NCBI GenBank assembly: GCA_964016885.1
Contig: OZ024740.1
Span: 398,846,001-398,910,000, forward strand
Source of the DNA: Eledone cirrhosa
Taxonomy: Eukaryota
Reading direction: 5' to 3'
Length of the DNA: 64,000 bases
In this document: piece after piece, positions 1 to 64,000 of the stretch
How the letters are laid out: each line of letters begins with the position of its first letter
How positions within the stretch are numbered: the first letter of the stretch is position 1
The notes under the pieces: model-generated
The model's database searches: none
The model's input: the letters and a program-made list of their open reading frames with translations, nothing else
Told to the model about the DNA's origin: nothing
Made by a program: the position numbers and the translations under genes

Positions 1-153
1 TCTGCAGTTTGTCTTATTAAAATGGCATTTGTAGTGGTTCTCCCTGGTTTAAAGCCTGCATCCCCAAATCAATTCTGTTCCTAATCAATTTTGCTATCAC
101 TTTTTCTGTAATCATCATAACCTGATCCAACAATTTGATGAATCTGTAATTGC
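1..153 (-). mobile_element. RTE-type LINE reverse transcriptase fragment
   Basis: Minus-strand translation SNYRFIKLLDQVMMITEKVIAKLIRNRIDL..MQ resembles the RTE RT motif NYRxIKLL..xMQFGFxPGRxTTDAIF. It is frameshifted and cut off by a CA/TA microsatellite. Confidence 0.7.
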
Positions 154-959
154 TACACACACACACACATATATATATATATGATAAACTTAGAAAAATT
201 AGGAGGATAAGATAATGAACGAAAACAAGACAAATGAAAAACAATTTTTAAAGGGGAACCTTAAAAAATTGTTATATTTCGGGAGGGTCATGTCTTAAAA
301 AAATAAAAATACAAACGAAAGACAGAACTCCCGGGTCAACGTCCGTTGAGATTGACGTTGACAATTTCCACCCCTACCAACGGTATTGCTGGTTCAACCG
401 GGGTCACAGCATCCGATACAAGCCAAACGCTGTCCAGTAGATAGTGTGTATGTATGTACGTAAGTGTCTATGAGGATATGTTCCTTAATTTGTAAAGAAA
501 CGATAAATGGAATAAATAGAATATATTTTTAATACTGAGTTCTTTTAATCTGATTATTTGATCTGACGTATGATGATTTCAAATATTGAATTCTACTATA
601 TATATATATATAGGGTTTAAGGAATATACTTCTCTTTAAAGCTTTATCTCTGCATTTCTTAGTACTTATCTAGTACGGTTTATTAGGCTAATGAACTGTA
701 GTTTCTCGGTCTTGTCTACATATGTATATATATATTTGCGTGTGTTGGGAGTGAGAGTGGAAGAGAAAGACACACATATAAGGAGAACCGGCGTAAAAGA
801 AAACATTGAAGGAAAGAGAAAAAAAGGTAAGTCTGACACATAGGGGAAAAGGGCAAGATGAAGAAGGAAGGTGAGAGAAAAAAGTAAAAAGTCAATATAT
901 CAAAATATATATTACAAAACGAAAAGAAAAAGACAATCTATGTATGAGGAGAGCACTGC

Positions 960-1020
960 TGCCAACCAATCAGATCCAAGGACACAGACAGATATTATGT
1001 TAATTTAGTCGCCATCTTTA
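960..1020 (+). promoter_or_regulatory. Probable promoter of the NKRF-like gene (CCAAT box and YY1-type motif)
   Basis: CCAATCAG at 966-973 and CGCCATCTT at 1010-1018. CpG is visibly frequent from here to ~3.6 kb, and a splice donor CAG|GTATAT follows at 1131/1132. Confidence 0.5.
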
Positions 1021-1131
1021 ATACCGGTTAGCTATTATTGCAGTGCTCTTAGTTTAGCTCTAGCTTTTTATCGTCTTTCATTATTATAGCTATTTGATTG
1101 CTGTTTGATACCGTACAAGAGTTTTAATCAG
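1005..1131 (+). other. Putative non-coding first exon of the NKRF-like gene (start approximate)
   Basis: Lies just downstream of the promoter motifs, ends in CAG|GTATAT, and is followed by T-rich intron-like sequence. Confidence 0.45.
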
Positions 1132-2760
1132 GTATATGAAAACAACGACTTATGATGTCGGATTTTTTGTTTTGTCTTTAAACATTTGTTAAACATCATT
1201 GGCGAAAAATCTCATCGCGCCGTTGTGTGACACTGATATTTTTCTCTCTCCGTTAAATTGAAAACCCAGTCACTCTTGCCTTCTTCCTCCGATTTCTTTT
1301 GCTCATATTTTCATAATTTTTTAGTATTTTCCTAGTGTGATTTTCTTTACTTATTGTTTTTTTGTTATATATATTTGTCTATACATCCCCCATTTTACAT
1401 TTATCACATCATTTTCTCGACCTAAATCGTTGTTTCTTCACGTGTTTCTCTCTGACGTCGTAATTAAGAAACATTGGATACACGTTATTTAATGTAACTA
1501 ATTATTTTTTATTTCTTCAGTCGGCGATTCGTTTTTGTTTCCTGGTCATAGTTATTTCATTTCGTCTACTTTGCTAACGCAATAAGCGTCACGCCATCTC
1601 ATTCTTTCACACACGAGGCCTTGCACCAACGATTTTAGTTAAATTATTTCGTATAAAAATTGTTAGTTTTGTAAATTATGCTTGACTTCTCTCAAATCTC
1701 GATTATGATGTACATTTCGCATGAGGGTGAAAAAACAAAAGCCATTATTAATCTTGGGTAGCGTTTATCACTTCGTTGCGAGATTCGATGCTCTAATTAA
1801 TTTTCTTTGTGCATAACATATTGTAATTTCTCATTTAACTCTATATATCACTATCTAATAAATTTTATCTTCATTGTTTTCTACTTTTCTCTACATATTC
1901 ACATCAAATTTCAATAGCGCATTGAATCATTAAGCATTTCTTTTGTATTTAAGAAAAAACAAAACAAAAAAAAAAAAAATCATCTATTACATTTTCCGCC
2001 GCCTTTTTCACCCATTTAATTTTTTTTAGATCACTTCTCGACTGAGTGAAATATTGTTTAAATGTTTTACATGTTCTTTTGATAAATACTTGTCTTGAAC
2101 AACAGCAAATTTGTTTATATTACATGATTTTACAGGAGACTAGCTTTTAAGGGAATGTGGAGATGGGCGCAGAGTAGCCATGTTGAAACCTGTAATAGAT
2201 TGTTCAGTCTAAATCTCTACTCTTAATTCCACTGCACATATGTATATATTTGTGTGTGCGCGTATCGTTTATCTGTTGCAGTTTAATTTCGTGGCCTTTT
2301 CCTTAAACCACACCTGAAAGAGTACATCTATCTTATTTACCTCAGTTAAGGTATACGTTAGAATGCTATGTGACGAGGGTATCACCATCACTCTTTCAAC
2401 ATAATTCTGGTTTGTATGTCGTAATGCCGACTTGCTTTAAAAATGCTTATTTTGGCTAACTAAAATTTAAACTTTTGCCTGTTTCTTAGCAGAGGGTATA
2501 ACATTTTATCTATCTTAACATTAAGTCAATGATTTAATTTTTTCGGATACTATCATTTATTGACATTTCTCGTTTTAAATATCTCTAGCTTTGTTTTGTA
2601 CATCCTTACGGATAATCAGTTTTTAAAAATATTTTGTTATAATCGATGCATTGTGTGAGCTCTTACAAGCCGCATGGTTGCTTCGGAAGATTGCTTTTGC
2701 AATCACGAGTGGTAATTCAAGTATGATTCTTGTACTGCTGTCAGAAGAAAGATATCAAAT

Positions 2761-2791
<31 letters not shown>

Positions 2792-3899
2792 AATGGAAGA
2801 TTAAAACAGAAACCATTAGTCTGGTCCTTTGTGTTCTATCTAAACTACAACTGATTTACGCGCGGCATCCATTGATATTCTCGCCGAATTTGTACTGACG
2901 AGTAAAATTTCATTGTTAAAATTGAAATCTGGTCCATGCAATTGAAGAGACATGCTTTTTATTAGTGTTAGAATATTTTAATTTCCAATTACTGAATTTT
3001 TGATTTTCATTTCCATCCAAGTAATAATTTTAGGACTTGTTCATATTTAGAAACCCCATTTCATTTTGATCGTTGTTGCCAAAAACTTCATTTCATAAAT
3101 TCAAATTAAATTTTCATCCTCTTTTATGATTTCTGTTTTTTGTACTTTTTATATTGTATTTGATACCAAATGTAAATCTTTATAATATACCGTCGGTTGT
3201 TATCTACCGCCCTATAACTAAACTAGCATCATTGACATTTTTTCTAGGGCCACAATCCCTGTATGACACTGATGCCATTGGTTATTATATGTTTGTTCCA
3301 TAATCTAGCGATTCGACAATTATAAATCGATAAAACAAGTACTAGACTTTCAAAAAGCTTATCCTGGAGTTATGATTGACTAAATTCCTTGTTCCAGCAT
3401 GGTCGAAAATTGAAACCAATAACAAAATTATATTTAAAGGTCCAATGAACGAAAACATGTGTGTTCAAAATAACAATTTAGGGATCAGATATCTAAAACA
3501 TCAGTATGATGTAAAATTATAGGCTAATAAAGATTGAAGAGTTAAGCTATTTTAGGTTATCGTGATAAAAAAGAATACAGAGAACTAAAAGCTTGACGCG
3601 AAATGGTAGGTGCGCCTCTTAGAATGTATCTAACAAGTTGATTGTCTAATTAATACATAACAAGTGATTATTAATTAACACTGTGAATTTTATTCTCAAC
3701 AATTTATAATTTTTTAAAAATAGTTTGAGAACATGTATTTTATAAAGAGAACTGTTAGTTATTTCCCCTAGCTCCAATATGCGTAATAACTTTCAATACC
3801 TATGAGGCATAGTGATGATGGTTAAAGCAGTAGACCCTTCACTTAAAGCTTTTTATTGCTGTCAATATTTACGGTATAATTTATTCCTCTCTGTTTCAG

Positions 3900-3930
3900 A
3901 TTGGCTAAGTACTTAGTCAGCACGAATATG
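3900..3930 (+). other. Putative 31-nt 5' UTR exon ending in ATG
   Basis: Acceptor ttcctctctgtttcag| at 3899; donor ATG|gtaaat at 3931. Confidence 0.4.
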
Positions 3931-4423
3931 GTAAATTGCAAGTTACATTTCTTTCGTATAGACATTTAAGAATTTAATTGAAATATTCCATGAAATGTTC
4001 TATCAGCTAACATTGTGACTGTTCTTTAACCCCACTCCCAACAGTATGATACTTGAAAAGAACATATTACATAAGAAAGGATTACATGTAATTTTCCTTT
4101 GTATATTTGTTATATTTATACTGTTAAACTTTTTTTCTTTTATTGCAGTAGTTCTTGTATAAGTATGGCAAGAGATATTCACACGATGGATCTCTCATGG
4201 AACTAAATTGGTCACTGCATGTTCTGACTGAAATTAAAATCATTTAAAATAAATTTTTGTATTTTGATTTTTGCCAATAAAACATTACTTTCCTTCTGCA
4301 AGATTAGTAAATTTCTGTTATTTACAGGTTCTCTCGCTAATTTCTATTTTTGTTCAAACCAAGAAGCATGAACAAGAAGAATATTTTGTTTAAATACAAG
4401 ATTCTTTTCCCTACAGGTCTTTC

Positions 4424-4994
4424 ACACGTGTGTATACATATATGTATAATTATATATACAGTTTATGTACAACATATGTATTTATATGTATATATATATA
4501 AACATGTACATGTATATTGTGTATATATAAGCATGTGTATATATATATAAACATGTATATTTATATAAACATGTATATATATATAAGCATATTGTATATA
4601 TGTATATATATATATAAACATGTATATTGTGTATATATATATATATAAGTATATTGTGTATATTATATACATGTATAGTGTGTGTGTGTGTATATATATA
4701 TATATACACGTATATTGTGTGTATATATATATATATATATGCATGTATATTGTGTATATATATATATATATGCATGTATATTGTGTATATATATATACAC
4801 ATGTATATTGTGTGTATATATATACATATTGTGTGTATATATATACATGTATATATATATACATGTATATTGTTTATATATATATATATACATGTATATT
4901 GTGTATATATATATATATACATGTATATTGTGTTTATATATATATGTACATGTATATTGTGTGTATATATATATATATACATGTATATTGTGTG

Positions 4995-5025
<31 letters not shown>

Positions 5026-5068
5026 ATTGTGTGTATATATATATATATATATACATGTTTATTGTGTG

Positions 5069-5099
<31 letters not shown>

Positions 5100-5128
5100 A
5101 TTGTGTGTATATATATATACATGTATAT

Positions 5129-5219
<91 letters not shown>

Positions 5220-5390
5220 GTGTGTGTATATATATATATATATACACGTATATTGTGTGTGTATATATATATATATACATGTATATTGTGTGTATATATA
5301 TATATATATATACATATATTGTGTGTGTATATATATATACATGTAGATTGTGTGTGTATATATATATATATATTATATATATATATATAT

Positions 5391-5428
<38 letters not shown>

Positions 5429-5509
5429 ATTGTGTGCATATATATACATGTATATTGTGTGTATATATATATATACTGTGTGTATATATATATATAAAAA
5501 CATGTATAT

Positions 5510-5543
<34 letters not shown>

Positions 5544-6790
5544 AAAACATGTATATTGTGTATGTATATAGATATATATATATATATACACGCATATGTA
5601 CACGTATATATACTATGTATGCATATATATATATATTGTATATATAAACTATATAGTGTGTACATGTGTGTATATATGCGCACGTGTGTGCATATATACA
5701 TGTATTTATATATGTAATGTGTATAAATATATATATCATGTATGTATATATATATGTATTCATGTATATACATATATTCATGTATGTATATATATGTATT
5801 CATGCATCATGCATGTATATCTATTTGTATATAATGCATGTATGTATATATATTCATGCATGTATGTATATATATATTCATGTATGTGTATATATATTCA
5901 TGCATGTATGTATATATATTCACGCATGCATGTATGTATATATATTCATGTATATATGTATATATATTATATGTATATATATTATGTATATATATATATT
6001 GTGTATATATGTATATATATATTATGTGTAAATATGTATATATATTATGTGTAAATATGTATATATATTATGTGTATATATGTATATATATTATGTGTAT
6101 ATATGTATATATATTATGTGTATATATGTATATATATTTATGTGTATATATGTATATATATTTATGTGTATATATGTATATATATTTATGTGTATATATG
6201 TATATATATTTATGTGTATATATGTATATATATTTATGTGTATATATGTATATATATTTATGTGTATATATGTATATATATTTATGTGTATATATGTATA
6301 TATATTTATGTGTATATATGTATATATATTCATGTGTATATATGTATATATATTCATGTGTATATATGTATATATATTCATGTGTATATATGTATATATA
6401 TTCATGTGTATATATGTATATATATTCATGTGTATATATGTATATATATTCATGTGTATATATGTATATATATTCATGTGTATATATGTATATATATTCA
6501 TGTATATATATTCATGCATGTATATATATATATATATTTGTACACATACATACACTTAATGTATATACATATGCACACATATATATGTTTGAAAATCAGT
6601 AACTGATATGTATATGTGAACATATGTATAAAATTGCAGTTTTATATTGATATATGTAAACATCAGTTTAGATTTGTAATATGTGTAATATATATATATA
6701 TATATTTATTTATTTGTGTTTGTATGTATACATGCATATGTGCACAAAAAATGATTCTTATATATATATATATATACATTGCTATATGCA
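4424..6790. repeat. Compound TA/TG micro/minisatellite, ~2.4 kb, intronic
   Basis: ACATGTATATTGTGTG(TA)n units over ~4480-5560, CATG-containing variants over ~5740-5950, and a 24-bp unit TATATATGTATATATATT(T/C)ATGTG over ~6120-6500. Confidence 0.95.
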
Positions 6791-7270
6791 CATATTCCAT
6801 AAAAATAGTTTTAATTCATATTATGAAAAAAATGTCAAAATGATTTTTCAGTCATTTTAACATTTTGTCAATGGTTATTTTCTGCCATTGATCATAATGT
6901 ACTTTTGTTTACATGTTTATATTGATCTTGGGGTAAATCTGTAGGGAAAAACTGCTGATAAAGCATTCACATGTTACTGACATTGAATGAAATGTATTTG
7001 AAATTTTTTTCTTTCCAAAATTTTGAGAAGGGCTTGTTTTGAACCTATTGGAAAAGAAGTTGAGCTCTGCTAACTTCAACAAGCTTTCTAAAAAAATTCT
7101 TTTACTATTAAAGTAACTGTTTTCAGCCACTTACTCATATGTTAAGTGTAAGTTGGTTGGTTTGCTAATCAGTGGCTGAGTACCGGCTTTACCCCAAGTT
7201 CTATTGACTTGCTGAGTGTCTAATATTTTCTTTATTTTTCCCTCTTCTGCCACCAACACATTTTAAATAG

Positions 7271-7370
7271 GTTCACAAGAAAAGAAGCTGAGAAGGTTGG
7301 GAAATATTTCTTGTAAAGCAGCAAGACACCTGGCAGTGCTAACAAAGAGTAAAGCCATTGTAAAGATTTG
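7271..7370 (+). other. Putative 100-nt 5' UTR exon of the NKRF-like gene
   Basis: Pyrimidine tract, then ttttaaatag| acceptor at 7270, a purine-rich body and a TTG|gtatgt donor at 7371. Confidence 0.45.
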
Positions 7371-9369
7371 GTATGTGACAGTCAGTGGTTGTGATGTGGT
7401 AGGAGACCTTGTTTTAAAGGAATTACACTGTTATCTAATGCTGTATTTGGTATTGTACATACAATGCAACATTCGATAACTGTAATTTCAATCACTAGGT
7501 CTTCTGCCTCATCGCAGACCTAAAAACATTCATTCATTTTGCTACAAGTAAATCCAAATTATACAAAATTATTTTGCTATTAACATTTTTGTAGAGCTAG
7601 ATGGTAAGACATTAACAGATTATACCAATCTTAGCGTTAAACATGGTTTAAATTTTTTTCCTCTAACCTTAGCTATTAGATTTGTTTTTTTTTTTTCTAG
7701 TTCGTTTCTGATATTTTAGTTTGATTTACAATATAATTATTTTTAATTAATTTACTGGTGTTAAACTTGAGAATGGGTGTTTCTATAGTTAGATGGTAGA
7801 TTTTTATTTTTTATTTATTTATCATAGCCACCAATTGAGTTAATTTGGATTTACTTGTTGCTGCTCTGTTGTTTAAAAGGGATTCCAATAGTCTTGTAGG
7901 CTCTTGGTTTACCTTTTATATTGTATTTTGTTTATTGTCACTGTTTGTTTCTGATGATCTACAGCACAGTTGTGCATTGATTTCATCTCAGAAACAAACT
8001 ATATGCTGCTATGTACATATTGTCACTCTCCAGTATCAGAAAGCTGCCATATTAAAAAACACTTGCACAAAAAAGGAATAGTTGAAAACCAAATAGATTC
8101 AAGTTATCAGCTAAACTCTTAATTTCAAATGACTTATTTCCTAAATATGCCCCTAAGATGTATTTATATTCTTCAAAAATTAAAAATGTTATATATAAGT
8201 CAAAATCCTTGTTATTTGGCATAACTCCAAAAAAGAATAGTGAATATGGGGTTATAGAACTAATTCAAAGCTGAACCTAAAAACAAAGCAGTTGCTGTGA
8301 AAATGACTAAGAATTTGGTTTGGAACATCCAGGTTAATTTTATGTTGTATAAAAAGTTTTTTCTGTAATTTGTACCAGCTTCAACTGTTCAGAGGAATAC
8401 GAGTTTCTTAAGATGTGGTTTGTAATTAAAGCATGTTTGGGATATTTGTTAGGTGTAGTTGAATCACTGGTTTTTGAAGACTAACATTTACCCATTTAGC
8501 TAAGGACTTCAACAGAAAACTAATTGCAACAATGCTCTTAATATTTGTTGCAGGATAGTTATCTAGATTTTGAATTTTAAGTGATAATGGACTTTTAAAA
8601 CTGAACCAATTTTGCACTTGTCAGCAAAAGACAGCATTTTAGACAATTTAATTTTGGTTACTGAACCTGATTTCCATTTAATAAAGCTGCTGAATTTAAA
8701 GAATAAAACGCTTGTGATTGTTTAGATAACTTGCATGTTAAGGAAATGAATGATATGCATAATTCGTGTTGAATGGTGTCTGAATTATGAGAAGCATTGA
8801 CAATGTGACATTTACAAATTTTAGCATTTTCCAAGAGTTTTTAAAATAAAATTTGATGCAATTTTAAGTTGTCTAAATTATTGAATTGTTTCAATATTTT
8901 GATAACTTAAGCACAGGTGGATAAGAAAAAAAATAGTTTATCTTTTGAATCTTTTTTTTTTTTTTTTTTTTTTTTAAACCAAATAGTGAAGATTGAAAAA
9001 TCTGTAATACATCTTATAAAACTTAATTTATCTTAAAATCAAAATCAATTCAATATTGTGTTAAATATCTACCATGAGAAATCTGAATAATTTTATACAT
9101 TATATAAGACTACACCAAACAGAAATGTAATAGTTAATTTTCTGAAGAGCCTTGCTGATATAACACTTCTATAAGAAGAATGAGTTTGATTTTCATCCAT
9201 TATTAAAATTTTATAATTCTACAAGAATTAATGTATTAAAACAATCATTAAAAATACAAATGTATTTCAGGTATGTGTGTGTGTCTGTATATATACTCAC
9301 ATATATACATACGCACATTCACATATATATATTTACATACACTCATTCACATGTTAAATAGTTTAAACT

Positions 9370-10100
9370 ATATATTTTCTTTTATTCACCACTTAGAAAT
9401 GAGCAACATCCCATTTCCAATATTGGTAAGATTCTTAATTGTTGGGCATGCTCCTGGCAAGGAATGTTAAGAATTTTAGGATTCTCTTGTTCCAATCTGG
9501 TTTTTGATTTACAGAATTTAGTTTTTGGTTGGGTGAAATACTACTTTCCTAAAGTTTCTGCTTTGCTGTCCACCACAGGTTCTCCCTGGGGCTCTAGTCT
9601 GCACTGGTGGATGGTCATTCTTCCAAGCATGGTGAGGAATTTCTTATTGCATAAATTATGCACTGCAGTGGCTGCTCTATTGTGTTAATTTTTTTCCTTA
9701 AAGTTGTATAACATCTTAGTCCAACTTTTTCCTAAAAGCAAGTAAAAACCCTTTATGAATAGATAGCTGTTACTTTAGAACTCCCATATCACATTGAATC
9801 AATGCTTTGCTCCTTTTCAAGCTCTACTTCCTCATGTTTCCACTGGTCTGTGGTGTGCCAATGCCAACCCATTAATAATGATTGTTCATTTCCAATGCAT
9901 ACTGATCATGGAAATATCAATGTACAGTTATTAGCCTCACTATTTTTATTCCTTCTCTCTTGGCACATGTAATAGAATTGGTAGACACCAATTTTGTTTG
10001 CATTAGGTTGTCCTATTGCTATATTATGTATTTCTCTAACTTGTTTAATGGCTCTATTCAACTCTATTTTCTGCTTTGCACATTTGGTAAGGCTCACCTT
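9370..10100 (-). mobile_element. Highly decayed LINE RT remnant (tentative)
   Basis: Composition differs from the flanking intron and there are faint RT-like traces on the minus strand; no intact motif. Confidence 0.2.
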
Positions 10101-13100
10101 ATCTTAAAGTAAAATAATTTTAAAAAATGTTGCTGTCCTTAAAGTAATTTGATATTGAACTGGAGCTGACAAGTAGCATAGAACTGGTTTGCTGATTTGT
10201 TTCCTTTTGTAAATATATATTTTATTTTGCTATTGCTATAGTCTGTTTATCTGATTTATTACCATCCAAGTTTTACTGTAACACTGCTTCTAAGTTTTAG
10301 TTACATAGATTAACATTTTTGGCTGGGTTGCTTAATCTTTGCATCCAGAGTTGCACTTAGTGATTTTTTTTGATTTTTTTTATTTTTTTTTTTATTTATT
10401 TATTTTTTTTTATTATTATTATATAGATTGATAATTTACACCTGATAACACAAATTAGGAAATATTAATTTTAATTATTCAGTTTAAAGTAATCTATATA
10501 AATTTTGCATATGCATTAAATTCTTATAGTATTGTTTCATGCTTTCCTTGTGAAATTAATGATCAATTTAATTAAATTTGAAAATTTGATTATAGAGTTA
10601 TGGCTAATGATAAATATATTTCATTAAAGACAGCATGCATTTTTCTTTGGCTTGAATTTAAAAAATAGTCTGCATGCTTGTTTATAGACATATTCCCTTT
10701 CCTACTAAGCTAAAATATCTAACATTTCAAATTTCTAAATATCGATCACACTTAGGTAATAAGCTTATAACCAATGTTTGATTTTATTTTCCTATAAGCA
10801 TATATAGGCTTATTCTGACTTCTGCTTTCCTTCTGACTTACTAACCTCCCCCCTGTTCATGTTTTGCTTAATTCTTATTTCAAGATTAGATTACAAGTGT
10901 TAATTTTTGTAAAATGATTTTTAAGTTAAACATTTCATTGGTATATTTTTTTGTTTTTAATATGCGTTCCATATTTGTTGCACATTTTTTTTTGTCTCTT
11001 AAAACTCCCTAATATTTAACACTCAGAGGTAAGCTGAGCTGTGATTGCTAATACTTAATTTCTTAGGGATTAGCTGTAGCTTTGTGTTTCTGTTATGTTT
11101 AATTAGCAATAATATTGATTAGATTATCAAAGAAATCAAGTGTTAAATAATGCTATAATAATGCTTGTGTATTTAGTTTTCGTGTAGTATTAGAAAACAA
11201 CTTTTCACATGGTTAACTAAAAGTTATGTTGATCTAAAACATTGGAAATTGTACAGAAATGGCTGGGGTGATTTATTTATAGAAGTTTTAAACTTTTTTT
11301 ATCACAATTAGTTTATTTCTAAGTGGTTGATAAAAGGAAAATATATAGTTTTATTCTCTTTAAATAAATTTAGAGCACAAACAATATATAATTTTATAAC
11401 TACTAATTTGAAATTCTTTAAATTCCAGTGAATTAAAGTTCAATAATACATTATTGAATTTTTTTCTCCATAAACCTTATTACTAAAATATGCAAGAATG
11501 TTACAAAGATAAACGTTATTCTAAATTATGATCTAGCTGTATTGGTAGGATTTTATTGCACATTTTGTATATCCGATACTTAAAAGATTAAGTTTTTATT
11601 TGAGGGCATGCCAGTTTTAGTGGATTCAATTATGTTGGGACACTACTTTCGTTGAATAAACCACAGTACCTATCGATAATGGAAGGATAAATTGGATCTT
11701 GGCATAATGTGAACTCTGGTACATAACCAAATATCACAAGATATTTTGTCTGATGTTGTCGTGATTTCATTGTCTGCATGCTATGGCATGTTAAATTAAA
11801 ATATTCCATAACTTCATAAATAAAGCTTGTTTAATTTACGAAGTTATGGAATATTTTTTCCAAACACACAAATCCCTTTCAAATAAAGTTTTAAGTCCAA
11901 GCCAACTATATGATGCCATTATGTGATTTGGAAAAGTATTTTCCACATGATTTGAACTTTTCTGCAACTTAATATACATTTGTAAGACTTGTTCCAGTTG
12001 AGATTTCCAGCTAGTAGTTTTCTTTAAATTAATCCTTTGATTGCAAATCGAAAATAGTACTTATCTAATTGGTTGAATAAAGCAAGTGAAATTGCATTCA
12101 ACTATTGCAAAGTTTAAAATTATGACCAACAATCAAAGATCGCTTAAGACTTATTTTCTAAGTAAATTACGATTTTAAAAGTTTTTACGTGCTCATATAT
12201 TCCCCACGAAAAATATTTCTGCTTCAAATGTCTTCTCAGATATAACTGGACAGTAAACATTATGGTATACTCTATTAAGAGGTAGCTCCACATGCAATTG
12301 TGTGTAGAACAACGGTAAAGTAGAATAAACCATTTTATTTGATATCTATTAGGCCTCTTCTGCTAAACTGTTGAGAATATTAATCCTATTTTAGCAATCC
12401 TGTTATTTCAAGAGTACAGTAGCATTTTGATCACGTTGCTGACAATAAATTGAAGAGGGGTTTATTAGTTGGTTCTATTTACACAATTTGAACCTTTTCT
12501 ATAGTTATTGTTGTTTAGCTTCAGGTTCTTCCACCTTGTATAGCCAGGTCTGTTATCCAATATGCCCTGTTCGAGATGGGTGTATTGTGGGAAAATTTGG
12601 CTACTTTTAGCAGGTTGCTATTATGAAGCTCCTTTGCTGGCTTGTGGGATTATATAACTTCTTCGGTTAATGAGTTCAGACTTCCTGTTGTATGATATAA
12701 GAATCACTGTTTAGTGTGCTTGTTCCTCTCCTAATTAACTAATGTATGTAAAGCATATTAAAGCAAACAAGTTTCAAGATAGCCTTTTGGAATCTTTGAT
12801 GCTGCTTTCACAAATTTTCCTGAAATTGCAATGCTATCTGTCCAACTCATAGATGAGTGTTGCAACATTTCTTGTTAAAATATATATCTAGACATGTAGA
12901 ACTATTTGGACAGTGTGCTAACTTGAGGTTTACACTTAGAAATATGTATATACTTCAATATTCAAAGAGTTATAGAATGTTTCTTTTTTATTCTCTTTTT
13001 CTTTCTTTGTCTGTCTATGATACATGCTTGTTATGTTTTTCTTTGCTATGTGCATTTAGTTATTCAGCTATTCCATTGTGATATATATGATTAAGTCGTT

Positions 13101-16100
13101 AATTTCACATCAAAGAGTTAAAGAATTGTTTAGATTTTTATGTTTGGTTCTTAGGCTCAATTTATTCTTCTGACAATGTATTTCACTAGGGAAAACTGTC
13201 TTTCAAGATAGCTGTAAAACAACTGCAATTTGGGATACAGTATTATACCTATGGTCATAAATATATTTTGGCAGTTATAGACAAGATCATATCACTCAGT
13301 TTATATCTGATTTATATTGGTATTCAATTCAAGGGGTGGTAATTCATCTAATTATAAGCAGAGGTAAGTTAATGCCACTGTATTCCAAAATGCAGCTGCT
13401 TTACACATACTGACCACCAGTCATATTTTTTATCAGTGAAAAGCAAATGGGTTACACATGAAAAATTCAATGTTTTATTTATATCTAGTCCCTGTGGCTA
13501 GATGCTGCAAATTAGAGGTAAGTTCTCAGTTAGCCTTGGTTCCAGTTCCTAGTTGAAATCCTTTTACTTATACCACATATTATATGGGAAATCATTGACA
13601 CCATGATTTGTTTATATTCACTTAGATTCTCTTTCTATAAAGGAATCTTGACAAATTCCTATACAACTTTTGAGAAAATAGTGAATTTTGTTCTGAATTT
13701 TCAGTCGGTTGAAACCACTATGGCCCTTTCTTTAGTAAAGTGCCAACTTGCAGAAGTTCTTATATTAATGAAAATATTAGATGTGATATCCTACATTCAC
13801 TTAGGCATTTCGTGGCCATATTTCAATTAATGCAGAATTTTGAAGGAATAAGTTATTTCATTGCCAAAATAGTAGCTTAACCTGGTTCTTGTATAAAATT
13901 GTCAAGATTTAAATATATATATATATAGATACCTATTAAAAGGGGTGGAATTGTTTCATAGAACCAGAGCTTGTTTTGGTTGGTATCAAAAGGATTGAAA
14001 GATATGGGGGTTAAAGAGGAATGTTATTTTATTGGTTCTTTTCTCAAGGACATCAGTAAAGAAATTCATTTTACATAAATTATCGGATTTTGTATTGGCA
14101 GTTGACTATTTTTTCAGGATTATTTTGCATTATTCTTTTATTAATTTCATACTGGAGCACTGCTTTAAATGGATTTAGTCGATTATATTGATCGTTGTGT
14201 CATTGGGCTGGCTAAGGGAAGGTGGGAAGGAGTCTTCCCATGGTAGGAGTGTAAGCAACTTGTAATGAGGTTGGCCTTGAAGAGAATGAATTGAGCTTGT
14301 CTGGCTTTCCGTGCATGCATGTGTTAGACAAGAAAGGTGTATTGGGGATATGGCAGGAAGTGTCTAGGAGCACACCATGCTCATTGCCATCGTTGTTAAA
14401 CATTTATTTTCCATGGGCCAGACAGGCTGGACAGGTGAACACATCTAGTTCATATGTTCTGTTTTGTCATGGCCAGATGCCTTTCTTAACCCCATCCAAA
14501 CATTTTATCATAGTACAAGATGGGGTATGCTTGGCATATATGTATATAGGCATGTACATACATAACAAGTTTCTGTTTTCTAAATTTCACTGACAAGACA
14601 TTCGTCAACTCAAATCTATAGTAGACACATATGAAGTGCCATGTAATGGGAGTGAACCCTAGACTACACAGCTGTACTTGTGCCTTCATATGATTATTTA
14701 TAAGAACTTATAAAAGACCTAAGTGCCATTGCAGTTTTGGATAGTGGTTGTATACTGTGAGAATGTGTATGTATTCATTAAATGAAAATAAAAAAAAGCA
14801 TGGATGGTTAAGGATATCCCATGAAACAAAATAGATTGAGTGTAATATGATTGAAGTATTAATGCTGAACTTCTTACATTGCAATCTGCTTTTAAATGAA
14901 TTAGTTGATGCTTAACTTAGTGAGTACAAGTTGGTGGTGAAACATTCATTTCAGTTAAGAATTCTGACTTTCAAGAAGGCTTATTTTGGAACTTTGAAAT
15001 TATTGCTTTTAAGAAACAATGCATTAGCTGTGAATAACCTCTGTTGGGTCTTTTAGTTGTAATTTAGAAACTCTAGGCCACCTCCATGACTTGATGCTTC
15101 CTTTCCTATGGTAACACATGCCTCGATAAAATAAAGTACCAGGGGTCAATGTAATGACCATTACCCTCTCCACATTGTTGGTCTTGTGCCTAAATTAGAA
15201 ATCATTAGTAGTAAGCAAAGACTGGACGTATGCTCTTATAGCATATAATGCATGCACACAAATGAGATTTGAAACTGCAATTCTATGTTGAATGGCTGTG
15301 TGCCAAACACAAGTTTTATAATTTATTCTTTTACTGGTTTCAGTCATTGAACTGTAGCCATACTGAAGGTACCATATTTAAGTGTTTTTGATTGATCATA
15401 TTGGTCTCTATTTTGTTGAACTGCTAAGGGACACAACATAAGTATTGAAAGATCCAACACTCACCCACCATGATGGACTTCCACAGTTCTTGTCTAGCAA
15501 AATCCACTTGTGACATTTTAGTCAACTCAAGTCTATAGTAAAGGATACTTGTTCAAGATGCTATTCAGTTAGATTGAACTTGGAACCACATGGTTCTGAA
15601 ATTCTTAACCTGGCAGTTATTTTTGCACTTATTAGAAATGTGTGCAACTGTAGTTGAACTTCAAATACATTTTTTATAAACTGGTTTAATTTTTCAAATA
15701 TCTATTACTGAATGTTGGCGGGCCATTTTAATTCTTAAATTTTATTAAAATTAAGGATTGAAAATACTTGCCAAGAATAGTGAATGTAATTATTTTCAAT
15801 ACTGCTGAATTTTGGGAATATAAGCAAGATTTGGGCTTCAAATCCATCTAGGATTTGGTAGAGTGCGGGAATGTTTATAGGCTTATGCCCATCTGAGAGG
15901 TCAGTAGCTTTGCATAAGTACTGACTCTGTGACAACCTGTCCAACCCTTGCTAGCAAAGAAAACGGTTGTTAAATGATGATAAATTACCTTTGAAAAGGT
16001 AATCATATTGAAATGATCTGACTTAGATGTACAAATTATTTTCGATAATGTCAGAAAAGTGGTCTCTGTAACAACTTGCTTAGAGAGACAATTCAAAATT

Positions 16101-17250
16101 GATTTCCCTAACTGAAATATGTTTAGTTGGTAAAGAATTTTATTTTATTTTTTCATATTTTGAGTTCAATTTTAATATGCCAGAGTTGTTTTATAATCTT
16201 TCGAAAACGCATTTACAAAATGGGTTTCCCTATCTTGCAATGACAAAAACTATTACTTTATTACTGACCAAATCATTATTGATTATTAAAACATTAGCGG
16301 TATTTGTTCTGGAATTCCATACTCTTAGTTGAAGTCCTGCTAAGATCAGTATTGCATTTCATTTCCCCACTGTCAATAAAATGAACTAATAATCCAGAGC
16401 AGTGGATTGGCAGAATTAATAGTGGTAGATGAAATGTCTTGTGACATTTCTTATGAATTCAAATCCAATTTTGACTGCTTTGGGTGGTAGACTTAATCCG
16501 CCACCTGGTTTAACATCAGCACATGACCTTTAGCAGAGTCCACTCATTTGCAAATATTTGTGCCAGGTCTTAGGTTTGAAGATACCTTACTTTATTTCCT
16601 GCTCTGAAAAAGCATCATGGTGATTGCTCTTCCCTCATTGAATGTGTTTGAGCAAATTGCTTCACTCTCCAGTTTGCACTTAACTAGCTATTGTTGTTGG
16701 TTGCAGCAGCACTGAGTTTAGAATGATGTAGTAGTAGTTCTTTGATACGTTGTTAAAGCATTTAGGAGACTGGCAGAGGTTGGATGTTTTGTTTTAAGTA
16801 TTAGAATATCAGTTGATTACTTGCTGGGTCAGAGTTCATTCATCCAGATTGTGACACAAGCATGATTTGGATGACCTGTTTGGCAGTAAAATGTAGGAAA
16901 ATTTTCTGTTACGAAAATATTTTCAATCTTTGTAATTTGATACTTGATCTATGACTATTTAAGATAGTGGCTTACTGACATAACCATTGTAATATGTGGG
17001 GGTGTCCATTTCTGTTATGTCATAAATGTTGAAGGGCAGCTCTGTCTCATCCTGGTGTGGAGAAACATGAGACGGGTTCAGCAACAGATTTCGTTTTGTT
17101 ACTAGAGCTTTTGATATCATCAATATGGTAGAAAGGGATATGTCCTCAAACCACTGGAGCAATGTGAAATAAAGTATTTTGCTCAAAGACATGTGCGCAG
17201 GTTTTAAAATTATGACCATACGTTTGCAAACCGAGCAACCTAACCATTAA

Positions 17251-17440
17251 CACTTTAACATTTAAACTGGCCAGACTTCTCTCACTTCTTTCTGTGCAAA
17301 CTGGCTGTAACTAGCCACTTATACTGATAAGTTATTGTTCTCAAAATAAATATCAATCTCATAGATTCAATATAATGTGAGGTAAAGCCTTTACCGTGAA
17401 AATATAATAGTAAATATAGAGTAATGTAAATGCTAAAGGG
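17251..17440. mobile_element. piggyBac-like MITE, family P1
   Basis: TTAA on both sides (17247-17250, 17441-17444). Termini CACTTTAACATTT / AAATGCTAAAGGG. Homologous to 22742-22963 and 54935-55145. Confidence 0.8.
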
Positions 17441-17765
17441 TTAAGCCATAATATTCAGGTGTCCAGCAAAACTGATATCCTACTCATAAAATTGGTGTAA
17501 GCAACTTTGTATTTCACAAATATGCGTACTTTATAATGCAATACTCAAGCCGAATAATAGAATGTGACAAAGATGGACTATTGAAATATATTTAGAATCC
17601 AAAAAGAAAAAGACGAACCAACTTCAATACTGGAATGGTACATTGTTCCCAAAAGATTAAAGACAAAGTGGCCATGACAGAATTTGAGCTCAGAGTGCAA
17701 AAATCTAGATTTAAGCTACAAGACATTCTATCTGATACTCTAAATATTCTGTCAATTAACTATCT

Positions 17766-18428
17766 TAACCCTTTTGGTACTGAACCAAATAAAACCACCT
17801 CATGTTCTGTGATTCAGAACTGTTTGTGTTAAAATGTTTATCTAAAATCCTTCCATCATAAATTTATTTAGCACCAGCTTAACCTTTTGATTATCATATT
17901 TTTAATGAAAAACACTACATATGATTTTCAAATAATTTTAAAAATAAGAACTATCATTATTAACTCTTTTATTGCTGTATATTTAATGAAATACACTATT
18001 TAATTAATTAATGGAGAATTTGGAGATTTACTAAAATTAATAATTATTTTATTAAGATGGTATTTGTGACATAACAACTAGTTTCTATTTCAAATTAGGT
18101 TGAAAGGTTTTAATTTAAGTAGGAGCCCTTTAAAATTGCTTAGTTTCCTAGAAACAGGTAAGCTGGTTTCAAAAGGCTTGTGGATTGGCAGTATCGGTAG
18201 AAGGTCGGACGCCATGCTTTCCAGCATAGTTACGTCCCTTTACGATCTGAGTTCAAATCCCGCCGAGGTTGACTTTGCCTTTCATCCTTACGGGGTCGAT
18301 AAAATAAAGTACCAGTAATGCACTGGGTAATTGCTGGCCTTGTGCCTAAAGTAGAAACAATTATTACAAACACATCAAAACACAGCTTTGTGATGTACAA
18401 TCGGGGACAGCTTGGTATCAAGAGTTAA
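17766..18428. mobile_element. TTAA-flanked MITE cluster, family P2, with a nested SINE
   Basis: TTAACCCTTTTGGTAC...TGGTATCAAGAGTTAA with internal repeats of the left-end motif near 17880 and 17960. Related pieces at ~13900-14015, 23870-24120, 26891-27080 and 48116-48335. Confidence 0.5.
18180..18365 (+). mobile_element. tRNA-derived SINE, family S1, full length
   Basis: A box TGGCAGTATCGG, B box GAGTTCAAATCC, core CTTTGCCTTTCATCCTTACGGGGTCGATAAAATAAAGTACCAG, tail AGAAACAATTATT. At least 12 copies in the window. Confidence 0.9.
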
Positions 18429-19823
18429 TAATGAAAAATGTCATTTTACTTAATCTCTCCAAATTCTTGATTATTTTCAAAATCATTTGAAAACTGTTTC
18501 ATGAGAAAGAGTTATAACGTTAGAAGCCTACAGCTGTTAAGAAGACTCTTTGTGTTTGATTTAGACAAGTATTAAGATAAGCTAATTATTCTAGTTTTTC
18601 ATTACTAACTTGAGATTGTTGGAAATATATTTTGATTTCCAACTGCTTTATTATCCACCCTTGCTGCACTGTACTCGTGATGTGTTTACTTTTTTGTAAT
18701 ATTCAATTTAAAAAAGTATGCTTCTTTGGTAATGTTTTAAAGTTTTAGCATTTTATGTTGACTGCCTCTAATTTTCTGCTCCACTTTTGACATTTCAAAT
18801 GATTGCTAATTACCAGTTAGTTAGATTTAATGTACTGTATACATTTAGTTTTAAATTATATAGTAGATCCATTTTTGTCACAGATTTGATTACCTTTTCA
18901 ATTCATGTCAACCCTGGGGGAAGGAAATAGGGAGGAGTTCATGTAAAATATGTAGAACACTCCAATATTATTTGATGTTTGGATTTTAAGTGCTTGATGT
19001 ATGGAATAGCAACTGATACTTTGTTCTGATAGTCCTTACAAGTATCTAATTTGTGACTGCATATATTAATCAAAAAGAAAATATAGGACCAGTGCCATAT
19101 TTGAAATAATTTTTTAACGTGTCTTAATAGTTTGAATTGAAGATATTCATGCTTAACTATGAAATCAAATGTTTAGGTTGTATTTCATATTGACACAACT
19201 TTTTAGATTTATATGGTGTTATTCGATGAAATTAAAATGTTTTTTAAGATTAACCATATCCCAAAAATGGATAAATTCCTTGTTGCTAAAGTGATCCAGA
19301 TATTTTGTTTACATATTGTACTTGGAGATAGTTAAGAATGAAACTTAGTTTTAGTTGTTTTAGCTTATATCTCAGCTAATCAGTTTTTACATTATTCTGG
19401 ATTTAAAAGAATCACTTTCTAATGGTTTCCTATAGGGCACACATAACAATAACTTAATTGTAGACTATTAGTAACTATTATTTCAATCAAATCTCTTAAC
19501 CTATAAATTTTTATTTCCTGGCATCTTTTTCTACAAATCAATTATGTCATCAAGTGAATTTTGCCAAATAGAATATTCTCCAACTTTCTATTCAAGATGG
19601 TTAGTAAATTGGGCATGTACCTATTTTTAATCTCCAATTTATTAAAGTTAATATATTGTCTTACTAATTAATATGATTAAAGATTATACACATTGTCGTT
19701 AAAATTATGGTAATCTTACATATATAAATATTTTTGAAATAAACTATTTCTACTTGGGTAATGTTTGGATTTTATGTTTGTATGTTTTTTTTATTTTGCA
19801 GGTGACTGCACCAGATTTTAACT

Positions 19824-20799
19824 ATGAATCGAGGTGGAGTCAGTCAGTGGTCAGGTGGCAAAGAAATGTCTGGCTTTGATTACAATTCAAATTATGGCAA
19901 TCACTGGAATACTGGAGCAACAGCCTGGGATGGTATGGGAAGCAGTAATCTTATCAACAGTAGCAGTAACAGCAACAACTTTTCTACTAGCTATGCTGCC
20001 GGATTATCTAGCAATGTTAGTGGTTACAAACGTCAGTGGCAGTCAGCAAGTCCAGGAGAAGAGAAAAAAAGTAACAAAATGATGAAATTGAACCAGTCAT
20101 ATGGTAGTAGTCAAGCAGATCAATACGGTAGTGTCGATGCAATGTATTCCAATCAATCTGGTCAGTACAATGCAAACTGGAATGACTCAAAGAGGAAAAG
20201 TGCTACATCAAATTGGGGGTCAGTGGCACAATACAATAACAGTAATAGCAACAGCCATTGGCAGGGAAAATCTCCGCAAAAAGGTATGAAAAATTTTGGA
20301 TATCAGGCAGGATATCAGGGTAACGACTATTGCTGGGATTACTCTGCTGAACAATATGTTGATGAGTCAGAATTTGGTGAATTTGGTGCTGGTTATTTTG
20401 ATAACCAAGTGGCATTTGATGATTATTACGTTGCCGATCAAGCTTATCAGTATGATCAAAAACAGCGTGGCGGTAAATTTGGGGGTCGAGGACAACGCGG
20501 TTCTACCTCTAATCGCGGTGGACGTATTGGAAACCAGCCAGTCTGGGGTCAATGGCCTGGTGAGGATACTACTACTTTGACATTTGGGACCGCTGCATCA
20601 AGTCCTTATGGTAGAGGCCGACGTGGTGCTGGAAGAGGTGGTGGTGGTGTTGGATCTGAAATAAACCGCATCCGAGATGCTATTCGAACTGTTCAAGGTT
20701 ACAGTGACATTGATCTAAGCTTCTTACTTGATGCATCCGATTCTTTTCGACAAGGGAATCAGTATAAAGGAAAATCTGGCAGAGGAACTGGCATGGATG
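19824..20799 (+). CDS. NKRF: NKRF-like protein, coding exon 1 (low-complexity G/S/N/Q/Y and RGG/RG-rich N-terminus)
   Basis: Acceptor ttattttgcag| at 19801, in-frame TGA at 19803-19805 upstream of ATG 19824, and G|gtaagt donor at 20800 (phase 1) matching the next exon. The symbol denotes the family; this is probably a divergent paralogue. Confidence 0.88.
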
Positions 20800-21006
20800 G
20801 TAAGTTGATATATTAAATTATATTTAAATGAAAACATTACAGTACAAATCTTATATTCAATTAACCATTCTTGTAAAATTTTCAAAATTTATATAATAAA
20901 TTCATTCATGCGTGCATGCATGCATGTGTGTGTGTGTGTGTGTGTCTGAGAGATTGATACTTTCACTTTATTGTTTTAATAATTTTATTTTTAAAAATCT
21001 TTTTAG

Positions 21007-22612
21007 CAAAAAGAGGTGCTGCTTCACGGGGAAAACTACAGCGTGGTGGTTTGACAAATTTTGGAGATCGAGGTTCATTGAAAGCTGGTCTACGAAACCT
21101 CCAGGCTGCTGCAAAAGGACTAACTCAAGGAGCCAAAGGAAAAATTGTTAAATCTGTCTCCGTGGTAGGAGTTAATTTACCTGCCGATACTTCAAAAATG
21201 ACTATATCAGAAAAAATAAAATATTTTACTCTTTGGCTCAAGCGTGATTACCCTAAATGCAATGCTATTCAAACTATTGAAAATGCTTTGACTAGCTGCA
21301 AACTGAAATTAGATCATTCTTATGATGTTGAAGAATTAGTGCGCATTGGTGGCCGATCAATGTACACTGCCAAACTAACAGTAGAGGGTAAATTCATGGC
21401 TAGAGCTGTAGCTGCTAGTAAAAAGGAGTTGAAACATGAAGTTTATAAAAAAGCAGTTGAGGTTCTGATGAAGCAATCTGTTGCATCCATTGTGAAACAG
21501 AAAGATCCAGGTCCAGAAAAGATGAGAGCAGAACTTACTAATTCTCTTGCCAAGAATAAAACTGAACCATCATGGGAAAAAGTGGTAGATATTTGTAAGG
21601 AAAAAGGTATGAGTTCTCCTGCCGAAAAAACATTTCATGGCAATGAGAAACAAGTGGGTTTTCAACAATTAATTGCACAGCTCAAAGCTAGTACTCCTCA
21701 ACCTGACAATGAAATCTCTGCCTTTATCCAAGCCTTCTCTGCTTCACATTGTACTTTGGAACATACTTACACTCCATCAGATTCCAGATTACCTAATGGG
21801 AAGGCTGTATTTTACGGCAATGTGAACATTGGAAATGTGGTGGTTGGACGAGGTATGGGTTGCAAGAAGAAGGATGCGAAACATGAAGCCTATAAACAAG
21901 CCATTGACTTCATCAGGAATAATACCCTTGAAGTTGTATTGAAGGGTAATAAAAAGCAGCCAGTTGAACATTCTGGTTTTAATATATCTAATACAGAGGT
22001 GAAATCTCCACGAACAACTGGAGAAACAGCTACCTTCACTGATTTGCCATCCAAGCTAGAAGCATTAATCAAATTAATTAAAGAGTCTGCATATCGATCC
22101 AATACAGTAAATGCTGTTGATACAATGGCTGTCCAGTGTTGTTTGTCACCAACCTGTCTTTATCGCAAAGTTGAAGGTGACATGCAGAAACGAACCTTAG
22201 CATGTGAACTTTATTTGGACAATCTTCTAATAGCAAAAGGTGAAGGTGACACCAGAAAGGATGCCCAAATTGGTGCCTATACAAAAGCATGGGAAGTTCT
22301 TAGCACCAGCACACCCAACTACCTGATCAGTGAGCATCATAATCTTACCATGAAAGATAAACTTGATCCAATGGTAATAGATATAGTTGTGAAAGGATTT
22401 GGAAAATATGGTGAATCTAATTTGCCAAGACTTCGCAGACTCAGAATTCAAACTCCAGAAAATTCTAAAACTATTGAGGATTTAGTGATTATGGAACATG
22501 AAGACTGGAAATATGATCGGCAGCGGCATGCTTTCTGTATTCTCAACAACAGTTCTACAATGTGTGGCATGTTGATGGAATGGGAAATTGAACCTCAAGG
22601 AGATGTTTTCAA
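21007..22612 (+). CDS. NKRF: NKRF-like protein, coding exon 2 (three dsRBD-like domains and the start of a fourth)
   Basis: ttttag| acceptor, open frame AKRGAASRG...QGDVF, donor AA|gtaggt (phase 2). dsRBD-type C-terminal helices SKKELKHEVYKKAVEVL, GCKKKDAKHEAYKQAIDFI and GDTRKDAQIGAYTKAWEVL. DLVIME...CILNNS resembles NKRF. Confidence 0.92.
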
Positions 22613-22741
22613 GTAGGTGGTTTTCTATGTTTTACATGTAAAAATATTAGTCTGAAAGTTAAAGCTACTATTTGTCAGATATTTATAATCATAAAAGTGT
22701 TAGCTGAATAACTGTACAGTTGATTTGCTGAGCAAGTTTAA

Positions 22742-22963
22742 CCCTTTAGCATTCAAATCGGTCGTATCCAGCCAGAATTTTTCTCACCTCTTTCTCTTTA
22801 AACCAGCTGTAACTAGCTGCTCATACTGATGTTAAAGTATTGTTCTCTAAATAAATGATATCAAAATCTCATAGCGTTGATATTATGTGAGATAATTATG
22901 TGAAATAAAGTGTTTACCGTGAAAATACAATAGTAAATATAGAATAATGTAAATACTAAAGAG
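22742..22963. mobile_element. piggyBac-like MITE, family P1
   Basis: TTAA|CCCTTTAGCATT ... AATACTAAAGAG|TTAA; homologous to the two other copies. Confidence 0.85.
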
Positions 22964-23384
22964 TTAAAACAGACTATGAACACTTCATAGTATGCTTAGA
23001 ATAAAGTGAATCACTTGCTTTTTGTTTCAGCATTGAATAATTAGCATTAATTTTTGAAAATAATTGGAATTTGTAAAGGCATCTAACAATGCTAGCTTGT
23101 GCAATGTGTTAGCCTAGTGTTATTTTAATGTATCTGATTAGCCGCATCTCTGTTTCAGTTCTCAAATAGAAGTATTTCCCTTATGTCTTTGGGAAGAGAA
23201 CAAATATCCCAATTTCTTTTTCTTTTATGTCTCTGAGGTCAGTCATATGTCAGAAACAAAGGTTCCAGCATCTTAAAAGACAATGAATTAGTAAGATTCT
23301 AGTAAGAATATACTATTAAAAAAAAATCTATCTGAACTAATTCCCCAAACAACATATGCATAAGTTTTATAGTATATTTACATC

Positions 23385-23592
23385 TATTGTAAAGTGGTTG
23401 TGTGTAATGACAAAAAGCATCCAGTACACGCTGTAAATGTGGTTGGTGTTTGGAAGGACATCCAGCTGTAGAAACCAAGCCAAAATCAGTTCTGTATGAG
23501 CAAGACATCATTTGAGCTGGCTTGTTCCACAACAGGTCAACACGTTTAACCATGCTAGCATGGCAAAATGGACGTTAAACGATGATGATGAA
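23385..23592 (+). mobile_element. RTE 3' end / RTE-tailed SINE fragment, family S2
   Basis: CTGTAAATGTGGTTGG...CATCCAGCTGTAGAAACC...CATGCTAGCATGG..GGACGTTAAACGATGATGATGA. Related copies at ~24325-24610(-), 27260-27360(-), 28020-28455, 32215-32265, 44100-44200(-), 49060-49281 and 59050-59262. Confidence 0.75.
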
Positions 23593-24711
23593 TCTTGAAA
23601 AAAGCAAGTATTGTTTCTGTATAAGTCATATCAAACATTTGTACAAGTCATACTAAACTAATGATGAATGTATCTTAGTCAGTGTCATAATATTTATCAG
23701 TTAAATATCAGTTTTATTCTACTTATGTAGCTGTTTGCAACATACTATATAATCTTCTACTTTAGTGATTGGGGCATACTAATTTTTAAGGTTATGCATC
23801 ATTGCTCAAACCTTCAATTGATTGATTCAATCTCATTGTAATTAGCATAATATGGTTTCTCATTTCTTACAACCTTTTTGATACCAACCACCTAAATCCA
23901 CCCCTGGTGCTACAGTATAAACTTTATTTTAAAGTGTTTCTTTTTATCTAAAAACCTCCAATCATAATTCTGTATTAGAAGCTTTAAGTTATGCTCCAAA
24001 CACCAGCTTAATATTAAGAAATTTATATTATTAATTTCTTCCAAATTTCCTGTTATTTTCAAAATTATTTGAAAATCATAGACAATGTCATTAATTAGAA
24101 AAATGGTAACAAAAGTGTTTATAGTAGTTTCTTGTGTCAGTTTTATTTTTCTGTGCTAGCAAAAGTAGAAATTTGAACTTTGTGTAGTTAGTAAGATTGC
24201 TTTATAACTTCTAATCATTAATATAAGAAATGGAAAAAGAACCTGTATTCAGTCAAGCAAACTGTCAATCACAATCTTAACAGATGCAACAGGATTTGAA
24301 TATTTGATCATATGGCCTTGTATTATAATCATTATCATCATCACTATTTTCCTTGCTTGCATGGGTTAGATGGATTTTCATGTGCTGCGGCCAGACTAGT
24401 TAAATGACCATGTCCTGCTTGTATGCTCCGCTTTGGCTTAGTTTCTATGGCTAGATGCCCATCCTAATGTCAATCATTTTACAGTGTGTGCTCGGAGCAT
24501 GGTTTCTCCGGCTGGATGCCCTTCTTAATGCCAACCACTTTACAGTGTATACTGGGAGCATTTTATTGTCTCCAGCACTTCTACCTTACAGGGTGGACTG
24601 GTTGCTTTTCATTGTTGCACCAACGCTATCAATTATTAATTATATATTTTGAATGTTAAAACATTTTTCTCAGACTTACATTTAATTTAATTTAATTTTG
24701 TTTTCAAACAG

Positions 24712-24835
24712 ATGTAAGATGTATATCCAGAAGAAACTAATAGCTGAGGCCTCAGCATCTTCAAAGAACAATGCTCGTAACACTGCTGCTGCAATTGCTT
24801 TGATGAAACTCTATCAGACTCAAGATGTTATCAGA
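24712..24835 (+). CDS. NKRF: NKRF-like protein, coding exon 3 (rest of the fourth dsRBD-like domain)
   Basis: ttttcaaacag| acceptor; reads (K)CKMYIQKKLIAEASASSKNNARNTAAAIALMKLYQTQDVIR; AGA|gtaag donor; phases 2/0 fit the neighbouring exons. Confidence 0.92.
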
Positions 24836-24919
24836 GTAAGAATGTCTTTCGTTTTTTCACCATATATGTATACTTGTTGATTTTATATATATGTAGTATT
24901 GTTGCATAATTTTATCTAT

Positions 24920-25640
24920 GATGTAGTGGGATAACGAGTAGACTAACAAGAAGGGAGAACTTTGCTTGTAGAAGATGCAGAGGAAAAATCGAGAGGAAGA
25001 CTACTGATGATATAAACCTTTTCCAGTCACAGGAAGGATACATAGACGTGGTTGATAGCTTCTGCTATCTAGGTGAACTATTTAGCAGTGGAGGAGGGTG
25101 CGCCAAGAGTATAATAGCTAGAATAAGGATAGGATGGAAGAAGTTTAGAGAACTACTTCCACTGCTGACAACAACAGTTTCTCCTTATGCACAAAAGGAA
25201 GGCTGTATGATGCCTATGTGCAGTGCGCGATGCTGCATGGTAGTGAAATATGGGTTGTGACAGCAGAGGACATGTGTAGATTGGAGAAAAATGAAGCAAT
25301 CATGTTTCATTGAATGTGCAATGTAAATGTGAGAGAAAGGCAGAGCTTGGACAAGCTGAGTTTAAAGGGAATCTGAGATGGTGTGTAGGAGAGAAGACTG
25401 CATTGGTATGGACATGGACAATGACTGATGGGTGAAGAAATGTCAGGAAATCCCAGTGGAAAGAAACCGCGATAGAGGACAACCAACAAAGACCTGGACA
25501 AAGGTTGTGACAGCTAACCTCAAATCACCAAAACTGGCAGAGGAGATGACAAAGGAACACAAGTGGAGAGATGCCGTGTTGAGGACCCATCCAACGCATG
25601 TAAGCATGGAAAGCGGACGTAAAAACGATGATGATGATGA
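24920..25640 (+). mobile_element. 5'-truncated RTE LINE with (GAT)n tail
   Basis: VDSFCYLG...IARIRIGWKKFRELLPLL and the degenerate RRLxWYGH..RGxPxKTW motifs of the RTE C-terminus, followed by a GATGATGA tail. Confidence 0.85.
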
Positions 25641-25641
25641 A

Positions 25642-26339
25642 ATGTAGTAAATGAATTGAGAGAAACTGGGCATAAGAGGGATCATATGCAGTGTGCAAGA
25701 GAGGGGATTGCGTTGGTATGGCCATGAGATACGTTTGAAGGATGACATCTGTATAAAAATGTGCCGGGTGCTCAAAGTTGATGGAAGCTATGGAGTAGGA
25801 AGACCTGGGATAAGGTGATAAAAGCTGACCTTGCACATTTGCACTTCTCAAAAGCAATGACACAGGATTGAGATCTTTGGAAGTTATGTAGTAATACAGA
25901 AGACCCACCTCATGCGCACAGGTTGAAACAGACATCTAGTATGCATCACTTAACCCCTATTTTCACTCGCCCTTCCATACACCTCCCATGCTCTAACACT
26001 CTGCCCACATCTTAATCACCTCACCATTCTCCCTTTACATGCTAGTCCACATTGTAAAGTGGCCGTTTTGGTGCCAAGATAAAAAGAGCCTGGTTGACAC
26101 TAAAGTGGTTGTTATGCTGCAATGATAAATGGATCCAGTCCATACTGTAAAGTGGTGTGTGGGTGTCACAACAAAAGCATCCAGTACACTGTAAATGTGG
26201 TTGGCATTAGTAGGAAGGGTATCCAACCATAGAAACCAAGCCAGAAGCAGTTCTGTATGAGTAAGACAGTCACCTGACCTGAAATGGGACAACCTGTCTA
26301 ACCCATTTAAGTGTAGAAAATAGATGTTACATGATGATG
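25642..26339 (+). mobile_element. Second 5'-truncated RTE LINE with a long 3' UTR
   Basis: VNELREKLGIRGI..LRWYGH..KTWD, then an ACC-rich UTR with CTGTAAAGTGG repeats and a (GAT)n tail. Same layout as 60922-62010. Confidence 0.8.
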
Positions 26340-28474
26340 ATGTAGTATTGTTACATAACTGAATATTAGGTCTTTGGACTTGTTTTCTACAATGTTCCTG
26401 CTAATGTTTATTCCTCTCAGACCTTCTTCAACTGCACTTGGGTAGGTTTTTAATGCTATAATTAGAAAGTATTGGAAAATGTCTCACCCAGCAAATCTTC
26501 ACAACTATTAACTTGGTGTAAATGAAAAATGATCACCACACATGTCATGATTGTTATAAAATACCGAAGTTACAATCTAGTGTTTATAAATGCTAAGTCC
26601 ATCAACTATAATCCATGAATGATGATGATCATTATTATTAGTTAACATCCACTTTCCTTGATAGCAAGGATTTGACCGCATCAATATTAAAAAAAGCAGT
26701 TATTTTGAACAGTCCAAATCTTGTAAACATTTTTATATATGTTATTTCCCTCTGCAAACCCATATACTCAAATAGGACACCAAAATGTTTACTCCCTTGT
26801 ATTTGAAACAGATTTGTAATTAATCATCATCATATAAGAATAGAAATAAAACACAATAAAAAGAGTAGCATAGTGAATATAAGAAACATCTTAACCCTGT
26901 AATTACAATATTTTAAACTAAAATACATGCTATGTGTGTTTCAGTTAAATTCTAAAATAACCAAGAGCCAAGACTGGTTTTGTAAAACAAGTATAACATA
27001 ATTGATATATGAATGTGGTTTTTTGAGGGGAAACAAATTTACGAAAGTGTCTTAAATCTATAACAATTTTTGTCTCAAAACTACTTTAATTGGCAAATTC
27101 AGTAAAATGTAAAACTATTTAAATTTTGTTTAAATGTCAATATAAAATTAATTATTATCTCATATTTAGCTGGGTATACAGCAGAATTATAATAGAAAAG
27201 AATTGTGTACATGATTGGATTTTCAGTTGAACTTGAGTACTTAAAAAGCACTTGGACCATTATTGTTGCTTTTATGGCCACCTTTTCCATGCTTGTATGC
27301 ATTGGATAAGACTTCTTTGAGGCAGGTTTTCTATGGCTGGATGCCCTTCCTAATGGCAACCTATACCATATTTTAAGTATGGTAAATATCACTAATGTTC
27401 ATAGAATCACTATGCAGCAGAACAAATTGTTATAAATGATATCGATATGATTAAATATTTTTGTTGTTTCACTGGTCTGTCCACTGAGAGGGCTGTTCCT
27501 TTCTGGTGTTGGCATTCTCAGTACTTTTTTTAGTGACCGTCAATTTTGTTTTCCTTCATCTAGATCTGCCTTTCTCACAATAGTTATTTTTTTTATAACC
27601 ACCTCCATTCAACTGTGTTGCAATAGCTGCTCAGAATTGCTGATGATTACATCACTTTTGAGTCACCTCTAAAACAACTTTAAAATAAGCAGCTTTGTAT
27701 CATAGAACAAGCTGCAGTTTCAAACAGTTAGGTATTAAATACTTTGTGCAAGCATACAAAACATGAGCATTACAGTACCACAGACCAGATAGATCCAGTG
27801 TTAAAATGTTAACCAGATATGTTTACATTACAATAATAGTAGCCATATAAATACAACAGTTTTGACAGTACCTGTCATAAACCCTGACATCATATTTGTT
27901 ATTCTTTTTCCATGCCTCCTGTTCTCTCTCACCAAGCATATCTGTTTTAAAACAAGGTACACTCCATCTCCATATTTTAAAGAAGGCCTTTCAGTTAGTG
28001 ACTGACAACCTCCCTAGTGTTTATGCCATATGATGCACTCAGTACTTTGTAAAATGGTTAGTATCAGGAAGAGTATCCAGTTGTAGAAATCATGTCAAAA
28101 GAGTTGAATTATTCAGTCACATCAGACATAGCAATCTCTCCAGTGTTGGTGCCACAAAAAATGGATCCAGTACACTCTGTATAATATCCAGCCATAGATA
28201 ACATGCTAAACAAAGAGTTCAGAGGACAACCTCCCTGGTACCAAAGCCATGATGAAATGCACCCAGAACACATTTCTAAGGGGTTGGTGATATAAAGGGC
28301 ATCCAACCACAGACACCATGCCAAAACTGGAATGTAAGCAAGCAAAATATTGATCACCTGCCTGTTTGTGAAAGGACAGTGACTCTGATTAAATATTGAC
28401 TTAACCCATGTCCAACCCATGCCAGCAAGGAAAGAATGGTTGCTAAATGATGGTACCACTAATTAACTTTTGTT

Positions 28475-29012
28475 AGCCGCTCTCCAGCCATCTATTTAAA
28501 GCTGTATACAGCTATGGGACGACCACACTTGGAATTCGCATCATCAGTCTGGAACCCCTATCTTGCTCAGAACATTGACCTCCTGGAAACTGTTCAAAGA
28601 CGTGCAACCAAGCGCATACCCTCCATCAGACACCTACCATACTCTGAACGCCTTGCTTCCCTGGGCATGGATTCATTGAAGCTCCGACGTCTGGCAATGG
28701 ATTCATTGAACAGCACAGCTCCCATGACTTTCGGAAACATTTTTTCACGCTCAGAGTTGCTGAAGCATGGAACAAACTGCCTGCGTCAGTTGTTAGCTGC
28801 CAAGACACTGCATCCTTTAAAACCCTCATGCTTGCCGAAATTCGCCAAAACTACACCTGATGTACCCCTTCCATACACATGTGTATATCATGACTCGTGC
28901 ACTGTTCATTTTCCTGACGTTTGTACATTTCCCTATGTACTATACATACACTTTTTGATGAGTTGTAGTGCACCTGAGCACTGTACACAATATTTCATTA
29001 TTATTATTATTA
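28475..29012 (+). mobile_element. CR1/L2-type LINE 3' fragment with (ATT)n tail
   Basis: RPHLEFASSVWNPYLAQNIDLLETVQRRATKRIP motif. Homologous to 38471-38737(-) and 56915-57410(-). Confidence 0.88.
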
Positions 29013-29614
29013 AATGATGATGATTATTCTATCAATAAGTTATAGTGAAGGGGTAGGTTGGCCAAAGTTTCTGCAGGATCCAACTTGCTTTATTTCCATG
29101 GGATCAATAAATATTAGTGTTATTTATTTGCTGATACAATCGACAATTGATCATGAAAAATCAATATCTTATTATAGAAATATTACATTGCTTCTAAATT
29201 TACCAGAAATAAAGTTTAGTTTTCTATTATTAATGAATCAGTTTATTGATGTTCACAGAACTGTGTACATGCATAGGAACTCAACATTTTAATTTAAGAA
29301 AGATAATGTAGTGACCCATTTAGCAAAGCTGAACTATTGTATTATTAAATCAAATGATAATTTAGTTATTTATTCAATTCAGCTATATATTAATAAAAGC
29401 TTTTTGGCATATAGCTAAAGTTATATTTCCTCAATCATTATAAAATGTGTATGCATCATTGATCTGTTTTTATTGCTTTTCTTCAATTTCTTATAAGGAA
29501 AGTCATTTAAGGTTTCTTTGTTATGGATATATCATACAAGTATAATTTTAAATATTTTTGTCAAAGGTTTTAATCCCACTTATACAAGTGTTCTTATTCT
29601 TTATACAATATCAT

Positions 29615-29762
29615 CTATGTCAGTTATGGGCCACATGCAGCCCATGGGCTGCATGTGGCCCATTTGGCTTGTTGAATGGCTCACCTGAGTTTTTTAGTAG
29701 TGCGACCCACCTTATGAACAGCCACATTCCATGTGACCCACTGCTTGAAAATGATTACTCAT
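29615..29762. mobile_element. hAT/Charlie-like remnant containing a perfect 38-bp palindrome
   Basis: The GGCC..GCAGCCC..GGGCTGC..GGCCC motif resembles hAT subterminal repeats; GC-rich patch in an AT-rich intron. Confidence 0.4.
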
Positions 29763-29906
29763 GTCTGATCTATATAATGCTCCTCTGAACTGGAAAGTTT
29801 ATTTTTTTTGTTTGCTTTAACCATTACAGTTAAAGCCATGTTGGAACACCGCCTTTGACAAAAATAAATGATACTTTGTTTTTATATATATTTTTTTTGC
29901 TTTCAG

Positions 29907-30482
29907 ATTGTGAGAAGAGATGACTCAACTCGCTGGATTCCCTATGAACAGATTGTTCAGCAAGGAAAAATTTTGGAAAATGAATGTTCTGGAAATATTG
30001 ATCTTCTTGGAGGGCTGCCTATTTTTGAAAAAACTGATAACCAGTCTGAAAACAAAGATGGGAAAGAGAAGAATACTGATGGCGATGGTTTGAACAAATT
30101 TGCTGTCAAGTACATGGAACAGTTAATGAATGAGTGTGTGGAAAAGGAGACTCTAGATGATCTCATCTTTGGTCCTGGCATCACTTCTCTTGAAAGGAAG
30201 TTAGTCACAAATATTGCATTCAATTTACATCTGAAAATGGATGTTAGGCAACATGAAGGCAAAAATTACTTGTGCATTTCTAAAAAACTCTCTCCAGAAG
30301 AAATAAGTTATTTTCTTAAAGTGCACAATACTGGCCATGGTAAATATGTATTGGTGCCTAAAGTGGAATTACCTGGTTCAATGGAAACCTCTTTCAGCGA
30401 CAATTCGTCCTCAACCAAAACCTCAGAAATATCTAATTTGCAAGGAAAGAAAGATTTTACTATGGATGTCAGTGTGAATTAG
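29907..30482 (+). CDS. NKRF: NKRF-like protein, last coding exon (degenerate R3H domain)
   Basis: ttttgctttcag| acceptor in phase 0. LNKFAVKYMEQLM...DLIFGPGITSLERKLVTNIAFNLHLK...YLCISKK...GKYVLVP matches the layout of the NKRF R3H C-terminus. TAG at 30480-30482. Spliced CDS is 976+1606+124+576 = 3282 nt (1093 aa). Confidence 0.92.
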   Translation: MVRRDDSTRWIPYEQIVQQGKILENECSGNIDLLGGLPIFEKTDNQSENKDGKEKNTDGDGLNKFAVKYMEQLMNECVEKETLDDLIFGPGITSLERKLVTNIAFNLHLKMDVRQHEGKNYLCISKKLSPEEISYFLKVHNTGHGKYVLVPKVELPGSMETSFSDNSSSTKTSEISNLQGKKDFTMDVSVN

Positions 30483-31961
30483 TGTATTTAGTTTTTGGCT
30501 CTATTCACCAACCTGCTACTTCACTCTCAGTATATAACTATCTGCCATTAAGTCATCATTTTTACCCACCACTTTGCTATTCATATTTCCACTTCCAAAA
30601 AACAAAAAAAAAACATGAATGGAAAAATTCAAAAGATTTTATATAAAAATATATATTATATACCTTATACTTAACTTACTTTGTATAGTCTCAATAAGGC
30701 TTTGCAATTAGTTTTAAACTCGAATTCACTAACTATTCCACTATATTCCCTCTCCCTTTCCTACTTTTTGAAAAGCAATCTGAGGTTGCTTTTTATTTGA
30801 TGAAAGAAAAGATGTTACTCTTTTTTTTCTTGCAACCCTATTGTCTGAAAGTTTATTTGAATATTTTGCTACTGGGTTACTATTACAGAACTACTCGGGG
30901 ATGTTTTAAAATGTTCTTCAACCATATCATTTGTGCAAACAGTCTCTCTCTCTTTCTCATATATGTATGATAATTGTGAATGAAAGACTGTACTATACAG
31001 ATGGTTGATTTAATATTGTCTGTTCATTTGATGGACTTATTAATCAAATGGAAAATGAGTGATGGATTGCTTATGTTGCTTTTCTGGTGGCATCACCTTA
31101 CACATCACAAATATTTGGTTGTTAAGAGTTGCCAATTTTATGCTTCTTTATATATTTTACTGGAAAACTTTACATACAATTTTTTATTTGACAGCCTATT
31201 CAATTTTTTTTTCTTCTTTTCCTGTGTTTTGCCATGCTTTACTTTACACAAAATTCATTTCCCTAAAATACAATAGACAAGACGTTTTGTTGATTGTATT
31301 TCCATTCCAGATTCAATATTTTACCCATCAATTCGACATTATCTTCAATTTTCAGTTGGCTATATATTTCTCTAGTTTCTTTGTTCTTTTTCATGTTTTG
31401 AATTATTCCTTTTATATTATGCTTCCAGGATCTTTCAGAAAGAAATAGTTCATGTTTATTTGCTACTTCTCTTGTCACATTTTGAACTGACCACTGCTAA
31501 TATAAAGATTACAAAGTTTATTAATGTGATAAGTGGTTAGAGGTTTATGTTTTTTCAGTTAACTTCAGCTACACACTTTTGGTACATGTTTGGAATATGT
31601 GCCCTTATTCTCATTTATTCTCTTACAATAATTTCTGTTTTAATGTTTCTGTTCTGTAAGATAGTTGTTTTTCAGAGTAAAGAACTAGTGATATAGTTGA
31701 ATATTCACTCTATAATTCTAACTAAAATTAGTCACTGAATGATTTTACCCTATGATACTGCTTAGTGTTGACAGCTAATAGTATCCTTGATAAACAAACA
31801 TTTGTTATTTCTGTATAAAAAAAAAAAATAATAAAGATGCTGGACAATTTTTGTTAGCAATTCCAGTTTGTGAAATTATTAACAAAATCTAGTTTTATTT
31901 TATTATTATATTATAAAGCCTGTCTGACAAAATTGATTAGGAAAAACTGCTTAAATGTTTG

Positions 31962-31996
<35 letters not shown>

Positions 31997-33100
31997 CATT
32001 TAAAGCAGTCTCTACTAATTTTTTTTTTACTAAAGGCTAAACCTTTTCGAAAAGCCGACATCTGGATACAATTTCTGTTAGAAAAACTACTTTTCTAGGA
32101 TGTACAATTAAAGCAATTTTTATTTTTTAGATGTATGTATCTGGGTACTGACACATAAAATGTGAGTTACTTGTACAATTGGCTTCACATGTTGGTATTT
32201 AAAGATTTTTTAATACTCTTGTCCATCCCATGCAAGCATGGAAAAATGGATGTAAAAATGATGACTAGTTTGTTCTTTATGTATTTGGTAGACTTATCCT
32301 TAGACTTTTGGAGATGATTTACTATAGCAAGTTGATCACAGATGTCAGGTGACACCCTTTGTGCTACCATCTTAACTTTTTCGGAGTGTTTTTACCCATA
32401 AAAAAAAACACTGTAGTGCAAGGGGCATGTATTTAATCATATTTTAATTTTAATATGTCTGTTTTTTTTCTATCAGTTAACTGATTAAAATATCTTAGTT
32501 AAATTATGAGTGAAATTCTTGTTCCTTTCAGATACAATATGTTAAAAATTAGCCCTTTACATAATAGACATTATTAATTTTGAGTATGATTTGTTTGTGG
32601 TGAAGTTACCTTGGATTTTTTCCAGAATGAAGCATAAATTGGCTACTCCACTAATAAAGAAAATCATAGCATTTAATATACTTCTCCCATTCCTTCTCAT
32701 TTCCTCTAATAATTTGAAATTAATTTTTTACACTCGCGTAAAAAATAATCTCAAAACATAATCTATTACTAGTCCAGTTGTTCAACATTTTGTTAATTTT
32801 GTTTTCTCTTTAATGTAAACCTCTTCCTACACTCACTTAATAATTTCCATGATGACTGGGGTTGGTTGAGGACTACCTCTAGTGCAACCGCATTATGGTT
32901 GCTATTAGTAACATTTTGTATAAAGATTTAAAGGACAACAGAAAATTTGTGCTGTTAAAAACATTGAAAGTTTTTTTTATTGTATTGACTTTATTTCAAA
33001 CATTGTCAAAGACACAGTCCTTTCCTGAACAGTAAATTGGAAAGAAATTTAATCCTTGTGAAATGATTGAATAAATTTTTTTGTAGAATACACCAAATCA
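30483..33100 (+). other. Probable long 3' UTR of the NKRF-like gene
   Basis: AT-rich and almost free of transposons; AATAAA at 31830-31835 and 33070-33075. The end point is uncertain. Confidence 0.4.
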
Positions 33101-33732
33101 ATGTAGTATTCTACTTGATGACATTGTGATTATATGATATATTTCTTTGGTAATGCTTCTTACTTTGCTTGCAGATATTCACTCTTGATTTCAATTGTAT
33201 GTCTTGATTGTGAATCTCTGTAATATCTTTAGCAAAGATTTGGCCCTGAAGAAACCAGCTTAGTTACTTGTTTAATTTAGGTAATTAAATGATTTTTTTT
33301 TTTCTTTTACTTATTAATGATCTTAGTTAAGCATTATGGTTAACTGTAGTCACTGGTGTCTTATATATTAGAAAAAATCTGTTTGGTGTTTTGATTTTAA
33401 AAAAAGGAAGAAAACAATCAAAAAATATCCAAGTAAACTTGAAAATAGAAGCATTTTTTGCCAATATTTTGCAGACTGGCAAATTCAATTCTGATGGGTT
33501 CTTTTTTTTTTTTTTTTTTAAAAATAATAAAATATTTGGAAATTATCAGCACTGACTTGGTTTCATGATTTCTAATATCAAGTAACATCGTATTTATGCT
33601 GAGTAAATAAGGTTTCTGTTTATGGTAAATTTTGAGTTAGTCCTTTAAAAATTGTTTTATTTAGAGGAAGAGTAGTACTCATTTGTTTTGACAGAAATTT
33701 CGGGACTGGTAATGGACTAGGAGGAAAGCATA

Positions 33733-33768
<36 letters not shown>

Positions 33769-34439
33769 TAAGATCAGACCTTCGAATGCTTACAACTGAG
33801 TAGACACACAAAAGGCCAGATAGTTGTATTTCTAGTCCATCTATAGTGTCAATCAGAAGACTTGGCTAGGCTTGAGTTAATTCTAGAAGACGCCATGCAA
33901 TGAGATGAATTATTGCAAAGTGAACTCTTAATCTGCATGGCTAGAAATTGGTCATCACGCATGCAATGTGTATGGCATATCATTGGGGTTGTGTAACGAT
34001 GTTTTATAAGTAGGGTTGCTGCAGCTTGTTTCTTCTTTGTCTTAAAATTTGTTTGTTGATTATTTATTTATCAAAGAAGGCATGGTAATGGCTATGATTG
34101 TTTACTCTAAAGTTTAGAGAGAGCAATATGGAAACGAAGGGGTGTAGCATGTATAAGAGATGTGAGATGTATCTAGTGTTTAAGAAGGTATTTTTATGTC
34201 TTTATTTGCATATTTTAATTGTATTTACCGAAAGATAGGCGTTCATGAATCTTGCACTATAAGAAAAGAATAAATGGTGATAGTATTTAGGGAGGCAATA
34301 GTGGTGTACAATTCGGAAATGGTTGTTGAGCCACTCTTAGCTAATAAATACAGATTAGCTGTATATTTTTTTTAATATCCAAATAACTTGCTTAAAAATA
34401 AACTTGGTGCCATTAATATTTTTTTGTAGACTTAAGACA

Positions 34440-34650
34440 GTGGATTGGCAGAATCGGCAGACCACCGGACAAAATGCTTCGCAGCATAGTTATAGCCCTT
34501 TACGATCTGAGTTCAAATCCTGCCGAGGTTAGCTTTGTCTTTCATCCTTACGGGATCGATAAAATAAAGTACCGGTAATGCACTGGGGTCGATTTAATCA
34601 ACTTCCTCCTGCCCCAAAATTATTGGCCTTGTGCCTAAATCAGAAACATT
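34440..34650 (+). mobile_element. SINE S1 (long-tail variant)
   Basis: A/B boxes and core as in 18180-18365, plus a GGGGTCGATTTAATC..CTTCCTCC segment. Confidence 0.88.
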
Positions 34651-34914
34651 TTTTGTCGACTTGCTACAGGGGAAATAATTCCCGTAAAATAGCGTTTTTT
34701 CTGCACGACACTAATTTCTTATGGTTTTCTAAAGCTTAAGTTTTACATTTGTAGTGTTTTAAATTATTGACTTTACGAATCTGAAATCTATGCAGTTCTA
34801 ACAATTTCGAGAGAGACGAGACCTCAGCAGCTTCAGACCAAACTCAATAAAGCAAACATCAAAGCGTTCCTACCACGACCAACCTCTCTTTTTCCGAAAA
34901 CCGCATTTAATGAC

Positions 34915-35160
34915 CTTTTTGAAATGATGGTGATATTTTGCTGCCATTTTTAGCAGGTCGAGTGACCACATGGAAGTTTCCTCTTAACGTTAACATCTTC
35001 CCTAAACTAACAACGGAGTCTATACTATCACTCGACTTGCTAGAAATAGCAGCCGAATCCCCTTATCCAAAGGAAGGACATTCGATATTGCAGTTCTGGA
35101 TAATCTGCTTTTGGATAAAAGATGGAATTGTCGTTGGCTGGTCTGGTGTTAAACAATGGA
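34915..35160 (+). mobile_element. Dispersed repeat, family S3 (probable SINE/LINE 3' part)
   Basis: CACTCGACTTGCTAGAAATAGCAGCC...TAAACAA. Related pieces at ~40170-40465, 49700-49815, 56680-56882, 58090-58180(-), 58680-58830(-) and 59290-59340(-). Confidence 0.55.
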
Positions 35161-35329
35161 AAAAGCTTGTATAATCTTCAAGAAATATATTGGTGTGTTT
35201 TAAAATAAATTATTTTAGAAAACTTCCCACTGTTCCTCTATATTGTACGACTCTAATTGCTCTTCCGTACTGTCAAAAGCCTCAAGTAATATGCTTTTAA
35301 AACTTTTCCAATTGCATATCTGATTAGGG

Positions 35330-35505
35330 TGGTGGCTTGGCAGTATCGGTAGAGTTGGATGCCATGCTATGCAGTGTAGTTACGGTCTGAGTTCAAATTC
35401 CGCCGAGGTTAACTTTGCCTGTCGTCCTTATGGGGTCGATAAAATAAAGTACCAGTAATGCACTGGGATAATTGCTGGCCTTGTGCCAAAAGTAGAAACA
35501 ATTAT
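35330..35505 (+). mobile_element. SINE S1
   Basis: Homologous to 18180-18365. Confidence 0.88.
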
Positions 35506-36383
35506 TAACTGTATATCTCATCATCCATATTCTGTAATAAGTTTTAATCAGTATATTCTCCAGATATCTCAATCCTATACGTAGAATTATGACTTTATTT
35601 GAACTCAGAATTTTCATTCCTAAAACTTAGTTTGAACGGTTTTATCCACATTTTCTTAGTCTTTATCAGTTTTTCTTCCTTTTTTATTTACTGTTTAGTT
35701 GTTAAGCAGGACAGTGCCCTTGATTGCTTTTCAGTACCTCCAAGAGGGGGAAGAAGATGTCCTCAAATAGGAGATCGGATCCAAATGCTTGAATAGAGTG
35801 GGCTCGATTAAACCCACTCGTGTTAACTGGGGCAGCAGATTAAGTCTACTGGTCCACAGAGCCGGAATATATACAGCAGGTCATCTCACCCAATGCGCCA
35901 ACAATTTCGCCAATCCATTGGTTGGTACTTCATTTTATCAACCCCAAAAGGGTGAGTGGCAAAGTCGCCCTTAGCGAGAAATAAACTATTTCTGTTTTAA
36001 ACACTATTCTGCATGTGTAAAAAAAACTTCAAATAATTTCATACCCCTCCATTTTCTTTTTTGTTTTTTTTTTGTTTTTTTTTTGAAGCACAGAAACTGC
36101 CTCGTGACTTTTTAAAAGACAATTTCCTAAAATCGTTCGATTTTTACGTTTTAAACGGAAAGGATTCAGAGAGAGAGAGACACCTTTTTACAGGCTTTTT
36201 GTCCTAATTTCCTATCCAACATACGGTTATTTTGAAATCTATAAAATTGCTGAAAGTTTCTAGAAAATCATAAAACACTTCTTTTCAAGTTTTTTTTTTT
36301 TCTGAAGTGTATAATTCTTGATGTTGTTAAGCCAATATAAGTAATACTGAAGGTGCAGTCTTAGACTTAGGAAAGAACATCTT

Positions 36384-36610
36384 TGGTTGGCAGTATCGGT
36401 AGAGCGTCAGACAACATGCTTTGCAACACAGTTACGGTCCTTTACCCTCATCATCGTTTAACGCTGAGTTCAAATCCCACCGGGGGTTAGCTTTGCCTTT
36501 CATCCTTACGGGTTCGATAAAATAAAGTACCAGTCACGCACTGGGGTCGATTTAATCGACTTTTCCTCCCCCCCTAAATTGCTGATCTTGTGCCTAAATC
36601 AGAAACCAAT
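36384..36610 (+). mobile_element. SINE S1 (long-tail variant)
   Basis: Homologous to 34440-34650, with a short insert TCATCATCGTTTAACG that matches the reverse complement of the RTE tail. Confidence 0.85.
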
Positions 36611-36627
36611 ATTTGTTATACGCCAAA

Positions 36628-36816
36628 GGCGGTGGATTGGCAGTATCGGTAGAAGGTCGGACGCCATGCTTTCCAGCATAGTTACGTCCCTTAACGATCT
36701 GAGTTCAAATCCCGCCGAGGTTGACTTTGCCTTTCATCCTTACGGGGTCGATAAAATAAAGTACCAGTAATACACAGGGTATTTGCTGGCCTTGTGCCAA
36801 AAGTAGAAACAATTAT
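36628..36816 (+). mobile_element. SINE S1, full length
   Basis: Nearly identical to 18180-18365. Confidence 0.9.
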
Positions 36817-36864
36817 TTGTTATACACGTAACCTCTTCCACCATGAAAGATGTTATCGATTATT

Positions 36865-37495
36865 GGCGATATCCAATGTTAGTGGACTAAATGCTGCTTA
36901 CTTCAATGTATGAGGCTATTCCAACAAATTTACATTCCCTTTTTTTTAGCCGTTAAAAGAAATATAGATTTATTTATTGTTTTTTTTTTTTTTTTTTTTT
37001 TTTTTGCTTTTATTTGCCACTGGGGCATAGATTTTTTTTTATTTGCCACGTTTTTGTTTGTTTGCGATTTATTTGCCACTAGAGCATTAGGCGGGTAGCG
37101 AAAGTAGCAATAATGGCCCGTGTAAGTGGGCCATCTCCCTATATCGGCTTGTACAGGTAAGAGAAGGGAGCACCCCCCTCTCTCTGTGCTCCCTGGCAGA
37201 AAGGTCGCACACTTTCTACGGGGGTGTGTGTGACCCCAAAAGGCTGCCTCTCTATTGAGGACTTAATTTTTTATATAATAAATCGCAAAAAAACAAACAA
37301 ACAAAAACGTGGCAAATAAAGAAATCTATGCCCCAGTGGCAAATAAATCGCAAAAAAAAAACAATAAATAAATCTATATTTCTTTTAACAGCTAAAAAAA
37401 GGGAATGTAAATTTGTTGGAATACCCTCATACATTGAAGTAAGCAGCAACTGCAGCACGTAAGCAGCATTTAGTCCACTAAAATTGGATATCGCC
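36865..37495. mobile_element. Non-autonomous DNA transposon with long TIRs and an 8-bp TSD (Merlin-like)
   Basis: CGATTATT duplicated at 36857-36864 and 37496-37503; termini GGCGATATCCAAT / ATTGGATATCGCC; inverted arms of ~210 bp. Confidence 0.85.
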
Positions 37496-37560
37496 CGATT
37501 ATTTTTATATCAAGGAGTAAACAAACTTAATTACGGAGCAAAATCGAAGACATTATCTAT

Positions 37561-37733
37561 GGTGGATTGGCAGTATCGGTAGAAGGTCGGCCGCCATGCT
37601 TTGCAACATAGTTACGACCCTTTACAGTCTGAGTTCAATTCTTGCCGAGGTCAACTTTGCCTTTCATCCTTACGGTGTCGATAAAATAAAATACCGGTAA
37701 TTGCTGGCCTTGTGCCAAAAGTAGAAATAATTA
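37561..37733 (+). mobile_element. SINE S1
   Basis: Homologous to 18180-18365. Confidence 0.88.
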
Positions 37734-38283
37734 TCTATAACATTATAATTCAGCCACAGCTATGTGGGTAAAGTTGTAACAAATCTTAATTATACTGCAC
37801 TGCATCCTGATTTTGATACCAGAGAAAAGTGCAAAGGCCTCAACTTGAATCTTTAGTACGAGTTAACGAATTACAGTAGGTGACCAATTGAACTATGGAT
37901 TCTGAAAAGTGTTACTTAATTTTTAATATTTATCAGTATATTTATAATAGATTATGTCTTCGATCATGTTCACAGTTAACGTGTTACATACGTGGACCGT
38001 AGTTGAGGAATGGACATTGTGATCGAGCGTGCACAATGACCAATTGGGGTGTCAGAATCTTACTTCTAGTCAGACTAAGCCCAACTCTCTTGAACTAAAA
38101 CAGACCGCCAGCTATAAGCAAATTGTCCTTGTGAGTGTAAAGGATAAGCAGAAGATTAAGAGGAATAACTCTGGCAGAAATGAAACCCGACAATTCCTGC
38201 ACCCAGTTTCACCTACAGACGTCTTGTTATTGGAATTAGGTGAGTCAGGACGAAAAAGGATGGATGAGACTGTTACGTAGGAA

Positions 38284-38470
38284 TAATAATAATTGTTTCT
38301 ACTTTTGGCACAAGGCCAGCAATTACCCAGTGAATTACTGGTACTTTATTTTATCGACCCCCGTAAGGATGAAAGGCAAAGTTAACCTCGGCGGGATTTG
38401 AACTCAGAATGGCAAGGGCCGTAACTCTGTGTCAAAGCAGGGCGTCAGACCCTCTACCGATACTGCCAAT
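38284..38470 (-). mobile_element. SINE S1
   Basis: Reverse complement of the S1 consensus. Confidence 0.88.
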
Positions 38471-38737
38471 AATAATAATGAAATTATTGTGTAAAGTGCT
38501 CAGGTGCACTACAACTCGTCAAAGGTGCATATATAGTACATAGAATAATATACAAATGTCAGGTAAGTGAATAGTGTATGAGTCATGATATACATATGTG
38601 TATGGAGGGTGAACATTAGGTGTAGTGTTGGCGAATCTCGGGAAGCATGGAGGTTTTAAAGGATGCAGTGTTTCGACAGCTAACAACTGATGCAGGTAGT
38701 TTGTTCCATGCTTCAGCAACTCTGAGCGTGAAAAGAT
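38471..38737 (-). mobile_element. CR1/L2-type LINE 3' end
   Basis: Reverse complement of 28740-29012. Confidence 0.85.
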
Positions 38738-39880
38738 GTATAGTAAATAGTATAGAAAAATGTAATAGTAATGGCCTCCTCTTCATCAAAGTCTATAGTG
38801 CACATGACCTAGTGATGATGAACACTACATTCCGCCTTCCAGATTGCAGCAGGATAACATGCATGCATTGTCGATTCAAGCACTCACACAAGACGTACTG
38901 ACAAACAAGATGTTCTGGCTACTAGAGTTATGCATGGAGCCAAATGTTGGACCCCTAATATATTAGTGATATCCAGATATGCCGTTGTCGTCAAAACTAA
39001 ACAAATACAACACAGCAATATAACGCTTAAGAAATTTAACACTATCAAATTGAAACAAGCAGATAATGCTCAAATCCTTACCAATGATCTCAACACTAAA
39101 TTATCCAACCTACACTATGGTGGAACAGTAGTTGAGAAACAATGGCAAGGCCGAGAGATCAGTTAAGAGGCGCAACGTTTGAACATCTAGATCTAGCAAT
39201 GAGAAGACATCAAGACTATTTTGACGAAAATGATGGCAAGATTCAAGGAAAAATAAAAACTCTTTGCTACATACCAGTTTGACCCAACTAATAGAGCAAA
39301 GAAAGCTGTATTCATAGAGAAATGCCTGAACCTACAGAAGTAATTAAGACCGACATGCAAAACTATCTGAAAAATAAAAAGCAAAAGAAATGCAGTATTA
39401 TGCTGATAAACATGATCGGAAGCGGTTTTAGGAACCACTGAAAAGCGTGCATGGTTCTCTAACCACAGGAACAGCACCTCTTCAAAGTGATGATGAATCA
39501 ACACTTCTCATAGATAGAGAGGTGGCCAAAACACTTCAACACTGGACATCAACAATAAATGAAGCCTCCGGTTGAAATGAACTTCGAAACAGACAATCAT
39601 CCCACTGAAGTAGAATCACCAAAAACCATTAAGTAATAGTCCTGTGGCAAAGTTACTAGATCAGACACTACACCAACAGAAACTTACAAATATGGCGAAC
39701 CCACTTTACACCGGAAGTTGATGGAACTATTCCGATCCTTCTGGAACCAAGGCTCCTACAAGAGTCCACATATACAAGCGCAAATGAAATACCCATCGTG
39801 GTATCTCTTACTGTCCATTGCTCGAAAGATCGTGTAATGAATTCATTACACCACAAATTATTTGCCGAAAGAACTTTCAA
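38738..39880 (+). mobile_element. Decayed RTE LINE (AP endonuclease to pre-RT region)
   Basis: KCNSNGLLFIKVYSAHDLVMMNTTFRLPD..ITCMHCRFKH resembles the RTE endonuclease; later traces include ERWPKHF. Many stops. Confidence 0.65.
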
Positions 39881-40479
39881 AGTGACGAATCAAAGCAACA
39901 TAGATTCTGGAAACATTTTGAAGATTTCTCACTGGCTTAGGATTCTTATTTGCTGTCATGAGACCGAAAGCTTTTAGAATGTTCTTAATTAATTTGGTGG
40001 TTACACCCAAATTTTGATGTGCAATGTGATAGGTTAAATGTCTTCAAACTCAAGGGCAACATAGATGATCATAGAAAGATTATGTTCAAAGAACAAGGCA
40101 AATCCCCTCACTTAGTATGTCCGAAGGTGGGGTGACTCTATTCTACATGATGCTTGCGGCTTGAACGTTTTTTATCATAGGTCAGCTCGATCAGGTTTGA
40201 CCTGGGGTTAAACAACACCAGTGTGAACTATTATAAATGCAGTTAACTCATCCAAATATTACTAGATCGATGAAACAATAAGGTAGTCCTCCAGTTATAT
40301 ATTTCACTCCACAGACTTTATAGTTAAATATTTCACGTCACACCATTCAGTCTTGAAAAAGGAAAGGCGAGTCTAAAAAAATAAAAACAGGATGGTCATT
40401 TATAGCTAGAACTCCTTCAACAATAGATACGGCTTGACCAGAACTGACCTGGGGATAAACAACAAAGCCTGCAAATTCC

Positions 40480-42680
40480 ACTTTGCTCCAACATACTCCA
40501 TGGAGACGTCCCGCGCTTCGACGACCAGCTCTCTACCAAGGGTTTTGCTGCAGCCGTCCAGGGTTCATCCAAATCGAAGCTCGTCAACCGGATCTCTAAG
40601 GGAGCTCGAAATAGCTTTGCACGTGTCCTCTCCAATCTATTGAAAAACGTTTGTTTATCCAACAATATGTTTGACTGGCAGAAACTGTTTTTGTTCCCTC
40701 TCATCTCACTTCACGCGCACAATGCGGAATCGGGCTCCCTCACGTCCTTTCTCAAGCAATAGTTCCAGCTGTTTGAGTCCACCAAAACCACTTCTCACCT
40801 CAGTTTGAAATCGAGCTCGGTGCCGATAAACCTCAAGTGTGCTGTTAATGCTAAATTCAGCGAATTTGTCATTAAGTGGGCTGTCCGTCTCCTCTCTTCT
40901 CTGTCCTCTCTCATTTCGTGTAATTCTGATTTTTTTTGAGCGACTGAAAGAGAAGCACCCATCGGAACCACCAAAATACTCGAGATCGGTCTACACCACT
41001 GATAACATCAGAAAGGCGACTACATTCTTCCCCGCTGGTTCAGGCGCGGGGATTGACGGCCTTCGACCTCAACACCTCAAGGATCGTACCTCCTTATCGC
41101 CCGGTGACACCAAACTCAAGCTATTGGAGAGTCTGACTCAGTTTGTGAATCGATTCTCTTCAGTGAACGTTCTCCCCTATATCCGCCCACTGTTCTTCGG
41201 CGCGAAATTATTCTGTCTCACTAAACCCAACAGAGACCTGCGCCCCATTGCGGTTGGTTGCACCCTTCGCCGACTTACTGCAAATGTGTGTTTGCTATCG
41301 GTCTCTGACTCACTGTCGGAGAAAATTTCCCCCATCCAGCTAGAGGTAGGCACCAAGCTGGGATGTGAGGCTGCTGCCCACGCTACCAGAGCCTTTACCA
41401 ACTTACCCTCCTTGTCCCTCAGGGTCATCTTCAAACTTTACCTCAAGAACGCGTTCAACTCCGTCGACTTAATCTTCGAAAGACTCGAGTGTTTGGTCAA
41501 TGTCAGACTCTCGCCAGCGTCCCGCGATCAGGCTGCGTTGCCCAAGCGATTTGAGGTCTTGGTCTTCGTAAATGTTCGTCCTTCTCTCCGCTTTGCTTCC
41601 TTTCTTCCACCCACACTTGCTCCACCCTGGTGAGAAACATCCTGTCCTCTCCAGCATGGACTAGTTCCAGCAGGGAGTTGGATGAAGCTCTCCAACGATG
41701 GAGTGAGTTGGGCTTGTCTGTTCCTGACAAGGTGGAGTACAGTCGAAGTCAGAGAGCTTGGGACAGAATAAATTCGAAGGCCACTTTCGACCAGTCGGAT
41801 CAGTTTTCAAGGTGTCACTTACTGCCAGCCAGATCAGTTTTGAGGGTGCCACTTACTGCTAGCGCCAAATACAGAGGCGACTGGGTTGATGCCCTACCCG
41901 TGGCTAACGTTGATGGCCTACTCAGCTTGGACGAACTTCATGTTTCCATTGTCCTCAGTGGGAGATGACGTCTGTACGGGCCTGAGGTGTCGATGTGGCA
42001 AACTCCTCGACTCCACAGTCTTTCTTATCGCCTGAATTCCGGTGGCTTCGCACGTCACACGGAGCTAAGCCTCATTTTCTAGAGAGCTTTGGCCCGGGCA
42101 CACATCCCCTCAATTTTGGAACCGTCTGGGTTGTCCAGAATTGATGGGAAAAGACCTGACGGCCTTACCCTGTGCCCCTGGTCGAGAGGTAATGCGTTAT
42201 CTGGGTTGTGACAGTTATGACTGGATGCCGCGGTTAGGGCGAGAACCACAGCTTCCGCAGCCAAAGAACAAAATACTAAAATACCGTGATCTGTCAGCCA
42301 ACTACATTTTCCAGCCTCTGGCGTTCGAGACGTTTGGGAGAGTCGGGTTACTGACTGCAAGATTCCTATCTTCACTGGCGGCTCGCCTAACCGAGGTAAC
42401 TGGTCAAGCTCTCGAGGGTGCTTGGTTGTTCCAGCGCATGAGCTTCGCCATCACCCGAGGTAGCTACGCGAGCGTGCTGGCTTGTCTCAAACATTATTAG
42501 AGAGGTTTCCCAGTGTTCCTCGCGATACTGTTATCTTTTACTCTGGTAGCGGCTCGATTGTCTACCCCTTTCGCTTGCCTTTTGCTGAATGTGGTCCCAG
42601 ATGTGTGAGCTAACTGCTTCTGTGAGTGTTTCTTTTTCTTTTCTCTTTCTTTTTTTTTCTGTTTTCCCTCTCCCTTTCCT
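40480..42680 (+). mobile_element. Non-LTR retrotransposon with restriction-like endonuclease (CRE-like), RT core deleted
   Basis: GC-rich block with GSGAGIDGLRPQHLKD, RPIAVGCTLRRL, GCEAAAHA and KLxLKNAFNSV, then [28 protein letters not shown] and FQRMSFAITRG; several frameshifts. Confidence 0.8.
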
Positions 42681-42690
42681 TTATATTATA

Positions 42691-43632
42691 CTAGCAGCAG
42701 GATCCGATGTTGCACAGGGTAGGAAACATGAAATAGCAACACGCATATGCAAAGATTGACGAATGTAGCTGTCTACTTTTTTAATTCCCTTAATTTCAGA
42801 GAATGATTGAGGAGCGACATAGTCAATTGTATGAGAACAAAATAGGGATGTACGTTTAAGTAGGGATATTGAGATGACGAAATCAGCGTGGCAACGCAGC
42901 TGCAGCAGAAGGGGTCATAGTGCAATTAGCACAAACGCTGGGCGGCACTGATTGCACTGCGTTTACACAACAACAAAGGTGCGACAAAAGGGGGTTACCG
43001 CAGAATTAGCACATACTTGCGCAGGGCGTTCATATTGCGGTGTAGGTGCAACAAAAGGTTTTTTAGTAGAAGTAGCACAGACGTGAGTTTTACGGTGTCA
43101 ATAACACGGCAACGTACACAGGGCCCGGATTTGCGCGTGATGAAAGCACGAAACATCAACAGGGCGCCGACAAAAATTTTAAGGTCCTCCTCATTTCCTC
43201 AATCCCCAAAATGGTCCTGCTTAAAAGTAAGTAAGTGTTGTGTCCTCTGTTAAATAAACCAAATTTTTTAACGAAATATTATACGCTACTTACGATGGTT
43301 AAGTAGAATTTATATTGAAAATGAAAATAGCATGTAATGCCCAATGTTAATTAGTAAATTTCCTAGAAATCATTAACGGAATCGGATTTTTTTTTGTCCA
43401 CGGCAGTACGAGGGGACTAACTAATGTGTGCTGGAAATTTCGAGGAAATCGGCTGGATTAAAACCTAAAAATGCCTAAAAAATGCGGTTTTTCGCCTAGG
43501 TTAGAAAAAGTTTAAATTCTTTTAGCCGATTGCACTTCAAGAAATATAAGTAACGCATGTGTAAAGTTTGAAAAAAATCGGTCGAATACTTCTCGAGTTT
43601 TAGGGATTTACACAGACAGACAGACATCCTCT
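42691..43632 (-). mobile_element. Non-autonomous Helitron-like element
   Basis: On the minus strand it begins with (GTCT)n..TTCAAACTTTAC and ends in a degenerate GC hairpin followed by CTAG|T. CpG-rich interior. The 5' TC terminus is not seen. Confidence 0.55.
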
Positions 43633-44494
43633 GTAAGCATTGTATCATTATATTTCTTTTTATACAAAAGTGAATAAAGTAAATTATTATTACTTAATAG
43701 TTCAACATATATGTACAAATGACATACAGGATTAAATGTATGAGTAACTTGGGAAAAATAACTATTTACAAGGGACAACTGTAGGGTTGTAATCTAAGAC
43801 CTTGTGATTGGAAAGCGAACTTCTTATTGTAGCATCATGACTGATATAGGGAATGTATTGTATATGAGTGTAATTTTTTTTTATCATGGTTCATGGATAG
43901 TGAGAATGGTAGATTAGGTAGGCTCCAGTTGGGTTTCGATGTTGTGGCACGACAAGAAATAAATGTTTTTAATTGTTACTATATGAACATGTGTGGAGAT
44001 TTGACAATCGAGTAAAACGACGAAAACTTCTTGAGATATAGATAAGAGAAACCAGCAGAATTAGATAATTTCAATGTCTTTTAAATGTCCTTGACACAAC
44101 TGAAGAGTCCCACCGAGCCTTTTTGGCATGGTTTCTACAGTGAGATGCCCATCCTATTGCCAACCACCTTAGGGTTACTGGGTGCATTTTTCGTGACACC
44201 AGCAGAACAGAGGTTGTTGGTCATTGACCCAACTGAAGAGGCTTCTCTACCCAACAGGGACGTAGAAAATGATAAATATGTTGTCATGGGGTGGTGAGTG
44301 GCTTGATAGTGCGGGATGTACTGTGATGATGACAGCTACTAGAGAAATGGCTACGACCAGTGTGGCAGGATTTTAGTAGTGTTTGATCTTGGTTAGAGTG
44401 AAAGAGGAGGTGGGTGTTCTTTGATAGAGATGGGGCAGTGACGGTGAGAATAGCACCACCACCTCATTCATACCCGTAGCTATTCTCACCATCA

Positions 44495-44529
<35 letters not shown>

Positions 44530-44564
44530 TATATAGATATTATATATATATATATATATATATA

Positions 44565-45220
44565 ATGGTGGGGCATTCGTCTGCGACTTCACAAAACTTA
44601 CGTTTACCGAATTCGTAGACCAGACCCCTTTATCTTCTTCTTCTTCTTCCTCTTCTCTCTTTTCTCCCCCCCCCCCGTCAAACTTGGGCGAAATTCTTTC
44701 CTTGCTCACATTTCAACCAGGTTTGATGGTCTTTTGTCTCTTGTTCACGATTTCACCGAGTTTATATTCATAGAGATCTGGGACTTGTCTATTTCTTCTC
44801 ACTTTCCGTTGCTTAAACTTTTTTGTTTGTTACCCTGGCGTCCCCTTTGTTTACGTGTCCCAACGACTTTTTTTAGCCGTTGTTCGCATCAACCTGAGGC
44901 ATATGGCCCTTAAAGCGATGAAATGCCTGGGACGGTTGGAGGGTCACTGATGAAGGACCTACTTTTTCACATGCCCCACCATTTGCAACGGGCAGCCTAT
45001 TATTTTTATATATATATATAACTTTGTCTACACTGAAAAGATTATAGATGTTCGTTGTTGCTGATAACTATTTTTTGTTTGTTATTTATTTCGTCCTTTG
45101 CTCTGAATCCTGATTACAATTATCATAGCTTCACATTTGTACTATGTACCGAGTTAGAGATCCTTATCTGGCATAGTCGACGGGCCACAAGTAAAATTAT
45201 TCAATAAATAAATAAAATAA
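44565..45220 (+). mobile_element. Unclassified repeat next to a TA microsatellite (probable retroelement 3' end)
   Basis: CpG-rich, pyrimidine-rich segment ending in an (AATA)n tail, placed directly after (TA)n. Confidence 0.35.
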
Positions 45221-45582
45221 AACAAGCTAACGAACTAATTAAAAACAAGCAAAAAAACAAAAACAAAAAACCCACCAGCAGCAACAAGGAAATGAAATGA
45301 GAAAATTAATCTGAACCTATATTGTAAATTCTTCAGTTGTTGGTAGTTAAACCAATTCAAACACACTACACTACAAGGTCTCCAATTTGAGAAGTATTTT
45401 GTCACTAGTTATTTTCCCGCCGACCGTCATAACACTTAATCCCACTGGGATTATAATCCTTTCTTTTTCCTTTTTAACAAGTGTTTTTTCTTCCCTTATT
45501 GTTCTTTCTTTGGATTATTACTTCGTTCTTTATTTACCTTTATATTATTCATTTGAAAACAATCAACGTTTAGTTTTCAACG

Positions 45583-45654
45583 ATGAGAGGAGCTGAGTAT
45601 GCCGGCTACTTGGATATCAAGTTACCAACAAAGAGCCGCGCAAAACGCACTAAG
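45583..45654 (+). CDS. DOK-family adaptor (PH + PTB), coding exon 1
   Basis: ATG..MRGAEYAGYLDIKLPTKSRAKRTK carries the PH beta-1 GYL motif. The AAG|gtatgt donor is phase 0 and joins AWVNRWIVL. Not in the ORF track. Confidence 0.8.
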
Positions 45655-47183
45655 GTATGTTTGATTTGTTAACTTAATATATCAAAGAATTATTTTATTG
45701 TGATAATTATTAATTCTTATAAATTTGGGTATCACTGTTTATGTTACTTTATGACCAAAAGTTAAAACCCCCCAAATAAACTAATGCTGAAAGTCACTCA
45801 CACATAACACCCACCAAACAAAAAGAAAGCGGATCATAATACGGTATCCCATTGTTCACAGTTCAATTCAAATCAATTCTGAAATCGTTAACGATTATTA
45901 AGGGGGCTTGTATCTTATTTTATGCAAGATATTGATTTGTATTACTAATATTCTAACGCTTATATATCTTGAATTTGAAAGGGAATCTTTAATTTTCTAA
46001 TTACAATTATATAGGCTATTCAAGCTGGAGTGGAAATTACAACGATGTGAATTCTAATTTCTAGTCCAATTATCTCCAAATATTTTCACGCCTTCTGTTA
46101 TATCTATAGTAAATGTGAATGTTTGTCTGTTTGATGTAAAACAGTATCAACATTTCTCACTGTAGCTTCACAAAATGTAACAGAGATCTAGACCCAACCC
46201 ACAATTGCGGCACCTTGGAGTAAAAAGGGCAACTTTAAGAAAAGACGAAGAAAGCCAGATAGTATTTTTTTTTAACGATCGACAATATCTCAGACCTTAT
46301 TCGCTTACCGAATGGGGTGGAATTCGTCAAATCGGACCAACGAAAAATGTTTCCATTGGTCTTTCCATTGCTCATACCAGACCTGTCAACTCTCCCCGTC
46401 CGACGGGGGAGATCTCCCACCTATTTGGGGGAGGGTGAAAGACGTTTTCTCTTGTTAAAATGAGTATAGCTTTCATTATGTAAAATCTCATCATTTTACC
46501 TCATTTCTCTTCATTTTGGGACTCCCCGTGAGAAAGAGACAGGTGAAGATCTATAAAATATGTAGCGGTGGATATTTCGCCATATCCACACACGAGTCGA
46601 ACATCACACTTACATGTCTGTGTGTTAGCATGCAACTGAAATGGTTGAGGCAATGTGTGTGTGTGTGTGGTTATGCATATAGTATACAAACTACATGCAG
46701 GAGATGCACAACAATTAAAACAGATATTTCCTGCATGAGATTGATGAATAAATGTTGAAAGTAGTAAAGAAAAATGATTGCGAAAAGCATATTTGATACC
46801 AAAAGAATTCATACAGTGAGAAAGTCTTGTCCCATTGTTTGTTTAGAGTAGGGGGAGAAAAAATATAAAAACATGAGTTCAAACAGTTCTTTTATTAATG
46901 CTTTTCTTTCTTCTGTGCTCTGTTTCATGTTGTTGTCACAGAGTTGCTTTTGTTTTGGTTATCAGAAGGCTGCCTCTTGAAAAATGTTTTTGTTTTAAAA
47001 CGTTGATGTTCGTTTAGATGATCAGAAGATTGTTGTGTGTTTGAAAAATCTATTCGTTAGCGAAAGTTGTGTTCGTACAATGTATTGTTGTTTTTCATAA
47101 CAGAATGTTGCTTTTTTGAAAACGTTCTTTTTTTTAAATTCAAAATATTTTATTCACAGCTGTATAAATAGCATTATAAATTT

Positions 47184-47302
47184 CTGAGTTCAAATCCCGC
47201 CGAGGTTAACTTTGCCTTTCATCCTTACAGGGTCGATAAAATAAAGTACCAGTAATACACTGGGATAATTGCTAGCCTTGTGCCAAAAGTAGAAACAATT
47301 AT
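47184..47302 (+). mobile_element. SINE S1, 5'-truncated
   Basis: B box through tail of S1. Confidence 0.85.
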
Positions 47303-49856
47303 AAATTTATATAACTCATTGAACAATAATGATTAAGGGAAAAAAAGGGAGGGGGAGTCACCACAGAGTGTGACAATCGGCCGCACCTGTTAATGGGTTC
47401 GTTGTCGTCATCGATCAGAATTGAATTTGTTGATTTTTGTAGCTGTTATCGAGTCTGGTGTTGAAAGTGATTGTTGTTGCCACCGACGCTGTTATTGTTG
47501 TATGGACAGTTAGTATGGATGTTAGTAAGTCAGGATCACTAACAGTGGCCAGGCAGTTAGACTGTACCAGATTATTACTTTTAACCTTCGATGAATGTAT
47601 GATGTTGAAATAAAAGTAATAATTTCTTGATCTGTTAATAGTTGAAAACACTTTGCAATTAACTAATATTTCAACTTTCTGACACTTTGAATAATGGCAA
47701 AGGTATTCTGTTCGCTCAAATGTTGTTTTTGTTTATGAGTAGTTAATGTTCTTAAAAAATAAGATATAGGACAATTATTTTGCAATAGTATACAAGACAT
47801 GGTCACCTCAGAAACATCAGTTTCAAGTACAAATATTTCAGATTCATCAATTATATTAATTGTAGCTTTAAGTTTATGAGATTTAAGACTATAAAAATTG
47901 TTGTGATCTGTTATAGGTTCATGAGAAAATAAATCTTGCTTATATCAATAGATTAGAATCTACTGGGTATTGTGTAACATTTCCAACAACTTTTGAAGTT
48001 ATTTTTTCATTATTAAGATGATAACAATTCCATAATGCTTCTTACATTTGCTGGTTTGAGTTCCGTTAGAAATTTTACATCCCAGAAAATGGTTTCTATA
48101 TACATTTATACTCATTTAACCCTTTTATGACTGTATTTCTAATAAAATATGCTCTATTTGAATTAATTAATGAAGGATTTATTAAAATTTTAAATTTTAG
48201 TAATTATTAGCTTAACATATAGTTTTATATAAAATTATGTCATAAGATTTTAATTTTATTAGGAACCCTTTAAAATAGATTGTTTGTTACATAGAACCAA
48301 AGCCTGTTTTGACAGGATTGGTATCGAAAGAGTTGAAATAAGTTGATAGTTTTTGATAGCTTTATTAAACTTTATTGAACTTTATAGCTTTATTAAACTT
48401 TATTGAACATAGGTTAGTATGAACCAAACGCATATGCTTAGGAATAGCTTAACTCCATTAAACTCACAATATTGTTGCACTAATGTTTTTGGAGGAAGTG
48501 TCTACAAAAAATGATCATTTAGCACAAATTTAATATAATTGACATTTTTATTCTTTGATTCCTAGTTCCTAAGATACAACCAGATAGAGAAGAGTCAGCC
48601 ATAGTTATGCTCAAACATTATAATGGCTTAGCTGATGAAAGATTCCAAACTGCCAATGTCTGTCAAAGTGTTGCACATCTTCCTCTCAACTTGAAGTAAT
48701 GGTAGTAGAACAACATATGGCAGGCACAGTTGTGAAATTAGAGGTGTCTGGTGTATTAGAATCGTTCACTAAAAATAACTTTCCTTTTTTTCCTGTTATA
48801 ATTTGTTTACTATAATTTCTACGCTAAGCTTTGGGAGCAGGATAGTTGTATTAAGGATGACATTTATAGCCAGAGAAAAAGCTGCCATAATAATGTTTTT
48901 GGAAGCTTTAGTTTGATAAGAGTTATCTGGTGACATCTTAGCTATTGTTTATACAGGTCATTGTTTTTCGGTACAAATTTCAAGGCATAGTAGTTTTCTA
49001 TTCCAAAGGCATATTTTTAAATAGTTGTTAGATGTGCTGAGTTGCTTAATCACTAATAAGAGCTGTAAAGTGGATGTGTAAAAGATACAGTAAAAAGCCC
49101 CCAGCACACACTGTAAATGTGGTTGGCGTTAGGAAGGGCATCCAGCTGTAGAAAGCCAGCCAGAAACTCTCCTATATGAGCGAGACATGGTCACCCGACC
49201 CAACTTGCCTCTAAATGGGACAAACCCATCGAACCCATGCTAGCGCGAAAGATAGACGTTAATTGACGATGATGATGATGAAGAGTATCCGTGATTGATT
49301 TTTCACAGTGCTAATCTGTAATGATAGTTTGAAATTATAATTCTTGCTAAGAGTTTGCAAAGCTCAAAGGAATTTGTCAATTGATTCCGCTGATGCTTGG
49401 CCAAAAAGATAGCATGTAAAAATCTTATTGGGTGGTTATTCTGTTGAATAAAGCTTTCAAAGGTAAAGGACTTCTTGCAATTACAACTTTGTGTTTGGAT
49501 TAGCACTTTACTGCAGGACTCCATTATTAAACTTTAACAAGCACATTACCGAACACATATGTATATTTGTCTGGCTACTGCTCTTGCTGATAAATTTAAC
49601 TGAATAACTAGGAATTAGCTTTATTCAGTAAGAACAGAATGGAAAACAAAATACAGATATATGACATGCAACAGAAAACTATAAGCAATCATCACAATGT
49701 AGTCCTAAATACAGTATGGCTAAAGAAATTAAAGGAATAGTCACAACTGGATGCCTTTCATTATAGGTCTACTTAATCAGGAATGATATGATGCTACACG
49801 AGAAGAAACAGCAACAGTTCAAAGTAAACCTTATTCACATTAACACTGTCCAGTTG

Positions 49857-50076
49857 ATAATTGTTTCTACTTTTGGCAAATGGCCACCAATTTAAAAGGA
49901 AGAGGAAAGGCGATTAAATCGACCTCAGTGTGTTACCAGTACTTTATTTTAACAACCCCATAAGTAGGAAAGGCAAAGCTAACCTCAACAGGATTTAAAC
50001 TCAGAATGTAAAGGGCTGTAATTATATATCACAAAGCATGTTTTCCGACACTCTACTCATACTGCCAATCCACTGC
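49857..50076 (-). mobile_element. SINE S1 (diverged)
   Basis: Reverse complement of S1. Further partial copies at 50600-50757(+), 51370-51503(+) and 53915-54078(-). Confidence 0.8.
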
Positions 50077-53000
50077 CCAGTTAATAATAAACATTTCTTA
50101 TTTAGGTACTTGGCTAGAATTTAAGTTGGGAGGAGTAAGATGATAAATTCTACCCCAGTATTTGACTGATACCTTATTTTACCAACCCAGTACCACTGTA
50201 TTGAGTATGAAAAAGTAGACAAAATCGTTGTGTGTTGCCCCTCCACTTTAGACTAACTTTAAAATTTCAGAGGGCTTAGATGGTAAATTGTTAACATAAC
50301 AGATCTGTGATGTCTCTGTTGATTACTAACTGAATACATTGCTATCATTGAGAAAGCCATGAATCTTAACTTCCTCTACTCCCTCTTTTACGACTTTGGG
50401 TTTACTTTCTGATGTAAAAAATGCTGTAACAAATTGAATCTTATTATTCTGTATAAGACAGGGAATTGGCAGTTGTTAGACCATTGGATTATATGCTTTG
50501 TGATGTTTATTCCGACTTTTTGTGCTCCGAGTTCAACTGTTGCCTTTCAACTCTTGTCCACTTTCATCTTTTCAGGGTTGATAAAGGGCTAATTGAAGGC
50601 AGTGAATTGGCAGAGTTGTTAGAACATCGGATAAAGTACTTTGTCATATTCATTCTGGCTCTCTGCTCTCTGAGTTCAAGTCCTGCTGAAGTCAACTTTG
50701 CCTTTTATCCTTTCAAGGTTGATAAAAAAAAGTACCAGTCTAGTATTGGGGGTCGATTCTTCCTCTATATCTCTTTCTCACTTCCATTCTCTCACTCTCT
50801 CTATTCTTCTCTGGAAGAAATCTGCTGTACTCAGGCCTGGAGAGGGATGGGCTCCACCAGGCTTTAATAAGCCCAAGAGATGCAGTATGTCAATACGGCA
50901 TCCCTATGACTCCATTGGAAGTTGCCGGACCATACCATACCAAAGGGTTAATTCTTTCTTTATATCTTTTTCTAACTTTCTCTCGCTCTCACTTTCTCTT
51001 TCACTGGAAGAAATTGGCTGCCTTTGTACTTGGAGAAGGATGGGCTCCACTAAGTTTGAATACCCAAGAGACACCACTATGACTCAGTCAAGAGTTAAGG
51101 GCTCATGCATGCATATATAAAGTACCAGTCTAGGAGTGGTGGAGGGAAGGAATTGTTAATGTTGAACAAGATGCTTTTCAGTATCTGTTCCAGTTCTTTG
51201 GATTTTGAGTTCAAATTTGGCACTCTGTGCAAACATTGAAAATAATGGTAACATACCAAATTCACATTATTGCCAACACACTTAAATAGCACTATGAAAA
51301 TGGTATCATACTGCTGTGAGAGAAGCTATGCCCTGAAGAGGGTGTGCTACGAAGAAAATATTTCTAGTTCAGCATAGTTACGTCCCTTTATGGTCTGAGT
51401 TCAAATCTTGTTGAGGTTAACTTTGCCTTTCATCCTTACGGGGTCGATAAAATAAAGTACCAGTAATGTACTGGGTAATTGTGCCAAAAGTAGAAACAAT
51501 TATGCATGATATCTGACTGCAATAATTAATGATATAGTTGATATCTTACTGATAAATATTATATTATTAATAATGTATGTATCATATTCAGATTATAAGT
51601 GCCTATTAAACATTCTAATTTTTTTAAATATGAAACCAGCTCTATTAAATATTATTATAACTGATTTAAGAGTTGTGACTGGTAGACAGTATCAGCAATG
51701 GAAAGACCAACGGAAACATTGTTTCCTTGGTCTGATTTGACAAGGTCCACCTCACTCGGTAAGCAAATGAGGTCTGGGATCTTGTCGATCGATTCTTAAC
51801 TGATATAATTTATTGTTAACAAGATTATATTTTTCCAGACTATTAGCTTTCTCCTTACAAAGGAAACTTCTTTTTGTAATGTTATTTAACCTTATTTACC
51901 TTTATGGTATTCTGCAGATAATGGTCCAAATGAGACATTTTTTTCAAAATGTTACCTGGGAGGTTGATATAATTTTTAATTTTGTGCATATGCAATTCAC
52001 ATTCAAATTTTAACACAAATAGGGATAATGCATTTAGCTCCAGGTCAGCTCTGGTTGAGAAAACATGATCAAATGTGAGGAGTGACAAATTGGCAGAGTT
52101 GTCTAGAATGCCTTGTGGTATTTGTTCTGGGTCTCAAACTATGATGATGCCAACATTGCTTTTCATTTCTTTGGGTTTGATAAATAAGTACCAGTTATGT
52201 ATTGGGATCTATTACAAAAGACAGGAGTGTTCACATCGCAGTCCCTCCAATCCTTTCATCAACACTTTGAGAACATAACAAAAACAAAGAAATACCAAAG
52301 ACATTCCAATTCTGACCCTCCTGTCTTTTTTTTAATGTAAACTGTATTTTAAACTGCATTAACATTATTTCAAATAATATAAAACAAAATTAATTAAATT
52401 TAATATAATTTTTATGATAATGCAATTTAATAAGTATTATTTCAACATAATAAAAATCAAAATAATATAATTTAATGCAGTTTATGATAATAATGTTACT
52501 ATGTATAAGAACACAGAAGACATTTGTAAATGTTTATCTTCAAATTCAAATATCAACAATACAAATCAAAATTGATACAATTTATGATAATAATGCAATA
52601 TAGGATAATTCAGAATTACTATTGATATTTGCAACCATATTAAAAACACAGAACACTTGTAAAATGTTTTAGATTCTCTTTTCATATCTTCTTTAGTTTA
52701 TTTTGCTCTCAATGGAGCATTGGGTGATTTTTGTCAATCTCTAGCAATTTTTGATTAATGTGGGTTGCTAACCTCACATCCCATCACTCCTGCCTTCTCA
52801 ACACAGAAAACTAGGCTAGCATTTTGAAGTAAAGGGGTAGTTCCATAATCATTGATAGGGACCTACTCCAGGTACTGTCAGCTTGAGACAGCTAAACCTG
52901 GGACTCAAATCAGTTAACTCCGATTTCAAAGAAATATTAGATAATGTTATGTCTAGTATTGAAATAATGTTTCTTTAAATCGTTTCACTCTACTTATATA

Positions 53001-54689
53001 CTTTATATATGACTTGAAAAGTAGTTAGTTTATTCCAATTTGGTTTCTCAAATTATTTTTAGCTCTTTTCCAGAGGTATTCAATGGATTGTGTATTAATA
53101 CTGTCACATACAACACACACCAAACTGTAGCTTTCATTTATTTCAACAATTTTGTTTCATTCTGTTGAAAACATTCTCAACCAATTCGCAGCAAATGTCT
53201 TTGAAACTTGCACTTGCCAATAACTGTTTTGTCAAATATTTTCAACTTGAGCAAAATTAAAAAATTTGAATCAAACCATCAAGTAATATTTTTGAAAGTT
53301 TTCTGAATCTGACTCGAATAACATTTATTAAAACATCATCCTTATAGGCTGGACACAACTGACTTAAGGCTAAATGTTTTATCATGGTGTTGAAATTTGA
53401 ATATGAATTGTTCATATGAAAAATTGAAAGCTGAATTGGATTGTCAGATAATATTTTTGAAAATTTGCAATTTGCATTGTTGTCTCTAAGATAACCTATA
53501 TTTAGTTTAGAAATAAAGGTTCCAGGCTAAAATTATGTCTAGGCCTATTAAAAAAAAAACTAGATACTTGATAATGGTTGCAAATCGAATTGATCAAAAT
53601 GTAGTGTAGATATGTACTTAGTCTTAAACTGAATTTGATCTAGAACCTTTATTTTTAAACTAAATATAGGTATCTGAGAGATAACAGTCCAAATTGCAAA
53701 TATGTCAGTGATATTTTTAATATTTCTATATAATGTCTCAAATTTTTCACTGAGACTTTCTTCCAAATATGATTTGACGAGATTTGATGACCTCTTTATA
53801 ATTTCTTCTTGTGTAAATGACTGTAACAGAGGAAGGAATCCAAATATACCATTTATCTTTTAATAAGTTTTTTGGCATTTTGATAGGCTAGGAAGCTAGC
53901 TATTAATAACTAATTCTGATTTAGGTATAAAACCAACAATTTTGGGATAAGGGAAGTTGATTAAAGAGCATTACTGGTGCTTTATTTTATCGATCCTGTA
54001 AGGATGAAAGGCAAAGCTAACCTTGGCAGGGTTTGAACTCAGAACACAAAGGGCCATAACTCTATGCTGCAAAGCATAATGGCAAGAAATGTTTGGTTTT
54101 TAAACTTTTGAGAAGGGGTTTGAAATTCAACAAATTGATCATGAGTGCTGGAATCACTGAAGTCATCATGCTTATGATTTTGCTTGTGTTCTCTTTTTGT
54201 ATGGTTTTGATAATCTTCATACTCAAGTAGATTCTTGGTTTTTTTTTTCATGAATATCTGAAAAAGTATACTGCATACTTGAATTTATTGATAGAATGCA
54301 TGAGCTGTGTTAGTCACATTATGGCCAGAAGATTAAAAAAAATATCAAAACCCTCAAAAGCAATGGCCATTTGAAAATCCCGTAATACTTGATTCCTTGG
54401 ATGCAGTTGTGCCGAATGGTTAAGAAGTTTGCTTGGTAATCATGAGGTCTGGGGTTTGATCTTACTGCATGGCATCTTTATAAGCATTGTGAGTGAAATT
54501 GGGTAGATAGAGACTATGTGGAAGCCTATCAGCTGGATTGTACCCATAATTCAAGGGTCCAGCCGTATCATAATTTGCGTTGTTGATTCTGCTGGAGAAT
54601 TATACTAATTTTGGGGTCATTCCATTTTAATTTTCCCTTGACCCTCCATGGAAATGGGGGTGTACTCTCTCCATCATCTCTGCTGTGAA

Positions 54690-55295
54690 CCAGGACTTGT
54701 GAAGTCTTTCCTAGTACATTCCATGATGTTATCCACCATATATTTTCTTCTGATGTCTTTGCCTGCTTTCTCCCTGAAATGTTCTTTGGGAAATGGTCTT
54801 GGTCAATCCATCAAATCTTGTCACATGACTGTACCCTTTTATTTTTCTTTCCTTTACAATGGTTTGCATGTCTTTGTAGTTGTCCATATTTTGCCTGATT
54901 GCAGTGCAAATGCTTTCATTGCTTATGTGTTTAACCCTTAAGCATTTAAACCAGCCAGAATTCTCTCACCTCTTTCTGTTCAAACTGGCTGTAACCGACC
55001 GCTCATACTGACGTTAAGGTATTGTTCTCAAAACAAATAACATAAAAATCTCCTAGATTCGATATTATGTGAGATAATCATGTGAGGTAAAGCCTTAACC
55101 ATGAAAATACAATAGTAAATATAGAGTAATGTAAATGCTAATGAGTTAATGTAGGAAATGCTCATAATTTCTCTGTTGCATCTTATTTCAAATGTCAGTA
55201 TTTTTCTCTCTAATTCTGTTCTGAGTGTTCACATCTTGTAGGCATATACAATGATAGGAAATACTAGAACATGCATGAGTTTCAGTTTAGCTTTG
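54690..55295 (-). mobile_element. Decayed RTE LINE fragment interrupted by a MITE
   Basis: Minus-strand KLKLMHVLVFPIIVYA...FEIRC.. and GYSHVTR..LTKTI resemble the RTE C-terminus and continue on both sides of the MITE. Confidence 0.6.
54935..55145. mobile_element. piggyBac-like MITE, family P1
   Basis: TTAA|CCCTTAAGCATTT ... AAATGCTAATGAG|TTAA. Confidence 0.85.
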
Positions 55296-55398
55296 AAATA
55301 TTTTTATCTTGCCAAATACACACTTCACACTTTGCTTGACTCACACACTATATAAATCTGACTCTCTTTTGTTTACTTACACTTTCTTTTTTTACCAG

Positions 55399-55711
55399 GC
55401 GTGGGTCAACCGATGGATCGTACTACACAAAATAAGTGACCTGTCAGCTGGTAAGCTTCTGGCTAAACTCGATATCTTTTTGAATTCTGATCAAGCCTGT
55501 CTTCCTGACACCAAAATATCAACTATCCTGCTTGAGAATGTCACTGGTGTTGTTCATACTTCAAAATCAAAGACCCATTCACATGCTTTTGAGATAAAAA
55601 ATAAAGACATTTCGATCCTTTTCTTCTCAGCAACATCACCCTGTGAGACATATCTTTGGGTATGCCTTCTACGAGAAATCTTCTGTTTCCGGCCTTTGGA
55701 TGAAAATATCA
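55399..55711 (+). CDS. DOK-family adaptor, coding exon 2 (PH domain)
   Basis: ttttttaccag| acceptor; AWVNRWIVLHK...SKTHSHAFEI...LFFSATSPCETYLWVCLLREI has the PH C-terminal helix Trp; A|gtaagt donor, phase 1. Confidence 0.88.
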
Positions 55712-56914
55712 GTAAGTATTGAAATAGGAAGCTGCAATTATTTTTCTTTCATAAAAAAAAAAATATCATTAATTTATTTTACAAACAAGTGAAATAGTCA
55801 GATCACTACAATATTCTCAATACATGTGTTTCACTCACAAAGTTGGCTTAAAAACCATTGATAATCACATAAATATGAAAAAGAAAACAAAAAACAAAAT
55901 TAAGTAATGAGAAAAAGGGGAAGGGGTAAAGTAGGGCAGATTTGGCTGTATGGGAAAGTAGGGGAAAGGACTATAAATGCCATAAATGAGAGGAAAAGGA
56001 GGGAAAAACAAGGACTCTTGGATTACAAAAGAAAGGGAGAGGGTGATGGGCTCTGGGCCTAGGGTGTGGTGGTGTTTGGGCTGCCCTCACAGACAAAACT
56101 GAAATATTGTTTATAATCATTATAAAGGTGTTCAGGTTGATTGAGGTTGATACTGCTCATTTGTACTGTAGTCTTCATATTCTGATAGGAATCTATAAAA
56201 TAAAAATGTCTCAACAACGTAAATTATCAATCATATTTGCTGGTTCTACCTTATCCCACCTAGTTTCATGTGATATCTATTCATATCTAAATAGCTTGAT
56301 CTATTGATAGTTAAGATAAGCAGCTTTCCTGTGCAGGAAGCAAGCTGTGATGGAGCTTATTCCAGCTTGAAAAGTGTTAAATTGTTGTAAGGCATCTCTT
56401 ACTTTGAAAAGGAATGATAGCTTATTGAGTATTTCTTTATGGTGGAATTTGAATTTAGCCCTGCATATCCACAAAACACTTATTGGTTATAGTGTCAGTA
56501 TAGTCAATAATGGTGAGCTTTTTTTACTGCTAGGTAGTTTGGATAATAAGCAGTTAATATCTATGTTGGTAGCACAATTCGCCACAAATACTGGGATTTA
56601 AACAATCTGCACTTTAACTGATAGATCAATAACCAATGGGTCTTTTTAATCAGTTACATGTTAGAACTAAAAAGTCACCTTCTATATGGTCATTTGATTA
56701 GCTAGAAATAACAGCCAAACATCTTTCAAATCTCACCCTACCATCTTAAGAAGAAAAAAAAAGGATACATTGGATAATATAATTCTAGAAATACTAGATC
56801 TGAAAATAAGATGGGGATAATCATGGTTGGAATACCTTTAGCCATTGGTCCACTCAAACAGGACTGATTGGGAGCTAAACATCTGAATATTAGTTTGAAG
56901 TTTATTTATAGGTC

Positions 56915-57410
56915 TAATAATAATGAAATTATTGTGTACAATGCTCAGGTGCACTACAACTCATCAAAGGTGCATGTATAGTACATAGAATAATATACAA
57001 ATGTCAGGGAAGTGAATAGTGTATGAGTCATGATATACATGTGTGCGTGTGTATGGAGGGGGAATATTAGGTGTAGTGTTGGCGAATCTCAGGAAGCATT
57101 GAGGTTTTAAAGGATGCAGTGTCTTGACAGCTAATAACTGATGCAGGTAGTTGTTTCATGCTTCAGCAACTCTGAGCGTGAAAAGATGTTTCTGAAAGTC
57201 ACGGGAGCTGGCATGCCCACGTTTCCAGGTACTCAGGGCTGTTTTTGGCAAGATGGTTAATAATTTTGTGGGTGTTTACCAAGTCAGTTGCCAGACGTCG
57301 GAGCTTCAATGTATCCATGCCCAGGGAAGCAAGGTGTTCAGAGTATGGTAGATGCCTGATGGAGAGTATTCACTTGGTTGCACATCTCTGAACAGTTTTC
57401 AGGCGGTCAA
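56915..57410 (-). mobile_element. CR1/L2-type LINE 3' fragment
   Basis: Reverse complement of 28575-29012. Confidence 0.85.
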
Positions 57411-58235
57411 TAAGAAAATATCTCAAACAAAATATTGTAAAACCCCCAAATTGTGACCTTCTTATCTCTTGCCTCACACTTCCTAAAACCTTCACAATAT
57501 TTTATTAGTGTATTAATTTATTTATTTCAGATTGAACAATTTATTCAATATATATATTTTAATTTCTGACTCATTGAATCCTTGAACCTTTTACCTTGAT
57601 CGTCTTATCTCTGCTCTTGCAATATAGATAAACTAATTAACTTGGTACTGTGTTGTGACTAGTATAGATATTGTTGATGAGGGTGGTAGTGTAGTAACAG
57701 TTGTGTTGTTGTTATTGATATCATTGGTAGTGGCGGTAGTGGAGAAAGGTTTCATTATTGTAATTGAGATGTGCTGTGGGTACAGTTCTTGTTGTTCATT
57801 GTTAATTTGTTGTTGATATTGCTTTTCCTAATGATGTAGTTGTCATTGTTGTTATGATTACCTTGAAATATATGGAAAGAAGATAAGGGAATATTGAGGC
57901 ATGATCACATTGTGATATATAAATATTTCTAATCTATGTTTTGTAATTTGGTAATGTATATTGTATATTGTAGTGTTCTTGTTTAGCTCATGAGTAGATA
58001 TATTATCAAAGGCACTCCATCTGTGACATTCACATTTTTTCAGGCATCGCATATTTAGAACTACATTATCCTATATTTTCCTACTTTTTGAAGAGGGTAG
58101 GATGTAATTTGAGGGAGATTTGATTGCTATTTCTGGCATATCGCATGCTCATGTAGAAGCTCCCTCATTGGCTTGTGCATTATTTTACACCAATATGGAA
58201 TAATACAGTGTAATAGTTGGAGTGTCCCAAAATTT

Positions 58236-58546
58236 TCATGTGGTTCTTAATTTTTTTCTATCATGCCACCCCTTGAGATTTTGAAATCCCAACCCACACC
58301 CTTAGGCCTAGCACATAAGACAAAAGAACTAGAATTTTCAGGTCAAATTATCAGCTACTTAGCTGCTACTATTTAATTAATTAACTACTATGATTAATAA
58401 ATACTAATTTTTGAAAATAACAGAAGATATCCAATCAAAATATTTTAATCTTTAATATGACTTCTGTTCTTTTTTCTTCTCTACATCCCCAAGAACTGAT
58501 TCTTGCTCCTCTTGGGAGTGCCAGCATCCCAGTTTAAGAACTACTG
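58236..58546. mobile_element. hAT-like MITE remnant
   Basis: Imperfect termini GTGGTTCTTAA / TTAAGAACTACTG. Confidence 0.35.
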
Positions 58547-59529
58547 CTTTAAATCAGTAGTTTAGGTCCCAAGACCACAATTCACTTCAATCATCAATAT
58601 TAACTATCATTTAATACTCTTGCAGGAGTTTAGTTTTTCCATTTAACACATCAAGAACATTGTTAGGTTAATGTTGATGCTGTTGTGTGAACAACAGCCA
58701 AATCTCCTTCAAATTTGACCATGTAGACACTTGTTATATTAGTGGTGCTGTTGTTATTGATTAGTCCAAGGTCAGCCCTGATCAAGCAACTTATGATCAA
58801 AGACATTCTAGTTGTGACTATTTCATTTTTTATTCTATCCTGTTCCAAATTTAGACATAAGCTATCACCTAGGTCCTTACAATCTGTAGTACCTCAAAAT
58901 AATTAAAAGAAATGTTTCAACTTTTGTGAGATCTTCTGGTGTAAAGTTTTAACAAGGAACCTCCAAGCTTTATATAGCTTTGGGCCTCATCAAATTTATA
59001 TACAGCACAATAAGTTAGACAGTGTAGAATTGAGGGAGAAAACACACCTAGTCCATTCTGTAAAGTGATAGTACTGGTGCTATGATAAAAAACACCCAGT
59101 CCACCCTGTAAAACTATCCCAGTAAATGCTGTAAAATGGTTGGCATTAGGAAAGGCATCAAGCCATAGAAACTAAACCAAAAATGGGATGTATGACTAAT
59201 CTAGCTTCCATGCAAGCATGGAAAATGGACGTTAAATAGTGATGATGATGATGATGATGAATGAAGGGAGGGCCCTTTTGAAGATACTAGGCTGAATTTT
59301 GTGGGAGATTTGGCTGCTATTTCTAGTAGGTTAACCTAGACCAAATAAACAGTTTGCTATAGTTGGAAATCTTGTAGTTAGTTGTTGGGTTTTAGTGTTA
59401 TTAGAGGTGGTAGTTGTTGGGGTAGAGTGAGCTACTAGTGAGTAATATTCACATGTTATTAATTCCTAGTTGAAACTATTTCTCTTCACATGTTATACTC
59501 TTTATTTTTATATAGATTTGATATTATTT

Positions 59530-60915
59530 TTCTCATATATGAAATTATTATTTCTTCTCCCATGTGGAGAAATGCATGGAGATGATCAGCAAGAGCAATG
59601 TGGAATTCCGAAGAGTTGACACTGAGGAACTGGGCCTCCTCCTCCTCAGACTTACTTGTGACAGGGAATATCTAGATAAGTACAACCTTAGCTGTGTCTG
59701 TAAAAGGTAGACCTCCCACCATCACCTCAATGGCTAAGAAGACCCCATGAAAAGATGGAGCGAGTGGACTAGAGCTGTATAAACCCCTGGAAACCAAGAC
59801 CGGGTGAGAAAAATGATTGCACATGTGGTGGGAGCAACTATTAAAACTACTCTAAAGAGTCATGTGGCTGATCTGTTCATGGTGTGGTAGAACAGGAGAT
59901 TCGAGGAATGCTTAATTGAAAACTCCATAGCCATAACCATGTACTCTGGCTATGTTGACAATATCAATATAGTGGTTAAAACTACCCCACAGGAGAGTAA
60001 TCATGAACCAGAGCTAGAAGCTAGCACCATGGGGAACATCCAGAAAATAGCTAACTCCATCCACCAGAGCATTAACGTACCCTAACCGTAGATTACCCAT
60101 GTCAGACACTGAACTTTGGATGGAAACTAAGAATGGGAAACCCCAAATACTCGATTCATATTATAACAAAACCATGGCCCTCATGTACTTGGTCCTCAGA
60201 AAAACTGCGAAACTAGAATGTAGTCTATATACAGAGGGACAATGCAAAAACAAGATAACATATATAGGAGAAACAGCCCATAGCACAGGAGAGAGAGTAA
60301 AGGAACACTGGTGAGACCTTAGGGAGAAGAAAAGCTCATCAGTACTATACCAATATGCCAAACTAGAACATGGGGACTCAATAGATAACATAGAAATAAA
60401 GATCCTATCCACACATAGAACTGACACAACACTCAGACAAATTACAGAGGCAACTCACATAATAGAAAATAGACCTAACCCGAACAGAAAACACGAGTGG
60501 AATAGTAATGGCCGAGAACTTAATGACTGAAGACAGAATCAGAAAAGAGAGAGAAGAAAAAGACAAAAGACAAAAAATAAGACATAAACAGCTGATGATA
60601 AAAAACCCTCACACATTTAAAACACACATAGACATGACAAACACATACACACACACACACAGACGAAAGTGCAGGTGCAAACGCATGCACAAACATGACA
60701 CACGAAAAATGCACCACAAAACGAAATAACGACATAACGACAAAAGGAAATAGAAATGTAAGACCAGAAAAAGAAGATGCAAAAAAAAATCGATAGTTAT
60801 TGAGGAAGTCACAGATTGGTGTGACGAAAGAGCTTTGACAGAAGAATAAAGATAAAGTGAAAGTTATATGGTGCATGTGTTCAATTGACAAAATGACCAT
60901 CCCGGAATATAACAA
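59530..60915 (+). mobile_element. Penelope-like element, decayed (RT remnants, GIY-YIG endonuclease, pseudo-LTR)
   Basis: GYVDNI at ~59950 (degenerate RYVDD), C..YIGETAHSTGERVKEH and RQITEA GIY-YIG motifs, and a hammerhead-like core at 60796-60839. Confidence 0.8.
60796..60839 (+). ncRNA. Decayed minimal type I hammerhead ribozyme
   Basis: gtta-(T)TGAGGA-A-GTCACA gattgg TGTGAC-GAAA-gagc-TT-tgac: perfect stem II, but core C3 is mutated to T. Confidence 0.55.
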
Positions 60916-60921
60916 TATATA

Positions 60922-62010
60922 TATAAAAGATGTAGTGGGATCACAGGTAAGCTAACTAAGAACATAGACTTTACATGTGGCCGGTGTTCTGGTGCAATAA
61001 GTAGCAGCAAGTGCCCACAAAATACTAGCTCTTTCAATTGCGCAGAGGGTTCTATAGAAATAGTGGACAGCTTCCGTTACCTGGGCGATAAAATCAGCAG
61101 TGGGGGAGGGTGCTCTGAAAGTACTGTAGCTAGAGTCAGAACTGGTTGGAAAAAGTTCAGAGAGCTTATACCACTATTAGCTGCTAAAGGGTTCTCCCTA
61201 AAAATGAAAGGCAGGTTGTACGATGCCTGCATACGAACAGCAATGTTGCATGGTAGTGAGACCTGGGCATTGTGTGCAGAGGATATACGCAGACTAGAGA
61301 GGAACGAAGCTTGCATGCTCCGCTGGATGTGTAACAGTAATATACGTGAACGGCAAAGCATAAACGAACTAAGGAAAAAATTAGAGATAAGAGGGATCAG
61401 ATGTTGTTTACTCGAGAGAAGGCTGCGTTGGTATGGACACGTGATGCGCATGAAAGTCGATAGCTGTATTACAAAGTGCAGGGCAATAAAGATAGACGGT
61501 AGCCACGGAATAGGCAGACCTAGAAAAACATGGGATGAGCTGATAAACTCCGACCTCACACACTTACACCTCTCCAAGACAATGTCACTGGACCGTGACC
61601 TTTGGCGGTACTCAGTAACAGAGAAGACCCGCCTTGCCAGTAGGCATCTCTAACAAAATACACCCCGTCCCGCCACCACCCCCACCCCATCCACACCACC
61701 CCGTTCTATGTAAAGTTATGTTGGTGCCGCGCCATCCAGGCCGAAACAAATGAGATCGTGTAGGTGTCACGACAAAAAAACACACAGTCCACGCTGTAAT
61801 GTGGCCGTGAAGGCAACACGGTAAAAACCTCCCAGACCCACACTGTAAATGTGGTTGGTGTTAGGAAGGGCATCCAACTGTAGAAAACCTGCCAGACAGT
61901 CCTATGCGAGCAAGACAATCACTCTTGCCTCAAGTGGGACTACCCCCGTCCAAACCCATGCAAGCGTGGAACACGGACGTTAAACGTTGATGATGATGAT
62001 GATGATGATG
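60922..62010 (+). mobile_element. 5'-truncated RTE LINE with an intact C-terminal frame, 3' UTR and (GAT)n tail
   Basis: Open 196-aa frame 61063-61653 (DSFRYLG..MLHGSETW..RRLRWYGHVMR..GRPRKTW) preceded by KRCSG..CGRC; sits between TA repeats. Confidence 0.9.
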
Positions 62011-62042
<32 letters not shown>

Positions 62043-62043
<1 letters not shown>

Positions 62044-62222
62044 ATAATAGTTTCTACTTTTTGGCACAAGGCCAGCAATTATCCCAGTAATGTACTGGTA
62101 CCTTATTTTATCGACCCCGTAAGGATGAAAGGCAAAGTTAACCTCAGCGGGATTTGAACTCAGACCATAAAGCGACGTAACTCTTTGCTGCAAAGCATGG
62201 CGTCCGGCCCTCTACCGATACT
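62043..62222 (-). mobile_element. SINE S1
   Basis: Reverse complement of S1. Confidence 0.88.
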
Positions 62223-62223
62223 A

Positions 62224-62544
62224 TATAATAATAGCATTAATTAAGATGCTGATGTTACATAAATTGTTTATTCATTATAATTATTTCAATGGTTCTCCCA
62301 TGCAATTCAAGATGTGGTTCATGCATTTGTTGCTGTTATGAGACATATATCTGCTGGACGCACGAGCAGAAGGATGTGTGTTTTTTTCCTGCCGGCAGCA
62401 TCTGAATTTCATCTGAGGATACCATTCTCATAACAGCAACAAATACATGGATTACATCTTGATTGCATGGGAGAACCGTTGAAATAATTATAATGAATAA
62501 ATGATTTATGTAACATCAGCATTTTTATTAATATTATTATTATA
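62224..62544. mobile_element. Fold-back MITE with ~120-bp inverted arms
   Basis: ATGCTGATGTTACATAAAT..TTGTTGCTGTTATGAGA (to 62343) is the near-perfect reverse complement of TCTCATAACAGCAACAAA..ATTTATGTAACATCAGCAT (from 62425); TA-rich ends. Confidence 0.8.
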
Positions 62545-62754
62545 CTGAATCTCCATTGTAACTACAAACTACGAGTGTTGAGAGCTTTCTCCTGCTTGCT
62601 CCTGTTTTTACCAAAACAATCTCTTCAGAATATACATACACACACACATATATATATATACAATGATAAACTTAGGAAAATTAACAAAGGGAGGACAAGA
62701 CAACGAAGAAAACTAGGCAATATATAAATATATATATATATTTATTAAAATATA

Positions 62755-63088
62755 GGAGGCACATGGCTTAGTGGTTAGAGCATTGGCTTTGCAATCGAAA
62801 GGTTGTGAGTTCAATTCTCAGACCGGGTGATGTGTTGTTTCCTTGAGCAAGACACTTTATTTCACATTGCTCCAGTTTACTCTGCTGTAGAAATGAGATG
62901 ATAGGGACTGCAGTCCCTATCATTCCACTGCAAAGTGGTCGTGGAGGTGCCACGGCAAAAAAGCACCCAGCACTCACTGTAAATGAGGTTGGTGTTAGGA
63001 AGGGCATCCAGCTGTAGAAATCAAGCCAGAATCAGTTCCCGTCCCACCCTTGCAAGCAGGGAAAAAGTGGACGTAAAATGAAATGATA
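62755..63088 (+). mobile_element. Full-length tRNA-headed SINE with an RTE-derived tail, family S2
   Basis: A box TGGCTTAGTGG, B box GAGTTCAATTC, central CCTTGAGCAAGACACTTT block, then the RTE 3' UTR motifs. Confidence 0.8.
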
Positions 63089-63306
63089 TATTTATTAAAA
63101 TAACAGATTAAATAACAGCAAAGAATCGCTGCTTTCACCCTTAACGGGATCTTCTGAAACTAAAAAAATTAATCCATTGAAATGTTTGTTCTATGGTTCT
63201 TATATATTTGATATATATTTATCCTTATCAAGCCCTCTTTGGATTTTAGTCTTCACATTTATTATTATTACTATATATATTTAGTTTTATTTCAAATCTC
63301 TTTCAG

Positions 63307-63523
63307 ATTGTTATGAAGTTTGGATAAGAGAAAATGAATATTCAGCAAGTTTGGGCCTTTCTGGTGATTATTTCATGAAAGTTACACCAGGCTGCTTATT
63401 TTTAAAGAAAGAGTCAAGTAACAGCAACTATGAGTGGCCACTGTCTACATTAAAAAGGTTCTACGTCAAACCTCTGGTACCAAAAGACAATATGAACAAT
63501 ATTCTTATTATCGAAAGTGGATT
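63307..63523 (+). CDS. DOK-family adaptor, coding exon 3 (IRS-type PTB domain); gene continues beyond the window
   Basis: tctctttcag| acceptor; (N)CYEVWIRENEYSASLGLSGDYFMKVT...YEWPLSTLKRFY...ILIIESG resembles the WPLxxLRRYG..FEAGR motifs; TT|gtaagt donor, phase 2. Not in the ORF track. Confidence 0.88.
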
Positions 63524-63611
63524 GTAAGTATATTTTTGACTGTTGATGTTATTAATTGTCATCATCATCATTATCATCACCACCATCATCATCACCACCA
63601 CCACCACACAA

Positions 63612-63723
63612 TACAGCATAACTACCATACTACACTCTACACAACATGTTATAACTACAACACTACAGCATAACTACCATACTACACTCTACACAACATG
63701 TTATAACTACAACACTACAGCAT
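63612..63723. repeat. Exact 52-bp tandem duplication after a (CAT/CAC)n microsatellite
   Basis: TACAGCATAACTACCATACTACACTCTACACAACATGTTATAACTACAACAC occurs twice. Confidence 0.9.
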
Positions 63724-64000
63724 CTCATAACTAACACAGTACAGCCTACAGAACTCTGAGAGGGAGTGAGGGGGAAGTTAGTGGGAAGAACATGAAAGGA
63801 CGGAAAAAATAGAAATAAAAATAAATATAAAACATATATATATAAATCAATGCAATGAGAGAAGGCACATAATATATTATGTCAGATAACAAGGGATAAA
63901 GTACTACCCTGGTAAAGCACATAAAAACTATGGATGGAGTGGTAAATACAAATTAATAAAATAATCAAAGTGTACATAACTCCACTATAGCGATATATAC

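What the first reader, a model, noticed from the sequence alone, without database searches (positions are those of the whole stretch)
19824..30482. Atypical NKRF paralogue: four dsRBD-like domains, no G-patch, degenerate R3H, prion-like/RGG N-terminus
Seen: a 1093-aa spliced ORF with dsRBD-like units at ~21261-21470, 21708-21915, 22101-22302 and 22527-24812, and an R3H-like C-terminus where the R-x3-H histidine is Thr (ERKLVT, ACA at 30207). The linker that holds the G-patch in NKRF lacks the IGxxLLxKMGWxxGxGLG pattern, and no XRN2-binding domain is apparent. Known: canonical NKRF activates the helicase DHX15 through its G-patch and recruits XRN2 in rRNA processing. Inference: this copy has lost those effector contacts and may be a repurposed multivalent dsRNA binder, notable in a lineage with extensive A-to-I editing.
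Basis: partly seen in the sequence, partly recalled or inferred. Interest (0 to 1): 0.75.

Follow-up and report, generated by a model that had tools for sequence, protein, structure and literature searches.

The report
Mollusc-wide stripped-down NKRF relative
This octopus gene is a spliced, well-conserved member of an apparently undescribed mollusc-wide family of NKRF relatives that lack the helicase- and nuclease-recruiting parts; it likely works as a non-enzymatic binder of double-stranded RNA, and it is older than the cephalopod RNA-editing boom.

Summary
The gene has four coding exons (1093 aa) and encodes four dsRBD folds, an R3H fold without its histidine, a disordered S/N/Q/Y- and RG-rich N-terminus, and no G-patch or XTBD. 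Spliced contigs support it.

It is a paralogue: a canonical intronless NKRF lies on another contig. Two more G-patch-less copies and a broken partial duplicate lie on this one.

It is not a cephalopod novelty. The same architecture occurs in bivalves, gastropods (including Aplysia, which lacks heavy recoding) and a chiton; all 27 of 30 looked-up clusters that carry a name are molluscs. A cephalopod-specific origin is rejected (AU p 8e-9). The first NKRF dsRBD type is present three times, its basic RNA-binding lysines are kept, and between octopods the protein is better conserved than NKRF itself (89% vs 70%).

Best reading: a likely nuclear, multivalent dsRNA-binding scaffold, uncoupled from DHX15 and XRN2; pathway untested. 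Nothing supports the editing link. Ten literature searches found no description. The scan found this family before in another genome (e1-9939978). New variant of a known kind; interest 0.42.

The parts
7271..7370 (+). Upstream 5' UTR exon (3' end shown; start inferred from an AG acceptor)
   Evidence: Loose end of the spliced contig in run X1 matches 7340-7369 exactly, once in the window; GT donor follows at 7371
19802..20799 (+). Coding exon 1 (ATG 19824): S/N/Q/Y/G-rich low-complexity region (aa 1-215) and start of the RG/RGG region; in-frame TGA at 19803 upstream of the ATG
   Evidence: pLDDT under 50 for aa 1-380 in the orthologue model
21007..22612 (+). Coding exon 2: end of RG region, three tandem 'A-type' units (extra helix plus dsRBD), conserved family-specific linker, first half of dsRBD 4
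   Evidence: Pfam dsrm 3 stretches; unit profiles cross-match; model
21204..21476 (+). Unit A1 (aa 392-482), dsRBD with conserved NAIQTIEN and KKELKH
21648..21926 (+). Unit A2 (aa 540-632), dsRBD with intact KKDAK
22044..22313 (+). Unit A3 (aa 672-761), dsRBD with RKDAQ (last lysine replaced)
24712..24835 (+). Coding exon 3: second half of dsRBD 4 ('B-type', the unit that precedes the G-patch in NKRF)
29907..30482 (+). Coding exon 4: helix plus acidic loop where NKRF has its G-patch (29916-30089), R3H-fold domain with His replaced by Thr at 30207 (30090-30374), tail and stop

Best explanation
This is the octopus orthologue of a mollusc-wide family of NKRF relatives with no G-patch or XRN2-binding domain, which likely arose from NKRF by an early duplication and likely acts as a non-enzymatic scaffold that grips long or structured double-stranded RNA. 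Shown: gene model, domain order (disordered tail, A-A-A-B dsRBDs, R3H fold), absence of G-patch and XTBD, a separate canonical NKRF, phylum-wide spread, strong conservation. Inferred, step 1: invertebrate NKRF has one A-type and one B-type dsRBD, and the A unit was triplicated, which would give avidity for longer duplexes. Inferred, step 2: with no G-patch it would not switch on DHX15, with no XTBD it would not use the known route to XRN2, and the lost R3H Arg/His signature suggests the R3H nucleic-acid contact went too; so it would bind and hold RNA rather than unwind or trim it. Inferred, step 3: the aromatic/RG tail would concentrate protein and RNA in a granule, most likely nuclear, where it retains, shields or routes dsRNA, as Blanks- or NF90-type proteins do. 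No binding, location or partner was measured.
For: Canonical NKRF in the same genome has XTBD, dsrm, G-patch and R3H above Pfam cut-offs. Domain order and sequence align unit for unit with NKRF from dsRBD-B to the last strand; unit profiles show one A + one B in mollusc NKRFs against A-A-A-B here. The G-patch pattern is in 0 of 69 family rows and 27 of 27 NKRF rows (groups were first sorted by this feature, but the tree separates them on its own). R3H His is in 0 of 69 against 26 of 27, an independent count. Across 30 orthologues the basic helix-2 residues are kept: A1 K464 28, K465 27, K468 28; A2 K613 27, K614 28, K617 30; A3 R/K742 28, K/R743 26; B K879 30, R883 30 (that these positions contact the RNA backbone is recalled dsRBD knowledge). 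26 of 27 full-length members have 5 or more RG dipeptides before the first unit (1 of 28 dropped). Identity to the Argonauta orthologue is 89% (core 91%) against 70% (C-half 80%) for NKRF. Human NKRF is pulled down by poly(I:C), though also by poly(C) and poly(dA:dT) (PMC11985509 passages). The G-patch alone is sufficient for DHX15 binding (PMC7132122 passages). A KRP motif is in 15 of 34 N-termini against 2.4 expected after shuffling, a weak hint of nuclear import because the rows are related.
Against: No experiment on any member was found. The window protein itself has neither the KRP motif nor a classic K[KR]x[KR] signal in its N-terminus, so nuclear location is weakly based. A3 has Gln in place of the last lysine in 22 of 30 orthologues and B has an atypical motif, so these may bind protein rather than RNA. 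Memet et al. report XRN2 binding without the XTBD; a later review attributes this to a wrong annotation but allows a minor second site, so loss of all XRN2 contact is not shown. The unrooted tree places the family outside all sampled NKRFs, including a bird's; origin from the mollusc NKRF lineage is only not rejected (p 0.16), so the date of the duplication is open.
Confidence: 0.5

Rival explanations
1. It stays in the ancestral pathway: a nucleolar pre-rRNA binder that chaperones spacer helices or competes with canonical NKRF for the same sites without bringing DHX15 or XRN2, so it tunes ribosome biogenesis.
For: Descent from NKRF, which is nucleolar and binds pre-rRNA spacers (PMC10511037; PMC5435916). 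RG-rich tails are typical of nucleolar proteins (recalled). Conservation is at least as high as NKRF's. Spliced contigs were found in 4 of 4 runs laid, though those runs were chosen for holding the gene.
Against: Repeated duplication with long branches in limpets and other gastropods (4 named copies in Lottia, 5 each in two Patella species) is unusual for a core ribosome factor (inference). Every known NKRF rRNA activity runs through the two modules that are missing.
Confidence: 0.22
2. It is a cofactor of small-RNA or antiviral/transposon defence (Loqs/R2D2/Blanks-like) that hands long dsRNA to Dicer or to germ granules.
For: Birth-and-death duplication across molluscs and at least 3 copies in this genome. 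One unnamed member carries three CCHC zinc knuckles. The fly NKRF-family protein CG31301 binds siRNA and promotes RNAi (review PMC10511037). Blanks is a dsRBD-only precedent (PMC7144943 abstract).
Against: The window's copy is the slow-evolving core orthologue, not a fast one. Top fold matches to TRBP/Loqs reflect any multi-dsRBD protein. No tissue data were obtained.
Confidence: 0.18
3. It is a regulator of the massive A-to-I recoding of coleoid cephalopods.
For: It is a multi-dsRBD protein in an octopus, and such proteins can compete with or assist ADAR (recalled). Two further diverged copies exist in this genome.
Against: Orthologues with the same architecture occur in bivalves, a chiton and gastropods including Aplysia, which lacks extensive recoding. 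A cephalopod-only origin is rejected, p 8e-9. Copy number is higher in limpets than in octopus.
Confidence: 0.07
4. It is a decaying NKRF duplicate, or a mis-modelled gene whose G-patch or XTBD exon was missed.
For: Human NKRF's XTBD was once missed through a 5' annotation error.
Against: In-frame stop upstream of the ATG; no G-patch or XTBD in six frames of the window; intact orthologues across four mollusc classes, all without them; higher conservation than NKRF.
Confidence: 0.03

Closest known systems
[quoted passage not shown]
   Same: Same C-terminal order and alignable sequence: A-type dsRBD, B-type dsRBD, linker, R3H with the NKRF-type helix and final strand. NKRFs are the next hits after family members in the profile search of 1.84 billion proteins; an NKRF cluster is the second Atlas hit (score 0.76, a lead only).
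   Different: No XTBD, no G-patch, no R3H His; A unit present three times; long aromatic/RG-rich disordered N-terminus; three introns in the coding region where the genome's own NKRF is one open frame; only 22% identity to it over the shared modules.
CDKN2AIP/CARF
   Same: An XTBD-family relative of NKRF that opposes its nucleolar role (review); that it also lacks G-patch and R3H is recalled. Precomputed Pfam DSRM_CARF (PF26535) is listed for many family members.
   Different: CARF keeps the XTBD and works by binding XRN2; this family has no XTBD, has four dsRBDs and keeps the R3H fold.
Non-catalytic multi-dsRBD scaffolds (Drosophila Blanks; TRBP/Loqs/Staufen; NF90)
   Same: Works-like comparison: tandem dsRBDs without an enzyme domain. 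The model's best fold matches are TRBP, Loqs, R2D2, DGCR8, NF90 and Staufen dsRBDs.
   Different: No sequence kinship shown beyond the shared fold (13-25% identity in those matches); the A/B units and R3H tie it to NKRF instead.

Membership tests
NKRF (orthologous, functional class) | N-terminal XTBD (PF11952) | tested here: not met
   No Pfam hit; none in six frames of the window; upstream in-frame stop; genome search finds XTBD only on C19 and C13
NKRF (orthologous, functional class) | G-patch (PF01585) between last dsRBD and R3H | tested here: not met
   No Pfam hit; linker median 75 aa with 3 Gly in 69 family rows against 101 aa with 13 Gly in 27 NKRFs
NKRF (orthologous, functional class) | Tandem dsRBD-type RNA-binding domains of A and B type | tested here: met
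NKRF (orthologous, functional class) | Groups with NKRF orthologues in a tree | tested here: not met
   Family is one side of a branch, 100/99, apart from 22 NKRFs including the genome's own
NKRF (orthologous, functional class) | Stimulates DHX15 and recruits XRN2 to nucleolar pre-rRNA | not testable with these tools
   Needs biochemistry; modules responsible are absent
NKRF superfamily (paralogue by descent) | Homology of the dsRBD-B + R3H C-terminal module to NKRF | tested here: met
   Family profile retrieves NKRFs at E 7.5e-28 and weaker; colinear alignment; unit profiles hit NKRFs in the same order
R3H domain | R3H fold (three-stranded sheet, two helices) | tested here: met
   Exon-4 model pLDDT 81.5; best matches 2cpm Z 7.5 rmsd 3.7 over 73, 2lrr Z 7.0 rmsd 3.8 over 67; middling Z, supported by Foldseek ranks 1-6
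R3H domain | Arg-x3-His signature (definition in PMC3505976, PMC7708074) | tested here: not met
   Window has R-K-L-V-T; His in 0 of 69 family rows, Arg in 18 of 69; NKRFs 26 of 27 for each
CDKN2AIP/CARF | XTBD that binds XRN2 | tested here: not met
dsRNA-binding proteins (dsRBD) | Binds A-form dsRNA | not testable with these tools
   Fold and basic helix-2 residues are present; binding not measured
Coleoid-specific editing factor | Origin or restriction in coleoid cephalopods | tested here: not met
   Bivalve, gastropod and chiton orthologues; AU p 8e-9

The most novel reading that the evidence does not exclude
Molluscs turned a duplicate of a ribosome-biogenesis adaptor into their own phylum-wide dsRNA-sequestering system: a condensate-forming scaffold that decides whether long nuclear dsRNA reaches ADAR, Dicer or innate sensors. 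Its repeated duplications (limpets, octopods) would tune that gate, and coleoids would have built their high editing on this pre-existing part.
Probability: 0.15. Interest if true: 0.75.

Novelty: new variant of a known kind. Interest (0 to 1): 0.42.

Why it matters
It defines an apparently unnamed RNA-binding family across four mollusc classes, annotated only as 'uncharacterized' or 'hypothetical' in the records seen. The losses are joint and complete (G-patch, XTBD, R3H signature), while the dsRBDs multiplied and stayed conserved. That is a clean natural experiment on what NKRF's dsRBD/R3H half does without its enzymes, a question little studied even in human NKRF. It also gives a testable candidate dsRNA handler in animals with abundant dsRNA. 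The value is moderate because all parts are known domains, no function is shown, and the editing link is unsupported.

Tried and rejected
Homodimer prediction of the C-terminal module (aa 770-1056 of the O. sinensis orthologue): no answer, score 0.00; not used either way.

Sequence search of solved structures with exon 2: one weak hit, E 1.4. Atlas search: best hit 0.84, probably the family's own cluster (commonest phylum Mollusca), so a lead only; a second Atlas query returned nothing.

Run search: no holder on record as RNA, so no tissue or level information. Contig depth was not used. The contig of run X24 shows no other letters over exons 1-2; this says nothing on editing because contigs drop rare variants.

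A first tree timed out and was replaced by FastTree and a smaller IQ-TREE run. In some searches the 'mollusc NKRF' label of five unnamed rows was my inference. Holding the whole family with cephalopod NKRFs alone was borderline rejected (p 0.046).

PY-type nuclear signal: 5 of 34 against 8.3 expected, rejected. B-unit and R3H exons for the copy at C1:266.757 Mb: none found in 30 kb; they could lie further off.

Literature: 10 searches. Twelve locus ids of family members gave 0 papers; XTBD + mollusc gave 0. The one held supplement of an O. sinensis gonad transcriptome paper had no hit, and a snail RNAi-gene preprint does not mention NKRF in its main text (its supplements are closed). Subscription papers were not searched.

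Considered and rejected: missed exon, pseudogene, cephalopod-specific origin. An earlier count said 29 clusters were named; the correct count is 27 of 30.
Full report
1. Observation. The four coding exons 19824-20799, 21007-22612, 24712-24835 and 29907-30482 have canonical splice ends and give 1093 aa. Contigs of 4 of 4 public runs laid on 19000-29500 skip intron 1, and two show exon 2 joined directly to exon 3. Run X24 matches exons 1-2 with no other letters; the other three are relatives. None of the runs is on record as RNA, so 'transcribed' rests on the intron-less contigs. One contig continues upstream into an exon that ends at 7370. A TGA in frame at 19803 closes the frame before the ATG.

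2. Domains. Pfam finds only dsRBD families. An AlphaFold model of the O. sinensis orthologue (11-row alignment, mean pLDDT 55.6, pTM 0.33) shows aa 1-380 disordered and four alpha-beta-beta-beta-alpha units, the first three each preceded by an extra helix. Fold searches return dsRBDs (units 3 and 4 dominate the listed matches). A separate model of exon 4 (pLDDT 81.5) matches R3H domains best. Home-built G-patch and XTBD profiles find nothing in 2790 six-frame pieces of the window. The first 215 aa are 16% S, 12% N, 11% G, 9% Q and 9% Y; aa 216-385 are 22% G and 11% R with 11 RG.

3. The genome. XTBD occurs at two places: C19, a single 652-aa frame with XTBD, dsrm, G-patch and R3H all above cut-off, which is canonical NKRF; and C13, an XTBD exon whose gene I did not model. 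Two further G-patch-less copies lie on C1. One at 266.757 Mb has three A-type units and no B or R3H found within 30 kb. One at 220.60 Mb has A, B, R3H and a long tail, shares the two intron positions around exon 3 with the window gene, and is followed by a partial duplicate with stops. Genome searches score only the best candidates, so these counts are floors.

4. The family. Word searches gave 11 and 26 relatives; the named ones are octopus, bivalves, abalone, Gigantopelta and the chiton Liolophura. A profile search of 1.84 billion proteins gave 469 hits at E 0.001, of which 150 were listed. The proteins of 400 aa or more that rank above the first G-patch-bearing hit (E 7.5e-28) have no G-patch or XTBD. 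I looked up 30 clusters: 27 carry a name and all 27 are molluscs, among them Aplysia, Lymnaea, Pomacea, Littorina, Lottia (4 loci), two Patella species (5 loci each), Tegillarca and Argonauta. O. vulgaris, Argonauta, Mercenaria and Mactra have both a G-patch NKRF and a family member.

5. Anatomy against NKRF. In 97 rows that reached the C-terminal end of the profile (69 family, 27 NKRF, 1 odd row left out of the counts), the G-patch pattern is in 0 of 69 and 27 of 27, and the R3H His in 0 of 69 and 26 of 27. The grouping was first made on the G-patch, so the His count and the tree are the independent tests. Unit profiles show mollusc NKRF as XTBD-A-B-G-patch-R3H and the window gene as tail-A-A-A-B-R3H; some gastropod copies have two A units. 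[quoted passage not shown] Across 30 orthologues the basic helix-2 residues are near-invariant in A1, A2 and B, and partly changed in A3. 26 of 27 full-length members keep an RG-rich N-terminus although its sequence is not conserved. The window protein is 89% identical to its Argonauta orthologue, against 70% for the NKRF pair; octopus-to-bivalve identity over the shared modules is 43-46% against 42%. This is purifying selection, not decay (inference).

6. Origin. FastTree on 97 rows and IQ-TREE on 35 rows x 206 columns (dsRBD-B plus R3H, G-patch linker left out) both separate the family from NKRFs (100/99 in the latter). AU tests: family plus the clade holding all named mollusc NKRFs, p 0.16 (not rejected); family plus cephalopod NKRFs, p 0.046; window orthologues plus cephalopod NKRFs, p 8e-9. 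The trees are unrooted and the stem is long. The simplest reading is a duplication before chitons and shelled molluscs split; an older origin with losses elsewhere is not excluded.

7. Mechanism. NKRF tethers DHX15 through its G-patch and XRN2 through its XTBD to pre-rRNA (PMC10511037, parts 1-2 of 3 read; PMC5435916 and PMC7132122, passages; bioRxiv 10.64898/2026.06.30.735655, passages). Both handles are gone here, with the Arg/His signature that defines R3H (PMC7708074 and PMC3505976, passages). What was multiplied and kept is the dsRBD array and a condensate-type tail. I therefore favour a non-enzymatic scaffold that binds long or structured dsRNA with avidity and holds or routes it in a granule, probably nuclear (0.5). 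Rivals: a nucleolar NKRF competitor or chaperone (0.22), a small-RNA/defence cofactor like Blanks (PMC7144943, abstract and outline) (0.18), a coleoid editing regulator (0.07), an artefact (0.03). Human NKRF binds poly(I:C) but also poly(C) and poly(dA:dT) (PMC11985509, passages), so specificity for dsRNA is not given. Nuclear location rests on ancestry and a weak motif count that the window protein itself does not meet.

8. The editing link. Aplysia and Nautilus do not show extensive recoding (PMC8382921, passages), yet Aplysia has the A-A-A-B-R3H architecture. Nothing here ties the gene to ADAR. A secondary role in editing cannot be excluded.

9. Novelty. Ten searches of the held library found no description of this family or architecture; subscription papers and closed supplements could still hold one. 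An earlier, unreviewed note of this scan (e1-9939978) describes an octopod offshoot of the same family in another genome and reaches a similar reading. I saw it after my own analysis and do not count it as support. Verdict: real; a new variant of a known kind; not a member of NKRF proper; interest 0.42.

Noticed in passing
G000:C1:266.757-266.759 Mb (L002): Diverged paralogue: one open frame with three A-type dsRBD units that ends just after the third; no B unit or R3H found in 30 kb. Possibly a dsRBD-only derivative.
   Followed up: partly
G000:C1:220.603-220.630 Mb (L011-L015): Paralogue with one A unit, B unit, R3H-like domain and a long low-complexity C-terminal tail, sharing two intron positions with the window gene, plus a neighbouring partial duplicate with in-frame stops.
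   Followed up: partly
Proteins P0226 (Mercenaria), P0232 (Mactra), P0166: These clam-type NKRFs keep G-patch and R3H but have no listed or detected XTBD and carry an RG/tyrosine-rich N-terminus instead: a possible independent first step in the same direction.
   Followed up: partly
Proteins P0080, P0134, P0140, P0161 (unnamed): Long proteins with about 6-10 NKRF A-type-like units followed by one B-type unit and no G-patch or R3H: a separate expansion of the A unit in an unidentified organism.
   Followed up: partly
Proteins P0066 and P0115 (unnamed): P0066 is a family member with three CCHC zinc knuckles in front; P0115 has XTBD plus repeated dsRBD-R3H blocks and no G-patch.
   Followed up: no
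G000:C13:543031-543225 (L005): Second XTBD-coding exon in the genome, likely a CDKN2AIPNL-like gene; not modelled.
   Followed up: no
window 24922-25260, 28463-28860, 40830-42500, 60913-61653: Open frames that look like remnants of LINE-type retrotransposons, two of them inside intron 3 of the gene (family resemblance recalled, not searched).
   Followed up: no
window 4463-6606: Long AT-rich simple-repeat tract upstream of the 5' UTR exon that yields many spurious I/Y-rich open frames.
   Followed up: no
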